A stretch of DNA of 61,415 nt, the filler included, from Basidioascus undulatus (Eukaryota): assembly GCA_000826855.1 (NCBI GenBank). It is 11 parts of 11 records of this genome, joined end to end, with 100 filler letters (N's around TTAATTAATTAA, not from the genome) between each part and the next. Parts side by side here need not be neighbours in the genome. Positions count along the whole stretch, not along the records: positions 54,156 to 57,735 come from JTLS01002378.1; 10 more parts are not named here. The stretch is one strand, 5' to 3'. Made by a program: the position numbers and the translations under genes. Positions 1 to 61,415 of this stretch are shown in pieces (positions within the stretch are counted from its first letter, which is position 1; each line of letters starts with the position of its first letter). Below the pieces are notes generated by a model. That model did no database searches and was not told the origin of the DNA. It was given only the letters and a program-made list of their open reading frames with translations.

Positions 1-1132
1 CGTGCCTGCGCACCCCCCGCGTCAGTGTCCATCTCCCAAGATACAACAGTACTACAAAAGGATGAGGGAGGAGAGGAAAGCGGAAAAGAAGACGCACCAA
101 GTCCCCGTTCCCCGGCGTCGAGTAGCCAGCTCGCCGGAGATGGTGCCGGCGAAGAAGGCGTCCTCCTCCGCGGGCGAGGCGAAGCACTCGATGCGCGGGG
201 TGGTGTGGTTGATGCCGCTGTACGTCACGACTGTTCAGTATCAGTCCGACGAGGAGAGGCAGAGATTGGAAATGGAGAGATGGAGGGAGAGGAGGGAGAG
301 GAGGGAGAGGAGGGAGCGGAGGAGGGGGAACGCACCGCGGGTCGAACCCGACTACGTCGTACTTGTTCTGGAAGAGGTCGCCGAGCTGCTTGCCGAACTG
401 CGGAACGGATTGAGGTGGGATTGACGGATTTGGGGATGAAGAAAGGGAGGAAGGGGGAAAAATAAAAGAGGGAGACGCGTACCCGGAACGTCGCGCCCGA
501 CCCTGAACCGCCGGGCCCGCCGGGGTTGATCTGTGACGCTCAGCGGGTGAGTGCGTTAGTGGGAAGCGGAAAAGATGTTTAGAGACGGACGAAGAGCGTC
601 CCGAGCCGCTCACTGGCGCCAAAAGTTGTGAGCAGTGAAGGGAGAGAGAGAGGGAGAGGGAGACGCACGACTTGGGCGCCGTTGCCCTGTACCGGCTCAA
701 AAAGATGCTGGCAGTCCTGTTGTCGGTAGGGTCGGTCCATACGAGGGGGACTCTGCGAGACCAAGCAGGGAGCGATCAGGGCATGAAGGAGAGAAGGCGG
801 AGGGAAGGGAGGGACGCACTCGAGTCGCCCACAGTCGAACCCCTCCTGGCCTGGCGCGCCGCAGGGCGCCCAGTGCATGTGGGTCGAGGAGGGCGGGTGG
901 GGATGGGGCTTGCGCGGGTGTCCAAGGAAGGGGATCTAGACATTCCAACGTATTAGGATCACAGCAAGGAGGGAAGTGTAGGGGACGGAAGACGCACGCC
1001 CGACCCGGTGCAGCAGGTGAGCAGCGTGTGCACCCCCAGCGCGAGGAGCGCCGCGAGGAGGAGGAGCATCCTGGCGCGGGACTTGGGTGGTTTAGAAAGC
1101 GGTGATGCCGCCGTGGGGTTTGGTAAGTCCAT
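1..1132 (-). CDS. TAP-like (tripeptidyl aminopeptidase-like) alpha/beta hydrolase, 5' part; multi-exon, runs off the window start
   Basis: Spliced translation: MDLPNP..., a hydrophobic segment LLLLAALLALGV, then HWAPC..FDCGRLE|VPLVWTDPTDNRTASIFLSRYRA..RLGTLFV|NPGGPGGSG..YDVVGFDPR|GINHTTPRIECF. NPGGPGGSG and GFDPRG are hallmark motifs of this family. Confidence 0.85.
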
Positions 1133-1329
1133 CTTGTGTGAGTTAGGAGTGAAGCGAGAGCGAGAGGGCAAGGAAGACGATAAGGGGGCTAGGTTTCACG
1201 TGTTTGAGAGACACTGCTTAGGGACACATCAACTCTCACGCTCGCAAGTTCTGCCTTCCCACTCTCGGCGCCTTGCCCCGCACGGTCATCCACATCCACC
1301 CGCCCACACCCAGACCACCTACCCATCCA

Positions 1330-1710
1330 ATGCCCGGCCCCTCCCGCCGCTCCCGCACGCACAAAGCCCAACGCGACGTGCACCGCGCCGCGCGCACGCG
1401 CGCCCGTACGCGGGACATCGACCAGATCCAGCTGGAGGACCTCACCATCCCCGGGCGGCGGGAACAGCTCCAAAACCAAGCGATCGCAGAGGACCTGCCC
1501 GGGCTGGGGCAGCACTACTGCGTCGAGTGCGCGCGCTACTTCGAGACGGGGGGCGCGCTCGAGAGCCACACCAAGACCAAGGTCCATAAGCGGCGGGTGA
1601 GGCTCCTCAAGGAGCCGGCTTATACACAGGAGGAGGCGGATCGGGCCGCGGGGCTGGGCGTGGATAAGAAGCAGCGGGGGCCGGCGGCGAAGATGGAGGC
1701 AGAGTCATAG
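1330..1710 (+). CDS. BUD20: C2H2 zinc finger ribosome biogenesis protein Bud20/ZNF593
   Basis: Intronless ORF containing RTRDIDQI..DLPGLGQHYCVECARYF..HTKTKVHKRRVRLLKEPAYTQEEA. Confidence 0.95.
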   Translation: MPGPSRRSRTHKAQRDVHRAARTRARTRDIDQIQLEDLTIPGRREQLQNQAIAEDLPGLGQHYCVECARYFETGGALESHTKTKVHKRRVRLLKEPAYTQEEADRAAGLGVDKKQRGPAAKMEAES

Positions 1711-3389
1711 GGTGAGTGCGCCCAGTCTCGTGGGCGGGTGGGACGCGCTTCTGATCCGTGCTGGTGGCGTCCACAGCGAACGCGCAGGGCTTTCTTTCCT
1801 TTTTTCTTCTTTTCTCGTGGGTCCGCCCTTGTACTATTAGCAGCACTCCATGCCACGCACACGCATACCCGCACAACCCGTCGTCTTGCCTGCGCGCGTG
1901 CGCTCACCGACTTCCAGGCCTGTCGATCGCCTCTCTTCTCGAGATCTCTCTGCTCACCTGAATTTTTCCCGTCGTCGAGCGTTCTTCGTCTCCTCGGCCT
2001 TTTGCTCGCCCGCGCACGCATAGCGAACCCTCTCGCCGCCGACCTAATCGTCTCCTCACTGATCTCCGCCTCGATCAAACGCTTCCTTCTCCTCCCGAGG
2101 CCCGCCCGGGATCCACACACGCTCCTTTCGGTCCCCTCTGCGCATGACATGAGCGAGCCTCCTCCACTCTCCGTCGCATTCCCCGCAAATACCTCCACCC
2201 GCGTCCCATCTGCCCTCCGCCTTCTTCCATCCCTTCCCTGTCGCACGGCCCCCACCGCACCCCTCTCATGCCACCCCGCCTCTGTGTGCCCGCCCGCCGA
2301 CTCCTTCGGGCTGTCGAGCGTTCGCGCGCCAGCTCCGCTCTGAACTTCTCTGCATACGCTGAACGGAATGACGGGTCAAACGCCGCTGCTCTGCGCACGC
2401 CGCATACCCGTCCCTTCGCCCTGCCGCTTCCCACCCACCCTCATCCGCGAGGCGTGTGCCTTCTGGAAAGGGAAAAGCGGCGACTGCCAGGCGATGTCTA
2501 GGGGGGAAGGGAGGGCGCGTGGACGAGATCGGCAGGACATAGAGTGGGCGCGCGCGGGAGGGGGCCGTGGGAGCTCTGGAGAGAGCTCGAGAGAGCATCA
2601 GTGTGTGTGGGGTGTAGGGCTCCCTGGGCAATGCAATTGTTATGTGCCGGGTCCTTTCCTCCGCATCATCCCCCGTCCCCCGCGCATCCGTAACCGTACC
2701 ACAAAAACTGTATCATGCACACCTGACCGATCCGCTTAATGGAGGGGCTCAAAGCTCCAGCTGAGCTGCAGGGAAGGTCGGGGAAGGCGGAGCTCCACAG
2801 ATTGACTTGCAACGTTAAACTGGGTGGGTTGTCTGCAAGACGAACGAGTCAGAGGCATTTCCTCCGTGATCCGTGGGCACAAACACGGTCCAGGGGTGGA
2901 AATCTTGCGTGGATGGGGACACGCGCTGGCACTGCTCTCTGCCTCGCTTTCTTTTCTTCTGATCCAGGAAATGTGCCTTATGGCAAAGAATGGAGAACGC
3001 TGTGCAGTTCCTGCCTGACTTCCTTGCACAGCTGGACGTGGATCACACAATTTCGTACGTGCAGTCTCAGCAAATTCACTGAGCTTCGGCCTTCGGGGGA
3101 TGTTTGTGCAGCATTCTAGAAGCATTTTCTATTGGGCTGCTGAGGTTCATGTCGGAGATGCGGCAGAGAGGGCTAGGTCTCCTAGTCCAGGACAACTCCC
3201 GGGGCAGCTGTACACTGTCTGTCTGTCTGTGAGAGAAAACAAGACACTTTCTGTTGGTGAGGTGGCAGGAACACACTCCCATCGATCCGGGACTGTGGCG
3301 GTTTTCCTGTCCCGGCAGGTTTTGTGCCTCCCTGGTTCAAGGATGGCCTGGTGGTGGTGGACTGTCTTGGCTGAGAGTTTACATTACAG

Positions 3390-3685
3390 TAAAAACTGTC
3401 CTTGGCTGAAAGATAGTCCGTGGCTTGAGGACTGTCCTTGACTGGGGGCCAGTTCTTCGCAGAGGGATAGTCCTTGACAGGAGGAGACAGGAGAACTGTC
3501 CTTAAGTGGAAAAAAGTGTTTGGTTGAAAGACAGTCCATTGTTGAGGGACTGTCCTTGGCTGAGGGACTGTCCTTGGCTGAGGGACTGTCCTTGGCTGAA
3601 GGACTGGCCTTGGCTGAAGGCTGTCGTGGAGTGAGGGTCTGTCCTGGAGTGAGGGACAGTCCTTGAGTGAGGGATAGTCCTTACA
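3390..3685. repeat. 18-bp tandem array, consensus GAGGGACTGTCCTTGGCT
   Basis: Near-perfect copies at 3543-3620 with degenerate copies on both sides. Reads as QGQSLS repeats on the minus strand. Confidence 0.9.
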
Positions 3686-4329
3686 GCACTTTGCAAAAAG
3701 GTTGCTGAGTGCGCATCAGCCTGGGAGGGGGCTGAGGCACCCTGCCAGCCCAAGTTTGGGTGGGAATCCATGCCAGAGCTCTGTGCATCCTTGTCATGTC
3801 CTGGGCCTCTTCCTCTATTTCCCTTGTTTTTGCTAGCAGTAGCTTGTATTTCTTGATAAGCTTATAGACCACTCATACATCAATAAATTGTCCTGTGATC
3901 AGAACTGCTGTGTCTGCAACTGCTTTGCACCACAGCAAATGTGTTAGGTCCTGCTTCTGTCTCACTTGCTGCAGCCGGCTGAGAAGGGGCTGCATAGGCA
4001 GCCAATAATGTGCTTGGCTCAGACAAGGAGATCAAGGCAATCACTCTCACACATCCTCAATGGTCTACTGCTCGATATTGGAAGGTGAGAAGCTTGTGGC
4101 TGTCAAATTTGCCTTTGACAGCATGCTGTTGGAGTGTGTTCTTCACATCCTCAACATCTTGGTCCACTTTTGAGTGGGCTTTTGACAACTACTTGAGCAC
4201 AGGGTCTGTCAACAAAGCCTCAGATACGCTTGTTCAGTGCTGCAGGAGACCTCAGGTGCTTTCAAACTTCAAATCAGACTTTCTCAACAGTCAGGTGTGA
4301 ATTGAACTGCCTTGTCACCTTGCTGATCT

Positions 4330-4895
4330 TCTGGAGGCCTTCAACAAAGGCATCTCCACCTCCACCATATTTCAGGATGTCATCACCCACGCCAGCTTCT
4401 AAAAGATGAAACTTTCAATTGCTGCTGCCAAGCATGATGAGGTGAAGCATGCCACATTCTGGGGGGAGTATCAGCAGTACTACAAGCCTTGGCAGATTCT
4501 CTTGGGGGACAACATGAGCTGTGACAGGAGGAATCTTTGGGATGTCTATGGGAGAGCTCTGACTGGTGCGCAGGTGACCATGAACAGTTTTACACCTCAG
4601 CAAGCGATTCTCTGTGCTACCCATGATGGCCCATGATGGCATGCTTGCCTGTGACATTGTTCAGGGCTTGATTAACTCTGATGAGTTGTACCGCTTCTAG
4701 ATCGAGGAGTCCTGTCACTCATGAACCCCTGCCCCCTTGATAAGTCTGTCCTCCTGCTTGACAATGTGTCAATCCACAAGACAGATGAGGTCATTGAGCT
4801 TGTGCACTTGTACAGCTGCCACATTCTCTTCCTTGCCCCCTACAACTCAGACTTTCAGCCAGCTCCAGAGCTGGCATTCTCAGCCATCAACGATG
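4330..4895 (+). pseudogene. Tc1/mariner-IS630 (DDE_3-type) transposase remnant
   Basis: Fragments YKPWQILLGDNMSCDRRNLWDVYGRAL and MNPCPLDKSVLLLDNVSIHK..HILFLAPYNSDFQPAPELAFS match the DN..IH / LPPYSPDFNPIE motifs. Stops and frameshifts are present. Confidence 0.85.
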
Positions 4896-5101
4896 CTTAC
4901 TTGAGCTTGACCCTCTTCTCCTCTATCCCCCCAAACCCAGCGTTGTTTCTCGTGAATGGAAGCAAGCAGAGATTGGGGAACTGGATGTACTTTTCTCCTC
5001 CTCCTGCCTCTTGTCCTTCTTCTTCAACCTCCTACTCATGACCTCCTTTGTGACGAACACCATCTCCATCTTGCACTTGACACAATGAACAATGAACACA
5101 A

Positions 5102-5260
5102 TTCTCCATGTGGTGGACAGAGTGTCCACCAGATGGACCAGGTTTCCACTCAATGGACACAGCATCCACTTGATGGACAGAATGTTACCCAACAGACAGA
5201 TTGTCCATGTGCTGGACAAGATTCTCCACTTGACAGACTGAGTGTCCACCTGATAAGATA
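5102..5260. repeat. About eight ~20-bp imperfect palindromic units (TCCACnnGATGGAC-like)
   Basis: Units include tctccatgtggtggacag, tgtccaccagatggacc, tttccactcaatggacac, catccacttgatggacag and tgtccatgtgctggacaa. Confidence 0.75.
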
Positions 5261-7191
5261 TATTCTCCATGGGCTGGTTTTTGTGTTTTTGTGATGGTAA
5301 CTTTGTTAAAAGAGTATACTTTCTATCCACAACTACCTTTGTTAATCTTGAGGTCTTACATTGCACTGAGAGTATGGATCCTGCTTTTTATTTATTTGCA
5401 GTGGTTGCAAGCTAAGATATTTTCCATGGGTTCAATTTGTCCCTCTTTCTGAAAAGCTCCAAGAACATGTACTACTCCTGGCAGAGTATCTTTGCTGCAA
5501 ATGTGCTCTCCAAACTGTTGTGAACTCTAAGGATCTCTATGGTACCTCATTGTCCGTAAGACCGCTCATATTGACGATATTCTGAATCTTACAGTGATGG
5601 ACAATCAAATAAAAGCTTTGCTGAATTTTAGTGACTGCTTCGCTTGCTTTTAGACCCTTTGAAATACATGAAATAACTCCTTTAGGGTGTGCCCAGGATG
5701 GCCAGAGCTGATTCTTTATTTTCCAAAAATTTGCAAAAATCGCTCAACTTTTGGCCACCTGAGGTTTACTATTGAACCCTAGTATTGTACTATTGAAACC
5801 TACTATTGAAGGGACACCGGCGCTGCAGATGTCCTCTCGCAGCACTGATCATAACCAAATAAGCTCTTTTCATACACATATCCACACTGCCTTATATTTA
5901 CTGTCCCATTATCCCACCATGCAACCTGGAAGTCCTAAAAAGCCACATATTCCCTGCAAGCTTAATGACCTGTGACAGTGCATGTTGCAGCCCTTTTTGA
6001 CGTTTGCCACAGCTCCACTGAATTGGTCACTGATGACATCCAGTTTATGGAGAGAGAATATAGAAAGTAATCTGGTCTGCAAAACGAGGTCTATATACCG
6101 TCATGTCAACTCTCCGATGCTTGGAACAAAGAGAAACACTGTAACAAGGTTTGAACACCGAGTTTCATGCACGAGCAATGTCCATCTGCAACATCTGGGC
6201 CACCATTAATTTACATCAAGTGTCTTCATTTTGCCCATAACCGATGTAGAAGCGTTTTCCTTGACCATGGCCTTACTTTAGTGGGCCTTCCTGACCTTTG
6301 GGTCTAGCCGGCGGTCCCCCAGGGATCACCGAGGGAGTCTACTAATTTTGGCCACCAGATTTTGGCCACCCCTAGTGTCCGTACAGGCCTCGGGAGGGGT
6401 CCTAGAAGGCTTTATATTGCTTAAAACATATAAATACTTTCTTGTTGGTTGTCAAAGCACTCTGGAAAGGTGGAGAGAGGTTTGCGACATTTGTCGTGTT
6501 TGAGTGTCTAGCACTTTACGCAGATTGAGAGCTCGGCGGTAACTTGCCGTTACTGGGTTGAAAGTTAACGAGTCGCAGTTGGCCACATCACTCTCAGCGC
6601 TCTTTCCGGTCGCTTTCCGCCGCACCATCACCAAAGTCTAACCACTGAAGTGGTGCTTCAGCTCCCATTCCTTTCGATAACACCTATCGCTCTGACCGGC
6701 TTCCACCCAATGCGCGGTCACGGGCACTCTTCGGTTCCAGCGGGGCCCGTTCCCGGGGCCCCGCCAAGTTCATCTTCTCCCTTGCCTCCGCGATCTGCAG
6801 CGGGGAAGTCGCTCGTACCAGTGTCGAATCAAATCGTCTGTCCCACCTCCAGTCGCACTTGCAGGCACTTGCACGATTGAATGGAACCGGCAACAGTGGA
6901 TGAACGGAGAGTTATCGTAAGCGACGGCTGTGCGGGGTGCATCATTGGGCGAAGCGAAGCCGTCACTTGCACCTCCACTCCCTTATCGTGTGGGCTGATG
7001 GTTCCTCCTCTGCGTGCCGTGCCTTCCCGGAAACCTACACACCGGCAAGAGAATCTTTATACGCCTCCCCCGTTCCATCTTGAACCGGCACCATCATCAT
7101 CCCAAGCAGTCCTCACGTACTTTCGCTCCTCACCCACTTACCCACTCACTCGTCTCACCTCCTCACCTCCTCGATCACATTCGCCTCGATC

Positions 7192-9921
7192 ATGGTCCGC
7201 AACTGGAAAGACATCGCCGAGTCGGAGCGCGCCAAGCTTAAGGCATCAATTCCCGACTCGCTGCGGCTCTCGGAGGAGGTCCTCAAGAACCTTCCCCTGG
7301 ACGTGTCGAACGTTCCCGAGACATGCGGTCTCCTCACCAAGGAGCAGATCGAGCTCACCCAGCTGGACGCGACCGAGCTCCGCGACCGCATTGCGAGCGG
7401 CAAGGTCACGGCCGTCGAGGCCGTGAAAGCGATCGGTGGGCGGGCGGCCATTGCGCAGCAGCTGGTAAGGACCCTCGCTGCTTTGAACCGCTTTGGAACA
7501 TGCTGACCGATCCCCTACACTGAGCGGTTTCCAGACTGCCCCGCTTACTGAGCTCTTCCTGGACGAGGCGATCAAGCAGGCCGAGCAACTCGATGCCCAT
7601 TTCAAGCAAACCGGCAAGGTTGTCGGCCCGCTTCACGGTCTTCCCATTTCCATCAAGGTGCATAGCTGCCCTTTCCTTCCCTGCAGACTTGACCCAGCCG
7701 CCGCTCACGTATCGTTCTCCATTGTTGCACAGAACCAAATCGCCATCAAGGGCCATGACACTGCGTCGAGCTTCACCTCCTGGGTGGGCAAGATGGTGAG
7801 CGCGCGCTTGTTTAATGAAGTGGGACCCCAAGCTGATGCGAATTTTGTTCCGTAGATCGCTGAGGAGGACTCCGCCGTCGTCCGCATTCTCCGCGAGGCG
7901 GGAGCGGTCTTCTACTGCGAGACCAACATGCCGTGAGTCGCTCTCGTACAAGATGTTGGAACTGTCTGCAAAAGGTCTGATTCGTGTGTTGCGGCACTGG
8001 CAGTCAGACTATCATGGTATGCGTTATGGCATTTCGATGTCAGCGATATCGCTAGCTCACCGCAACGCCTCCTGCAGCACCTCGAGACCAACAGCTACAT
8101 GGGCCGGACGGTCAACCCTTACAACACTGGTGCGTCTGAGTCAGAATCAGACTCACTTGGTACAATTTTCGGTTTACACGTGTTGCGCAGGTCTTGCGGC
8201 CGGTGGCTCTTCGGGTGGCGAGAGCAGCTTGATCGCGATGAAGGGCTCTCCCCTCGGTGTGGGCAGTACGTAGCCGCCATCCGTCTTATAAGCCCCAGCG
8301 GTGCTAAAGCAACCTTTCATCAGCCGACATCGGCGGCTCTGTTCGCTCTCCTGCGGCTGCTTGCGGTCTTTACTCTCTCCGCCCTACTGGTACGTTGAAG
8401 CTGAAAGCATGCTGCAGTAACGACTGCGAAGCTCACTCGTCTTCTCATTTCAGCATACCGTGTTCCGTATGGTGGGATCTATGCTGTGAGCCCTCTTGAG
8501 TCTCCTCAATCCCTTTCCACCGCGCCCTAATGCCCGAGGTACTATACAGTCATGCGCCGGCGCCGAGACCGTCCTCTCTGTCGCCGGACCTCTCGCCCGC
8601 TCCGCCCGCGATGTGGTCCTCTTCATGAGCACTGTGCTCGCTGCGCAGCCGTGGCTCGTCGACCCGCTCATCGTCGAGCTGCCTTGGCGTCCCGCCGAGG
8701 AGCCGGCGAAGCTCCGCGTCGGTGTTCTCCGTCACAACGGCTTCGTCCAGCTGCAGCCGCCGCTCCGCCGCGCCCTCGACACTGTGTACGCTGCCTCGTG
8801 CTTGAGAGCGTCCGTTGAGGATGATCAAAGACTGACTTGACATGCTCGCATGCTGCAGTGTTGAGAAGATTCGCGACAAGGAGGGCATCGAGATCGTTGA
8901 GTACGAGCCCTACAAGCACGATGAAGGGTTGGACATCGTCCGCTCGCTCTACTTCGTGAGTAGCTCTTTTGGTACAGTCACAGGATTCCGCCTCATTGAC
9001 AAATTTCATATCTGTTCACAGGTTGATGGTGCCAAGGACGTCAAGAGCATCCTGGCGGCTTCTGAGGAGCCCGCTCACCCGCTCACGCAGTGGGTTCTCG
9101 ACAGTGCGTGTTCCAGGTCCAGCCTAATCGCTGTCAGAGTGTCACTGAAACCTTACTCGTCTTTCCTCGATAGACCCTCTCGTCAAGGAGCACGACATTC
9201 AGCAGTTGTGGAGTGCGTCCGCATCTTTTTCTCCGCAATTTCGCGCCAATGCTCACCTGCGCCTTCACAGAGCTCTGCCTTCGTCGTGATGCCTACCGCA
9301 CCGAATATCGTCAGCACTGGAAAAAGGTGAGGTCTTACCAAGGCTCTCATTCAAGACTGATGCACGCTGACTGTTTCTGCCACCGCAGTTCAACATCGAT
9401 GTGCTGTTGTGCCCCGTGGGGCCTGGGCCTGCTCCCGCGCACGACACCGCGAAGTACTGGGGTGAGCACTTCTGAGATCAGCGGCCAGGATTTCATGCTC
9501 ACCGCCATTGTCCTTCTGCTTTTCCCCGCAGGATACACCGCGCAGTGGAACCTGGTGAGTGGCTGCGTCTGCTTGTGAACTGTGAAACGCGCATTCTGAT
9601 ATGACTCCAACCCATCCAGCTCGACTACCCCGCAGCCGTCTTCCCAACCGGGATCCGCGCATCCGCTAAGCTCGACCCGGTGGACGCCAACTTCAAGTCG
9701 TTGTCCGACGACGACCAGATCAACCACGATGCTTGTAAGCCTTCAATGCCCCTCACCGCTAGCGGAACTGTTCAGAACTGACTGTTTTATATTTCCCTGC
9801 TTCAGACAAGCCGGAGCTGTTTGAGAACGCGCCGCTCTCGCTCCAGCTTGTTGCGACTCGCTGGGGCGACGAGCGCCTCATGGCGGCTGTTCAGAAGATC
9901 GACCGCATCAACCGGGCTTGA
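7192..9921 (+). CDS. Amidase signature family enzyme (acetamidase/AmdS-like), many introns
   Basis: MVRNWKDIA..DATELRDRIASGKVTAVE, GPLHGLPISIK, GGSSGGE, DIGGSVRSPA, GYTAQWNL|LDYPAAVFP and C-terminal APLSLQLVA..DERL..RA*. Confidence 0.93.
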
Positions 9922-10385
9922 AGAAAAGGATATCGACGGGTTGATGACTTGAATGATACTCCAAACGATGATTTTGATACCAATGCAATCTGCGAATCGC
10001 TCGGCCAGGGGCTGCTTGGTCTGTCCGCACGGAGAGCCGCCCACGAGATGGCACTCCCAAACCTCCTGGTCTTGGTGGAATCTGTATACTTCCTTTGGCC
10101 CTTCATTTTCAGAAAGAAAGAAGGGCGATGCCTCACTGTCGCAGGAGAAGCCAACTGTCTGTATGGGCTCCGCAAGTCCATGTGGTGCACGGTCGCGACG
10201 ACGCCAACTTCTCGGTCGAACGCTGTCAAGCTTCACTTCCAGCCGTTCACGGCTCTTCCTCCGACCACCATCATCTCCCCTCCTTGTCTCTGAATTGACC
10301 ACATCTTGTTTGTGAGCTTGACTTTTCCTACAAAGTTTACCGCATGACTCTTTGTTGAATATTACATCTTTCGCAGATCACCGCC

Positions 10386-11720
10386 ATGTTCCCGCTCCTC
10401 AGCCTTCCGACCGAGCTGGTCGAGCTGGTCGTCTCTCACTCGCCTGGACGCTTCTCCCTCGTCTCGCGCGGGCTGCGCTCATTGGCTTTGCCTCATCTCT
10501 TCTCGGGCACGCTCTACCTCGACGAAAGCTACATGCTGCCCAAGCGGTCTCCATTCACCTCTCGGCGTCGACTTCTTACGGCCAACCCGATGTTGGCTCG
10601 TCTGATTCGGTGCGTACCCTCGTCAGGGGTGGACGTCCGCCCTTGCTGACGCTCAGACGTTAGTTCCGTGGAATTGCGCTATGTTCTACCCCCCCCCAGG
10701 CACCCTTTCGAGGCAGACGTCTTCGACGCGTTGACGCGTCTCCGCTTGCTCCGCTTTCTTCGCGTCGCCGTCGATCTCGGCGCGCCTGATCTTTACGCAC
10801 CGTACATCGACCGGAGGCCAGACAACTCCGACGTCTTTGAAGGGCTCGCTCGTCTCTTCCGCGTCGTGAAAAACCTCTCTCGCTTGAGATCTCTCGCACT
10901 CGAGCTCGAAACCCGCGGAGCGCTCTCCGCTCTCCGCGCTCCCGTCGGCCTCACTGGCCTGCTCCGACTCGAGCTCTCATGGTACTACGATGATACTATT
11001 GTCTCATCGGTGTCGCCCCCTACAGGTGTGTCGCCGACGATGACTTCTCCAACTCTTCTTGCGATCATTGTACCTTCTTTACGAACGCTGCACACCCTCC
11101 ACCTCCGTCTTCCTTCTTCGAGCCGCCTCTATGTGCCTGACCTGGCGTCCGCAAGTCTTATCGATCTTAAACTCGACTTCTCAGATGGTACAGAATGCCA
11201 CATATACGGCATCTGCAACTCATTTCCAAACCTGACGCGTCTTGCGCTACTGTTCGGGAACTTCGAGGCACCCCTTTCGTGGCGAGTACGTATGTCCCTG
11301 TGCACATATCCTGCGCAGCACGACTGATTCTTCCATCATTGAACCGTACAGGACTCGCTGGTCGGGCAGCTCGCGTGTCTGAAAGACCTCGCCTTCCTCC
11401 GCACCAACTTCGATCTGGACGCACCGGCTGGCGACCCCCTCCCGCTCGTCCCGCTCATCAAATTGCACGGCTTCGATGAATGGAACACGCGCTCGCTTGC
11501 GCGCCAGCAGACCGTCAGCGTGCTGATCGCGCGTGCGCTGCCCAAGCTCGAGGTCATCTCGTGGGCGCGTCCGGTGGTCGAGGAGTGTTTGGACGACCTC
11601 GAGTTGGACGATGGCGACGAGCGTTATTCGGACGCGTACATCGTGCGCCGGGGTGGAGACGGTCGGATCACTCATCAGAGGGGCACATGGGAGGACCTCG
11701 TTCTGCGGGATGAGAGCTGA
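10386..11720 (+). CDS. F-box-like / LRR-like protein, two predicted introns
   Basis: N-terminus LLSLPTELVELVV..FSLVSRGLRSLALPHLF, followed by leucine-rich repeats (LSRLRSLAL, FPNLTRLAL, LPKLEVISW). Confidence 0.7.
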
Positions 11721-12144
11721 TGGTAGCACTGGGAGTAGCGCGCATATACCCCTTTCGGGCTTCTCTTTTGCTGAACCTTTCGCGCTATCATTGCCCATAT
11801 ATTTTTGGCGACCAAAAACCCCGTAAGTTCTGCGCAAGCACGGCAAAGATCCACTGCGTCAAGTGTGCCGCAGTCCGCATTGTCGTAAATGACGACAGTC
11901 GTCTCGCAAGTTGTCGCTCGAGGAGTTTTAAACGGTTGAAATGCAAACAACTTTTTTGTGTTGTAATCTTCGAATGCAAATGGAACACGTTTCGAGGGAA
12001 ACTTGGAGCGAAGCAAGCTGTGGTCTCAGCGTTGTCGGGTAGTATCTGCCAGGGGTGTGTCCACGTAGCATGATGCGCAGCACGATGATTTTATGAATGT
12101 TCAGCTTATCACCCTCTAGGCATTCAGAGTATAACGAGTAGCAT

Positions 12145-14610
12145 TCAGAGCTTGCTCGCCCGCTTCAACCCCCCATACACAATCTCCGCATCTCTCTCAC
12201 CCCCCTTGCCCTGAAGCACGCGCTCGACCTCCCTTTCCAGTTCCCTCAGCCCCATGTCCTCCACCCAGCGTCTCCGCACCTCCTCTTCAACTTCCAGCTC
12301 CGGCCGTCCCTGCGCGCACACCCACGCGACGTGCTCGCCGAGGCTTGCCGCCGCTGAGACGTGGCCGAGCAGGTTCAGCAGTGGGCGGGCCAGCGTCGCG
12401 GGCGGGTCGGCGTGTTGAACGGCGCGATGGAGTAGGCCCAGCGCGGTCGTGGAAGTGCCAATGTGCGGTGCCGCCCACTGCGGTGGTTTTAGAGGGGTGC
12501 GTGAGACGTTGAAACGAAAGGCCGGGGACGGACCTCAATTAAGATCTGCATGGCTCGGCCCTTCGACTTCTTGAGAACCCTCATCATGTCAAGCGCCAGG
12601 ACATTTTGAGTTCCTTCAGGGTCAAAAAATGAGCTTGGGATAGCGGGGGATTGCGAATACGCAGAGCGTACCTTCCCAGACTCTCTCGACCATGCAGTCA
12701 CGAATGAGTCTGCAATGCCACCGTCAGTCAACATCTCGGCTGTTTGCACGAGACAGGCCAGACGCACCTTCCGATTCCCGTCTCCTCCATGTACCCTTGA
12801 CCCCCGCACGCCTCCAAGCACTCCTCCATCCCGCCCGTCGCGCGGCCAGCCGCGAAAGCCTTCACAACGGGCGTCAAAAGCCTGAGCCTTTCCTCCTCCT
12901 CCTCACTCGCCCGCCCCGTCTCGCTCAGTCCCAGCAGATGCACCACCCCAAACACGAGATGCAGCAGTGCGCGGCAGAGGACCTCGACCCGCGCGAGCGT
13001 GGCGGTGTGCAGCGCGTTCTCGGCCAGCAGGCCCGTCGCGATCTGCCGCGTCTGTGCGTGCGCGGCCGCGATGTCGAGCGCGCGACGGAGCCCGGAGACG
13101 GACACGACGGCGGAGTGGACGCGCGTTATGTTTAGGATGGGGCTGATGCTCGCGACGCCCCGGCCGGGAGGGGAGAGGAGGTAGCCGACGGTGTTGCTGA
13201 GCTGGAGTTCGGCGGTGGGCAGCGTCTGAAGGCGTCATGCCTGTCAGAATACAATGCTGCAAGGAGCCGCGGAGGAAAATGCGAACCTTGGTACCAAACT
13301 TGTTCTTGAGCCGATGTACCCTGATCCCGTTAAGCTGGCCCGCCTCGTCGCGCATAGGGACGAGGAAGAGGCTGAGGCCGCTGTTGCCGGGACCGCCAGT
13401 GCGAGCCAGGACCACAGCGACGTCCCCATCCGTCGCAGATGAGAACCACTCTGTCGCCCACCGTTTATCAGAGAACAGCAATTGTCTCGGGAAAGAGGAA
13501 GAACGCACTGAATCCTGAAAGCGCATACGCATCGCCGATCTTCGGCTTACCCGACGAGGTCAACAGCGGTACCGCAGTGGTCTCCGTGTCGGCTACAGAC
13601 GAGCCACCGGGTCGCTCAGTCATCTGTATCGGCTTAGGAATGAGCTTAACATAAATGTAAAGCAAATGCTGGTGTCCGCACCCATTGTCCGGCAGTATAA
13701 GCGACGTCCGGGTTACGGCTGCGTGGCAATGTGTCAGTTGACTGCCTTTTTCTCGGCGTTGACGAAGCCGGTCACCGACCTGATCAAGCGAGAGAGGTAT
13801 TTATCCTTTATCTCGGGTGTTCCCAGCAGCTCGAGGACTGCAGAGCCAAACATTTCAGCAGCAAGGCGAAGGAGCAGAAGAGCAGCTGCATTCACGCACT
13901 TCGTGCAGCTCCGTCCGTCATCGCCATCGGGCATCCGACAAGACGGGCGTCGGGTGACCAGATGTAGGTCTGTTTCCAATTGGTAAACCCAATGGTAAGT
14001 GGTAAAGGGACACAGAACAGACCTTCGCGAATCCAAAAAGGCGAGACGCAGCGCCTTCGCGTCTGGCGTAGAAGATCTCCGCCAGCCTGCCACCGGGACC
14101 CAGAGACGAGATGTTGACTCAGCGCTGTGTATCCCATACAATCAAGAAGTACCGCGCACCCTTCTTCAGCAGCCACCCTCTTCAGCGCCCTCCACCCCTC
14201 GCTCGTCCACAGCCGATCCACCCGGCGCCCCCAATTATCGTACTGCGTAAGCTTCGGCTCCACATCCGTCGGCCCATCGCAAGCCAGTACTCTCTCCGAT
14301 ATAGCTTCACCCATCAAACACCAACAAACCCTCAGCTTTCTCCTTTCACACAGCACAACGACAGAACGTACGACCACGCAAGTCTCGCGAGAAGCGGTGC
14401 AGTTCTTGCGCGATCGACGGGAGGTGCTCGGGCGGTATGAGACGCGCGAGGAGCGATTGGAGGGCGGGGTCGGAAGCGTATGCTCCACAGGGAGGGAGAG
14501 CGGGGACGTCCTGGTAGCCATGCAGGGTGAGTGAGTTTGGGGGGCGGTGAGGAGACGAGGTCGATGCAATGGGGGGAACGGACGAATTGGAAGCCTTCTT
14601 CGATGCGCAT
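12145..14610 (-). CDS. AidB-like acyl-CoA dehydrogenase with C-terminal PTS1 (SKL)
   Basis: MRIEEGFQ, LTQYDNWGRRVDRLWTSEGWRALK, CPMAMTDGAAR, MTERPGGS, WFSSATD, HRLKNKFGTK, LRLLTPVVKAF, GGQGYMEE; ends VYGGLKRASKL*. Confidence 0.92.
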
Positions 14611-15084
14611 CGGTGAGTTTGAAATGCTAGTGATAGAGTGAAGTGAGTTTTTGATGAGGAAGACGTAGTGAGTGCGTGGAAGGAAGAGTACTCGCGGACG
14701 CAAAGGTTGCTATCGAAAGTGTCAGATGACCCGGACCGGCGTTTGTGTCGCCGGGCTTCCCGTCGCCCTGTCTTCATGGAGAAGCAGTACGCCTGGGCAT
14801 CTCACACGCTATGCATGCCAAAGTAGAGATGCTGAGCGGTGGAATCTTGCAAACGGGATCGGCAGCTCAAGCGCCGTATTCACAGGGGCACAGTAGGTCG
14901 GATGCAGAAGACGGCTGCGGCTTGGAAGACTTGCTGAGAGCTCCACTCAAAGAGGAGATAGCTTTCAAGTCCAAAATGCAACAAGCCACTCTATGCAATG
15001 TCATGCGGCGGTATACAAAGTGCAAAAATACGACATGAGAAGTGTCCGTCCGAGAGAAAGCGAAAAAAAGAGTGCGCGGGATGA

Positions 15085-16146
15085 TCAGGCGAAGACTGAC
15101 GCGTCCTCGCCGGTGAAGATCCATGCCTCCCGGAAATAGATAATGCCTGGGGAAGGACGTATCAGGTATTGTTCGCGTTGAGCGATAGCAAGGAGGAATT
15201 CGCACCGAAAATGAGGAAGAGGACGGCCCCGCCGAAAGTGACTGGAAAAAGGCGTCAAGATGTAAGCTGGCCATTTCTGGGTGATTAGGGGATAGAGCGT
15301 GAAGGCACCGTTCTTGATCGAGATGTGACATGCCAACCACCGGCCGCCCACAACAGCGAGGGCGGTACAGCAGCCGTGCCCGACAACGGTTCCCAACGTC
15401 ACGACTCGCCAGCCCTGGCCACTCGGGGCGTTCAGTCAGCCCTGACCTCCCAGTACAGCAAGAAACACCACCATACTTACATGAGCAGCTGCAAGAGCTA
15501 TGGTAGAGATCTGGGACCGGTCGCCCCACTCGCCGAGGAAGGTCAAGACGAACGCCTGGACGAAGACGGGGCTGAGCACCGCAGCCGCGACCTCCCGGAC
15601 GCCCTCCACGCCGCCCTTCTTCCTCCTGCCGCCCTTGAGGCTCGGGCTGCCCAGCCCGCCCGCAACGCCGCCCTCCATGTCGCGCATCTCGACCGGCGTG
15701 CGCGCCCCACGGGCGCCTTGGTCGATCTCCTCCATCGCCTCTTGCATTTCCTCCTCCATCTCCTTGCTCCCGCCCTCCATCCCGCGCGCCTCCTGCAGCA
15801 TCTTGAGCCCGAACGCGAGGAAGAGCAGCGCCGCGGCGTACTGCGTCCACAGCTTCGGGATGAGCGCAGGGAGTAGCTGCCCCATCAGGGAGGACAGCAG
15901 AGACATCGCGGCGAGCGCGGCGAACGCGCCGCCGAAGACGACGAGCTGCGGGTTGCGCATGGCGAGGATAGCGGCTGGAAGTGTACCCGAAATCAGTTCT
16001 TCTCGGTGCCGCCAATCCGCAGCGAAGCAAGTGGACGGACCGATGAGAAACGTCTTGTCGCCGAGCTCGCTGACGATAATCATCGCGAACGACTGCCACA
16101 GCGCCGCGCCATTCATGCCCGCGGTGACTGCGCCATCGGAGGCCAT
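15085..16146 (-). CDS. GDT1: UPF0016 family Ca2+/Mn2+ transporter (Gdt1/TMEM165)
   Basis: Two family motifs, SELGDKTFLI and FLGEWGDRSQISTIALAA, plus GHGCCTALAVVGG. Confidence 0.95.
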
Positions 16147-18149
16147 GCTTGATATGGCGGTAAAAGGGGAGGGAACAAGTGGGGCGGAGGGGCAAGGAAG
16201 AGGGAAGACGGCACGTCGCCCCAGCGCCAGCGGCAACGCGCCGACACGCTCGTGAGATAGTCTTACGTGGCCATACCCTGGCCTGTTCCTTCTTTTCGAG
16301 CGGACCGCCAGATCCATGGGTGGGACAATGTTGTATCGTTATTGACAAAGGAATATCCATAATCTTTACATGTGGTCAGATTAAGAGTCAACTTGGGGAC
16401 GTTCGCAGTTTCCGGCAGTAAACGCTGGCCTGCATTCGATGGCCCCTGGCACACATCTATCTAATGCGTCGAGTCAACCCCTTCTTGCATTCTAGTCAAG
16501 AAGAAAGGGACTGAGGTGTTTTAATTGCACTCCCACTATTTCCGGGCTTTGAGGACTGGTAAGAAACCCTCTATTCGAGGCGGTCGGCAACCTCAATACC
16601 GTCGTTTAAGCACCGCTGCAGCCTCTACATCGAAACTTTCGTGATATTCGGCTATTTGAAGCCTATTGGTGTCCAATTCGGCTCATTGACAATGAATCAA
16701 AGACAGGTTCACGAAGAATAAGCGTCCACGGGCGCTGCAGTGTGTTACGCAGCAAACCAGCGTTATTGATTGGAAGTGGGTAAAAGCTGCAGGAAGGTGC
16801 TGCACCGTTGCGCCCCTGGCGGCAGCAAAACTGCTTGAACCGTGAATCCAACACGGGGCGGGTCGAATTCGAATGGCAACGACCCAGGTTACGACTACCC
16901 CACCCAAGCTTCATTAACCTATTCGCTTCTTTATCTTGTGATGGGAACGTGAAACCATCATGCGTTCCGCTCATGACATGACCACGCCAGAAAGACTTCC
17001 TGCGACAACTCAGTCAATGTGGGTCAGGAGTCGACCTAAGTATTTGCTTCATAACATACGATTGATTCTTGCGGTTCACATTGGTCTCGCCCAATGTGCT
17101 TGCAAGCGCACCGCCCCTTGTTCGTACGTTTGCAGTAGTAGGTGCGCTCCCGGCTGTGCAAATGATTTGTGATATATACAGTTTCTTGAAGGTGGGCAGT
17201 CTTATTTGTGAGCCCATACGCTTCTGTGATCATAGTAAGAAATCTTTTAGACTGTGTCAGCGACGTCGAAGCGGTGTAAGTTCACGTTCACGTACGTTCA
17301 TGCTGGGAGCTCACTACGTAAGACATGACTTCGTCGCTCACCACCCCTTGATGCTCAACCTCCAACCAACCGTCCCTTTCTCTCCTCCCCATTTATCTGT
17401 TTCTCCTCTTCCTTCTACTCACCACAGCTCACGCTCATCACGCTCGAAACCAATCTGCTTTCCTTCGGCAGACGATCCTCAACCCTCTCCTCTCTCCCGC
17501 TTCTCATCATTCACTCCCGCTGCGCTTGGCTCGCTCACTTCGCTAGACTATGTTTCAACCTTCACACAGCGGGACCATTGCTCTGGGATCGAGGTACGAT
17601 CAAGGTGTGTTCACTCCTTTTTCTTTCTGACTCGGAACGGCATTTGACTCGCCTGGGCGCTGGTCGTCCGGCTCGGCAGAATGGAAGTGCGACCAATGTG
17701 CGTTTAGTCCCTCATCATGTCAATGGTTAGGGGCGATCTGGAACGTAGCTGACTGGGATGGATCACCTGTGAATACAGCCACCTCAGCATCTTCTCTACG
17801 CCGCTCGCCTCTCCCCTCGTGTGGGCGACACACTGACTCGTTTCAGTCCAGCCGTCTGCAATGGGTGCGCTCCGAGTACTCTTCCGTCCATTGCCGCGCA
17901 GGCTGAGGTGGCGGCCTCAGGACTCTTTTCACGCTCTTCGCTCCTACTTGCCATTCCCGCCTCCAACCTTGGCTGCTCGTCCGGACGCACAGCATCTAGC
18001 TCTCATCATTTGTGCGTCGTTCACTTCACGTTCGCGCTAGTCTGTGGTTTCTTTCTCACTGCTTTCCTCCCTGCATTCGGACCCCATCCGCCCACTCCGT
18101 CGTCCTTCTCCTCTATCAATTCACTGTAACCCCAGTACACATTCATTCA

Positions 18150-19400
18150 ATGAACACCGGGCCCGCCCGCCGTACCTCATCAAGTTCCCTCGGAACGTGC
18201 TCGTTTATGATGCCACAGGGGATGTTGTCGCCGGTCAGTCAAAATATTGGATCGCACGGACCGCCGGAAAGCTCACTCGCTCTCCGGTTTACAGGGATCT
18301 GGCAGTCGGAGCATGCGTTCGGCTGGTCCAAAGCGCAGTTCTACGACGCTCTCGACATATGCTTCGACAGCGCCCCCCAATGGTGGCTCCGTCGCAGGAG
18401 TGATGGCGCTATTATCCAGCGGAACAGCTCAGCTAAGCTCAGGCCAGCGAGGATTGCGACGTTTACAATCAAGGTGGACCCTGTCTCTTTCGACTTTATT
18501 TCGACTTTCTGGATCAGCAGCAGTACTGATGCGGATAGGTGGGTGCGTAGCCGGACCGGTTCCGGTCACTTTGAGCACCGAGCGGCATATTCAGGGCACG
18601 AAGACACCGTCACCGTCCTCGACAACAGATGTACGCTTTGCTCTTCCTTGTACGCCTTTACGATGACCTGAACGTTACTTCTTGATTGTCGTCCAAGTTC
18701 CCGGAAGATGTGAAGAACCGTGACGAGCGGTGCATCCTCACGGTTCGATCGGCGCCGTTTCATGTTGGCCTGCAGGCGGCGCACATCATGCCTGCGAATA
18801 AGCCTCACCTCGTACGGCCCACTTCATGTTTCTTGCTCCCTCATGGAGCACGTGTACCTACTTTTCATAGGTGGTGCTGCGGCAGATTTCGCCGTACGAA
18901 CACCTTCTGACGGACACGCGAACCCGTTCGGTCGACCCATTCACTCGATCCAGAACGGTGTCACGATCGACGGCGGTCTTCACACAGCATGGGACTACTG
19001 TCACGTCTCTATCAACCCTTACGCACGTTTGCATGATTGCACTGTGCATATGCCAACAGTTTTGCTGACTATCCTACGCATTTCAGGATAACAACCGCAT
19101 CACGTTCTTCACAAGCGTCGGCGAGGGATATTGTCACATCGACGGCACCTCTCCTCCTACGACAACTGTCAAGTCGCCGCTTGGAAGCGGTCGCACCCCA
19201 GCCTTCTCCGGTGGCACTACGAGCAGGCGGTTTTGGGTCACGTCCGGGGCGCAGGCGAAGTGAGGAATCCGCAGTGGGACGAGGACTTTGAGGCTGGTGG
19301 GAAGCTGGACTTGTCGGACGCGACGTGTAGCAGCGGGCACGACAAGCAGCTGTTGGAGATGCAGCTGGCAGGGCGGTTGAGTGATGTAGCTACTAACTGA
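18150..19400 (+). pseudogene. Fungal HNH-endonuclease domain gene with apparent frameshifts (pseudogene or sequencing error)
   Basis: RNVLVYD..VVAG|IWQ, VKNRDERCILT, LQAAHIMP, IHSIQNGVTIDGGLHTAWD..VSINP and LLRWHYEQAVLGHVRGAGE. About three -1 shifts are needed to join these segments. Confidence 0.75.
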
Positions 19401-19945
19401 TTGGGCTGTCGTGATTGATATTCGTTTGTCTCCTGAAACGTTGTCTCCTGAAACGTTGCTGTGCACTTGTTAGCGCCTGCCTCCTTTCACTGTGCCATCG
19501 GCTGCAACGAGCATACCTAGTCGTCGCTAAGTCCCCTCATTTTCAATATGTAGTATTGATTGTTTGCAGAAATAAATTCCACAACAGCTGTACGGCCGCC
19601 TGTCGGGAATGGGTGCATGTCCATAAACACCATCTTGCGCACTGCCGCTCACACTCGCAGCGAGCGCGCACGCAATCCCCTTTGCAGTCTGATGCAACCC
19701 CGTACTTGTGCAGCTGATCACGTCCACAAGCTCTGACAGCCCACTGACGTATTCTCGTCTGCGATATCCGCTTAGACAACATACTGTCCAAAATAAAAAA
19801 GCTCATCATCCCAGCAAGTATCGCGTCTTCCCGCAGCGGCTTAGGCATCAGTCAGCACTGCGTGTCGTGCATCCTTCAAAACGTCGCGTAAGACGACACG
19901 CTCTGCCCCAACTTCCCCATTTCCATCAGCGCCAACTCGAGCATC

Positions 19946-21962
19946 ATGGCCCCCTCCGTCTCCGACCTCCGCCCCGCCGTGAACGCCATCGCCGACACTG
20001 TCACGCCCAGCCCGAAAATCAAGAAGGGCGTTCCCCTCCCCCCTCCGGCCGCCCGTGCACGGCTCGAAAAGGCGGGCATAGACTACACGGAGGGATACCC
20101 TTACTGTGCGCTCCCCCTCCTTCCTTCCCCGGGGAGCGCACTGCTGATGGGAGAGAGATAAAGACCCCACCAAACCCAAGTACAAGCAGGAAGTCGCCCA
20201 GATCCGCGCGGAGGAGCGCGTGCACAACGACCCAGGCTTGAGGGCCGACCCGGAGAAGAAGGCGCTCTTTGGAGCGGCGAAGGAAGTCCGCGATTTGACG
20301 ATCCATATCGGTGAGTCACAAGTAGTCAATCTGATGACAGTAAGGTCGCTAACGTGCTATGTTTTCAGGCACTGAGATCGTCGGACTGCAGCTCAAGCAC
20401 CTGACGGACAGCAGAAGGACGAGCTCGCGCTGCTCATCGCTGAGCGCACCGTCGTGTTCTTCCGAGGTGCGGGCTTCTGTCCCGCTTAATCCTTCAAACA
20501 CAGCGCTGATAGCAGCGGTGAGACGACAGACCAGGACATCAGCCCGCAGCAGCAGAAGGCGCTGGGCGAGTACTTCGGCGTCATTGAGGTCCACCCGCAG
20601 GCGCCGCAGGTCCCGGGTGTGCCGGGCGTGGTACGTTTTCCACTACACCGCCTCAAGAGAACGCATCTGATGATAGGACATTCGAGTGCAGTCCCTCATC
20701 TGGGACGAAGCCCAGCGGCACCTCGGCGACCAAGGTCGCTCGGGCTTCCTCGACAACCGTACCTTCCGGCTTGCGTACCCGAGTGTGCGTACTCAATCCC
20801 CCATCTGCCTTCCCCAATGAAATCTTACAATAGCTTTCCACACACAGGGCAGCGCCGGTTGGCACACCGTGCGTCCCCCCCTTGGCCGCTTGTCCCGTCC
20901 TGAAAGCCGCTGACAACTGCGACTGGGACGACTGCAGGACCTCGTGCACGAGCCGTACCCCCCCGGCGTGACGCACCTGCACCAGGACACGGTGCCGGAG
21001 GTCGGGGGCGATACGCTCTGGGCTTCGGGATACGGCGCGTATGACAAGCTCAGTCCGCAGTTCCGCAAGCTCATTGACGGGCTGAATGGCGTGTATCGGA
21101 GCGCGCACAAGGTGGGTTTGCTCGTGGGGCGAAGTTCGGAAGACGGACAGCTGATAGTGGGTACGGGGGAGATAGTATCTGGATGAGGAGAACCCCGATG
21201 CTCCGCCTGCGCACGTCGAGCGGATCCACCCGCTCGGTGCGTTTGTCCTTTCAAGGCTGCGTGGAGGCATCACTGACACTGCCCTCTTCCCCCCCACCCC
21301 CCCGCGACAGTTCGCACTCACGTAAGCCTCCAACCCTTCCTTCCTTCTCTTTCTCCACGCTGATTCTAAATCTTTCGCGATTTATAGCCCGTGACCGGCT
21401 GGAAGAGCCTCTTCGTGAATCGCTCGATGACAGAGCGCATCGACGGGCTCGACAAGGCCGAGAGTGACCTCATCCTCGGCTACCTATTTGACACGATCGA
21501 GAGGCACGAGGAGAACAAAGTCCGGTGGCACTGGACTCCGGGGACTTCGGCTCTTGTGAGTCTCTCCATTATGCGCTTTTTGCAGTGAGGCAGAGGCTGA
21601 ACTCAGCTGGGCACGCAGTGGGACAACCGCATCTCGGTGAGTTTACTCGTGTACATTTGCAAGACATTGATGAATTGAACTGACCGCTTGACATTATGGC
21701 GGCAGGTGCACACTGTTTCGTGGGACTACGGTGCGTCTTTGAGGTGACAGCGGGGCGGTAAGCCAAACTTATCAACTTGCGGCTGTTACAGAGGGCAAGG
21801 GCCCCCGCCACGGCACCCGCGTGGTGAGTCTCATCTCCTTAATTTTTATTGAGTTGGGTACTATGCTGACGAGGTGTTGCTCGCCAGTCCTCCCTCGCCG
21901 AGAAGCCCTACTTCGACCCGAACTCCAAGAGCCGCCGCGAGGCGCTCGGTCTGGGGCCGTAA
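19946..21962 (+). CDS. TauD/TfdA family alpha-ketoglutarate-dependent (sulfonate) dioxygenase, Jlp1-like
   Basis: DLTIHIGTEIVGLQL, ELALLIAERTVVFFR, WHT|DLVHE, GGDTLWASGYGAYDKLSP, PVTGWKSLFVNR, WDNR and RHGTRV. One apparent 1-nt deletion near 20410. Confidence 0.93.
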
Positions 21963-22303
21963 GCGGACACCGCCGAGTCGAACAGTGGGAAGGACTGGTG
22001 TCCTCAAGTGTTTCTGTTGCATTTTGGGATTTGAGGCAAGAGAAGAGTGATGTGAAAGAATCCATGTGCTGCTTAGCTTGCTCGCTCGACTGTCGGTGCA
22101 GCCTGACTGTTGCCCATGGTTTGCATATTTTTGCTTAAACCACACTGTCTTCACCGTGTAACGGAAAGAAATTCCAAGAAGAAACAACTGCGTTTTTCGT
22201 ATCAATGTTGGTAGGGTATATGTACGTGATTACCCTGTTTGTAACGCCAATCCGATGGACGCTCTGTCTTTCTACCCTGGATGGCAGCATCAAGTTCGGA
22301 ACT

Positions 22304-22394
22304 GTCCGACTGCTTTAAACACCTTCAATTCGGTGAGTTCCTTTGAGAAGTCCGACTGCTTTGAACGCCTTCAATGCGCTGAGTTCCTTTGAGA
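22304..22394. repeat. Two imperfect direct copies of a 46-bp unit
   Basis: gtccgactgctttaaacaccttcaattcggtgagttcctttgaga is followed by gtccgactgctttgaacgccttcaatgcgctgagttcctttgaga. Confidence 0.9.
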
Positions 22395-22575
22395 TAAAAA
22401 ATGGAAGATGTTAAGATTTTTTTGCACTGTAATTATCTTTTCTTATTGCACTTTCCGTGTTACGTAAGTACCTAACCTGCGACCGCGAGGCGTGCTTGGA
22501 AGTCGGCGGCGCGGTCGCCGGCTCTCATCAACGAGCGCCACACCGCGCTTCTCATCGTCCTCACCGCCGTCCATC

Positions 22576-24540
<1,965 letters not shown>

Positions 24541-24640
24541 NNNNNNNNNNNNNNNNNNNNNNNNNNNNNNNNNNNNNNNNNNNNTTAATTAATTAANNNN
24601 NNNNNNNNNNNNNNNNNNNNNNNNNNNNNNNNNNNNNNNN
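24541..24640. other. Artificial contig linker
   Basis: N44-TTAATTAATTAA-N44, which places stops in all six frames. Confidence 0.98.
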
Positions 24641-25165
24641 GCCCTCGCCCTCTCCCAAACGAACTACGTCCTCTTCGCGCGCCTCCTCTCCGATTCCGAC
24701 TCATCCTACGACTACTTGACGAAAATGTTCAGCACGATGATCCTTGAGCAGACCGGCCCGCTCTACTACGACTACTCCGGCCTGTCAACGACGACCATGC
24801 CCGTCAAGCCGGCGCCCCCACCCGACTATGCCTGATCCTCCCTCTTTTCGCTGTGTCTTCTTTGCTATTTTCTTCTTGTTGATTTATTACTCTCGCAGAT
24901 GCGATGCTTGCATATTTGGACAATATTTTATAGAAGCTGTACCCTAAAGCGGCAATGATAGATACGACTCTGAGAAAGTTTTCTGGGGTCAGGCACTGCT
25001 TCCAAGGTACCAACCACGCCAGAAGCGCGTGGGGCACGACGATCACTGATCTCGCCTATCGCTCGAATATGCCGTCGCCTTCAAGATCAAATTGCATGGA
25101 TTTGCGCGCCGGGCCTCTCGTGCACCGAAAACGGGAACCTGCGTCGACCCCCGGTCGAGCCGCCC

Positions 25166-25770
25166 TGAGGGCCGTACGTGCCTCTTTTGCAATGGCAGTG
25201 CGAGGAGGCGGCAGATTGGCTGGTCTGGGAAGGGAGGTGGGTGTCTCGTCAAGTGACGGATGGGGTTAGCCGGTGCAGCGTGTACAAGGCAGTGTGCATA
25301 CAGGCCCAGAGCAAGGTGCTCTAGGCGCTGGCGGGGGGAAGACACCCTGTTACTGCTGCTGCGATCTTGGCTTCCTGCCAGCATGGGTATACCATTGACA
25401 AAAGTGCTGTGGGTGGGAGGGGGGTTGGGTGCTGAATCTGTACACGCGCACGCAGCTCCTCAAACCCCAAACGCGCCGCCTTCTCCTGCGTGACTACGGC
25501 CGACACGACCTCGCGCAGCTGCGAATGAAGAAGCACCGGCTGCAACCCGAGAACTTCTACTACCGGGGCGACGGGACGCGTGTCTACTTCGCGCTCGGTT
25601 TGTCGCCTCCCAGTCTCACCTTTCTCTGGTTTCCCATCACGGACACTGACACCTTCACACTCATGCCCCTGTGCAGAACTCTACTCAACATTCATCGGCG
25701 TAGGCCTGTTCGACGTCGAGGACCTGAGCACCGACCGCCGGCTGGCCGTGAACCGCAAGCTCGTGCTGAA
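25166..25770 (+). repeat. Dispersed repeat / degenerate gene-family copy, homologous to 53345-53934 (minus)
   Basis: Long collinear similarity, e.g. gcccagagcaaggtgctctaggcgctggcggggg and tgtacacgcgcacgcagctcctca are shared by both copies. Confidence 0.9.
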
Positions 25771-26371
25771 CATCTCGACTTTGAAATCGCCACGTGCCCG
25801 GCGCAAATCACAGGTGACACGGCCAATCACGGGAAGGGACATCGTTGGAGCACGGGCCTCGTCACAGGAAAAAGACGTCGAGATAGATTTGGAAGGGCGC
25901 AGTGGCAGCCCCTTTGCTACACTACATCGAGGTGGGCAACACTAGCCTAGCAAGACAGCTCGTTGCACTGGGCGCACGAGGTGCGATAGCCGTAGTCGCA
26001 GCAGACGCCGCTGTTGTTTCACTCGTAGACGTGCGACTTGGGGCAGCCGATGCCCGAGCCGCAGCTCTGGTACTGTCCGTGGCCGGGATCCTTGCAGCCC
26101 CTGGCCTGGAGGTTGGATTTGGCCTTGGGCCGAGGAAGGTCTTCGGACCTGGGCTGCGGGAGGTTTTCAGACCTGGGCTGCTGGAGGCAAGCACCCTCTC
26201 CAGATACTCATCTGCACCCGCAGCGCTCCAAGCAGTACTTCCTTTCTCTCCAGCTCGACTTTTAGCGACGCCTGGTACGTTTCGTGACTTACTACCGCTT
26301 TGAGATTTTCATCGGCTAACGGAGGGTGTCTCGCGCACGACTCGATTACCTCTGGTTCGGGCACAGACAAT

Positions 26372-26560
26372 ATGAAGTTCACGACCACGGCAGTGCTCGC
26401 ATTCGGCCTCATCGCCAGCATGGCGGTCGCGGAGCCCATGTTGTGCTGGACAGTTGACGGGGACTCCTTACCATGCGAAGGGTGCCCGTTTTATACCTTT
26501 CGACACGCGGGCTGGTCATCTCATCGAACAAACATGTGCTGTGCTGTATGTATCATCTGA
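26372..26560 (+). CDS. Candidate small secreted Cys-containing protein; downstream exons uncertain
   Basis: Signal-peptide-like MKFTTTAVLAFGLIASMAVA followed by EPMLCWTVDGDSLPCEG. Confidence 0.45.
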   Translation: MKFTTTAVLAFGLIASMAVAEPMLCWTVDGDSLPCEGCPFYTFRHAGWSSHRTNMCCAVCII

Positions 26561-28238
26561 CGGGTCGAGCCTGACTGCCGCCTGACTGATGGATCCTTGT
26601 CCAGCTCTTCCTCTGTAGCCATCGCCGGCATCCGTGTTAAAATCTCAGAAAGCATCTTCTCTACAATCTGCGCCTTCAGGTTAATTTGACTGAAACAAAC
26701 AGGACCGCCTGTTTAGTTATTCTCTGAAGGAATGAAGCCCTTGCGGGACTAAATACTCACATCGCGAACGGCCAGATCTCCCCCATTCTCCGAAGCGAAT
26801 GTATTACGAGACCTACGGCAGCTTTGAGCTGGTCGGCGTCCGCATTCGCGTTCGCGTAGCCCGACGAGGTCCTGCGGATATCTCGGAGCTTCCATAGCTT
26901 ATGCTGGCCGCAGGAGTTCAGACGAGGCTGGAGTCGAGACACACATCAGTCAGACCCACTCCCGCTGGCTCAAACGGATGGAAAGCGCAGTACAAACTAC
27001 ATCACAGCCAAGTTCCGCTTTCCGAGGTCGAAAGCCGGCGACGCCAACTTGGCGACAAGCGATCACCTCGGTCGACGCCTCGTCGCAGGTGCGGGCCGCC
27101 TCGTCGTCGTAGCCGATGTGGAGCTCGTGCAGGACCAGACGCATCAAGACGGTTCAGGCTGACCCACATGGAAAATGGAAGCGGGGACGCACGTCGTTGG
27201 CAATGGAAATCACAGAGATCCTGCGTTCTTCCTCCAACGGCTACACCGGGAAAATTGAGAGCGTGTCAGGGCCTGGGGAAGGCTGTTGCGGAAGCTTGTG
27301 CGAGCGTATCGAGCTCGGCGAACTCGGCGCTGTTGCGCACTGCCATCAGCTGCTCGCGTTCGGGCCCGGACTCGTCGCCCTCGGGCACGAGAAGCGGTGT
27401 TGCGGGTTGAGGTCGCAATTGAGCTGGGTAATTGAGGCGTATAGCTCGAGAGCCGAGGCTGAAGACCTTGATCAGGGACGCCTGGGCGCCGAAGAAGCCA
27501 GCGGGATGCGACGTGTAGAAGTCGGCGTCTTGTAGCGTCTGGGTGTCCAAAAAGAGGCCGTCGCCGTAGTCGGACTGTTGACGGTGAGAATCAAAGGTAG
27601 AGGAGACGTGAGAAGGAAAGGCGAATGATGCAGATACGGCTATGCCAGTTCCCGAGATAGTCGAGCTGATTTCTGTGTCGTCCAGCGTCCAAGTCCAGAC
27701 GCAAGCTATGCTGCCCGCCCGACTGCACCTCGCAATATAAACGCCCGTTGTGATACCCTATTTCTCGGAAAAGACTCAACTTATCTGCATAGAGCATCCA
27801 AAAGGCGGCCAGAGCGGATGCTCGTTGTCTCGACGATGCTCTAGTCACCTACACATACAGAACAGTGAGACCTCTAACTTGGGCAGCTTACTATATTTGC
27901 CGTGTGAATGAACTGCAGGGTATTGGCACGCTCTGTTTACTTGTTCACAGACTGTATAGGCACCCTGGGCCATGGATCGTGCAGAGAGTATCCCTGCAAC
28001 CAAAGGTACCGTAGCGCTGGGATTTAGAGGTAATAGTCTGGCATGCAATAAAACATCACAAAAGTCCTGGTCTTTTCGGGCACGGAGCGCAAGGAGACAT
28101 TGTTCGTGCAGAGGCATTACTCCTGGTCGCCGTCGCAACCTAGTTCAGGGCGTAATCGTACCCTCGAGTGATCCCAGGACCGAAAACTGCGTTGGGAGAC
28201 GAGCTGCCGACGGGGTTGCGGAGCTCGTCGTCGATCGA

Positions 28239-28338
28239 NNNNNNNNNNNNNNNNNNNNNNNNNNNNNNNNNNNNNNNNNNNNTTAATTAATTAANNNNNN
28301 NNNNNNNNNNNNNNNNNNNNNNNNNNNNNNNNNNNNNN
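28239..28338. other. Artificial contig linker
   Basis: N44-TTAATTAATTAA-N44. Confidence 0.98.
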
Positions 28339-28936
28339 TGCACGTACATGAAGCCGATGCTATCACAGTCGTACCGCTGCTGATCCTGGCGGCGCGAAGT
28401 AGGTCACCAGCGTGCGACCGAGGGCGAGCTGGAACGACCCCCCAGCGACACCGGAGACGACGTTACCAACGACGAGAAGGGGAAAACTGTTGAAGCCTTT
28501 CGTAGCGGAGGCCGCTTGCATGATGGTACCCAGGAGTTGGAACCCGCCGAGGATGAACGTGAACCAGACGCCGCCCCACTTGTCGACCGCGAGACCGAGG
28601 ACGACACCAATAATTGTGTTGACCAGAGACGTCGAAGATGTCAGCGTAGAGAAGCGGGAGTTGTTGATGCCCTGTCACGAACGTATGCGTGTCAGCGATG
28701 CAGTTTTGAAGAGAAACGCGCAGCAGAGACGCACCATCTCCTTCTTGATTGTCGACTTGAGAGCGTTGAGGATGCCGTTCGCCCAGTCATGGGCGACTGA
28801 AGAAGGTTTCAGTTCCTACCTCCAATAACGACAGGGAAAGGCGACTCACAATGGAAATCAAGCACACGAAAGCCAAAAGCAGGATCTGGTGCCGCAGCGG
28901 CAAGGGCGTCGAAGACGACTGCGTTGGCTGGCTCAT
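28339..28936 (-). CDS. MFS transporter (MFSD1-like), N-terminal part, truncated at the contig end
   Basis: MSQPTQ..ILLLAFVCLISI|AHDWANGILNALKSTIKKEM|GINNSRFSTLTSSTSLVNTIIGVVLGLAVDKWGG; contains an MFS motif A-like GLAVDKWG. Confidence 0.8.
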
Positions 28937-31001
28937 CCTTCCAGCACGCGGCCTCGCACGAAAGAAGAAGAAGGAGATGAGGATGAAGATCTAATCAGAC
29001 AAGGGCTCCCCGGCTTTTATACGAGCGCCGGCCTGCCATCAGCCTCTTCGCGAGCTGCATGCCTCTCAGCCAGCTCTTTGCGCTGTGCGCCTCTCCCGGC
29101 CAGAGCCGATATCGCTTATCAGATACCGGGGTGAAGAAGCCTTCCATAGTCGCTCGAATGTGGAGATGTGCTGCTTGGCCCTTGGCGAGCGTTGAAATAC
29201 GGGTGGGGTCGAGTCTGGTTGTCTGCAAATTGCGCGCCACACACTTGGCATCGCGTGCAGTCGGCCGCTTTCCTTTCAGCCGGGATTGTCGTTCGCGAAG
29301 ATGCAGTTTCGCAAGGGTTCATTCTGCAAAGGAAACGCCGATAGTCGTTTGCAGAAACTATATATTAGAGAAGGAAGGATATGCTAGAAAACTTTCAGAG
29401 TGTCATTGTCGAGAGCGAAGGCGACGAGTAGACGACAGTGAAAGAGCGGATAAACATTCCTGCAGGCTGCACGGCGCTTTCAAGTCGCTCCCCTCCCCCC
29501 GGAGTTCTCTGCTCCCGTAGAAACTCAAGTCAGAGGAGGTCACGCGATATTCTTTATGGGCTCAAGCGACCTGCTCTGAGCGAAAGCGTTCGTCAGGCAG
29601 AAACTGTGAATCGAGCCACGCTGTGAGCTGTGCGGCTTGAGTTTGCATTGCACGTTGGTCATTAGCGAGTATACCTATTCACATATAATCAAGTCTCCAC
29701 TGCATCTCATCGACTGTAGTACGGCCGTAGTCAACTAACGGCGACGGAACCGTGGCGCACTGCACCGGAAGATAGCTGGTTGGTCGCAAGCTAGAATAGG
29801 ATCCATGACATCCACCCTTCTATATCGATCTCCTCAATTATCCACTTAACGTCGCCTGCTCTTCGATGATAGGGAGACACTCACAAGAAAGTCCACCCGA
29901 CACAGGCTTCACAGTTGGCAGTCCGCAGCCCCAACGCGGCAACGTTGCCAGGCTGCAGCACACCAATACCGCACATTTTACAAGTCCACCAACCAGCCTA
30001 AAAATGACGGAGCAGACCAATGTAGTTGGATGTAAGGACAGAAACATGGGTCCATACAGGCTGACAGCGTGTCTGCAGTGAATAAACCCCTGGCCGGTGC
30101 TGTGAGCTAGCCTGTCTGCAGATGCATGTTGCACCTGTTACAAACATCATTTCTCACAACTCTTACAACAAGCATCCTTGGTGGGAGTAAAGCACGGACC
30201 ATCCAGTCGCCACATGAACTCTCTGTACAATCTACGCTCCGCTCATCCCGCTGCGAGACTGTCAAACAGTACGATATAACATCCAAGCGGGCACGCATAT
30301 GGAATTTGTTGCCAATCCAAAAAGGGCACCAAGTTCATATCTGTACCCTCTCTTGCTCTCCATTCCACAACACACACATACGCCAGTCTGCGCTGCACCT
30401 TGCAGCCTGTATCCGTCAGACGCAGCTCCAGCACGCCCCAGCCGCTCTCTCAAAGCCTCAAGAAGCACTCAGAAGGTCAAAACCCCTTTATGGACCCCAT
30501 ATCTGGTAATCTCAACGCAGGAAAGTCTGCAAGATAATCTACAGCTGTCGAAATACGAATCTGCCGGATCCGCTGCGCCTGTCTGATCCCCGAAAAGCGC
30601 CGTTTCAGGACATGCGGCAGCTCTTGAGGGAGCATGAAGGACCTCCTCATGAAAGTTTTTCGAACGTCTGAAGTAACACGAGAAAGTCCTTACTACTATC
30701 CACGCCCAAAGTCGGAAACCGCGCCCGCCGGGAGACTACCAGACCGAGCTGTCCTTGCAGCACGTCCCTACCCCACATTTACAAGCACACTACAAAAGAA
30801 ATCCAAAGACTTCTATATACAATGCTAAGCGTACACAGAAAGTATCTACTGCAGTTCACAACAGCCTGGCGTCGCGAAATCGCTACACTGTTGCCGAATC
30901 ACCCGCTCTTCGTAATGATCCCCAACGACGGCTGTGTGTGAAACACGAATGCACCTTCGAATACCTATAACGCGCTTCTATTACATGCTAGTGGGTGACA
31001 G

Positions 31002-31935
31002 GAGGGCTCATGCAGAGAGGCCTCCGCTGTATCCTACAGCTGGTGGTCAACAGTTCGCGATCCGCACGCTGTGAGGCTGCCAGACCGCACGCTGCAAGAC
31101 CGCAAGCCTACAACGATTCATTGCTTCGCCGCTCTCGCGCCGGACTACGGTGCGCCAGCTTCATACCTCGTGCCTTCCTTCTGCGAGCTTCAAACACCCT
31201 GACACGTAACAGTATGGGCTTCGCTGCACAGGCGGGACGAGCCTGTCTGTCCTCCGGTCCGGCATTCCCGCCATTGTGCAGCAGGGGCAGGGGTCGAACC
31301 TCGTCAAGGCCCTGGCTGCGATTTTTTTTCGGGCAGGCAGAAGGAGCTGGCCCCTACGACCAACTTCTTCAGCCAAACGGATGAGGTATATGCTTCACGT
31401 ATATTCGTTCGTTCCGGGCGGCGCGCTGAAGACTGGTTGTGGTGGTGGCATGCAGGTCGTGCAGCCGAACGAGAACAGCATGCTCGACAGCGCCACGAAC
31501 ATTCAGGCTCAGCAGGTCTGCGCTGTAGGACTTCTTTCTCCTTTTCCCATTATCACGGAGTAATTTTCTAACGGGACAGCTGCTGCGCATATCGTAAGCC
31601 GCTGTCACATGCGGGGGAGATGGCAGACAGTACGTCTTTCCGCCTTTTCTTTCTCGAGTCTGCAGTCGCCATCTGACCCTCCCTCAACCCCTTCTCAGCT
31701 GTCGTGTTCGCCAACGTCAAAGTCGCCTTCACCTCCGAATCCGGCAAGGTCCACCCGGCAGATATCCAGGGCGCCGACCTGTGCGATGCGGACGGCCCGC
31801 TGGGTCTCAGCGCCGGGGACGTGCGCGCGACCGAGGGCGCTTCGATGACCGGCCGCCGCCGCATCGCGGGCAACTTGCTCATTATAACCAGGTTGACGGA
31901 GCCGCGGCTGCAGGGCTTTGCGAGGAGGTTTTTGG
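31002..31935 (+). CDS. CalB-type lipase (lipase B-like), C-terminal two-thirds only
   Basis: FAALAPDY, AIVQQGQGSNLVKAL, LAPTTNFFSQTDE|VVQP, TNIQAQQ, LSHAG and TEPRLQGFARRF parallel CalB segments AFAPDY, VWQQTTGS, VPTTNLYSATDEIVQP, IDHAG and CEPDLMPYARPF. Confidence 0.75.
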
Positions 31936-32035
31936 NNNNNNNNNNNNNNNNNNNNNNNNNNNNNNNNNNNNNNNNNNNNTTAATTAATTAANNNNNNNNN
32001 NNNNNNNNNNNNNNNNNNNNNNNNNNNNNNNNNNN
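31936..32035. other. Artificial contig linker
   Basis: N44-TTAATTAATTAA-N44. Confidence 0.98.
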
Positions 32036-32140
32036 CGGCACGCTTTGGGATCCGGCGCGGTTCCAGTCAAAATGTCAGGGGGGGGGGGTGGAGTGCCTTC
32101 CAACGGATTGCTGTTTCGGACCCTAATATCAGCAAAATAG

Positions 32141-34279
32141 CTAGTCGGAGGAACCTATCAGGATAAACTGCATTATGCCCTTACTGTAAAGCACGTCCCA
32201 TATACTCCATGAAAGGCCTTTGGTCGCTTTGGGATCTGTCGCGATGACGGAGAGTGAGTGATGGATACAGCGGGGATGAAGTGTGGAAGGAGGAGGAAAG
32301 TACAGTCGGTCTGCTTCCAGAGGAAGTTGTCGACAATGGCGTGCACCGCGTAGGTCAAATCTGGCATTGTATAACTCATTCAGCAAAAAGCGTATCGTAT
32401 CGAGGCAGAAAATTTGACTCACCATTTCCGAGCCCCACGGCTAGCGCCCGCAGCTCCGTGTCGCCGCTGCAGATCTCGTTGATCCACCTGCAAGGGGAGT
32501 GAGCAAGTACGTACTGTTTCGGTGTGAAAGGTGTAAGAGGTACGTTAGAGTCATTCCAGAGTTGCACCCCGCCATCTGCGTAAAGTAGTAGAACGCGAAG
32601 TGGGCGGCCTTGGATTCGTATAAGGGGAGGCCCAGCAGGACGGCGTTGACGATGAGGTTACATCCTCTGCCCAAAACCCAAAAAAAAAACCACACCAGCA
32701 GCAGTCTTTCTCGGTGTCCCAGCTTCTGCAAGGCTGCGCACGCGAGGGTGACGATGAAAGGCCACCGGCTGCCGTGCGCGGGCCCGTCGCTTAGCCAGGC
32801 GACGATCCAAGCCCTGGCGGATCGGAAGGCGGAGGTGAGTCTTTGTGAAGGGTGAGGTTAACGGGTGAGAGGAAGGCGTACGTGACAACAAAGAACCCCT
32901 GGATCGGGAGCGGGTAGAGGTTGATCGCGCGCACGCCGTAGCCCTGCGCTTTCAGCCAGAAGGGCTGCACTCCCCAGTCAGCATTTTATAGCAAAGAACG
33001 CACGGGGAACGTGAGGGGTTTACCATGATATTCGCAGCGCCCAGGGAGTTATTGAACCAGATACTGTGCGTGAGGCAGCGGTTAGACCTAGCCCCACCTG
33101 CTCCTCTCACAACCGAGAACCCGACTTACTAGAGAATCGGCAAGAACCAGATCTTCCAGCTCCCCGCAAGCCTCCGGACCTTCGCTCTTGACCATGGCGT
33201 CTTGCCCGCGCGGTGCGCGAGCCTCAGCCGCGCGTTAGTCAAGTCGATGTCGGCCTGCGTGAACAGCCAGTTGGGCTTCGCGTTCCAGGGCTGGTCGGGG
33301 AGGATCAGGAACCCGAGGAGGGCGATGGGCGCGGTGATCACGGAGTCGATGATCTGGGGAGGCAAGTACAGGCAAGTCAGCTTTGGGCAGCAAAGAAGAT
33401 CAGGAGGAGACGGACGAATAGCCAGCGCCTGTGAGGAGGTCTAGTGTCAGTAAAGGCAATGTGGGAAGTGGAAACTGTGGACATACCAGCCTGAAAGACC
33501 GTGGACGCCGTGCAGGTTGGTGTATGCCGCAGCTGGTAACAGGCTTGTTAGGGTGTATCAAAGGGAGCACACCAATCCCCGGATTCCACGCACATTGAAG
33601 CGTCCCGCTGAAGAGTTGGCCGATCCCGCCGGCGGTGCTGAGCAGGATCTGGCAATGCTGAGGCACGTTACAGAAGGGTAAAATGTGGTGGAAAGATGAG
33701 GAATTACCGAGCGCTTGGCTAGTTCTTCCTTGGTATAAAAGCTTCCCAACAAGTACTGCGCGTGAAGGGCGTGAGCGTTGGTGGAATCGACTGAAAGGGC
33801 TTCAACACCACGACCGTGCCATCATGCCGGGGAAGAACCCCTGACAGTGAGAAGAAGGGAAAGGGAGTGAGTTCAGCCAGCCTCCATGCGTATGTCAGTA
33901 CAACGTTTGAAAGACCTACAGCCTCAGCGAGTCCCACAAAGAAGCGGACGACGTAGAAGAACATGGCGCTGTTGCACTTGTACGAAATTAGGGTGAGGAC
34001 ACCCCAGACGACCTCCAGGAAGGGGATCCAGAATCGTGGCGAGATGCGGGTGAGTATGACTGCCAGCAAGCGGTTGCTCAGTGTTGTCTAGAGTAATAAG
34101 GCTAGCAAAAGGAAAGCCTCACGGTTGCTTGGGATCTGGAAGACGACATAGCCGACTGTGAAATGAGAATAGTTCAGCTTTATTTTATCAGGGGGAAGTT
34201 GGGAGAACGAAATACCTGTCCAGCAAGTGATCATCGTCGTGAGCTGGTTCGCATACAGGCTCAGATCCTCCTTCATGCC
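32141..34279 (-). CDS. MFS pantothenate/allantoate-family transporter (Liz1/Fen2-like), lacking its N-terminus
   Basis: GMKEDLSLYANQL, GYVVFQIPSN, RFFVGLAEA, LLGSFYTKEELAKRS, GLSGW|RWLF|IIDSVITAPIA and WINEICSGDTELRA. Confidence 0.85.
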
Positions 34280-34757
34280 CCCGCCGCCGTCCGTGCTCGT
34301 CCTCGGCGGGCTGCAGGCCCTCGCGGATGCCGGGACGCACGATGACTACACCAGCGACCTTCTCTCTCTTCCCGTCTGTCCTTCCCTTCCAGCACCTTTC
34401 CCAAATTTCACTAACGCTCCACCCTCATCCCGCCCGCAGGAGCTGCAGCACTACATCTCTTCCTGCACTCGCTACGGGATCAGAGGCGCCCTCAACTGGT
34501 AGCGCCTCTGGCCTATCCGGTTTTCCGACGAGCAGGAGATGTCCTCCTACCTGCCAGCGGACGTCCCCAAGCTCTACATCTACAGCACCAACGACTGCTT
34601 CCTCCCGGCCGCGCTGAGCGCGCACATGCACGAGGTCGCGGACGACGTGCGCGTGCTCGAGGGCGCGAGCCACTGGATTACGGACGAGAGGCCGGGGGAG
34701 GTTGCGGAGATAGTGGGGGAGTGGGTGGAGGTGAAGGTGCTGGGGAGGAACAAGTAA
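34280..34757 (+). pseudogene. Epoxide hydrolase-like alpha/beta hydrolase, C-terminal fragment with an in-frame stop
   Basis: ELQHYI..GIRGALNW*R (TAG at 34500-34502 where NWYR is expected), then VPKLYIYSTNDCFLP and LEGASHWITDERPGEVAEIVGEW. Confidence 0.7.
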
Positions 34758-35311
34758 GGGACGGAGTGAAAGGTACTGCGAATCAGTTGGGCGCCAGGAG
34801 GAGGCTTTTTGTAATGGACATGGCGACGGAGTTTGCTGGGTGCTTCAGCATCAAAAAGCGTATTTGCTTCGTGTCTCCACCGCAGAGCCCTCCGATATAC
34901 GGCAGTGTGAGCTAGAGCGAGGTAGGCTGCGAGAGGCAACATCTCTTGGACTAAGAGCGACTGTGAGCAGTCACGAAGCAAGTTGTGCTTTTGCCCCCCC
35001 CGATCTGGTACCTCACCTCCAAGTGCCCCTATAGTATAAGTCGTCTGTGCAGAGCAGTAAGTTGGTTCGGGGCGGCAACACCTGCACAGCGGACTTGGCG
35101 CCTCATCTGGGATGCCTCGACATCGTGGCCGATTGCAGAGCACGCTAGACATAGCACGCTCAACATACCAATCGAGACGCGATACCAAAGAACCAAGTGC
35201 GGAAAGATCCTTCCATCAGTCCTGTACGCTGCTCTCCTTCCCCTGTCCTCCCACTCTCTCCCACCAACCAACAAACCCCCCTCCCCCTCCCTCCATCCTT
35301 CCGCCGCACCC

Positions 35312-35626
35312 TCAACCCCTCCGAGCTTCCTCCCTCCCGCGCTTCACGCCTCCGGGCCTCCTCGGCCCGCCCCACGGCCCGCCTCCAAGCGAGCGCGCTC
35401 GGATGCGGCGGCCGACGTACCACTCCCACGCGAGGCGCATGACCTCGCCGTCGGCCTCGTACGGCGAGGGGATCTCGCTGTATCCTGCGCGCGCGGTCGG
35501 GTGGCGCACGTAGATGAAGGAGCACGTCGCGAAGGACGGCTCGAGGTAGGCGGGGACGAAGAGGTGTGGGGACGCGTAGGGGGGGAGGTGGATACTGGGA
35601 GATTGAATGGATGGATGATGAGAGTG
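35312..35626 (-). CDS. C-terminal fragment of an unidentified protein
   Basis: Coding-like frame [44 protein letters not shown]; cut off by the contig end. Confidence 0.45.
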
Positions 35627-35726
35627 NNNNNNNNNNNNNNNNNNNNNNNNNNNNNNNNNNNNNNNNNNNNTTAATTAATTAANNNNNNNNNNNNNNNNNN
35701 NNNNNNNNNNNNNNNNNNNNNNNNNN
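35627..35726. other. Artificial contig linker
   Basis: N44-TTAATTAATTAA-N44. Confidence 0.98.
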
Positions 35727-36504
35727 TCCGCTTCCGAACGAGGAGCAGTGCGCGCGTCAGTCGGACTCGGAGTACGAGTGAAGGAGGAGGCGGGAGGAGT
35801 GCGCGAGTGCGAGATGCGTGGAGAGATCGCGAGGATGGATGAAGAACTTGATGTGTATGAGAATCTCGTCCGAAACCGTGGTGAGGAAGGCCATTGAAGG
35901 GGTCCTCTATGAGTGAGTGCAGAGGTAGTGAGGGCAATGGTGATGGAGCGGAGGAAGAGGCGTCGGTCTGGACTGAATGCGCAGCCTGGTCAGACACGCA
36001 ACCGGAGACTGGCTGGCTCGCTTGCCGACGTATTTCTTGAGTGAATGTTATCAGTCAGTTTGGGTAACGAACTCAAGGAAGATCGGTGAACCTGGTTTAT
36101 GAGCCACAAGAGCCGAAAGCCATAGCAACGGCGGTAGCTTTCCGACACTGAACAGTGTGTTTCAAGGCTTGTCTTGTTTGGCCTGAAATCATAGAAAGAC
36201 TACTAGTAAGAGGGTATAAGATCACTCAGAATGGCCTCTTCCGCCTCCAGGAAGATGGTGCGGTTAGAGGTCGCTGCCATGAAAGCCGCTTTGGTTTCAT
36301 GTGAGTGCGTTCTTCTTAGGCTTGCGGCCAGGCAAAATCACTATGAACAGATTCAAAAGACATTTTTGTTCTGAATCTGGTATCTCACTATGGCTTGGGA
36401 CTGGAGACGTTTTACAGGAGGGGAGCGAAGAAGAGGCCGTTAGCGCTGTGGGGCGAGCAGCACGCGGTTGTATTCGTTCGACTGTGTCCCCTACCATTAA
36501 AAGC

Positions 36505-36512
36505 TATATAAA
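36505..36512 (+). promoter_or_regulatory. TATA box upstream of an apparently spliced leader
   Basis: TATATAAA about 55 nt before a GTAAGT donor at 36567. Confidence 0.45.
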
Positions 36513-36917
36513 TAGCTTGATTTATGTATCTTTACGCACTCCTATTGTTTGTCGACGACAGTCAAAGTAAGTCCACGTGCAGCTTCTGACTCAGCGAGTC
36601 GCACGCGGTCTTGGCCTCACCTCCCTCTTCAAGCGGCTTGCCCCTTCGCCCTGAACGAAGCTCGAGAACCGTTCGTTTCACTCCTCCGGATATTTCATCC
36701 ATCCATCCGCGTGAGGTAACTGTAACTTTACTCAAATGTGCGTGCGCCGGGGCGTTAATCGCTCTCTTGTGGTGGACAGCGTCTTCCTGTACGGCATCTG
36801 GTTGGACAGGAGGACGAGGTGAAAGGTCCTTTGGTATCAGAGCGGGTGCGTCTTTTGTTCTTTCTGTGATCGCTTGGTGCTGAATGGGCTGTTGGAGGAA
36901 TGTAGACTACGGGAGGC

Positions 36918-39308
36918 ATGCGTGTTGCCCTCTGCTCGCCGTCTGCAGCTGCCCGAGCGTGGGCGGCCGCGGGGCGCGTCCGGTGCTCTTCCTCCCTCTC
37001 AGCGCTCACGTGGGCGGCTTCCACATCATCGTCCGCCGCGGAAAGCTCTCCGGATGTCGAGGATGTCCCGCCCATGAACAGCGGCCCCGGAGCGCCTACG
37101 CGGTTCTGGCCACTGGAGCAGCCTGGGACCCTGCCCGCTGCCGCCGCACGCCGCTCACCTCGTCTCGATTCGTCTTCGTCCCCCTCCGTCGATACATCAC
37201 CCCTCTCCTGGCCACCCCCGAGAGCACTTGAGTCTCTCCGCATCGACGACTTCCTCTTCCTTCTTCGCCGCGCCGTGCTCGCCTTCCCAGCCGGCAGTAT
37301 CACCGACTCGTTCGAGTCGCTCAAAAACATCGCGCCGCCCTATGTGGTCGCGATACTCCGCTACAAGCTGGAGCAGTATCGGATTGGAGGCAACACACGC
37401 GCCGACTTCATGCGCGACCTGCACGTCGTCCTCGCCGATTCCGTCAGCGAGGCGGTCGCGTGCTGCGGCCGCGGCGTCCGCTTGCCGCCTTACGTGCTGC
37501 GCGAGCTGATGAGCGTACGCAAGAATCATGCACCTGCAGACGCGGTCGAGGCGCATTGGATGCTCGCGGAGCGCGAGTCGGTGCTGAACCCAGAGCTTCG
37601 GAAAGAGCTCGCCCTCGCCAATCTCCGAGCGCTCGCGTATTTCGCGGTCGCCACGCCCTCGTACCAGGCGGCCTGCATCACTTTCATTCTCTCTTCCGAG
37701 CCGACACTATCCGAGCTCGCCCTCGCGCTTCAGTACCTCGTCTACTTCCCGCCCTCCGCTCAGCGCGACGAGCAGGCCAGACGGGTTCTCTCCTCTCTTC
37801 CGCTCGTCCTCGCCACGTCCGGCTCGACCGCACCCGAATCGTTCTGGGATGCGGCCTTTACGCCTGGCGCGTTCCTCGAATCCGACCCGACATTCGCTTT
37901 CGCTGCTCTCGAGGCGCTCTCCCGCGCGGGCGGCGCCCCTGCGGAGCGGCACCTTTACGCTGCGATGCGTGGCGCCGCCGCACGGGGGGACGCCGAGCAG
38001 GCGGAGCTGTACCTGCAAGCCCTGCAGGGTGACGGCGAAGGGAGCGGCCTAGAGTGGTCGAAGTTCAATACGACTTATCTCTCCGCGCTCAAAGCCGACC
38101 CGCTCTCGGCCTACGCGTACTTCGACCGCGCACCACACCCAGACGAGCACGACCACGTCGCGTTCCTCTCCGTCATCGCACGCTCCCCAACCGTCTCGGC
38201 CTCGACTATCCAGACGCTCCTCTCGCAGCTCCCCGAGCCGTCCACGCCTGCCCTCGCACGCTCCACCCTCATCGGCTACACCTCCGCGATCTGGTCCCTC
38301 GCGCGGCGGGGCGAGCCCGAAGCGGCGCTGGCGCTGTGGGACCGCCTCCCGAGCGAGGTAGAGCTCGACTCCCTCGCGATCGCCCCCGTCGTGCGCGCGC
38401 TCGCCGCACTCCACAGGTGGGACGAGGCGATTGAGCTCCTCGACCGACACCCGCACGCTGACGCCACGGCGCCCAACTCGCTCCTCCGCGCCCTCGCCCG
38501 CGCGGGCGAACGCCACGGCGCGTGGTGGGTCTGGAGCGTCATGGAGACACGGTGGGGGATCAAGCGGGACTATCGGACGCTCGCGATCCTGCTGGATGCT
38601 GGCTGGCCGCTTTGGGAGGGTCTGAAGGAGGGCGCTAGGGAAGGCGAGGGCGTCGGCGACGGTGGGAAGCAGACGCCGAGCCGGTACTTCCGGAGCGAGG
38701 GCCACTCGTTCACCAGCCGGCTCGGGCAGGTCGGGCTCGGCTTCTTCCGGGACTGGCGAGGAGAGAACAGCGGGCTGGGCGACCCGGACCTCCTCTGGCG
38801 ACACGCGCTGCACGCGTTCGAGCACATCACGCTAGCAAACCACCCCGAGCTCGAGCTCATCCTGCCCCCGATCCACATCCGCTCCCCCGACGCGGCGACG
38901 CTCCACTCCCTCACCCGCCCATTCAAGTCCGTCTTCGGCCCGCGCCCTCCCCCGCCGTCTCTGACCTCCTTCTCGCCCACCAACCCCAACCCGCCCTCCC
39001 CGCACACACACATCCTCCCGCACCCCATGGCCTTCTCCGCATACATCACACTCCTCCACGCGCGCAGGGCGGAGGACCCCGAGCGCTGCCTGTCGGACGC
39101 GCTCCGCGCCCTCGCGTGGATGCGCGACATGCGCTTGCCCCCCGACCGAAGGGACCTCGCGCGATGCCTCGTGGCTGCGGGTGAGGCCGTCGCACCGGAC
39201 TTTTGGGGCGCCGTAAGGAGAGGAGTGACGTTTGGGGGTGGTGGGGGGGGCGGCGAGGAGGGGAAGAGGGAAAGAAAGGAGCCGGAGATGGAGGTACTGG
39301 AGATGTGA
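36918..39308 (+). CDS. Pentatricopeptide-repeat (PPR)-like protein, probably mitochondrial
   Basis: 796-aa ORF with ~35-aa helical repeats: YTSAIWSLARRGEPEAALALWDRL, APVVRALAALHRWDEAIELL, NSLLRALARAGERHGAWWVWSVMETRWGIKRDYRTLAILLDA. Confidence 0.75.
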   Translation: MRVALCSPSAAARAWAAAGRVRCSSSLSALTWAASTSSSAAESSPDVEDVPPMNSGPGAPTRFWPLEQPGTLPAAAARRSPRLDSSSSPSVDTSPLSWPPPRALESLRIDDFLFLLRRAVLAFPAGSITDSFESLKNIAPPYVVAILRYKLEQYRIGGNTRADFMRDLHVVLADSVSEAVACCGRGVRLPPYVLRELMSVRKNHAPADAVEAHWMLAERESVLNPELRKELALANLRALAYFAVATPSYQAACITFILSSEPTLSELALALQYLVYFPPSAQRDEQARRVLSSLPLVLATSGSTAPESFWDAAFTPGAFLESDPTFAFAALEALSRAGGAPAERHLYAAMRGAAARGDAEQAELYLQALQGDGEGSGLEWSKFNTTYLSALKADPLSAYAYFDRAPHPDEHDHVAFLSVIARSPTVSASTIQTLLSQLPEPSTPALARSTLIGYTSAIWSLARRGEPEAALALWDRLPSEVELDSLAIAPVVRALAALHRWDEAIELLDRHPHADATAPNSLLRALARAGERHGAWWVWSVMETRWGIKRDYRTLAILLDAGWPLWEGLKEGAREGEGVGDGGKQTPSRYFRSEGHSFTSRLGQVGLGFFRDWRGENSGLGDPDLLWRHALHAFEHITLANHPELELILPPIHIRSPDAATLHSLTRPFKSVFGPRPPPPSLTSFSPTNPNPPSPHTHILPHPMAFSAYITLLHARRAEDPERCLSDALRALAWMRDMRLPPDRRDLARCLVAAGEAVAPDFWGAVRRGVTFGGGGGGGEEGKRERKEPEMEVLEM

Positions 39309-39316
39309 TTAGTTGC

Positions 39317-39416
39317 NNNNNNNNNNNNNNNNNNNNNNNNNNNNNNNNNNNNNNNNNNNNTTAATTAATTAANNNNNNNNNNNNNNNNNNNNNNNNNNNN
39401 NNNNNNNNNNNNNNNN
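39317..39416. other. Artificial contig linker
   Basis: N44-TTAATTAATTAA-N44. Confidence 0.98.
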
Positions 39417-39548
39417 GGGCGCGTAGGAGGGCGAGAGCGAGTGGGACGAGTGCGCGGCGACGGGGGTGTACGGCGTCGCTGGGGGTGCTTGGCGGCCGGG
39501 GGAGGTCGCCTGCTGGGAGGGGTAGGGGTGGTTGTTGTAGTAGGCCAT
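39417..39548 (-). CDS. N-terminal fragment of an unidentified protein
   Basis: GCCATGG start context, then MAYYNNHPYPSQQATSPGRQAPPATPYTP; cut off by the contig end. Confidence 0.45.
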
Positions 39549-40588
39549 GGCGGGGACCTCCTTGCTGAGCTTCTTTTTCCAGAGGGGTCGAGGCTGGTGG
39601 GCAGCGAAGGACCGAGCTCGTGCGACCTCAGATTAAGGGGGAGATCCGGGAGGACAGAGTCTGAGCAACGACCAGCGCTGGTGAGATTATGGGGCTGTGG
39701 TGGTAGCGAGCGTGAGTGCGGCGCCAGTTAGGGAGGGTATAAGCGCGCAGTAGGGGGGAATAACAGCGGCAGCAGCGGCGGTATGGAAATGAGGGAAAAG
39801 GGGAAGCCAGAGCAGAAGCATGTTGGGCGACCTCCTAAGGGGGCGAGCGTGGCGGCATCCGCGTGCCGCTTGGCCTGCCCGTGATCTGCCCGTGCCCGTG
39901 CCTCGACAGGCACAAGTTCGTATTGGTTCGTATTATCGGTTCCTTCGGCACTATTAATCCTTGCGTCCATACCAGGGGTCAAAATACGCAGACCAAAGTA
40001 CGGAGAGCTCAGCCAGCAACCAGTACTTTCCCTTCAAGTTGGCACTTCACAAGGCTGCAAGGTGTTAGGAAAGATTGAAACTCAACCACCTGAAACACCT
40101 TTGCTGGTGTCAGAACAGCAAGACCAACTGTCACGCGTTTCTTGTGCCGCTGTCACATGTTTCCGACAGGGAACACTGTAAGTAGGTTATGCCGTCAAGT
40201 TGTACGCCTAACAAGCCAGGACTTCTGGTACAATTCTGTCCATCATATTATTGTCTGAACATGCGCGAGTGAAGATATCATGTTGAGGGAGCAGACAATG
40301 CATCGCAGCAAGTGCCTGGGAACTTACGTGCATTGCCGGTCGGACATACTGTGTATCAATGAGTTGCACATCGCCGAAATGTGTAATCTGCGAACCATGA
40401 CAGGGGCGACGCGCTGCCGCCGCGTCGAGGGAACTCACCCTCAAGCCACTCCATCCTCTTTGAATTTCACCGTATAGACATTCTGCTTGGTTCCTATCCT
40501 CCATCCTTCCTAGACAACCTTCCTCCTTCTTGGCTTTCCATCCGACTAGCACGCGGCGCCGCCGCTCGCCTACAATTAAGCAGTAGCG

Positions 40589-43003
40589 ATGGCAGCGCCC
40601 ACGCCCTCGGCGCTGTCCAACTATGTCCGTGTTCACCCACGCTCTTCCTTCCATACACCACCCTCTGACTGGGGAAAAGTAATGCAGCAACTGGGGGACT
40701 GTCTGGGGAAGGGCGCGTTCGGACAGGTGTACCGTGCGTCCTCGCCCTCTGAGCTCCGCCTTCCTCCGAGTTGCAGCTGAGCGGAAGGGCAGAGGAACAG
40801 GCGCCCTGAACTGGACGACGGGCGAGACGGTCGCGATCAAGCAGATCCAACTCAGCAACTTTCCGAAGGCCGAGCTGGGCGAGATCATGGTGTGTCTGTG
40901 TCCCGGCTCTTTACGTTCCAGGGCTGATGGGAGGTTGCTGATTTTGGGAGGACATGTAGAGCGAGATCAACCTGCTCAAGAACCTGCATGTGCGCCTTCT
41001 TGGGTCCATGATACAATGGATGTGAGAGCTGAGGGAGGAAGGGAAAACACAGCACCCCCGCATCGTCCGCTATGGGGGGTACGTCAAAACGCGCGAGTGT
41101 CTGTACATCATCCTCGAGTGCGCCCTTCCTTCCCTTCCAGCCCACACCCTCCCATCCCTTCCAGACTTTTTAACACGAATGCGGGGGTTGGAAGGTACTG
41201 TGAGAACGGCTCCCTCGCGTCCATCTGCAAGCGGTACGGCAAGTTCCCCGAGAACCTCGTCGCGGTCTACATCTCCCAGGTCCTCGAGGGGCTGCAGTAC
41301 CTCGTGCGCCCTCCCCTTGCCCCTTCCTCCCAAGGGCGCGCCGCTGAGGTGGGTGGGGAGACAGCATGACCAGGGCGTATGTCATCGGGACATCAAGGCG
41401 GCGAACATTGTGCGTTTCGGGCGGGGACGAGGCGAGGGAAAACGGGAGGTGCTGAAATTGGGGAGGTGCAGCTCGCGACCAAGGACGGGCATGTTAAGGT
41501 GCGCTATTTCCTTCCTCCCACGCCGCACAGACAGAACTGAAAGAATGCCCTGAACGCAGCTCGCAGACTTCGGCGTCGCGACGCAAGCCGCCCTGGCAGA
41601 CAACACGGTCGTCGGCTCGCCCTACTGGAGTGCATTGCGCTTCTTGTCTCTATATATGTGGGAATGGAAATTCTAACGGATACTTGAGGAGAATAGTGGC
41701 CCCCGAGGTGATTGACCAGTCCGGTGCGTCAACGGCGTCCGACATCTGGTCCGTCGGCTGCGTCGTCATCGAGCTCTTGGAGGGAAAGCCGCCGTACTCG
41801 AACTTGCCTCAGATGAGCGGTAAGCTCCAATCCGGCTTTTGTTGGGTTTGGTGCGGATGCTCATGCGGGAGAACGGGCAGCGCTATGGGCGATCGTGCAG
41901 AATGACCGGATGCCGATACCGGAGGGAGCGTCGCCGGTGCGTTGCCGCAGCGCTGGCTGGTGGGCATCGGCAACACGGCGGCTGATGGCGGAGGAGCCCC
42001 AAAGATCGTCAAGGACTTCCTCGACCACTGCTTCCAGAAGGACCCGAACCTGCGTGTCTCGGCGCGAAAGCTCCTGCGGCACCCGTGGATGCGGCAACAG
42101 CAGTCCAGGGGCCCAGAGGACCAGGCGGGGGAGAACAAGCCGCCCTTGAGCGGCGGGGGCGGGGAGGCGTACGACCGGGCGGTGCGGAAGGTGCAGGAGT
42201 GGAACGAGGCTCTGAAATGTGCGTCACTCTCCCCCTCCCTTTACCCTCACCCGGTGAAAGCTGAGATCCTCCCTTTTCTTGCAGCTCCACCGAAGACCGG
42301 TCGCGTCGCCCGCCTACCCAAAGTCAACGTCACCCCGTTGCCGTCCCTCCCCTCGTCCCCCATCCGGAGGCCCCTCCGCGGGAAGCGCTCCGCCCAGAAC
42401 CTCGACAGCGCGCCGCACCTCGCCGCGAACGGCCGCCCGCTGTCCGTCCTCGAGAACAAACGCGAGAGCGTCCTCCTCGCCACGCAGGAGGAGGAGGAGG
42501 ACAACTGGGACGACGACTTTGCGGGGACGATCACTTTCGCGAAATTCGAGGGTGCGTTGCCCATGGCATCTTGCATCGGCTCCCGGGAGGAAAGGCTGAA
42601 TGGGGAGGTTGGGGGGACAGCAATGGACCATGGGACTGCGGACTTGGGCAAGCCAAGCAGCTCGGATGACAATACGCAGACCATCCGCCCTGCGCGGAGT
42701 CCGTCCGGCACGCCTGTCCGCCCGCCCGCCAGCCCGAAGATGGAGCCTGTCCTCGAGGACTACTCGGACCTCGCACCGGACGAGGACGACACGGCGTTCA
42801 GCGAGAAGATCACGAGTCTCAAGGTGCGCTACCTTCTGCGAGCGTGCCATTTCACGAGCGTAACGGCTGGTAGCGCTGATGGGGGTGTCGAGTGCAGAAC
42901 GCCAAAGGTCTCTTCCACCCCTCCGACCTCAAGAACCTCTCCCTCTCCTCTACGACCTCCCAAGCCTCAGCCCCGCCCGTCCCTCCCCCTCTTCCTCCTA
43001 GCC
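40589..43003 (+). CDS. CDC15: Septation/mitotic-exit Ser/Thr kinase (SepH/Cdc7/Cdc15), 3'-truncated
   Basis: [80 protein letters not shown] and [19 protein letters not shown]. Confidence 0.93.
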
Positions 43004-43103
43004 NNNNNNNNNNNNNNNNNNNNNNNNNNNNNNNNNNNNNNNNNNNNTTAATTAATTAANNNNNNNNNNNNNNNNNNNNNNNNNNNNNNNNNNNNNNNNN
43101 NNN
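43004..43103. other. Artificial contig linker
   Basis: N44-TTAATTAATTAA-N44. Confidence 0.98.
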
Positions 43104-43651
43104 CCTTCCCCTCCCCCTCCCCCTCCGAATCGCGAGATAGGGATGGCGCCAGCGACGCACATAGTGGTTATCGCAGTGCGGGCAGTACTCGTCGCTCTCC
43201 TCGTAGCGGGTCATGTCCTTTCGGAACGCCTTCTTGCACTTCTTGCAGAGGAAGACCATCTCGGTCGTCTTCGCCAAGGGATGCTGTTGGGCCTCGGCGT
43301 GACATTCGGGGCACTGCGGGAGCGAACGTCGAGAAGAGAAGTACGTTGGGTAATGGGTAGGGAGGGAATAGGTGCATGTGGGTCGGGAAGGTTGAGGGAG
43401 GGGGCCGGAGGGAAGGAAGGTCGGAGAAGAGGTTAGCGTGCAGAGTGAGAGGGAGAAGGTGGGATAGCGGGCAGACGCACATCAAACCACTTTTTGCAGC
43501 ATGGCGCGCGGATGGCGACTTGGGCGTTGAGGACGTGCTTGCTGTTGGAGCGAAGGCGTTCCGTCGAAAAGCGATCGAGCGAGAGCGAAGGAACGAGATC
43601 AGTATCCTGTTCCGAGCACGAGCGAGGTTGTGCGAAGGGCGCTGACCACAT
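43104..43651 (-). CDS. CHY-type zinc finger protein, 3'-truncated
   Basis: MC|KHVLNAQVAIRAPCCKKWFD|CPECH..MVFLCKKCKKAFRKD..DEYCPHCDNHY. Confidence 0.9.
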
Positions 43652-43885
43652 GGGCTCGGATGCGAGATGGACCAGTAAGGATGACGGGTGTTAGTGGGCG
43701 AGGATGGTGAGGATTGTGAGCTGAGGAGATGGACGGTGAGAGGAAGGAGGAAGACGCCTGGTCACCCCGGTGAGCGGTCGCATCGCATCCGAAGGCCCGT
43801 TCCTGGCGCTTTCCCGCGCTCGACGCGTCGGGCTGCTCATTGCCTTGTTTCTTGTCTTGTTTCCACTCTATCGCTTACGCTCAAC

Positions 43886-46689
43886 ATGTCCAGTCCACCC
43901 TCGTCCTCGACCGCGCCCGCCCTGTCCTTCTCCACCCTCCTCCGCAAACTCGAGCGAGGTCCGTCGTCCACCCCCTCTCTCCCCCACCGAGCCTGACAGA
44001 CGCGTCCGAGTAGTCGCTGCCCTCCCCAAGCGCGACCGCTCCGCCCTGGGCGACGCGCTTGAGGGGATCCGGAACCGTGCTGAGGCGCAGGGGTGCGCGC
44101 CAACGGACATCCAGTCTTCCATCACGCTCATCACATCCGGGAAGCTCGGTGTGTCCCCTCCTCCCCCTCCCGCTCCCCTCCGCGCTCACCCCTCTTCGCA
44201 CAGACACGTCCACCTCCATAGCCCTCCTCCGCCTCCTCTACCCCTCAACGACCATCCCGCCCCGCGCGGTCATCTTGCTCCTAGGCGCGCTCGGTTCGAG
44301 CGCGGACAAGCGCGTCGAGCTGCGCGCGCAGGTTGGGCTGCTCAAGTGGTTGGTGGCTGTGGTGGACTGGCTCGATGATGCTGCGAGGAGGGATTTGGGG
44401 AGGCTTTATGGCGTGCTTTGGGGGCTTATTGGGGTCGAGGGCCTCAGGTGCGTGTGGTCTTTCCTCTACTTGTAAATCGCCTTCCTGCCGCCGACTTGAG
44501 CTCTCCCTCCCCGCAGGCCTCATCTACCCCACCTCCTCACGCTCATCACCCGCCGCGAGCACGTCAAGCCCTTCCGGATCACGCAGCTGTCTGTTCCCTC
44601 CCTTCTCCCCTCTCCTTCCACCTTCTCCCCTTTTGCCCCTGTTTCCCGTTTCCCCCATCTCCTATATTTCACCCCTCTCGTACTCACCCGCCCCCCCATG
44701 CCCAGCCTCTCCCTCCAAGCCTACACCCCCCTCGACGCCTCCCTCCCGCCCCTCCTCTCCACATTCCGCGCATTCTTCCCCGACCGCGTGCCTCCGGGCG
44801 TGGGGATCGCTGCTGGACGGAGGGGGTACAAGGTGGGCTTTCACCGCCTTTTATCACTTCTTCCACAACCCCACCTCTTCTGCTGCTTCTGCCTCTCCCT
44901 CTTTCTCTCTCTTTCTCTCGCCTGAGTGAGGGGCTGATGCGAACAGCGGAGGAATAGGCAGACCTCAAATGGCGCACGATGGCACTGGCGATCCGCGAAG
45001 GCCGCGGAGCTGAGCTGCGGGCGGAGCAGGACGCTGCAGCTGCTGCTGCTGCTGCTGCCGGCGCCGCGGGGGGTGCAGCGGGGGCGGACGGGGATGGGCG
45101 GCCGGTACGTCCTTCCCTTGCTTCTTCCTTCTTCCTCTTCGGAGAGTACACTAACTTCACACTTCCCGTACAGCTCAAGCGCGTCAGACGCTCCCTCCCC
45201 GTCCCCTCAACCATCGCGCTCTCCTCCTCCCTCGTCCGTCCCTCCCCTCGGCTGTCTCCTCCTTCCCCCCGCTGCCCTTCTCCGCGGAACGGAGGAACTG
45301 ACTCAGAGGTGAAAACAAAGGACACACTTACACTTCCGGATGTTCCGACGCTTCCGGCACTCGCAAAGAACCTCGACCGCCTCACGCTCCCCGCGCAGCT
45401 TGCCAGCGCGCTCGGGAACCGGCACGTCGCGTGGGCGCTGGTGGTTGATTCATCTCGTGCGCCGCTCTTCCTGTCCCCTGGTTTCCTCCTCTTCCCCTTC
45501 TCTCCATCGCGACCTCTGCCCCTCCTTCCTCCCCGCCTTCCCTTCCTCCCCGCCTTCCCTTCGTCCTTCCGTCCTCCTCCGCTCCTCTCCTCTGTACTCG
45601 GGAGAAAAAGAAAAAGAAGAAGAAGGTGTTGATTGAAGATGGGGCCGGGGGAAAACAGCGGACAACATAGCCCGCTTCGAAGGCTGGGTTCTCAGCGCTT
45701 TGCGGGAAGAGCTGTATGCCGAAGAGCGGGATGTGCAGGGCGTGGAGCGTGCTGGGGAACTGTTGCGGAGGGTGTTGGAGTTCGTGAGGATTACTAAGGT
45801 CCGTCAGCCGTTCCCTCCCTCCCCCCCTTTACCCTCGCACTTTCCTTCCCTCCCCACTTTCCTGGACAGCCTCATGGAAAGCGGGATGTTGACGAGGAGG
45901 GAAGCCAGGAACTCACGCCCCAGCTCGAGCTCTTTTTGGCGGACTACTTGACGACTTGGGACGGGACGACGCACGCGGAGGTGTTTGAGATGGTGGAGTA
46001 CTGGAAGCCGGCTTCTTATGAGGGTGCGTCCTGTCCCTTCTCCCTCTCCCTTCTCCTTCCTCCTTCCTCTTTCCTCCTTCCTCTTTCCTCCTTCCTCTTG
46101 CCGAACTCTGACATGCCGGCGGCGGCGAACCAGTCCTCTACGGCCACCTCCTCCACCCCCTAACGCGGCTGCACGCCTCCGCCCCGGAACGCACGCAGCT
46201 GCGCGTGCTCCGCTGCCTCGCGGGGCTGCTGCGTCGCTGGGGGGAGGGGGTGGACTGGGAACGGGCTATTGGGGTCGGGAAGGGCAAAGGCAAGGGTCGG
46301 GCCGTGTGGGATGCGTTTGCGTTTGGGCCACTCCCCGAGAAGGTCGACTGGCGCCGCACGACGTCGGCGCTGCTCAAGCACTCCGCTCAGCTGGGGCTTC
46401 TCACTCTCCTGGTGCGCCGTTCCTCCCTCCTCCCGCCGGCCCTCCTCACACCCCATCCACAGGCCCCCCCCACTTCCCCCTCCACACACAACGCGCTCCT
46501 CCACCTGCACTCTTCCGCCCTCCCCCTCTCTCTCCACCCCGCCCTCGCACAGATCCACATCCCCCCCTCCCCGAGCATCCACGCGCTCCTCCTTCGCGCC
46601 GACGTCGCGGGCGTGTCCAGGCTATGCGCGATGATGGTCCGCGTGCGGAACGCGTTTTTGGAGCATGATCGGAGGGTGCAGGCGGGGGA
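43886..46689 (+). CDS. MIS6: Inner kinetochore protein Mis6/CENP-I/Ctf3, 3'-truncated
   Basis: LLRLLYP..VILLLGALG..QVGLLKWLVAV..LGRLYGVLW..LR|PHLPHLLTLITRREHVKPFRITQL, NLDRLTLPAQLASAL and YLTTWDG. Confidence 0.85.
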
Positions 46690-46789
46690 NNNNNNNNNNN
46701 NNNNNNNNNNNNNNNNNNNNNNNNNNNNNNNNNTTAATTAATTAANNNNNNNNNNNNNNNNNNNNNNNNNNNNNNNNNNNNNNNNNNNN
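46690..46789. other. Artificial contig linker
   Basis: N44-TTAATTAATTAA-N44. Confidence 0.98.
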
Positions 46790-48474
46790 CGCCCCCGCCG
46801 CCCGCCCAGTCATCGTACCCGCACCGCTTCCCGCTCTCCCAGTCCCAGTCCCAGTCTACGCCATCTCCAACGCGCTATCCCGCTCCGGGTCCCGCCACCA
46901 TCCCGGGCCCAGCTCCGGTGCGCGCCGTGTGGACGCGCTGGCGGTCGGGGGACGAGCCGCACGCTCCGCCGCATGCGGAAGGGCGGCGCCGGTCGGGGGA
47001 CGAGCACGCGCGTGTGCCAGCGCATTCCGAGGGGAAGAAGGCCGAGTACGTGCGATCCTCGCCTCCAGGGAAGAAACTCGAGCCGGTGAAGGCGCAGGGG
47101 CAGGTGCAGGGGGTCAAGACCGAGCCGCGCACTTCGCCTCCTCCGCCTCCGCCTCCGCCTCCATCCCCACCTAAGCGGCGCGAGCATGAGCGCGTCAGGA
47201 TTAAGTACGAACCGCCGCTACCCCGGGGGTTGTCGCTGTCGCCTCCACCTCTACTTCCGGTCCCTCCGGCGTCGGCGAAGAAGCGGAAGAGGGCGGTAAA
47301 CGAGGACAAGGCGGGTCCGAAGGAGAAGCACAAGCGGAGGGGCAGCGGAGAATGTACGTCTTCCTCTTCTTTCCGTTTCGTCATCTGCTGACTCGCTCAG
47401 CTGACGGCGACGATCTAGCTCCCGGAAAGAGGCAGTCTGCGCGCCAGCTCCTCCCCGACCAAATGACCAAGGCGCTCACGGCCGCTCTCGGATACGCGTC
47501 GGCAAAGTCCTCCAAGTCTGTTCATCTCCTCCCTATCGACCGATCGTCCTCCTCACCGCCTATCCTACAGACTTCCCTCGAACGGCAGCAGCAGCAGCGG
47601 GGGCAGCTGCGTCCGCTTTGCACCTGCATCCGAACGGGACCTCGCATCGTCTTATCCCTCACAGCGTCAGACGACCGCTCTCGCTTTCGTACCCTCATCC
47701 TCGCTCGCACTCGCACTAGATCCCTCGAATACGTCCACCTCATCATCCACGTCAACCCGGCGTCAACCTTCCTCACCGGCGGACACAAAGCCTTCGCTCC
47801 GCACCGTGAAATCAGAAATCGAGACTACTCGTCCTCACGCACCGCTGTCTCAGACTTCATTATCCACTGCTGCTGCCTCCGTTGCTCTGATCCTCTCGCC
47901 TGTTGCATCGCATAAGGCCAATGCTTCAGAAGCTCGGGTCGCTTGCGCTGGCCCCGCAAATTCGCTCACATCCGCATCCGCATCCGCATCCGCATCCGCA
48001 TCCGCACCCGCACCCGCATCCACTTCCTCATACATAGCATCCAGTCCTGCTGCGCCTGCTGCTGTATATAAGCTCGCTTCTTCCTCCTCTCATTCATCAA
48101 CCGCAGCTCCTCCCCTCGCGCATCGCCCGCCCGCGCCTTCGATCGATCAACATCACCCAAAACCCGCACCCTCGCACCCACAAGCACAACCATCCGTGAA
48201 GCCCGAGCCCCTCTCGCCCACGCTCCCTCCGATCTCAGCGCCTGCGCCTGCGCCTGCCCTCTCGTCCCTCCCTGCAGCTGCCTTGACCGCACCCGCGCCG
48301 GGGCCTGCTGCCCCATCCAAAGCCGGGGCGCTCCTCAATGCGCTCTCTGCAGCGCTCACCTGCGCCGAGGCAGCGCTGGACGCGTCCGAGCAGGCGCTGC
48401 AGGTCCAGCGGGAGGAGGTGCGCGCACTGAGGGAGCTGGAGGGCAAGTTGAGGGGGGCGATGGAGGGGGAGTGA
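46790..48474 (+). CDS. C-terminal part of a Pro/Ser/Ala-rich hypothetical protein with a terminal coiled coil
   Basis: Coding-like frames at 46918-47350 and 47806-48474 with intron-like breaks; ends ..QREEVRALRELEGKLRGAMEGE*. Includes a (TCCGCA)n tract at ~47971-48020. Confidence 0.55.
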
Positions 48475-49083
48475 ATGACGCTGGGTGTCTAGTGTGGGTG
48501 GGTTCTGAGGAGGGAGTGTCGGGGCATCGCTGGAGGAGGTGAGAGCGGGATGGGGCGCGGGGCGCGGTGGGTTTGAAGTTGGTGCGCGCGCGTTTGAGGG
48601 TCTTGATACATGCTTGACCTGACCTACGTGCACTTGGTCTATGGTTGAGCTGCCGCTCTTCTCCTGCGGCTAGATACCGGGCATGTTACTGTTGGATATC
48701 CCAGCGGCTGAGGGCGCACGGGCGCACCTTGCCTGCTTCGGAAGAGGACACCTCGAGGCCTGCCGAGGTTGGGAATGTTTTGAGGAAGGTTCTGAAAGGC
48801 TCTCTAATGCGGTTCGTCCAGGTCCTCCATATCATGGCAAACGTTTCGATTGCGAGGTCGAAGTAAACGACTGCGACTTGATGCCCTCGTCACCTTCTCC
48901 CGCCAGGTCATTTGGTATTTCGCACTGGGGCCACATTCCACGTACACGTCCTCGTTCTACATACCATTATGCCTTTTGGGCCTGATTGATTGAATATAGA
49001 ACCCGACGACGGCTCAAACCGACTGTCGGTTCGACACCGGGTGCTCGCAAATGCTGGAATGGTTTGTGGGAGAAGAGACAAGC

Positions 49084-49156
49084 GCCTCGCTAGCTCAATC
49101 GGTAGAGCGTGAGACTCTTAATCTCAAGGCTGCGGGTTCGACCCCCGCGTGGGGCT
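49084..49156 (+). tRNA. tRNA-Lys(CTT), intronless
   Basis: Acceptor GCCTCGC/GTGGGGC, D stem GCTC/GAGC, anticodon arm TGAGA-CT-CTT-AA-TCTCA and T arm GCGGG-TTCGACC-CCCGC. Confidence 0.97.
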
Positions 49157-49409
49157 TCTGTTTTGCCACCGTCTGCCAAGCGCACTCAACCACGAACGGT
49201 CTTCCGTGTTTCTCTTTTTTTTTAAAAAAAAAAAAAATCTCTTCATGCAAGGAAAATCCGGACCCAGATATATTCCAATGTTGTATTGCTATGCGAAGAC
49301 TATTCTAGCCGTCACAGCCAGACATCCCGCTTCCCCGGCTTGTCTCTCGACCGCCATTGATCCTTCACTACTCATCCTCCTCACCAACGGCTTCACGTGA
49401 TGTTTTTTA

Positions 49410-49730
49410 CAGCTCCAACTCCTATCGATCGAATTCACCCCGAAATCCTCACTCAGATCCTGACCTATCTCCTCTGCGCGCCCCCGCGCACCCTCCTCGC
49501 GGACCCCAACCCCCTGCCCACCCTCCTTCGGGTTTCCTGCCGACCCACCACTGCACTTCCACACCCATCCTCTACTCCTCCTCGACGAATTGCCCAACGC
49601 ACTTCCAGAGCCATGCTCGACCTCATCGCAAGCTTCGTTCTCAACAATTGCAACAGCATCCGACACGTACATATTAATTATCGAATAAGCTCGCCCTCAA
49701 CCAGTGCCTGGACCAGGTACAAGTACTAAC
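49410..49730 (+). pseudogene. F-box-like gene fragment
   Basis: TPIDRIHPEILTQILTYL..PTLLRVS resembles the start of an F-box; no clean continuation found. Confidence 0.4.
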
Positions 49731-50057
49731 CCAATCATGAGCGCGTCGCGCCTCCACGCGTCTCTTCATGTGTCTTCCAAGTTTCTCCGAACTGGCATGG
49801 CGCCGCGTGGCTTTTTCTGCTGTCGTCGTCCGCATCGCAACGCCGGCGCCCTTTGCAGGGGTCGGTTGTTCGCTCCTGGCAAGGGGGTTGGACTGGAACT
49901 TGCTCCATCTCCTCATCTTCATCTCAGCGTCAGCGCGCCCGGTCGCCCGCTCATCGAACCCACTCACGCTCGCTCGCTCACTTTGCATTCTCACTCTGCG
50001 CACTCACATTACATCACACTCGTTTCAATCTATCGAATTCGATATTCGTTCATCAGC

Positions 50058-50373
50058 ATGTCCACCTCCGCCGACGCCGCCACCGCCTCTTCGAGCACCG
50101 GCAACCCCGCGACGAGCCTGATCCCGCACAAGACCGTCGTCTGGTCCGACACCCCGTCCGTGAGCTCGACGTCCTCCTCCGGCATCGGGCGCCATGGTCC
50201 CTCTAGCACTGTCCTCGCCATTGTCGCCGTCGTCGTCTGCGTCGTGCTCACGCTCGCCCTCTGCTGCGGCGTGCGCATGTGCCGCCGGCGGAGGAAGCGT
50301 AGGCGGGAGCGCGAGGGCGGGCGCGGGGGCTGGGTCGATCTGGAGAAGTGCGCGAAGAAGCGGGGTGGGGGGA
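50058..50373 (+). CDS. Single-pass membrane hypothetical protein, 3'-truncated
   Basis: Ser/Thr-rich N-terminus, then TM-like VLAIVAVVVCVVLTLALCCGV, then a basic RRRRKRR stop-transfer stretch. Confidence 0.6.
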
Positions 50374-50473
50374 NNNNNNNNNNNNNNNNNNNNNNNNNNN
50401 NNNNNNNNNNNNNNNNNTTAATTAATTAANNNNNNNNNNNNNNNNNNNNNNNNNNNNNNNNNNNNNNNNNNNN
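50374..50473. other. Artificial contig linker
   Basis: N44-TTAATTAATTAA-N44. Confidence 0.98.
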
Positions 50474-50847
50474 ATTGTGGAGAAGCCGGTGGAGGTCATC
50501 AAGTACATTGAGAAGCCCGAGAAGAAGAAGGAGGAGAAGAAGAAAAAGCAGGAGGAGGAAAAAGACGATAAGAAGAATAAGAAGGATGATGACAAAAAGG
50601 ATGAAAAGAAGGTGCAGTTGATAACCATTTGTGGTTGACGAATTTACGCTGGCGCTTGACTCGAATCGGGACAGGATGGCGACAAGAAAAAAGATGACAG
50701 GAATGATGACCAGAAGGGGACAAGAAGGGTGATAAAAAGGACGACAAGAGGGATGACGAGCAGGACGACAAAGAGGTCGACAATCGCAATGGCCGACGCG
50801 GGGGAGAAAACGGCGACAACAACGGCGGCAACAATCGCGAAGACTGA
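50474..50847 (+). CDS. C-terminal fragment of a highly charged K/D/E low-complexity protein
   Basis: IVEKPVEVIKYIEKPEKKKEEKK..DDKKDEKK|DGDKKKDD..NNRED*, with one GT-AG intron. Confidence 0.55.
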
Positions 50848-51497
50848 TCTGAGTTCTCTCACTGTTTCCATGTTGCTATTTTGCGCACTGTATTGGAACA
50901 GCATTTGTGGATTGTTCAATGGAGTATAAGCACATGCTTCTCCGTGCGGAGGCCGCGTAATCCTGCTCATACACACAGACGATTGTGTTCCAAACGAAAA
51001 CTTCTCGACGGAGCAGAGCCTACCAAAGTGCATGCAGTCACAGCGAGCCAGCGAGCGACGGCGGCGGACAATTGCGAAGCATCTCGTATGGAGCACAAAA
51101 AACCAAACACGAGATCATGTTAAAATAATATGCGGAAAGTATTAGAGCTCAGCAGTGCGGCCAGGAGCTCGTAAAGGCCCGCCACGAGGCAGATCGGCGG
51201 GGGATCGGAGTTGCGTGCATAGGTACCGGTACAGCGGTCAAAGTGCGAGATGCGGATTAATGCTGCAGGCCTTTGGGGGGCCCAACCGTGACTGCAGCAC
51301 GCGGACTGAGTTGTCTCAGGAACGGCGTCTGCGAAAGGGAGTTTTATGCGTCTTTGGAGCTCATGGGCAATGTAAGCGGATGCCCGTGATTATTCAGTAT
51401 GGCGACCTACACTACGTACTACTTTGGCGTCTTCTCTGGCAGGCTTCGGATTGCTCCGGATGCGCTACAGGGCCTCCGTCAGCCTTGCTCGCTCGCC

Positions 51498-53031
51498 ATG
51501 TCGACCTCCGCACGCCGTCTCGCGCCTGAGCTCTGGCTCAATATCGCATTACACCTCTCTCCTCACGACCTAACTCAGCTTTGCCTAACATGCTCCCACA
51601 TTCTTGCGGTTGTCCTCCCGATCCTGTACCAAACGGTGTCGCTCAACAACCGCCGTAACTTGCTCGCTCCCATCCCATCGTACCATGTCGAAACACTCGC
51701 ATTGCTCGCCGCAGACCAGCGCCTGGCGGAACACGTTGTCGAGCTTACGCTCTTCGATTCGATCGCGTCGGAGGTAGAGCCATCCGGGCTTGTCAACCTC
51801 GCTGCAATGGCAAACATGAGTCGACTGCGGCGCTTGCACCTCCGCGGGCGCGTCTTCGTCAACGCTCAAGAACAGGAGCGCTTCGCCGACGTCCTCCCGC
51901 GCGATGGGCAAATTGACGAGCTGTCGTACGAATGCTATGCGATTAGGGCCGATAGGCAAATTGACGAGCGGTCGTACACATGCTATATCGACAGAGGGAA
52001 CAAAGTGAACCAAGTGGGTCTGCTGCCAGGCGCGCGACTGGACATACGGGGATTGAAGCGCCTCAGCTGGAACGGAGGCTTCTGGAGACCGAGTGACTTT
52101 CCCCCCTCAAAACTCTTCAACCGAGACTCACTAATCTTACTGGGCGACAGATCACCTTGACGCGCTCATCTACGTCCTGTCCTGGTCCTCCTCGACGCTC
52201 GAGGAGATCTGCCTACCCTTCACCCTCGGCGATCCGGACGGCCTCAAGCGTCTTTGGCCGATGCGCTTCCCGTCTGCGCGTCCCGAGCTCGGTGTCTGGG
52301 TAGAGGACGATGCCGACGCAGGCGACGCGGACCTCACGGACATCCGACGCTGGAGGAGCTCTCGCTCGGCCACGACCCGCACAACGACGACTCCTGCACG
52401 CTCGACCATGCGCGCCTGCACCACGACGTCTTCGCCAACCTCCTGGGCTCTCCGCCTCCGCGTCTACCGTGCGGCATCTTGCGCGCGCAGGCGCAGTGTG
52501 CCTCCGCTCGCTTGCCCGCCTGCACGCGCGCCTGACAGCGCAGACGAGCCGAGGTTCGACATGAAGCGCCTGTTCAAGGCGCTCGCGGACGGCGCGCTCC
52601 CCGCGGTCCGCGTGCTCGGACTTGGCCAGGGCGAGCTGGAGAGCGACGAGGACATCGGGTGGTGCGTGCGCGAGCTCGCACGGGTGTGCCCCGCGGTGGA
52701 CGAGTGGGACGGTGGCTTCCTCTGCTGGGAGCCTCAGGCGGTGCGTCCAGTGCTTTTCTTTCTTTACGCTGATCGGCGCCCGCTCACCTTTGTGCGGGTG
52801 AGCAGGACGAGCTGGGCAAGACTCTGGCGGCGTTTCCGAGCCTCACGCGCATGCGTCTCGCGCATGGGGCGACCGCGCGGACCGACGCCGGGACGTACAT
52901 CCGGACGCTCGCAGCGCAACTGTCGAAGCCTTTATCTCGTCACGATCACGGGCAGTAGAAGAGCCCCGGACAGTTGCTTCAGGATTGTGAGGGACGCGGA
53001 TGGGGTCACGGTTGAGCTGCTCGCTGCATAG
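51498..53031 (+). CDS. F-box domain protein with LRR-like C-terminus; distal part appears frameshifted
   Basis: RRLAPELWLNIALHLSPHDLTQLCLTCSHILAVVLPILYQTVSL, MSRLRRLHL and LPAVRVLGL. Internal 48-bp duplication at 51903-51993. Confidence 0.7.
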
Positions 53032-53344
53032 ATCAGATCTGCATGTTGCAAGCCTTGACTGAGTGTTCCTTCAAGGCACGTCCTTGCGCCAAACATGGAA
53101 GTCTATGGTAGTGAGTATCCGGAAGCCATGCGGCTCACACCGTTCAGTACCTTGAGGCCGTGCTATCTTCCAGGGTGGCCGGCCGCCTCGCTCCTGCCGG
53201 TGCACTGTGCAAGTTGAACCCGCTTTCACCAACATTCGTTGACAGCATGGATAGATCAAGGCGACAACGTCCTCCTCCTTCTCTCCTTTCACCTCGACGG
53301 CCATCCCACTCCGGAGTACGCCCTGTTGCCACACGCGATACATC

Positions 53345-53934
53345 TTCAGCTCGAGCTTGGGCTCACGACCAGCTGGCGGTCGGTGCTCAGGTCCTCGACG
53401 TTTAACAGGCCTGCGCCGGTGAATGTTGAGTGGAGTTCGTCTGCACAGGGGCAATGAGTGCGAAGGTGTCAGTGTGCGTGATGAGAAACGAGAGAAAAGT
53501 GAGACTGGGAGGCGACAAACCGAGCGCCAAGAAATAGACACGCGTCCCCTCGCCCCGGCAGTAGAAGTTCTCGGGTAGCAGCCGGTTCTTAAGTCGCAGC
53601 TGCGCGATGTCGTGTCGGCCGCAGTCGCGCAGGAGAAGGCGGCCTGTTTGGGTGTGAGGAGCTGCGTGCGCGTGTACAGGTTCAGCACCCAACCCCCATC
53701 CCACCCACAGCACTTTGGTCAACGGTATACCCATGTTGGCAGAAGATCGCAGCAGTGGTAACAGGGTGCCTTCCCCCCCGCCAGCGCCTAGAGCACCTTG
53801 CTCTGGGCGTGTACGCGCACTGTCTTGTGCACGCTGCACTGGCTAACCCCATCGCTTAACGAGACACCTTCCCAGACGAGCCAATCCGCCGCCTCCTCGC
53901 GCTGCCACTTGCAAAAGAAGCACGCAGGCCCTCA
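53345..53934 (-). repeat. Dispersed repeat / degenerate gene-family copy, homologous to 25166-25770 (plus)
   Basis: The reverse complement aligns by eye over ~600 bp with the copy at 25166-25770. Confidence 0.9.
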
Positions 53935-54055
53935 CGGCCAAGGTCAGTGGTGACCCGCTTGCATTCAAGTCCCCTTGTCCAGCTCTTCCTCTGTAGCCAT
54001 CGCCGGCACTGGCTCTCCACCGAGGCCAACATCGGCACACTCGGCTGCTACATTC

Positions 54056-54155
54056 NNNNNNNNNNNNNNNNNNNNNNNNNNNNNNNNNNNNNNNNNNNNT
54101 TAATTAATTAANNNNNNNNNNNNNNNNNNNNNNNNNNNNNNNNNNNNNNNNNNNN
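54056..54155. other. Artificial contig linker
   Basis: N44-TTAATTAATTAA-N44. Confidence 0.98.
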
Positions 54156-55794
54156 AACAAAAAATAAAAAAGAAAAAAAAAGAGAAAGCGAAGTGAGAGG
54201 GAGGGGCGACGTACGATGACAAGGAAGAAGAGGAAGAGGGTGAAGATGTAGAATGCGTAGGGGTGTTCCCTGCGCGTAGTGGAATCAGCGCCCATCTTCA
54301 CCGAGCCCAGAAGCAAAGCGCACTCGAAGTGGTTCATCAAGTTCATCCCCAGCAGCCCGGCAAACAGGCTGCCGAGCCCCGCAGCGGCGGTCGCGATCGC
54401 GAGCTTGATCTCGAGGTGGAGGAGCCGGTTGCGCGTCGCAGCCATGACGAGGTCGACGTGCCGCGAGGTGGACGCGAGGCGCGTGGAGAGGCTGGAGATG
54501 GAGCTGTGCAGGGTCGAGGATTGCTTGAGATACCTGCGATCGAGACAGAGGGAGTTAGTAGGGGCGTGGGAGGATGGGATTGGAGATGGAATTGAAAAGA
54601 GACGGACGCTTCGAGCAGAAGCTCCACCTCGTCGTCTTCCCCCTCGTTGTGTGGTTTGCCGAGCTGCTTAGCAGTTAGGTACATAGCCGCCATGTCTTCC
54701 TCTGTTGTCCCCACCCCACGCAAATCAGCCTCCTGCCTCCCTTCTCTCCCCCAAACGCGGACTACGCACCCTCCCCAAGCACCTCCGCCACGGCCTTCTC
54801 CATCCCAGCGACCTTGCGGAGCGTGCGGTCGACGGCTTGGGACAGGTCGAGCATGTCGAGCAGGCCATCGTGCGCGATGCCCTTGTCCTTGAGGGACGCA
54901 ATCAACGCATCGGTGGAGAGTGCGAGGGATGCAACGCGCCGCTGGAGGAGCGAGAGCGAGTGCAGGAGGAGAGCTTCGAGGGCGCTGTGGGCGGCGGGTG
55001 GTAGGCACGTCGGTCAAGAGGTAGGTAAGGGGAAGGAGGAAGGGAGGAAGAGGTGGGGATCAGGGGACGGTATAGGAAGAAGGGAAGAGGGCACGCACTT
55101 GAATTCGAATGGGTAGGTGCGTTTGTTGGGCTCGCGCGAGGCAAGGCGCGACTCGAGAGAGTTCAGGGACGAGGCGATGGTATCCACCGTGCTCTGGGAC
55201 AGGCGGGGCAGGAGGCATCAGTCTCAGGTCCTCGCCCTGCGCCCTTGCTCAACCACCGCCGAACGAGAAGGCTTCCAGGAGAACAAGAAGAATCAGACGC
55301 ACGAGGTTCCCCCCCAGCCCGACATCGTCCTGCCCCCTGACGAGCACGAGCCGGTCGCTGCGCACGATCGCCCTCACGCCCTCGCCCGCGTACACGATGC
55401 AACTGTCCCTGACGAGGATCGCGGGCTCCTCGACATCCTGCACGGGGGAGTCGAGGATCCGCAGATCGCGGTAGGGAATCCCGCTGGACTTGCAGAGCTG
55501 TGAGCGAGTGACGGCGGGGAGGGACTGGGGCGCGAGCGAGGGGAGGCTGAGCGAGATGAGGTGCAACGGCGGTGCGCGGCGGGGCGAGTCGCGCGACGGC
55601 GGCTCGGAGGACGTCGACGCTGCTGCTGAGGGGAACGTCGACGCGAATGGGGCGGGCGAGGGTGCAGAGGAGGGCGGGGGCGCGACGCCAGAAACGTGAG
55701 AGGGCAGGGAAGACGCGATCGCGTGCGGGAAAGGGCGCGGCGACAGCGGCGGCGAGGAAAGGTGCGCCGACGACGTTGAGGGAGGCCGAGGCAT
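54156..55794 (-). CDS. CorA/Mrs2/Lpe10 family magnesium transporter, 3'-truncated
   Basis: GIPYRDLRILD..PAILVR, PFEFK|ALEALL, EEDMAAMYLT..EVELLLE and RNRLL..FAGLLGMNL (GMN motif). Confidence 0.9.
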
Positions 55795-56642
55795 CGTTAA
55801 GGATGATTAACACGACCAAATTCAAGAAGGATGAGCAGAGTAAAAGCTGGTCTGATCAGGAGCAGATGAATCTGGGGGGTCGAGGACCCGTAGAAGGTAC
55901 ATGCGCTAAGCGGCGCGAGGGGCCCAGGGCAGCACCGTAGGGGCTCCTCAGCCTCAGCTCCTCCTGACAGGAAGCGGACATGGCCCTGATTATCGCATCC
56001 TTTCAAAACTGTACATTTTTCCTCGGAATAAATGGTACTCAGATATCACACTGAATCTTTTTACAAGGCACGCGGAAACCGCAGGGACACGGGCGGGCGG
56101 GCGGTCACACGAGCAGCAGTTCCGCCTCCGGGTCCCAGTGTCGGATCCGTGCTTGATCATGTCATGGGCTCGCGGGAGTTAAAGGGGCGGAAAACTCGGG
56201 TTCTATTTGGTCGTATATCGGTATACTTTCCATGGGATACTGACAGAGGACGCAAGGTCAGTTGGCAGTCATGCATGCATGTGCAAAGCCCATATGGCTT
56301 TCTTGATGACTGCCATCCCTCCGGAAGCTGCGCATTGAGACATTGATTCGGACCAAAGCCCTCCCAGTCTCCCTATCCAAAAAGAATGGGCTGGATCCCA
56401 TCCCTCTAGCACATCCTGCTGGCGAAGGTACACAACATTCCATGTAGTCTTCACCTTCGACGCTGGATGGGACAGATCCATGGCAGGCCTCCCGTGCGCA
56501 TCTTGGGGGAAGCACCACGGGCCACCGAGGTTTTAGCAGATCACCCATCTCGGACACTGGAGCAAACATTTGGTAAAAGTTGGTAAAAGAGAGCAGTAGG
56601 GTACACCATAGCGCCCAAAGAAGCAAACAAGTCTGTACAAGC

Positions 56643-56647
56643 AAAAA
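56643..56647 (-). terminator. Pol III T5 terminator of the permuted tRNA
   Basis: TTTTT on the minus strand, 5 nt after A37 of the 5' half. Confidence 0.7.
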
Positions 56648-56652
56648 GACAG

Positions 56653-56732
56653 TACGAGTGGCGCGCTCTACCACTGAGCTAAAGGGGCAATTCAAATGCC
56701 CCCTGGCTGGATTGAACAACCGACCTCACCAT
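56653..56732 (-). tRNA. Circularly permuted tRNA-Thr(CGT): 3' half (56732-56697), 8-nt spacer, 5' half (56688-56653)
   Basis: The minus strand reads ATGGTGAGGTCGGTTGTTCAATCCAGCCAGGGGGCA-tttgaatt-GCCCCTTTAGCTCAGTGGTAGAGCGCGCCACTCGTA. Swapping the halves gives a complete 72-nt cloverleaf with every stem paired. Confidence 0.85.
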
Positions 56733-57735
56733 TTCGTTGCCATCCGGTTATTAGACCAGACGAAAAGCAGATGTAGCTTAACTTTCATGAATACGGGACT
56801 CAGCAAAGAAACGTTCCCGGCATCGCCACAAAAAAAACCACAAGAGATTACACTTAAGATTCCAACACAATGAACCAAATCCGCTTCCGCTTATATATCC
56901 CTGGGGTTGAGAGCGGCGCGAATGTCCCAGTGCCAACTAGCCCAGAGCAGGGAAAACGGGAGGGAAACTGCACAGATTTGTCGCTCAAATGCACTTTTGT
57001 ATTCCGCTAACAGTACTGGCACATGATCAAGGAGAGTGAATTTTAGTTAGTGCTGTCTTCCACGAGCAGGGCCGGGCAGGCAGATTCTGTCAACACTTGT
57101 TCCACCTCTCTCCATGTGTCCCTTAAACAAACTTGAGACCCTTGTAACTTTCAATAAACTTGAGTTGAAGGGACCCCCAGTCACAGCGCAGCCGGTGCAG
57201 TCATGCGTTCAATAAAGTGACTTGCCCTTTCTATAAGGCTCAAAGCTCATGACATACATACCTTACTTACTCATATTTGTACATACTTTATACTCATACA
57301 TACCTTGTGAGATGTATCCTCATATATGAGGCAGAGCCTCATAGTATGAGGAAGTATATGCCGTTTCACTGGCAGAACAAGACCAGTAGCTGTTCCAGTG
57401 TGCCACAACATTCTGTTCTATGTTCATAACTTCCCCTTTAATGTCTGAAGCCCACAAAATTGGTGACTCAATATGTGCAGTGTGGCTGAACAGTCAACAG
57501 TCACAATGGTGCTATCAACACGAAACTTGCAAGTCCACTGTCAGCGTCAAGTGGCTTGACAGCTTGACCCCAAAGTGCATCAAGTACTTAACCTCTCAAA
57601 GCGGTACTCTGGGAGGTGTCATATTGGTAGACTGGGCTAGAGGAAGTAAAGGAGGTGTCATGAACGTCTTAACAAACATTCAATCCTCGACAACTGTCAA
57701 ACCTTGCCACCTCATTTTACGCTCTCACCCTTTCC

Positions 57736-57835
57736 NNNNNNNNNNNNNNNNNNNNNNNNNNNNNNNNNNNNNNNNNNNNTTAATTAATTAANNNNNNNNN
57801 NNNNNNNNNNNNNNNNNNNNNNNNNNNNNNNNNNN
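57736..57835. other. Artificial contig linker
   Basis: N44-TTAATTAATTAA-N44. Confidence 0.98.
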
Positions 57836-58342
57836 AGGAGGAGGAGGAGGGAGAGGGGGAAGAGGGGCTGACGGAGGATGAGAAAGCACGTGTTCAGCGA
57901 GTACGTTCCTTTCCCCCTTGTCCCCAATTCAGACGCTCACCCCGCACCCGACCAGGCAATCACCCTCCTCCGCCTCACCCTCCTCCTGCACTCCAAGTCC
58001 CGCACCCTCCTCTCTCACTCCTCCGCCTCCCTCCCACCCACAACTCTTTCGACCCTCTCAGCCCTCTCCCCCGCCCTTTCAAGCGCAGCAGACGACCTCG
58101 TCTCCTCGCTGCACCCGCCGCACGCCCCCGCGGAAATCTCGGCGGCCGCGCGCGCGTTCGCGGACCGGGCGGAGGAGCTCGCGGACCTGGGGAAGGAGGC
58201 GGGGCGGGAGAGGGATCTGGTTGGGGCGGTGGAGGGAGTGAGGTTGGAGGAGGGAGGCGGGGAGAGGAAGAGGGGCGCGGAAGAGTGGTTTGAGGTTTGT
58301 TTGGGGCAGGTGCGGAAGTGCAGGGAGATGTGGGTCGATTGA
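57836..58342 (+). CDS. C-terminal fragment, possibly GCIP/cyclin-D1-binding family
   Basis: Acidic tract, then LTEDEKARVQR|AITLLRLTLLL..LSSAADDLVSSLHPP..EWFEVCLGQV. The family call is from recalled motif resemblance only. Confidence 0.5.
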
Positions 58343-59225
58343 TGCCCCGCTGGGGGCACTGGCTTTTTTGGCAGCTGAGTGATGCGTGCGTACGCCAGGC
58401 TGTTTGTAGAGGATGGCACCCGAGCGCTGTTTACGGTGTAAGCGACGTTCGGGAGCGCTGGGCGCGCTCGATCTGCTTCTTGCGCGGCCGCAAAACGTGC
58501 AGTCGCATCGACGTCAATTTCCGAAGCGGCCTCGAACGCGAGCGCAGATACAGTTCCAGCGACGTAGGGAGGCGTAACCTCCTGAATGCCCGTCCGCTTC
58601 GCGCTGATCGTCCGCACGCTTTACTCACTCGAGGCTCCCCGATGACCACACTCTAGCAACGCTTTCGGCCCGTCACCTACATGTCCTTCCATAATCTGAA
58701 CGGCATAAGGCTGGCCTTTGTAAATATGTCAATAAATAAATAAATAAAAAACATCGCGGAAATGAGCTTCAGGACTCAGAAATCTGATTATCTTCCGTTT
58801 GGCTCGTTACCGGGTGACTGCGACCTTGACCTTTCACGGTTTACGCGGCAATGTGACACTAAGGCAGTAATTTAAGCTTCAAAAGTATCCTTCGTCTGAA
58901 TGTCGATAGGTCTATACCAGCGTTTAGACTCCCAACGATCCCTATCATGGCTGACAGAGCTCGCGTCTTCTAACTTTTCCTCATCCTTCGCTTAAAATTT
59001 CAACATCACGGGGAACTTTTGATCTCTGGAGAACGGATTGTGACGTATCTCTTAATAATCCTGGTTGTTTGCGCGGGCAGGCGTCGAACCGAGACCATTT
59101 CACACCCGCGCAAACTCGGGACGCTGACCTCTCCTCAGCACCATCATTCCCAGCTTCTGCCGGACCATCAGCCCTTTCGAGCTGAACAAACCGCACATAC
59201 CTGTCCTATAAGCTCTGCGCTGATT

Positions 59226-60095
59226 ATGCCCGACCCGCCCCTTCCTGTCGAGATTCACAAGCTCATCATTGAGGAGGTCGGCGCGCCACTGCACCCCCTG
59301 GCGTACATCCGCGACTCGGCAACGCTCACCTCGCTCAGCTTGGTCTCGCGCTCTTTCAACGCTCTGTGGACCCCAATTCTCTATTATCAATCACAAATCT
59401 GGGACAAGATACCAGTCTCAGATGGCGACAAGGCCGCCAAATCGAACGAGACCGCTAATTTCCTGCGCACTGCAAAAGCCTGCCCCGACCTTCTTCCTCT
59501 CGTCGACTCGCTCAATCTCGAATTTACGTTCTGGAATCAGAGCTTGATGCCCAATGCTGAGCACCGGGACTTCACAAAGTTGCTGCGTGAGATGACAGCT
59601 CTCCGGCGCCTCTGCACGGACATCATCGAGCCTGCAGATCATGATGCTCAGCCGGCGCTGGAAGAGTGTGTGAGTTTGATGGGTAGGCTGGACAACGGAC
59701 CGGATTTCTACGGAGCAGTCAACAATCTCAAGCGACTCACCCTTACCGACTTCGATTTTGTCGATATCGACGTCGACTCGCTTCTGGGCATGCCCAGCCT
59801 CACACATCTCGCCGGCATGCCTCGAGTTGGGGGGGGGGCTCGCAAGTCTTATTGCGCTGTCGCCCACCTTGCAGAGGTCCTACTTTGGGTCCCCCAAAGA
59901 GGTCTGCTTCCAGGCAACGATGTGCAGCGCTATAGGGACGATTTCCTCAAGAAAATCAAAGCGCGCCTTCTTCTTCCGCTTTTCGGCAAGGTCGTCGCCG
60001 TTCTGGTCGGGGACGTACCCGCCCCTGGTCGAGAGACAGATTTGTGGTTCATCAACGCAATCATAAACGGGACACTGTGGGATGTGGAGCAATAG
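59226..60095 (+). CDS. F-box-like hypothetical protein
   Basis: MPDPPLPVEIHKLIIEEV..TLTSLSLVSRSFNALWTPILY, with LRR-like LKRLTL and MPSLTHLA. Confidence 0.65.
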   Translation: MPDPPLPVEIHKLIIEEVGAPLHPLAYIRDSATLTSLSLVSRSFNALWTPILYYQSQIWDKIPVSDGDKAAKSNETANFLRTAKACPDLLPLVDSLNLEFTFWNQSLMPNAEHRDFTKLLREMTALRRLCTDIIEPADHDAQPALEECVSLMGRLDNGPDFYGAVNNLKRLTLTDFDFVDIDVDSLLGMPSLTHLAGMPRVGGGARKSYCAVAHLAEVLLWVPQRGLLPGNDVQRYRDDFLKKIKARLLLPLFGKVVAVLVGDVPAPGRETDLWFINAIINGTLWDVEQ

Positions 60096-60607
60096 GCTAA
60101 GGGGATCGCGGGCGGGGCGATGACATCCTGAGTGAAATGCAAAGATCGGGTTTGTGCATGTGTTGTAAAGCATTCAGGACCAGGGCAAGCAGCTTTGCGG
60201 TGAAGAAATGACAGCCCATGATCGCGATGCTCTACCGTCTTCAGCTTCTTCAGCTTGGTTCCCCAAATAGAAGGGGATGACGGATGACGGAAGGCTTTGG
60301 GCGACCAGTGCCTGTAGAACGGACAGTTTCACAAACATAAGGTTGGTTGTCACGGGCAACGATCTGAAAGAGCATCATGTCGCGGAAGTTCTTTCCGCTA
60401 GGTAGGTATTAACGCGGACCTAGTTAACCTATCCTTGAATTGACTGACAGCTGTTGGTGAATCAAACCTGAGGCTGAAGAGACGACTGGAGACTCTGATA
60501 TCACGGGCGCTGCACCGTAGAGGAACCTATAATATACCCCCCAAGCTAGTTGCATTCACTCCGCTGAATTTGCAAATGAATTCTCCGCGACTGTGTGCAT
60601 TAACCCA

Positions 60608-61415
60608 TCAACCTCTCCACACTGCCCTCCCCAACTCCCTACCCCTCAAGCCCTTCCATCCCAGCACCCCGACCGCTCCAACTGCAGCAACCACCATGCC
60701 TTTCGCCAGATTTTTGATGATCCTCGCTTGGTCCTTCGAGCGTCGACGCGCGTCCGCATACCCAATGTCGGGCCGGAAGGTGACCATTTCGTAGAGCGAG
60801 AGCCAGCCAGCGTTGGCGTGCGTAGGGAAGAGGGAAGCGTAAAGCGCGGTCGGGGAGACAGACGGAGCGGGCAGGAGGTGCGAGAGGAGAGCGTCGAGCT
60901 TCTTGCGTAGGATGTACAGCGGCGTAGTCACGGAGTGGCGCATCTCGACACTGCAGTGTGGATGAGCTGTAAGAATGAGCGGATCGATAGACGAAGAAGG
61001 CTCGAAGACGCGCGTACTAGTTGTCCATTGCCAAGTCAACGATGGCGGATAAATCATCGCGCCTCGTCTCGGTATACTCTCCGAATGCTCGCGCAAGGGC
61101 AGGGTCGACGCCCTCCGCTGTCGAGGAAGAAGGCGATCGGTGTGACGAGACGGCATGGGAAGAGAGCAGGACCTGAAGGACTCGGACGTCTTCGAACCCG
61201 GCGTTCATGCCTTGGCCGTAGAAGGGGACCTAGTAGCAGCTCGACAACGTCAGCTTCCAGGGTTATGAAGCATTGCGACAGTAACGAAGCCGTGGACAAG
61301 AAGCAACAACGGACGGACCATCGAGTGCGCAGCGTCACCGAGGAGGATAACACGGTCTTTATAGTGATACGGGGAGCACTGTTGGCTTACAATTGATCAG
61401 CTACAATCGCAGTAC
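60608..61415 (-). CDS. BNA4: Kynurenine 3-monooxygenase, C-terminal part
   Basis: [52 protein letters not shown] and [19 protein letters not shown], followed by a C-terminal membrane anchor. Confidence 0.95.

Follow-up and report, generated by a model that had tools for sequence, protein, structure and literature searches.

How could a tRNA gene be read if its two halves stood in reversed order along the DNA? The question is raised by a locus on record JTLS01002378.1 of the fungus Basidioascus undulatus (assembly GCA_000826855.1), which lies within the window analysed here, a stretch of 61,415 bases, filler included, made of 11 joined parts of this genome. Sequence inspection places the 3′ half of a tRNA-Thr(CGU) upstream of its 5′ half, on the same strand and with an 8-nt spacer between the two. 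Checked by coordinates, the layout is exactly the one that the original prediction had given, including the spacer, the trailer CTGTC, and the T5 run (Table 1). The break was likewise correctly placed at 37/38, the halves running from G1 to A37 and from A38 to the discriminator, with 36 nt each. CCA is absent from the gene, as in the type II permuted tRNA genes of algae. This anatomy fits that of a type II (37/38) circularly permuted tRNA gene.

Table 1. Elements of the permuted tRNA-Thr(CGU) locus, in the order in which they stand along the minus strand (positions are those of the window).
Element	Position	Strand	Remarks
Leader hairpin, 7-bp stem and 6-nt loop	56742..56761	-	From the predicted fold; opens the 29-nt leader that recurs at another locus
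Leader end GGCAACGAA	56733..56741	-	From the MFE fold; the predicted 3′ cut site follows its final A
3′ half of tRNA-Thr(CGU), 36 nt	56697..56732	-	A38 to discriminator A; 3′ strand of the anticodon stem, variable loop, T arm, 3′ strand of the acceptor stem
B box within the 3′ half	56718-56708	-	Inside the T arm
Spacer TTTGAATT, 8 nt	56689..56696	-	Loop closing the acceptor stem; without a T-run of at least 4 (longest T3)
5′ half of tRNA-Thr(CGU), 36 nt	56653..56688	-	G1-A37; 5′ strand of the acceptor stem, D arm, 5′ strand of the anticodon stem, C32 to A37, anticodon CGT
A box within the 5′ half	56681-56671	-	Inside the D arm
Trailer CTGTC	56648..56652	-	The predicted 5′ cut site precedes it; common to other loci
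T5 run	56643..56647	-	Likely RNA polymerase III terminator; 5 nt past A37

When the halves are joined by coordinates in a script, ARAGORN identifies the product as a tRNA-Thr(cgt) of 72 nt. Each of its four stems is formed by Watson-Crick or G-U pairs, its D and T loops are of the standard type, and the conserved residues are present, which confirms the paired stems and intact invariant residues claimed earlier. Read as linear DNA in its native order, the locus gives no ARAGORN call, and default ARAGORN together with Rfam at gathering thresholds return from the whole window only a tRNA-Lys(CTT) at 49084-49156. A covariance model made from four ordinary intronless fungal Thr(CGT) genes (filters off, E-values rough) matches the two halves separately and in permuted order, with 29.7 bits each and E about 3e-6. 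Each 36-mer half occurs once in the 61,415-base window when up to three mismatches are allowed, for an expectation of 0 in 100 shuffles.

The 19 matches to this model listed at E ≤ 10 include no other Thr-like half in the window, and the remaining ones with E < 0.5 are the tRNA-Lys (55.1 bits) and a Gly-like gene (21.2 bits). This agrees with the earlier statement that the contig has neither another 5′ half upstream nor another 3′ half downstream, as the search covered, on the minus strand, 4.7 kb of upstream and 56.6 kb of downstream sequence. Further permuted halves, which had been suggested as a target, were searched for in the window with ARAGORN in circular mode on 150-nt sliding pieces, and no permuted tRNA besides the Thr(CGT) locus was found. 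A second candidate from that search, at about 59017-59113, was rejected as an artefact that uses the same letters twice. The Gly-like gene (tRNA-Gly(GCC)-like, 16832-16909, minus strand) has a 7-nt intron and an unusual T loop, with G at the expected C56. It is detected by ARAGORN only with introns allowed, is absent from the Rfam gathering list, and may be a pseudogene or an odd tRNA.

The reversed order could have been created by the assembly, if paralogous tRNA copies were misjoined and the permuted order existed nowhere in the genome. The halves are indeed repeated, which leaves graph paths ambiguous at k=31. Contigs made from the raw reads of three sequencing data sets bear on this: X1, which is possibly the source of the assembly, X2, which comes from another study (2014), and X3, from the sample of X1. 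At 90% likeness or more, 34 pieces of X1, 24 of X2, and 0 of X3 were placed on 56200-57200; such contigs prove presence and cannot prove absence, some records having been filtered out and a part of the rows being listed. No differing letters, indels, or joints are listed for the X1 and X2 placements on 56200-57200. One X1 contig of 60 nt (56666-56725), without a differing letter, covers the spacer together with 23 nt of the 5′ half and 29 nt of the 3′ half. Its depth is 53.7, with flanks at 48.2 and 54.8, hence the reads carry the permuted junction at single-copy depth. A second 60-nt X1 contig of the same span has a depth of 48.9 and one differing letter, probably at 56696, the first letter of the spacer. 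The presence of two such single-copy contigs points to two loci bearing the junction. The unique flanks of X2 stop at 56666 and 56707, as in X1, and show no differences, with 30 of 30 bins covered, while none of the 16 X2 pieces listed crosses the junction. The support from X2 is therefore less full, and the best support, that of X1, possibly comes from the assembly's own source. Nevertheless, the junction contig of X1 and the matching flanks of X2 together make an artefact unlikely, and we consider it very improbable.

The same contigs reveal that the locus has relatives. With copy number estimated as contig depth over unique-flank depth, the last 7 nt of the spacer and 34 nt of the 5′ half lie in one X1 contig of depth 175 (about 3.4 copies), and CGAA with the entire 3′ half in another of depth 302 (about 6 copies). 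The corresponding X2 contigs hold the end of the 5′ half with 13 nt of the trailer (depth 56.7, about 3 copies) and GGCAnCGAA with the start of the 3′ half (one differing letter, depth 93.8, about 5 copies). Longer contigs lead out of the repeated part. One of 16,486 nt in X1 (16,191 nt in X2) starts in the 5′ half, has the trailer in common to 56637 with two differing letters, and continues; a 3,552-nt X2 contig has the 5′ half and CTGTC and is divergent afterwards. At the other end, the last part of a contig of 3,694 nt in X1 (2,240 nt in X2) is the 29-nt leader and the start of the 3′ half; the contig matches 56712/56713-56761 with three differing letters and diverges beyond 56761. Because repeats break the contigs, no 3′ half is seen for kilobases past a 5′ half, nor a 5′ half for kilobases before a 3′ half. 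In total, seven contigs of X1 and six of X2 leave the 5′ half or the trailer, at 56637, 56640, 56648, 56649, or 56653, and the loose end of each comprises at least 255 unrelated letters. Contig depths and ends indicate that the genome contains roughly six to eight related loci.

The conservation among these loci is very uneven along the unit. The halves agree letter for letter in about 3 to 6 copies, and the leader and trailer are nearly identical, while the surroundings have drifted. Past 56637 a likeness to the window persists in the largest class, where by eye about 19 of 25 letters agree once an offset of 3 letters is allowed for, but consensus agreement among the contigs there is about 0.6, and nothing is alike beyond 56761. 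Identical halves within drifted flanks are what a gene family under constraint would show, and not what decaying debris would. A run of T4-T5 is found within 13 nt of A37 in every trailer class listed (consensus rows read by eye). The window copy itself seems to carry the minority letter at leader position −5, to judge from the contig ends, which speaks against its being a working gene. Among the rows listed at 90% likeness or more, no contig of X1 or X2 contains the ordinary A37-A38 joint, contigs showing presence only.

Outside this species the ordinary order prevails. A scan of metagenomes with a 20-nt word from the anticodon arm gave 28 Thr(CGT) loci, all 28 in ordinary order; 12 of them are intronless and 16 have an intron of 7-31 nt at 37/38. 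A pattern written for the permuted junction, in which 15-45 free letters separate the T arm from the D arm and anticodon arm, has 0 matches in the metagenomes, and the end of the 5′ half followed by CTGT has 0 in prokaryote genome contigs and 0 in viral contigs. Since all the metagenome loci are ordinary, the permuted layout appears to be lineage-specific. The rejoined tRNA was compared over 72 positions with 26 of the 28 loci, L002 and L022 being left out because their 5′ end is cut. The nearest three (L011, L012, and L021) differ from it at 2 of 72 positions, which pair with each other in the acceptor stem (C-G here, G-U there), so that no uncompensated change has accumulated. The other loci compared show 3-11 differences, except for L015, which has 20 owing to an insert. 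In this locus (L015:585-713) the 5′ strand of the T stem is split by 55 nt (634-688) that start with GTGTGT, end with CAG, and have CTAAC 14 nt from the end, and thus look like a spliceosomal-type intron. Once the insert is removed by script, L015 gives a perfect 73-nt cloverleaf, whereas its native order gives none.

The introns of the ordinary genes suggest where the leader and trailer come from. By manual reading, 10 of the 16 introns have G at −3, as the leader does, and the 10-nt intron of L028 resembles the leader end. The leader and trailer therefore look like the two ends of an ancestral intron. This likeness is what one would also expect of a dead remnant, left as a 3′ exon, an inter-gene spacer, and a 5′ exon when a tandem pair of intron-bearing Thr(CGT) genes lost its outer halves, and later copied by DNA duplication, silent or useless, with an unseen ordinary copy doing the decoding. 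The promoter boxes in the wrong order and the lack of a permuted relative outside the species (among the 28 metagenome loci and with the junction pattern) also fit a remnant of this kind, and the latter, as an absence of conservation, also counts against a working gene. However, the usual marks of a pseudogene are not seen. There is no uncompensated change in the halves, no ordinary copy among the contigs, and no significant trace of the outer halves in the 200-nt flanks, where 9 of 10 and 11 of 13 letters agree in the best local alignments and 159 and 115 of 1000 shuffles do as well. One candidate trace, the leader as a decayed 5′ half, was rejected: the model aligned the leader end to the anticodon arm with about 7 of 14 letters alike, which is accounted for by the complementarity of the leader to the CG-centred anticodon without invoking homology. 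The related loci, with identical halves, T-runs after all the trailer classes listed, and no downstream 3′ half, favour function over a dead remnant. The lack of an A37-A38 contig also favours function, although as presence-only data it is weak negative evidence. We thus regard the remnant as unlikely, without being negligible, and rather favour the view that the locus is a working gene and belongs to a small family of such circularly permuted tRNA-Thr(CGU) genes in this filamentous fungus. For the stronger claim that all tRNA-Thr(CGU) genes of the host are permuted, at some six to eight loci and without any ordinary copy, the chances seem to us evenly balanced.

A working gene of this type would have to be spliced at 37/38, and the predicted fold of its transcript bears on how. 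The 118-nt putative precursor (56761-56644) has an MFE of −42.7 kcal/mol, its MFE structure being the same as the centroid, while shuffles of it give −33.7 ± 3.4 kcal/mol (z −2.66; 3 of 200 fold as well). The fold consists of the leader hairpin and a complete cloverleaf, the acceptor stem of which is capped by the spacer loop. At the predicted junction, GGCA of the leader and UGUC of the trailer form 4 bp, followed by a 2-nt bulge made of A37 and the first C of the trailer. The leader ACGA then pairs with U33-U36 (ACGA:UCGU, 4 bp), and a 1×2 loop of C32 on one side and A-1 and A38 on the other comes after it. Both cut sites flank the central 4-bp helix, which corresponds to a relaxed bulge-helix-bulge (BHB) geometry, the bulges being of 2 nt in this single-sequence fold as compared with 3 nt in a strict BHB. 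As an alternative to the MFE pairing, the leader G at −3 is able to pair with C32. This would be an anticodon-intron pair, a feature that eukaryotic endonucleases use according to a portion of PMC3978253. In the modelled structure, the pairing of leader and trailer around the break favours function over a dead remnant, but it could also be mere inheritance from the ancestral intron.

Transcription is the weakest point in reading the locus as a working gene, as the boxes are reversed and there is no clear TATA. The B box comes first, 37 nt upstream of the A box, which is the reverse of the ordinary order. Upstream of the 3′ half there is a TAATAA at −21 to −16 and no clear TATA-like element within 50 bp. 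Farther away, about 170 nt upstream of the 3′ half (56831-56907, minus strand), there is a TATATAA, followed by a T8 run before the tRNA unit; it probably serves a neighbouring gene as a Pol II promoter element and lies outside the tRNA unit. The leader hairpin region (56742-56761) also holds TGGTCTA, which corresponds to the first half of an A-box-like word and precedes the B box by 40 nt. We set it aside as a substitute A box, since it is without the GG part and has a T4 run just upstream; at most it is a weak and speculative lead. The ordinary tRNA-Lys gene of the window is itself without an upstream TATA, hence the host fungus probably relies on TFIIIC. This gene has a T4 run 5 nt past its end, and some 55 nt past it, at 49208-49238, stand nine T directly followed by about fifteen A.

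If initiation were directed by the A box only, the product would be the 5′ half alone, which speaks against a working gene. It would fit an expressed but non-decoding locus, whether as a source of short 5′-half transcripts stopping at T5, as a tRNA-like RNA, or as a small SINE-like mobile repeat. With initiation in the spacer, the A box and the T5 run 36 nt later form a complete minimal unit, and the unit of about 125 nt recurs at several loci. The order of modules is also mirrored by a weak match to YrlA, the bacterial Y RNA-like family (Rfam RF02553), in a search of 801 bases (21.4 bits, E 0.072). The locus resembles YrlA in having a T arm, a capped acceptor-like stem, a D arm, and paired ends. 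But this score is far under the gathering score of 69, which led us to reject the identity, and, unlike YrlA, the locus has a complete anticodon arm that is the one of a real tRNA-Thr, intact and with the same sequence as in ordinary Thr(CGT) genes. Moreover, the 3′ half and the leader are no less well preserved than the 5′ half, and a 5′-half product would not need them. A tRNA-derived SINE was rejected as well. SINE heads have the A box before the B box and are degenerate, whereas here the B box comes first, the halves are perfect and identical between copies, and the unit is only about 125 nt long. The similarity between loci continues past T5, which argues against copying via a Pol III transcript. 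A non-decoding product is therefore improbable in our judgement, less so than an assembly artefact but more so than a dead remnant.

As a working gene, the locus would be expressed as follows, transcription, every processing step, and decoding being what we infer for it. RNA polymerase III would produce a single transcript of about 118 nt, with the leader, the 3′ half, the spacer, the 5′ half, and the trailer, ending in T5. The body of this transcript would fold as a normal tRNA, its acceptor stem closed by the spacer loop, and the leader and trailer would pair mutually and with the anticodon, so that the two ends would be placed where a 37/38 intron would sit. The tRNA splicing endonuclease (Sen2/34/15/54) could then cut after A37 and before A38, and the ligase Trl1 could join A37 to A38. 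RNase P and tRNase Z would excise the spacer from the acceptor end, after which CCA would be added. Fungal tRNA ends are matured in the nucleus, ahead of cytoplasmic splicing. As a result, end-processing possibly comes first in fungi, and the intermediate may be a base-paired two-piece RNA with no circle, in contrast to the circle of algae. The functional permuted gene that had been proposed is thus supported in part by the type II anatomy, the leader/trailer pairing, and the identical halves at several loci, while the order of processing assigned to it, drawn from algae, may differ in a fungus. The family itself would probably have originated from a tandem pair of intron-bearing genes that lost their outer halves.

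This origin can be put beside what the ordinary genes and artificial constructs look like. The exons of the ordinary fungal Thr(CGT) genes differ from the rejoined halves by 2-11 positions in 72, and those with an intron have it at the same 37/38 site, with G at −3 (in 10 of the 16) and with an ACG stretch in the 3′ part of the intron that pairs with the anticodon as the one of the leader does. Unlike in these genes, the exons are inverted here and the "intron" is open, its 5′ part ending in the terminator and its 3′ part beginning from the leader. In artificial transcripts, the 3′ half of one copy together with the next copy's 5′ half can take the fold of a permuted pre-tRNA. By analogy, such folding between tandem copies is a likely origin of the locus. 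The difference is that those transcripts are cut by an archaeal enzyme, and that at the present locus the outer halves appear to be gone from the genome.

Permuted tRNA genes are also said to occur in an archaeon, Thermofilum pendens, as reportedly described by Chan and colleagues in 2011. The Thermofilum genes share with the fungal locus the permuted order and a BHB-type junction. They differ in the position of the junction (59/60, in the T loop), in having CCA encoded, and in relying on an archaeal endonuclease and promoter.

Among eukaryotes, the closest parallels are in algae. The relevant passages of PMC3978253, PMC4033280, PMC13578239, and PMC8450103 ascribe permuted tRNA genes to a red alga, to some green algae, to the nucleomorphs of chlorarachniophytes, and to Thermofilum. 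Type II genes are attributed in sections of PMC3978253 and PMC4033280 to the prasinophytes Ostreococcus and Micromonas, to Cyanidioschyzon merolae, and to the nucleomorph of Bigelowiella natans (Soma et al. 2007, Maruyama et al. 2010). The range of intervening sequences given in a portion of the first of these sources is 1-74 nt, and the same portion describes C. merolae as being without recognisable TFIIIC subunits and Sen15 (PMC3978253). Like the algal type II genes, the fungal one has a short spacer (8 nt), a break at 37/38, a leader and trailer predicted to pair around it, a T-stretch that follows the 5′ half while the spacer has none, and no encoded CCA. Unlike them, it stands in a fungal (opisthokont) host and has no clear TATA-like element within 50 bp upstream, whereas C. 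merolae has one within about 50 bp. The host very probably uses TFIIIC and A and B boxes, which are reversed here, and the bulges are of 2 nt. Furthermore, the whole isoacceptor family seems to be permuted, at several loci and with a shared 29-nt leader that contains a hairpin.

A search of full-text literature found no permuted tRNA gene in a fungus. The passages concerned name red and green algae, nucleomorphs, and Thermofilum only, in keeping with the original prediction, which knew of no fungal report. If true, the locus would be the first fungal, and the first opisthokont, case of such a gene, as far as could be found in this literature. Permuted genes have often been discussed as relics or tied to unusual splicing or transcription machinery, as in C. 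merolae. A working family in this fungus would mean that the layout can arise recently and by an independent origin, in a genetically tractable kind of organism. It would also mean that a fungus with a standard four-subunit Sen, Trl1, and TFIIIC-type transcription makes an essential tRNA from permuted genes, and that RNA polymerase III transcribes a unit in which the B box is ahead of the A box. Such a family would provide a tractable system for studying the birth of permuted genes from tandem intron-bearing genes. As standard tRNA finders report nothing at the locus, a genome of this kind would seem to be without tRNA-Thr(CGU).

The demand for this tRNA can be estimated from the coding sequences of the window. 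Counted over eight long open frames, none of them validated as a gene, ACG is used more often than any other Thr codon (65 of 168), in line with the earlier remark that ACG codons are common here. A tRNA with the anticodon CGU should therefore be in demand. One of these frames, which encodes a PPR protein, has ACG at 15 of its 37 Thr codons. PPR is also the only result of Pfam on seven long frames of the window. The Atlas clusters nearest to this protein are mostly from Ascomycota, and two of the three best are named as the complex I assembly factor CIA84. The tRNA locus sits in a stretch of lower G+C of about 1.5 kb, with an MRS2-like gene (minus strand) on one side. The gene on the other side is on the plus strand and shows a weak, below-cutoff match to the C-terminal domain of GCIP.

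Follow-up and report, generated by a model that had tools for sequence, protein, structure and literature searches.

A candidate multi-copy permuted tRNA-Thr(CGU) gene in a basidiomycete fungus, with a leader and trailer that may act as intron ends

Can a tRNA gene whose 3' half precedes its 5' half be a working gene in a fungus, and how would its transcript be started and matured? Among the cases named in the literature cited here, permuted tRNA genes occur in Cyanidioschyzon merolae, prasinophyte green algae, the Bigelowiella nucleomorph, Thermofilum pendens, and Auxenochlorella (PMC3978253, PMC12636532, PMC13578239), and a literature search judged by titles and abstracts returned no report of a fungal one. 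The locus considered here lies in a window, the whole stretch of DNA analyzed, of 61,415 nt including filler, in which parts of 11 records of the Basidioascus undulatus genome (GCA_000826855.1) are joined end to end. The host is a basidiomycete fungus. A preliminary description of the window had proposed that the leader and trailer of this permuted gene mimic an intron and that the leader may supply a substitute A box; all the coordinates and letters it gave were exact on re-reading of the sequence.

The locus has the layout of type II (37/38) permuted genes, with the 3' half, an 8-nt linker, and then the 5' half on one strand (Table 1). A scan of the window for permuted layouts returned this single site, and no second copy of the locus was found inside the window. 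Joined in the order 5' half and 3' half, the 72 nt form a perfect cloverleaf of -26.6 kcal/mol, in which the invariant bases are all present (T8, A14, G18G19, T33, T54T55C56, and A58), and ARAGORN assigned the rejoined halves to tRNA-Thr(cgt). In genomic order, ARAGORN and Rfam at the gathering score missed the locus and detected the tRNA-Lys gene of the window alone. The sole match on the locus in the E-value mode of Rfam was YrlA, with 21.4 bits against a gathering score of 69 and E of 0.072. This candidate was rejected: the weak match mirrors the order of T-arm, acceptor, and D-arm at the locus and does not imply membership in the YrlA family.

Table 1. Features of the permuted locus, its flanks, and its further copies (positions refer to the window)
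Feature	Position	Strand	Remarks
T4 run, far leader	56763..56766	minus	just upstream of the conserved unit
Leader	ends at 56733	minus	ends in ...GTCTGGTCTAATAACCGGATGGCAACGAA
Leader hairpin	56741..56762	minus	8 bp, CGUCUGGU with ACCGGAUG, 6-nt loop; holds the A-box-like element
A-box-like element TGGTCTAATAACCGG	56744..56758	minus	hairpin core; not an A box by consensus
GGCA (-9 to -6)	56738..56741	minus	alternative outer helix with UGUC (+2 to +5), P 0.89-0.99
ACGA (-5 to -2)	56734..56737	minus	pairs with U33-C34-G35-U36, P 0.91-1.00
tRNA-Thr 3' half	56697..56732	minus	A38 (56732) to A73 (56697); 36 nt, T arm and B box
B box	56721-56705	minus	in the 3' half
Linker TTTGAATT	56689..56696	minus	8 nt; closes the acceptor stem; at most T3
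tRNA-Thr 5' half	56653..56688	minus	G1 (56688) to A37 (56653); 36 nt
Real A box	56681-56671	minus	in the 5' half
Anticodon CGT	56656-56654	minus	in the 5' half
Trailer CTGTC (+1 to +5)	56648..56652	minus	3' strand of the outer helix in both registers
T5 run	56643..56647	minus	probable RNA polymerase III terminator
Ordinary tRNA-Lys gene	49084-49156		A and B boxes; CTGT, then T4 downstream
X1 record 3 / X2 record 12	aligned to 56652-56735		bridging copy; 6 substitutions and a 4-nt insertion
X1 record 4 / X2 record 14	aligned to 56655/56653-56733		bridging copy
X2 record 13	aligned to 56653-56736		bridging copy; 88-nt contig

Further copies were sought by aligning to positions 56450-56950 the contigs of two runs from two studies (X1 and X2), one of which may be the window's own source; the results below concern the 17 listed of the 66 aligned contig pieces. 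A contig was counted as a bridging copy if it extended over more than 31 letters on each side across the 3' half, linker, and 5' half. The contigs of the two assemblies contain at least three further permuted copies beyond the locus of the window. One of them, X2 record 13, has a word depth about 2.6 times that of single-copy flanks, which fits more than one copy, a depth not being a copy number, and its contig stops at A37, consistent with differing trailers among its copies.

The differences listed for the bridging copies all fall within positions 56683-56703 and so affect the linker and the central part of the acceptor stem. As read from the alignment table, the linkers of the other copies are 10, 12, and 12 nt long, unrelated in sequence, and devoid of T4 runs, and positions 1-3, 70-72, and 73, which adjoin the linker, are unchanged in all bridging copies. 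Pairing is kept or improved by seven of the eight acceptor-stem substitutions. One copy has T4-A69 in place of C4-G69 and T6-A67 in place of T6.G67, a second has G5.T68 in place of C5-G68 and C6-G67 in place of T6.G67, and a third has the latter change to C6-G67; the eighth substitution produces a C5.A68 mismatch. The anticodon region is identical to that of the window in two copies, since their substitutions are all listed. Two substitutions of record 3 lie at depth-masked positions, so the anticodon match covers the other two copies only.

Contigs that leave the locus with loose ends add three distinct trailers unlike that of the window, diverging at 56648, 56649, and 56653, the first two of which are also present in X2. 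Each contains a run of T4-T5 no more than about 12 nt from A37, for which the chance expectation is 1%-4% per trailer. For some of them, common descent with the trailer of the window is possible. Two contig end pieces (records 2 and 8), too short per side for the bridging rule, match 56712-56761 with three differences and 56637-56677 with two, and a close duplicate probably has the leader in common with the window as far as -29 and the trailer as far as +16. A joint that would mark a colinear gene was not seen in the aligned contigs, which show presence and not absence.

The gene is probably real because its further copies have differing linkers together with pair-preserving changes in the acceptor stem. 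Such copies could also be inert remnants, leftovers of a tandem tRNA duplication or a small dispersed repeat, in which case the flank pairings described below would be meaningless. The promoter arrangement is not one known to work in fungi, the C5.A68 mismatch occurs in one copy, and the high depth over the tRNA parts means that plentiful related tRNA sequences could homogenize the halves. We consider this explanation improbable in view of the perfect cloverleaf with its full set of invariant bases, the abrupt change from constant acceptor ends to entirely dissimilar linkers, the preservation of pairing by most stem substitutions, and the T runs that follow A37 in four different trailers while no linker contains T4. 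At the level of sequence, conserved halves, free linkers, pair-keeping stem changes, and retained terminators are the signature of a working family and not of decaying fragments, and a functional permuted tRNA-Thr(CGU) family is likely to be real.

Comparison with known permuted genes places the locus beside several of them. The tRNA-Thr(CGT) gene of C. merolae, also of type II, has the same isoacceptor and junction (Soma et al. 2007; PMC3978253), and its circular-intermediate pathway is the one proposed here (PMC3978253). Its intervening sequence is 31 nt long versus 8 nt here (PMC3978253), and the locus is therefore not the C. merolae gene. The type II genes of prasinophytes and Bigelowiella natans (Maruyama et al. 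2010, as cited in PMC3978253) have the same 3'-before-5' order and 37/38 junction. Their intervening sequences range from 5 to 64 nt, compared with 8 nt here, and they have a relaxed junction motif and a downstream T run, as does the locus (PMC3978253). Their layouts, like that of the locus, are consistent with processing by an ordinary eukaryotic endonuclease (PMC3978253). The locus differs from them in its fungal host, in having several copies, and in that no usable AT-rich or TATA-like element was seen; moreover, its isoacceptor, Thr(CGU), is absent from the green-algal cases in Table 1 of PMC3978253. Flanks of algal permuted pre-tRNAs form motifs of the bulge-helix-bulge (BHB) type, and a circular intermediate has been demonstrated (PMC3978253). 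The green-algal and nucleomorph type II junctions are of the hBH form; for the locus, folding predicts a 4-bp helix between the anticodon stem and an outer helix, but with 1x2 loops or a 2-nt bulge.

The preliminary description had pointed out that ACGA at the end of the leader (56737-56734) is complementary to T33-T36. This is true, and the corresponding helix with U33-U36 is also predicted when the cloverleaf is enforced, with a probability of 0.91-1.00 for each of six leaders of 6 to 40 nt. In the predicted fold, the cloverleaf remains intact and the probability of being unpaired is 96% or more for A37, A-1, and A38, which leaves both scissile bonds single-stranded. The prediction thus contains the feature of eukaryotic intron substrates, an intact mature domain with single-stranded splice sites beside helices. 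An outer helix ties the leader to the trailer in two nearly equal registers. The pairing proposed earlier, of GATGG (56744-56740) with CTGTC using two G-U pairs, is available by sequence, but GAUGG (-12 to -8) with CUGUC (+1 to +5) has the lowest energy only when the leader is 12-16 nt long (P 0.5-0.78). The GGCA:UGUC helix wins with a 9-nt leader and again at 29 nt (P 0.89-0.99); from about 29 nt upward it replaces GAUGG:CUGUC because the leader hairpin captures the GAUGG bases. Folding of the precursor, which had been suggested as a check, therefore retained the ACGA helix, while the outer helix first named loses in longer leaders. An unconstrained fold of 56761-56643 contains the permuted cloverleaf, the leader hairpin, the 4-bp helix, and GGCA:UGUC, with an energy of -42.7 kcal/mol (z -2.44; one of 200 shuffles as good).

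Around the 4-bp helix, C32 lies opposite A-1 and A38, and A37 either lies with C+1 or stands opposite C-7 and A-6. The loops beside the helix are consequently 1x2 internal loops or a 2-nt bulge, and the junction is not a strict bulge-helix-bulge, as had been stated from the outset. The two 3-nt bulges of the strict archaeal hBHBh' form are absent. Its 4-bp central helix, unpaired cut sites, and outer helix are common to both structures. The G at -3 had been considered suitable for an anticodon-intron pair with C32. The base is indeed G and the pair is possible by sequence, but the fold gives it a probability of about 0, since C34 takes G-3 as its partner. A 32:-3 anticodon-intron pair with a 3-nt bulge at the 3' site is a feature of the substrates of the yeast and Xenopus enzymes, and the helix of positions 33-36 with -2 to -5 is off the register of this pair. 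The same helix is also one base off the archaeal BHB register, the BHB being a 4-bp helix with two 3-nt bulges in contrast to the 1x2 loops or 2-nt bulge found here (PMC4090602). Canonical 37/38 introns combine intron-anticodon pairing with single-stranded splice sites beside helices (PMC4090602), as is predicted here. In such introns a purine at -3 could pair with a pyrimidine at 32, whereas at this locus G-3 and C32 are present in the sequence and their pairing is not predicted. Unlike a canonical intron, the "intron" here is open, and its ends are the transcript's own ends.

How much of this fold could arise by chance was estimated with random flanks. The flanks contribute -7.0 kcal/mol to a fold in which the cloverleaf is enforced, a value matched by 13.6% of 2,000 random genomic flanks and by 21.9% of 2,000 shuffles. 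Of 200,000 random flanks, 5.9% could form a 4-bp helix joining the end of the leader to the anticodon loop in one register or the other, and 1.0% combined it with a neighboring outer helix of 4 bp or more; these geometry criteria were fixed post hoc, after the structure was seen. In the divergent copies, the alignment enters the leader by three bases (to 56735) in record 3/12 and, by the count of loose ends, in a second contig, and by four bases (to 56736) in X2 record 13. Among the recurring bases are G-3 and C-4, which pair with C34 and G35 in the predicted fold; farther upstream the leader cannot be aligned, and neither can the linker. Record 4/14 aligns to -1 only, so the leader end is not universal among the copies. 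On the trailer side, CTGT or CTGTC recurs in two loose-end trailers with differing continuation. The trailer of the tRNA-Lys gene also reads CTGT before its T run, and since an ordinary gene has the same combination, the recurrence of CTGT may reflect terminator context.

Endonuclease and ligase might process a real gene at this locus with the particular flank pairings being incidental, if measurement by the ruler mechanism needs just single-stranded cut sites. Eukaryotic introns lack a strict local motif and are cut in this ruler-like manner (PMC4090602), the folding energy of the flanks is ordinary, the divergent copies differ in the leader beyond -1 to -4 and in the trailer, and two registers compete for the outer helix, with the start site deciding between them. 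On the other hand, the combined geometry is found in just 1.0% of random flanks, and the last three or four leader bases, which are the anticodon partners, recur where the leader has otherwise diverged. We regard incidental pairings as rather unlikely. Of the proposed intron mimicry, the anticodon-leader pairing, the unpaired cut sites, and the outer helix stand, whereas the energy of flank folding is not distinctive. The modeled structures partly support the ability of leader and trailer to fold like the ends of a eukaryote-type tRNA intron, and intron-like folding follows a principle already known from algal permuted tRNAs.

The statistically most striking feature of the leader is its hairpin. 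It has an energy of -10.5 kcal/mol (z -4.36), none of 200 dinucleotide shuffles was as stable, and this stability was reached by 2.4% of 3,000 genomic 26-mers. Its core is the element TGGTCTAATAACCGG, in which the preliminary description saw a loose likeness to an A box upstream of the B box. Position and spacing agree with this: from TGGTCTAATAACCGG (56758) to B-box position 52 (56718) there are 40 nt by hand count, compared with 43 in a colinear tRNA, a tRNA-like A-to-B spacing. The consensus does not. The element matches neither TRGCNNARN{1,3}GG nor the minimal T.G...A...G motif; it has T in place of C11 and 5 nt between R15 and G18, where A boxes have 1-3. The minimal A box defined by T1, G3, A7, and G11 (TNGNNNANNNG), a motif used by Seifert-Davila and colleagues (PMC11724288), has no match in the leader, and its sole match on the same strand within 56640-56840 is the real A box at 56681. 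A pattern widened post hoc to admit TGGTCTAATAACCGG has 41 sites in the window, or about 1% per 31-nt zone. The element lies outside the aligned part of the divergent paralogs, whose alignments stop at -1 to -4.

That this element stands in for the A box, at its distance of 40 nt from the B box, and restores the A-then-B order for TFIIIC, as had been suggested, is very improbable. Its spacing is right, the widened pattern is rare, subject to its post hoc definition, and one close copy keeps the element with three differences in 50 nt. Against it, the minimal positions T1, G3, A7, and G11 fail, R15 and G18 are too far apart and C11 is replaced, the element is folded into a strong hairpin, it is missing from the aligned part of the divergent copies, and the start it implies lies at or upstream of a T4 run. 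A parallel is provided by the pseudo-A box of yeast tRNA-His, also an A-box-like stretch upstream of the region normally bound by TFIIIC (PMC11724288). The yeast element matches T1, G3, A7, and G11, and TGGTCTAATAACCGG does not (PMC11724288). [quoted passage not shown] Pseudo-A motifs lie within 30 nt of 12 of 272 yeast tRNA genes, and the authors do not consider them to be of functional relevance (PMC11724288). The further suggestion that the leader is a relic of an ancestral D arm found no support: in similarity to the 5' half, 95.9% of 2,000 shuffles score as high as the leader itself. Likewise, no likeness of the trailer to the 3' half beyond that of shuffles was found.

The promoter of the gene raises a separate question. 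The B box is intact in the 3' half, and the real A box lies downstream of it. In C. merolae, TATA-like elements are located upstream, and homologs of the box-binding subunits of TFIIIC are described as not identified (PMC3978253). The promoter problem is sharper in the fungus, because the ordinary tRNA-Lys gene of the window contains both an A box and a B box, and no TATA-like element was seen upstream of it. Before the permuted gene, the stretches at 56803-56780 are weakly AT-rich, and a T8 run at 56837-56830 separates the gene from a strong TATA-like stretch at 56899-56890; a TATA-like element at a usable distance was not seen. The start site expected in the preliminary description (56765-56770) sits on the T4 run at 56766-56763. 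A start upstream of this run is doubtful, since the ordinary tRNA-Lys gene is followed by T4 only. At the other end, a T5 run follows the 5' half and the linker has no T4, and the other copies listed likewise have T runs after the 5' half and none of four in the linker. The chance of a T5 run starting within 12 nt is 1.2%.

Possible relics were also sought around the locus and rejected. In an unselected 400-nt search, 28% of shuffles were as good as a T-arm-like stretch at 56474-56462, and 31% as good as a 5'-half-like stretch at 56931-56910. These candidates imply "intron" lengths of 164 and 173 nt, respectively. In windows chosen post hoc, the corresponding values were 1.7% for the 3'-half match and 14.8% for the 5'-half match. 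The two intervening stretches have no mutual likeness (z -0.41), and there are no notable repeats around the locus. A scan of metagenomes for the acceptor-linker-acceptor arrangement returned no relative; the one locus matched was an ordinary bacterial tRNA-Arg whose upstream match arose by chance. F-box-like fungal ORFs flank the permuted locus on both sides. Elsewhere in the window, a search at E<=1e-20 with a GDT1-family ORF (15439-16338, minus strand) matched 965 proteins. Of the best 120, the top two with species names are from the Agaricomycetes Exidia glandulosa and Cristinia sonorae, with about 48%-52% identity, and the other species listed are agaricomycetes as well. Two protein-atlas look-ups likewise indicated a fungal origin. 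For a 796-aa PPR-like ORF no homologs were found.

From the observed gene layout, the pairing potential of the flanks, and the existence of other copies, we infer a pathway of transcription, cleavage, and circularization in which these pairings would be needed. RNA polymerase III would start somewhere in the leader, transcribe the 3' half, the linker, and the 5' half in turn, and stop at the T5 run. The precursor would fold into a cloverleaf with the acceptor stem closed by the linker. Leader ACGA would pair with U33-U36, and GGCA (or GAUGG) with (C)UGUC of the trailer, so that the bonds A37|C+1 and A-1|A38 would be left in small single-stranded loops flanking the 4-bp helix. The tRNA-splicing endonuclease, measuring from the intact mature domain, could then cut both bonds, and tRNA ligase could join A37 to A38 to produce a circle. 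RNase P and RNase Z would excise the linker, after which CCA would be added. In this pathway TGGTCTAATAACCGG would serve as the core of a hairpin and not as a replacement A box. Taken in full, as a real multi-copy permuted tRNA-Thr(CGU) gene with its junction at 37/38 and a leader and trailer acting as eukaryote-type intron ends, we judge the reading to be about evenly balanced between true and false.

What makes the locus interesting is a multi-copy permuted tRNA gene, probably functional to judge from its copies, in a basidiomycete. We lean slightly toward the view that this fungus, whose ordinary tRNA genes have the A-then-B order, decodes ACG with a small family of permuted tRNA-Thr(CGU) genes, the first outside algae and archaea. 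If so, its splicing endonuclease and ligase would routinely circularize a tRNA precursor, and its RNA polymerase III would initiate ahead of a B box that no A box precedes. Permuted tRNA genes have so far been treated, in the accounts cited here, as a peculiarity of one archaeon and a small number of unicellular algae (PMC3978253, PMC13578239). A 2014 review considered that eukaryotes with 37/38 introns could in principle hold permuted genes and that most do not (PMC3978253). A family working in a fungus would mean that the ordinary splicing machinery of opisthokonts can mature permuted tRNAs. It would place the phenomenon in organisms open to culture and manipulation and would pose the question of how a TFIIIC-dependent start is achieved when the B box precedes the A box.

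A tandem-duplication origin of the permuted tRNA-Thr(CGU) gene predicts a T-arm-like stretch downstream and a 5'-half-like stretch upstream, and sequences with such placing were found (see the table). In an unselected 400-nt search neither was significant, since 28% and 31% of shuffles, respectively, gave equal matches; in hand-picked windows the shuffle fraction was 1.7% for the 3'-half match and 14.8% for the 5'-half match. Comparison of the stretches separating these relic-like sequences from the working halves revealed no resemblance between them. The Rfam model of bacterial YrlA matched positions 56635–56750 of the minus strand weakly (21.4 bits against a gathering score of 69, E 0.072), because the tRNA-like module of YrlA shares the permuted arm order.

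Features around the permuted gene and the ordinary tRNA-Lys gene
Feature	Position	Strand	Remarks
tRNA-Lys(CTT) gene	49084–49170	+	Ordinary, no intron; canonical A and B boxes
T-arm-like stretch	56474–56462	-	Downstream, ~165–175 nt from the working half of the permuted gene
T8 run	56837–56830	-	Comes after the TATA-like stretch
Strong TATA-like stretch GATATATAAG	56899–56890	-	Upstream of the permuted gene, ~160 nt from its 3' half
5'-half-like stretch	56931–56910	-	Upstream, ~165–175 nt from the working half of the permuted gene

The TATA-like stretch upstream of the permuted gene cannot be used by RNA polymerase III for its transcription, and might represent a polymerase II start with read-through of the permuted locus. 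No TATA-like element was found in the sequence upstream of the tRNA-Lys(CTT) gene. The trailer of this gene, TCTGTTTTG, with a T run of just four, resembles the CTGTC-TTTTT trailer of the permuted gene. The 44-nt N runs occurring in pairs with a period of about 3.69 kb between positions 24541 and 57835 (20 runs, 880 N in total) look like masking, not biology.

Related sequences were present in contigs of sequencing runs X1, X2 and X3. In X1 and X2, the contig parts continuing past 56761, where the leader shared with a close copy (a probable duplicate of the permuted gene) ends, differed from the window's own sequence and contained, directly upstream, an AT-rich stretch and the half B-box-like GGTTCAAA. 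One low-depth 263-nt contig from X3 (record 17) aligned to exactly the 3' half (56697–56732) with four differences. In its unaligned part, the sequence before the 3' half was not a tRNA 5' half but another small hairpin, with GGCA after it; this may represent the leader or an intron belonging to a related gene.
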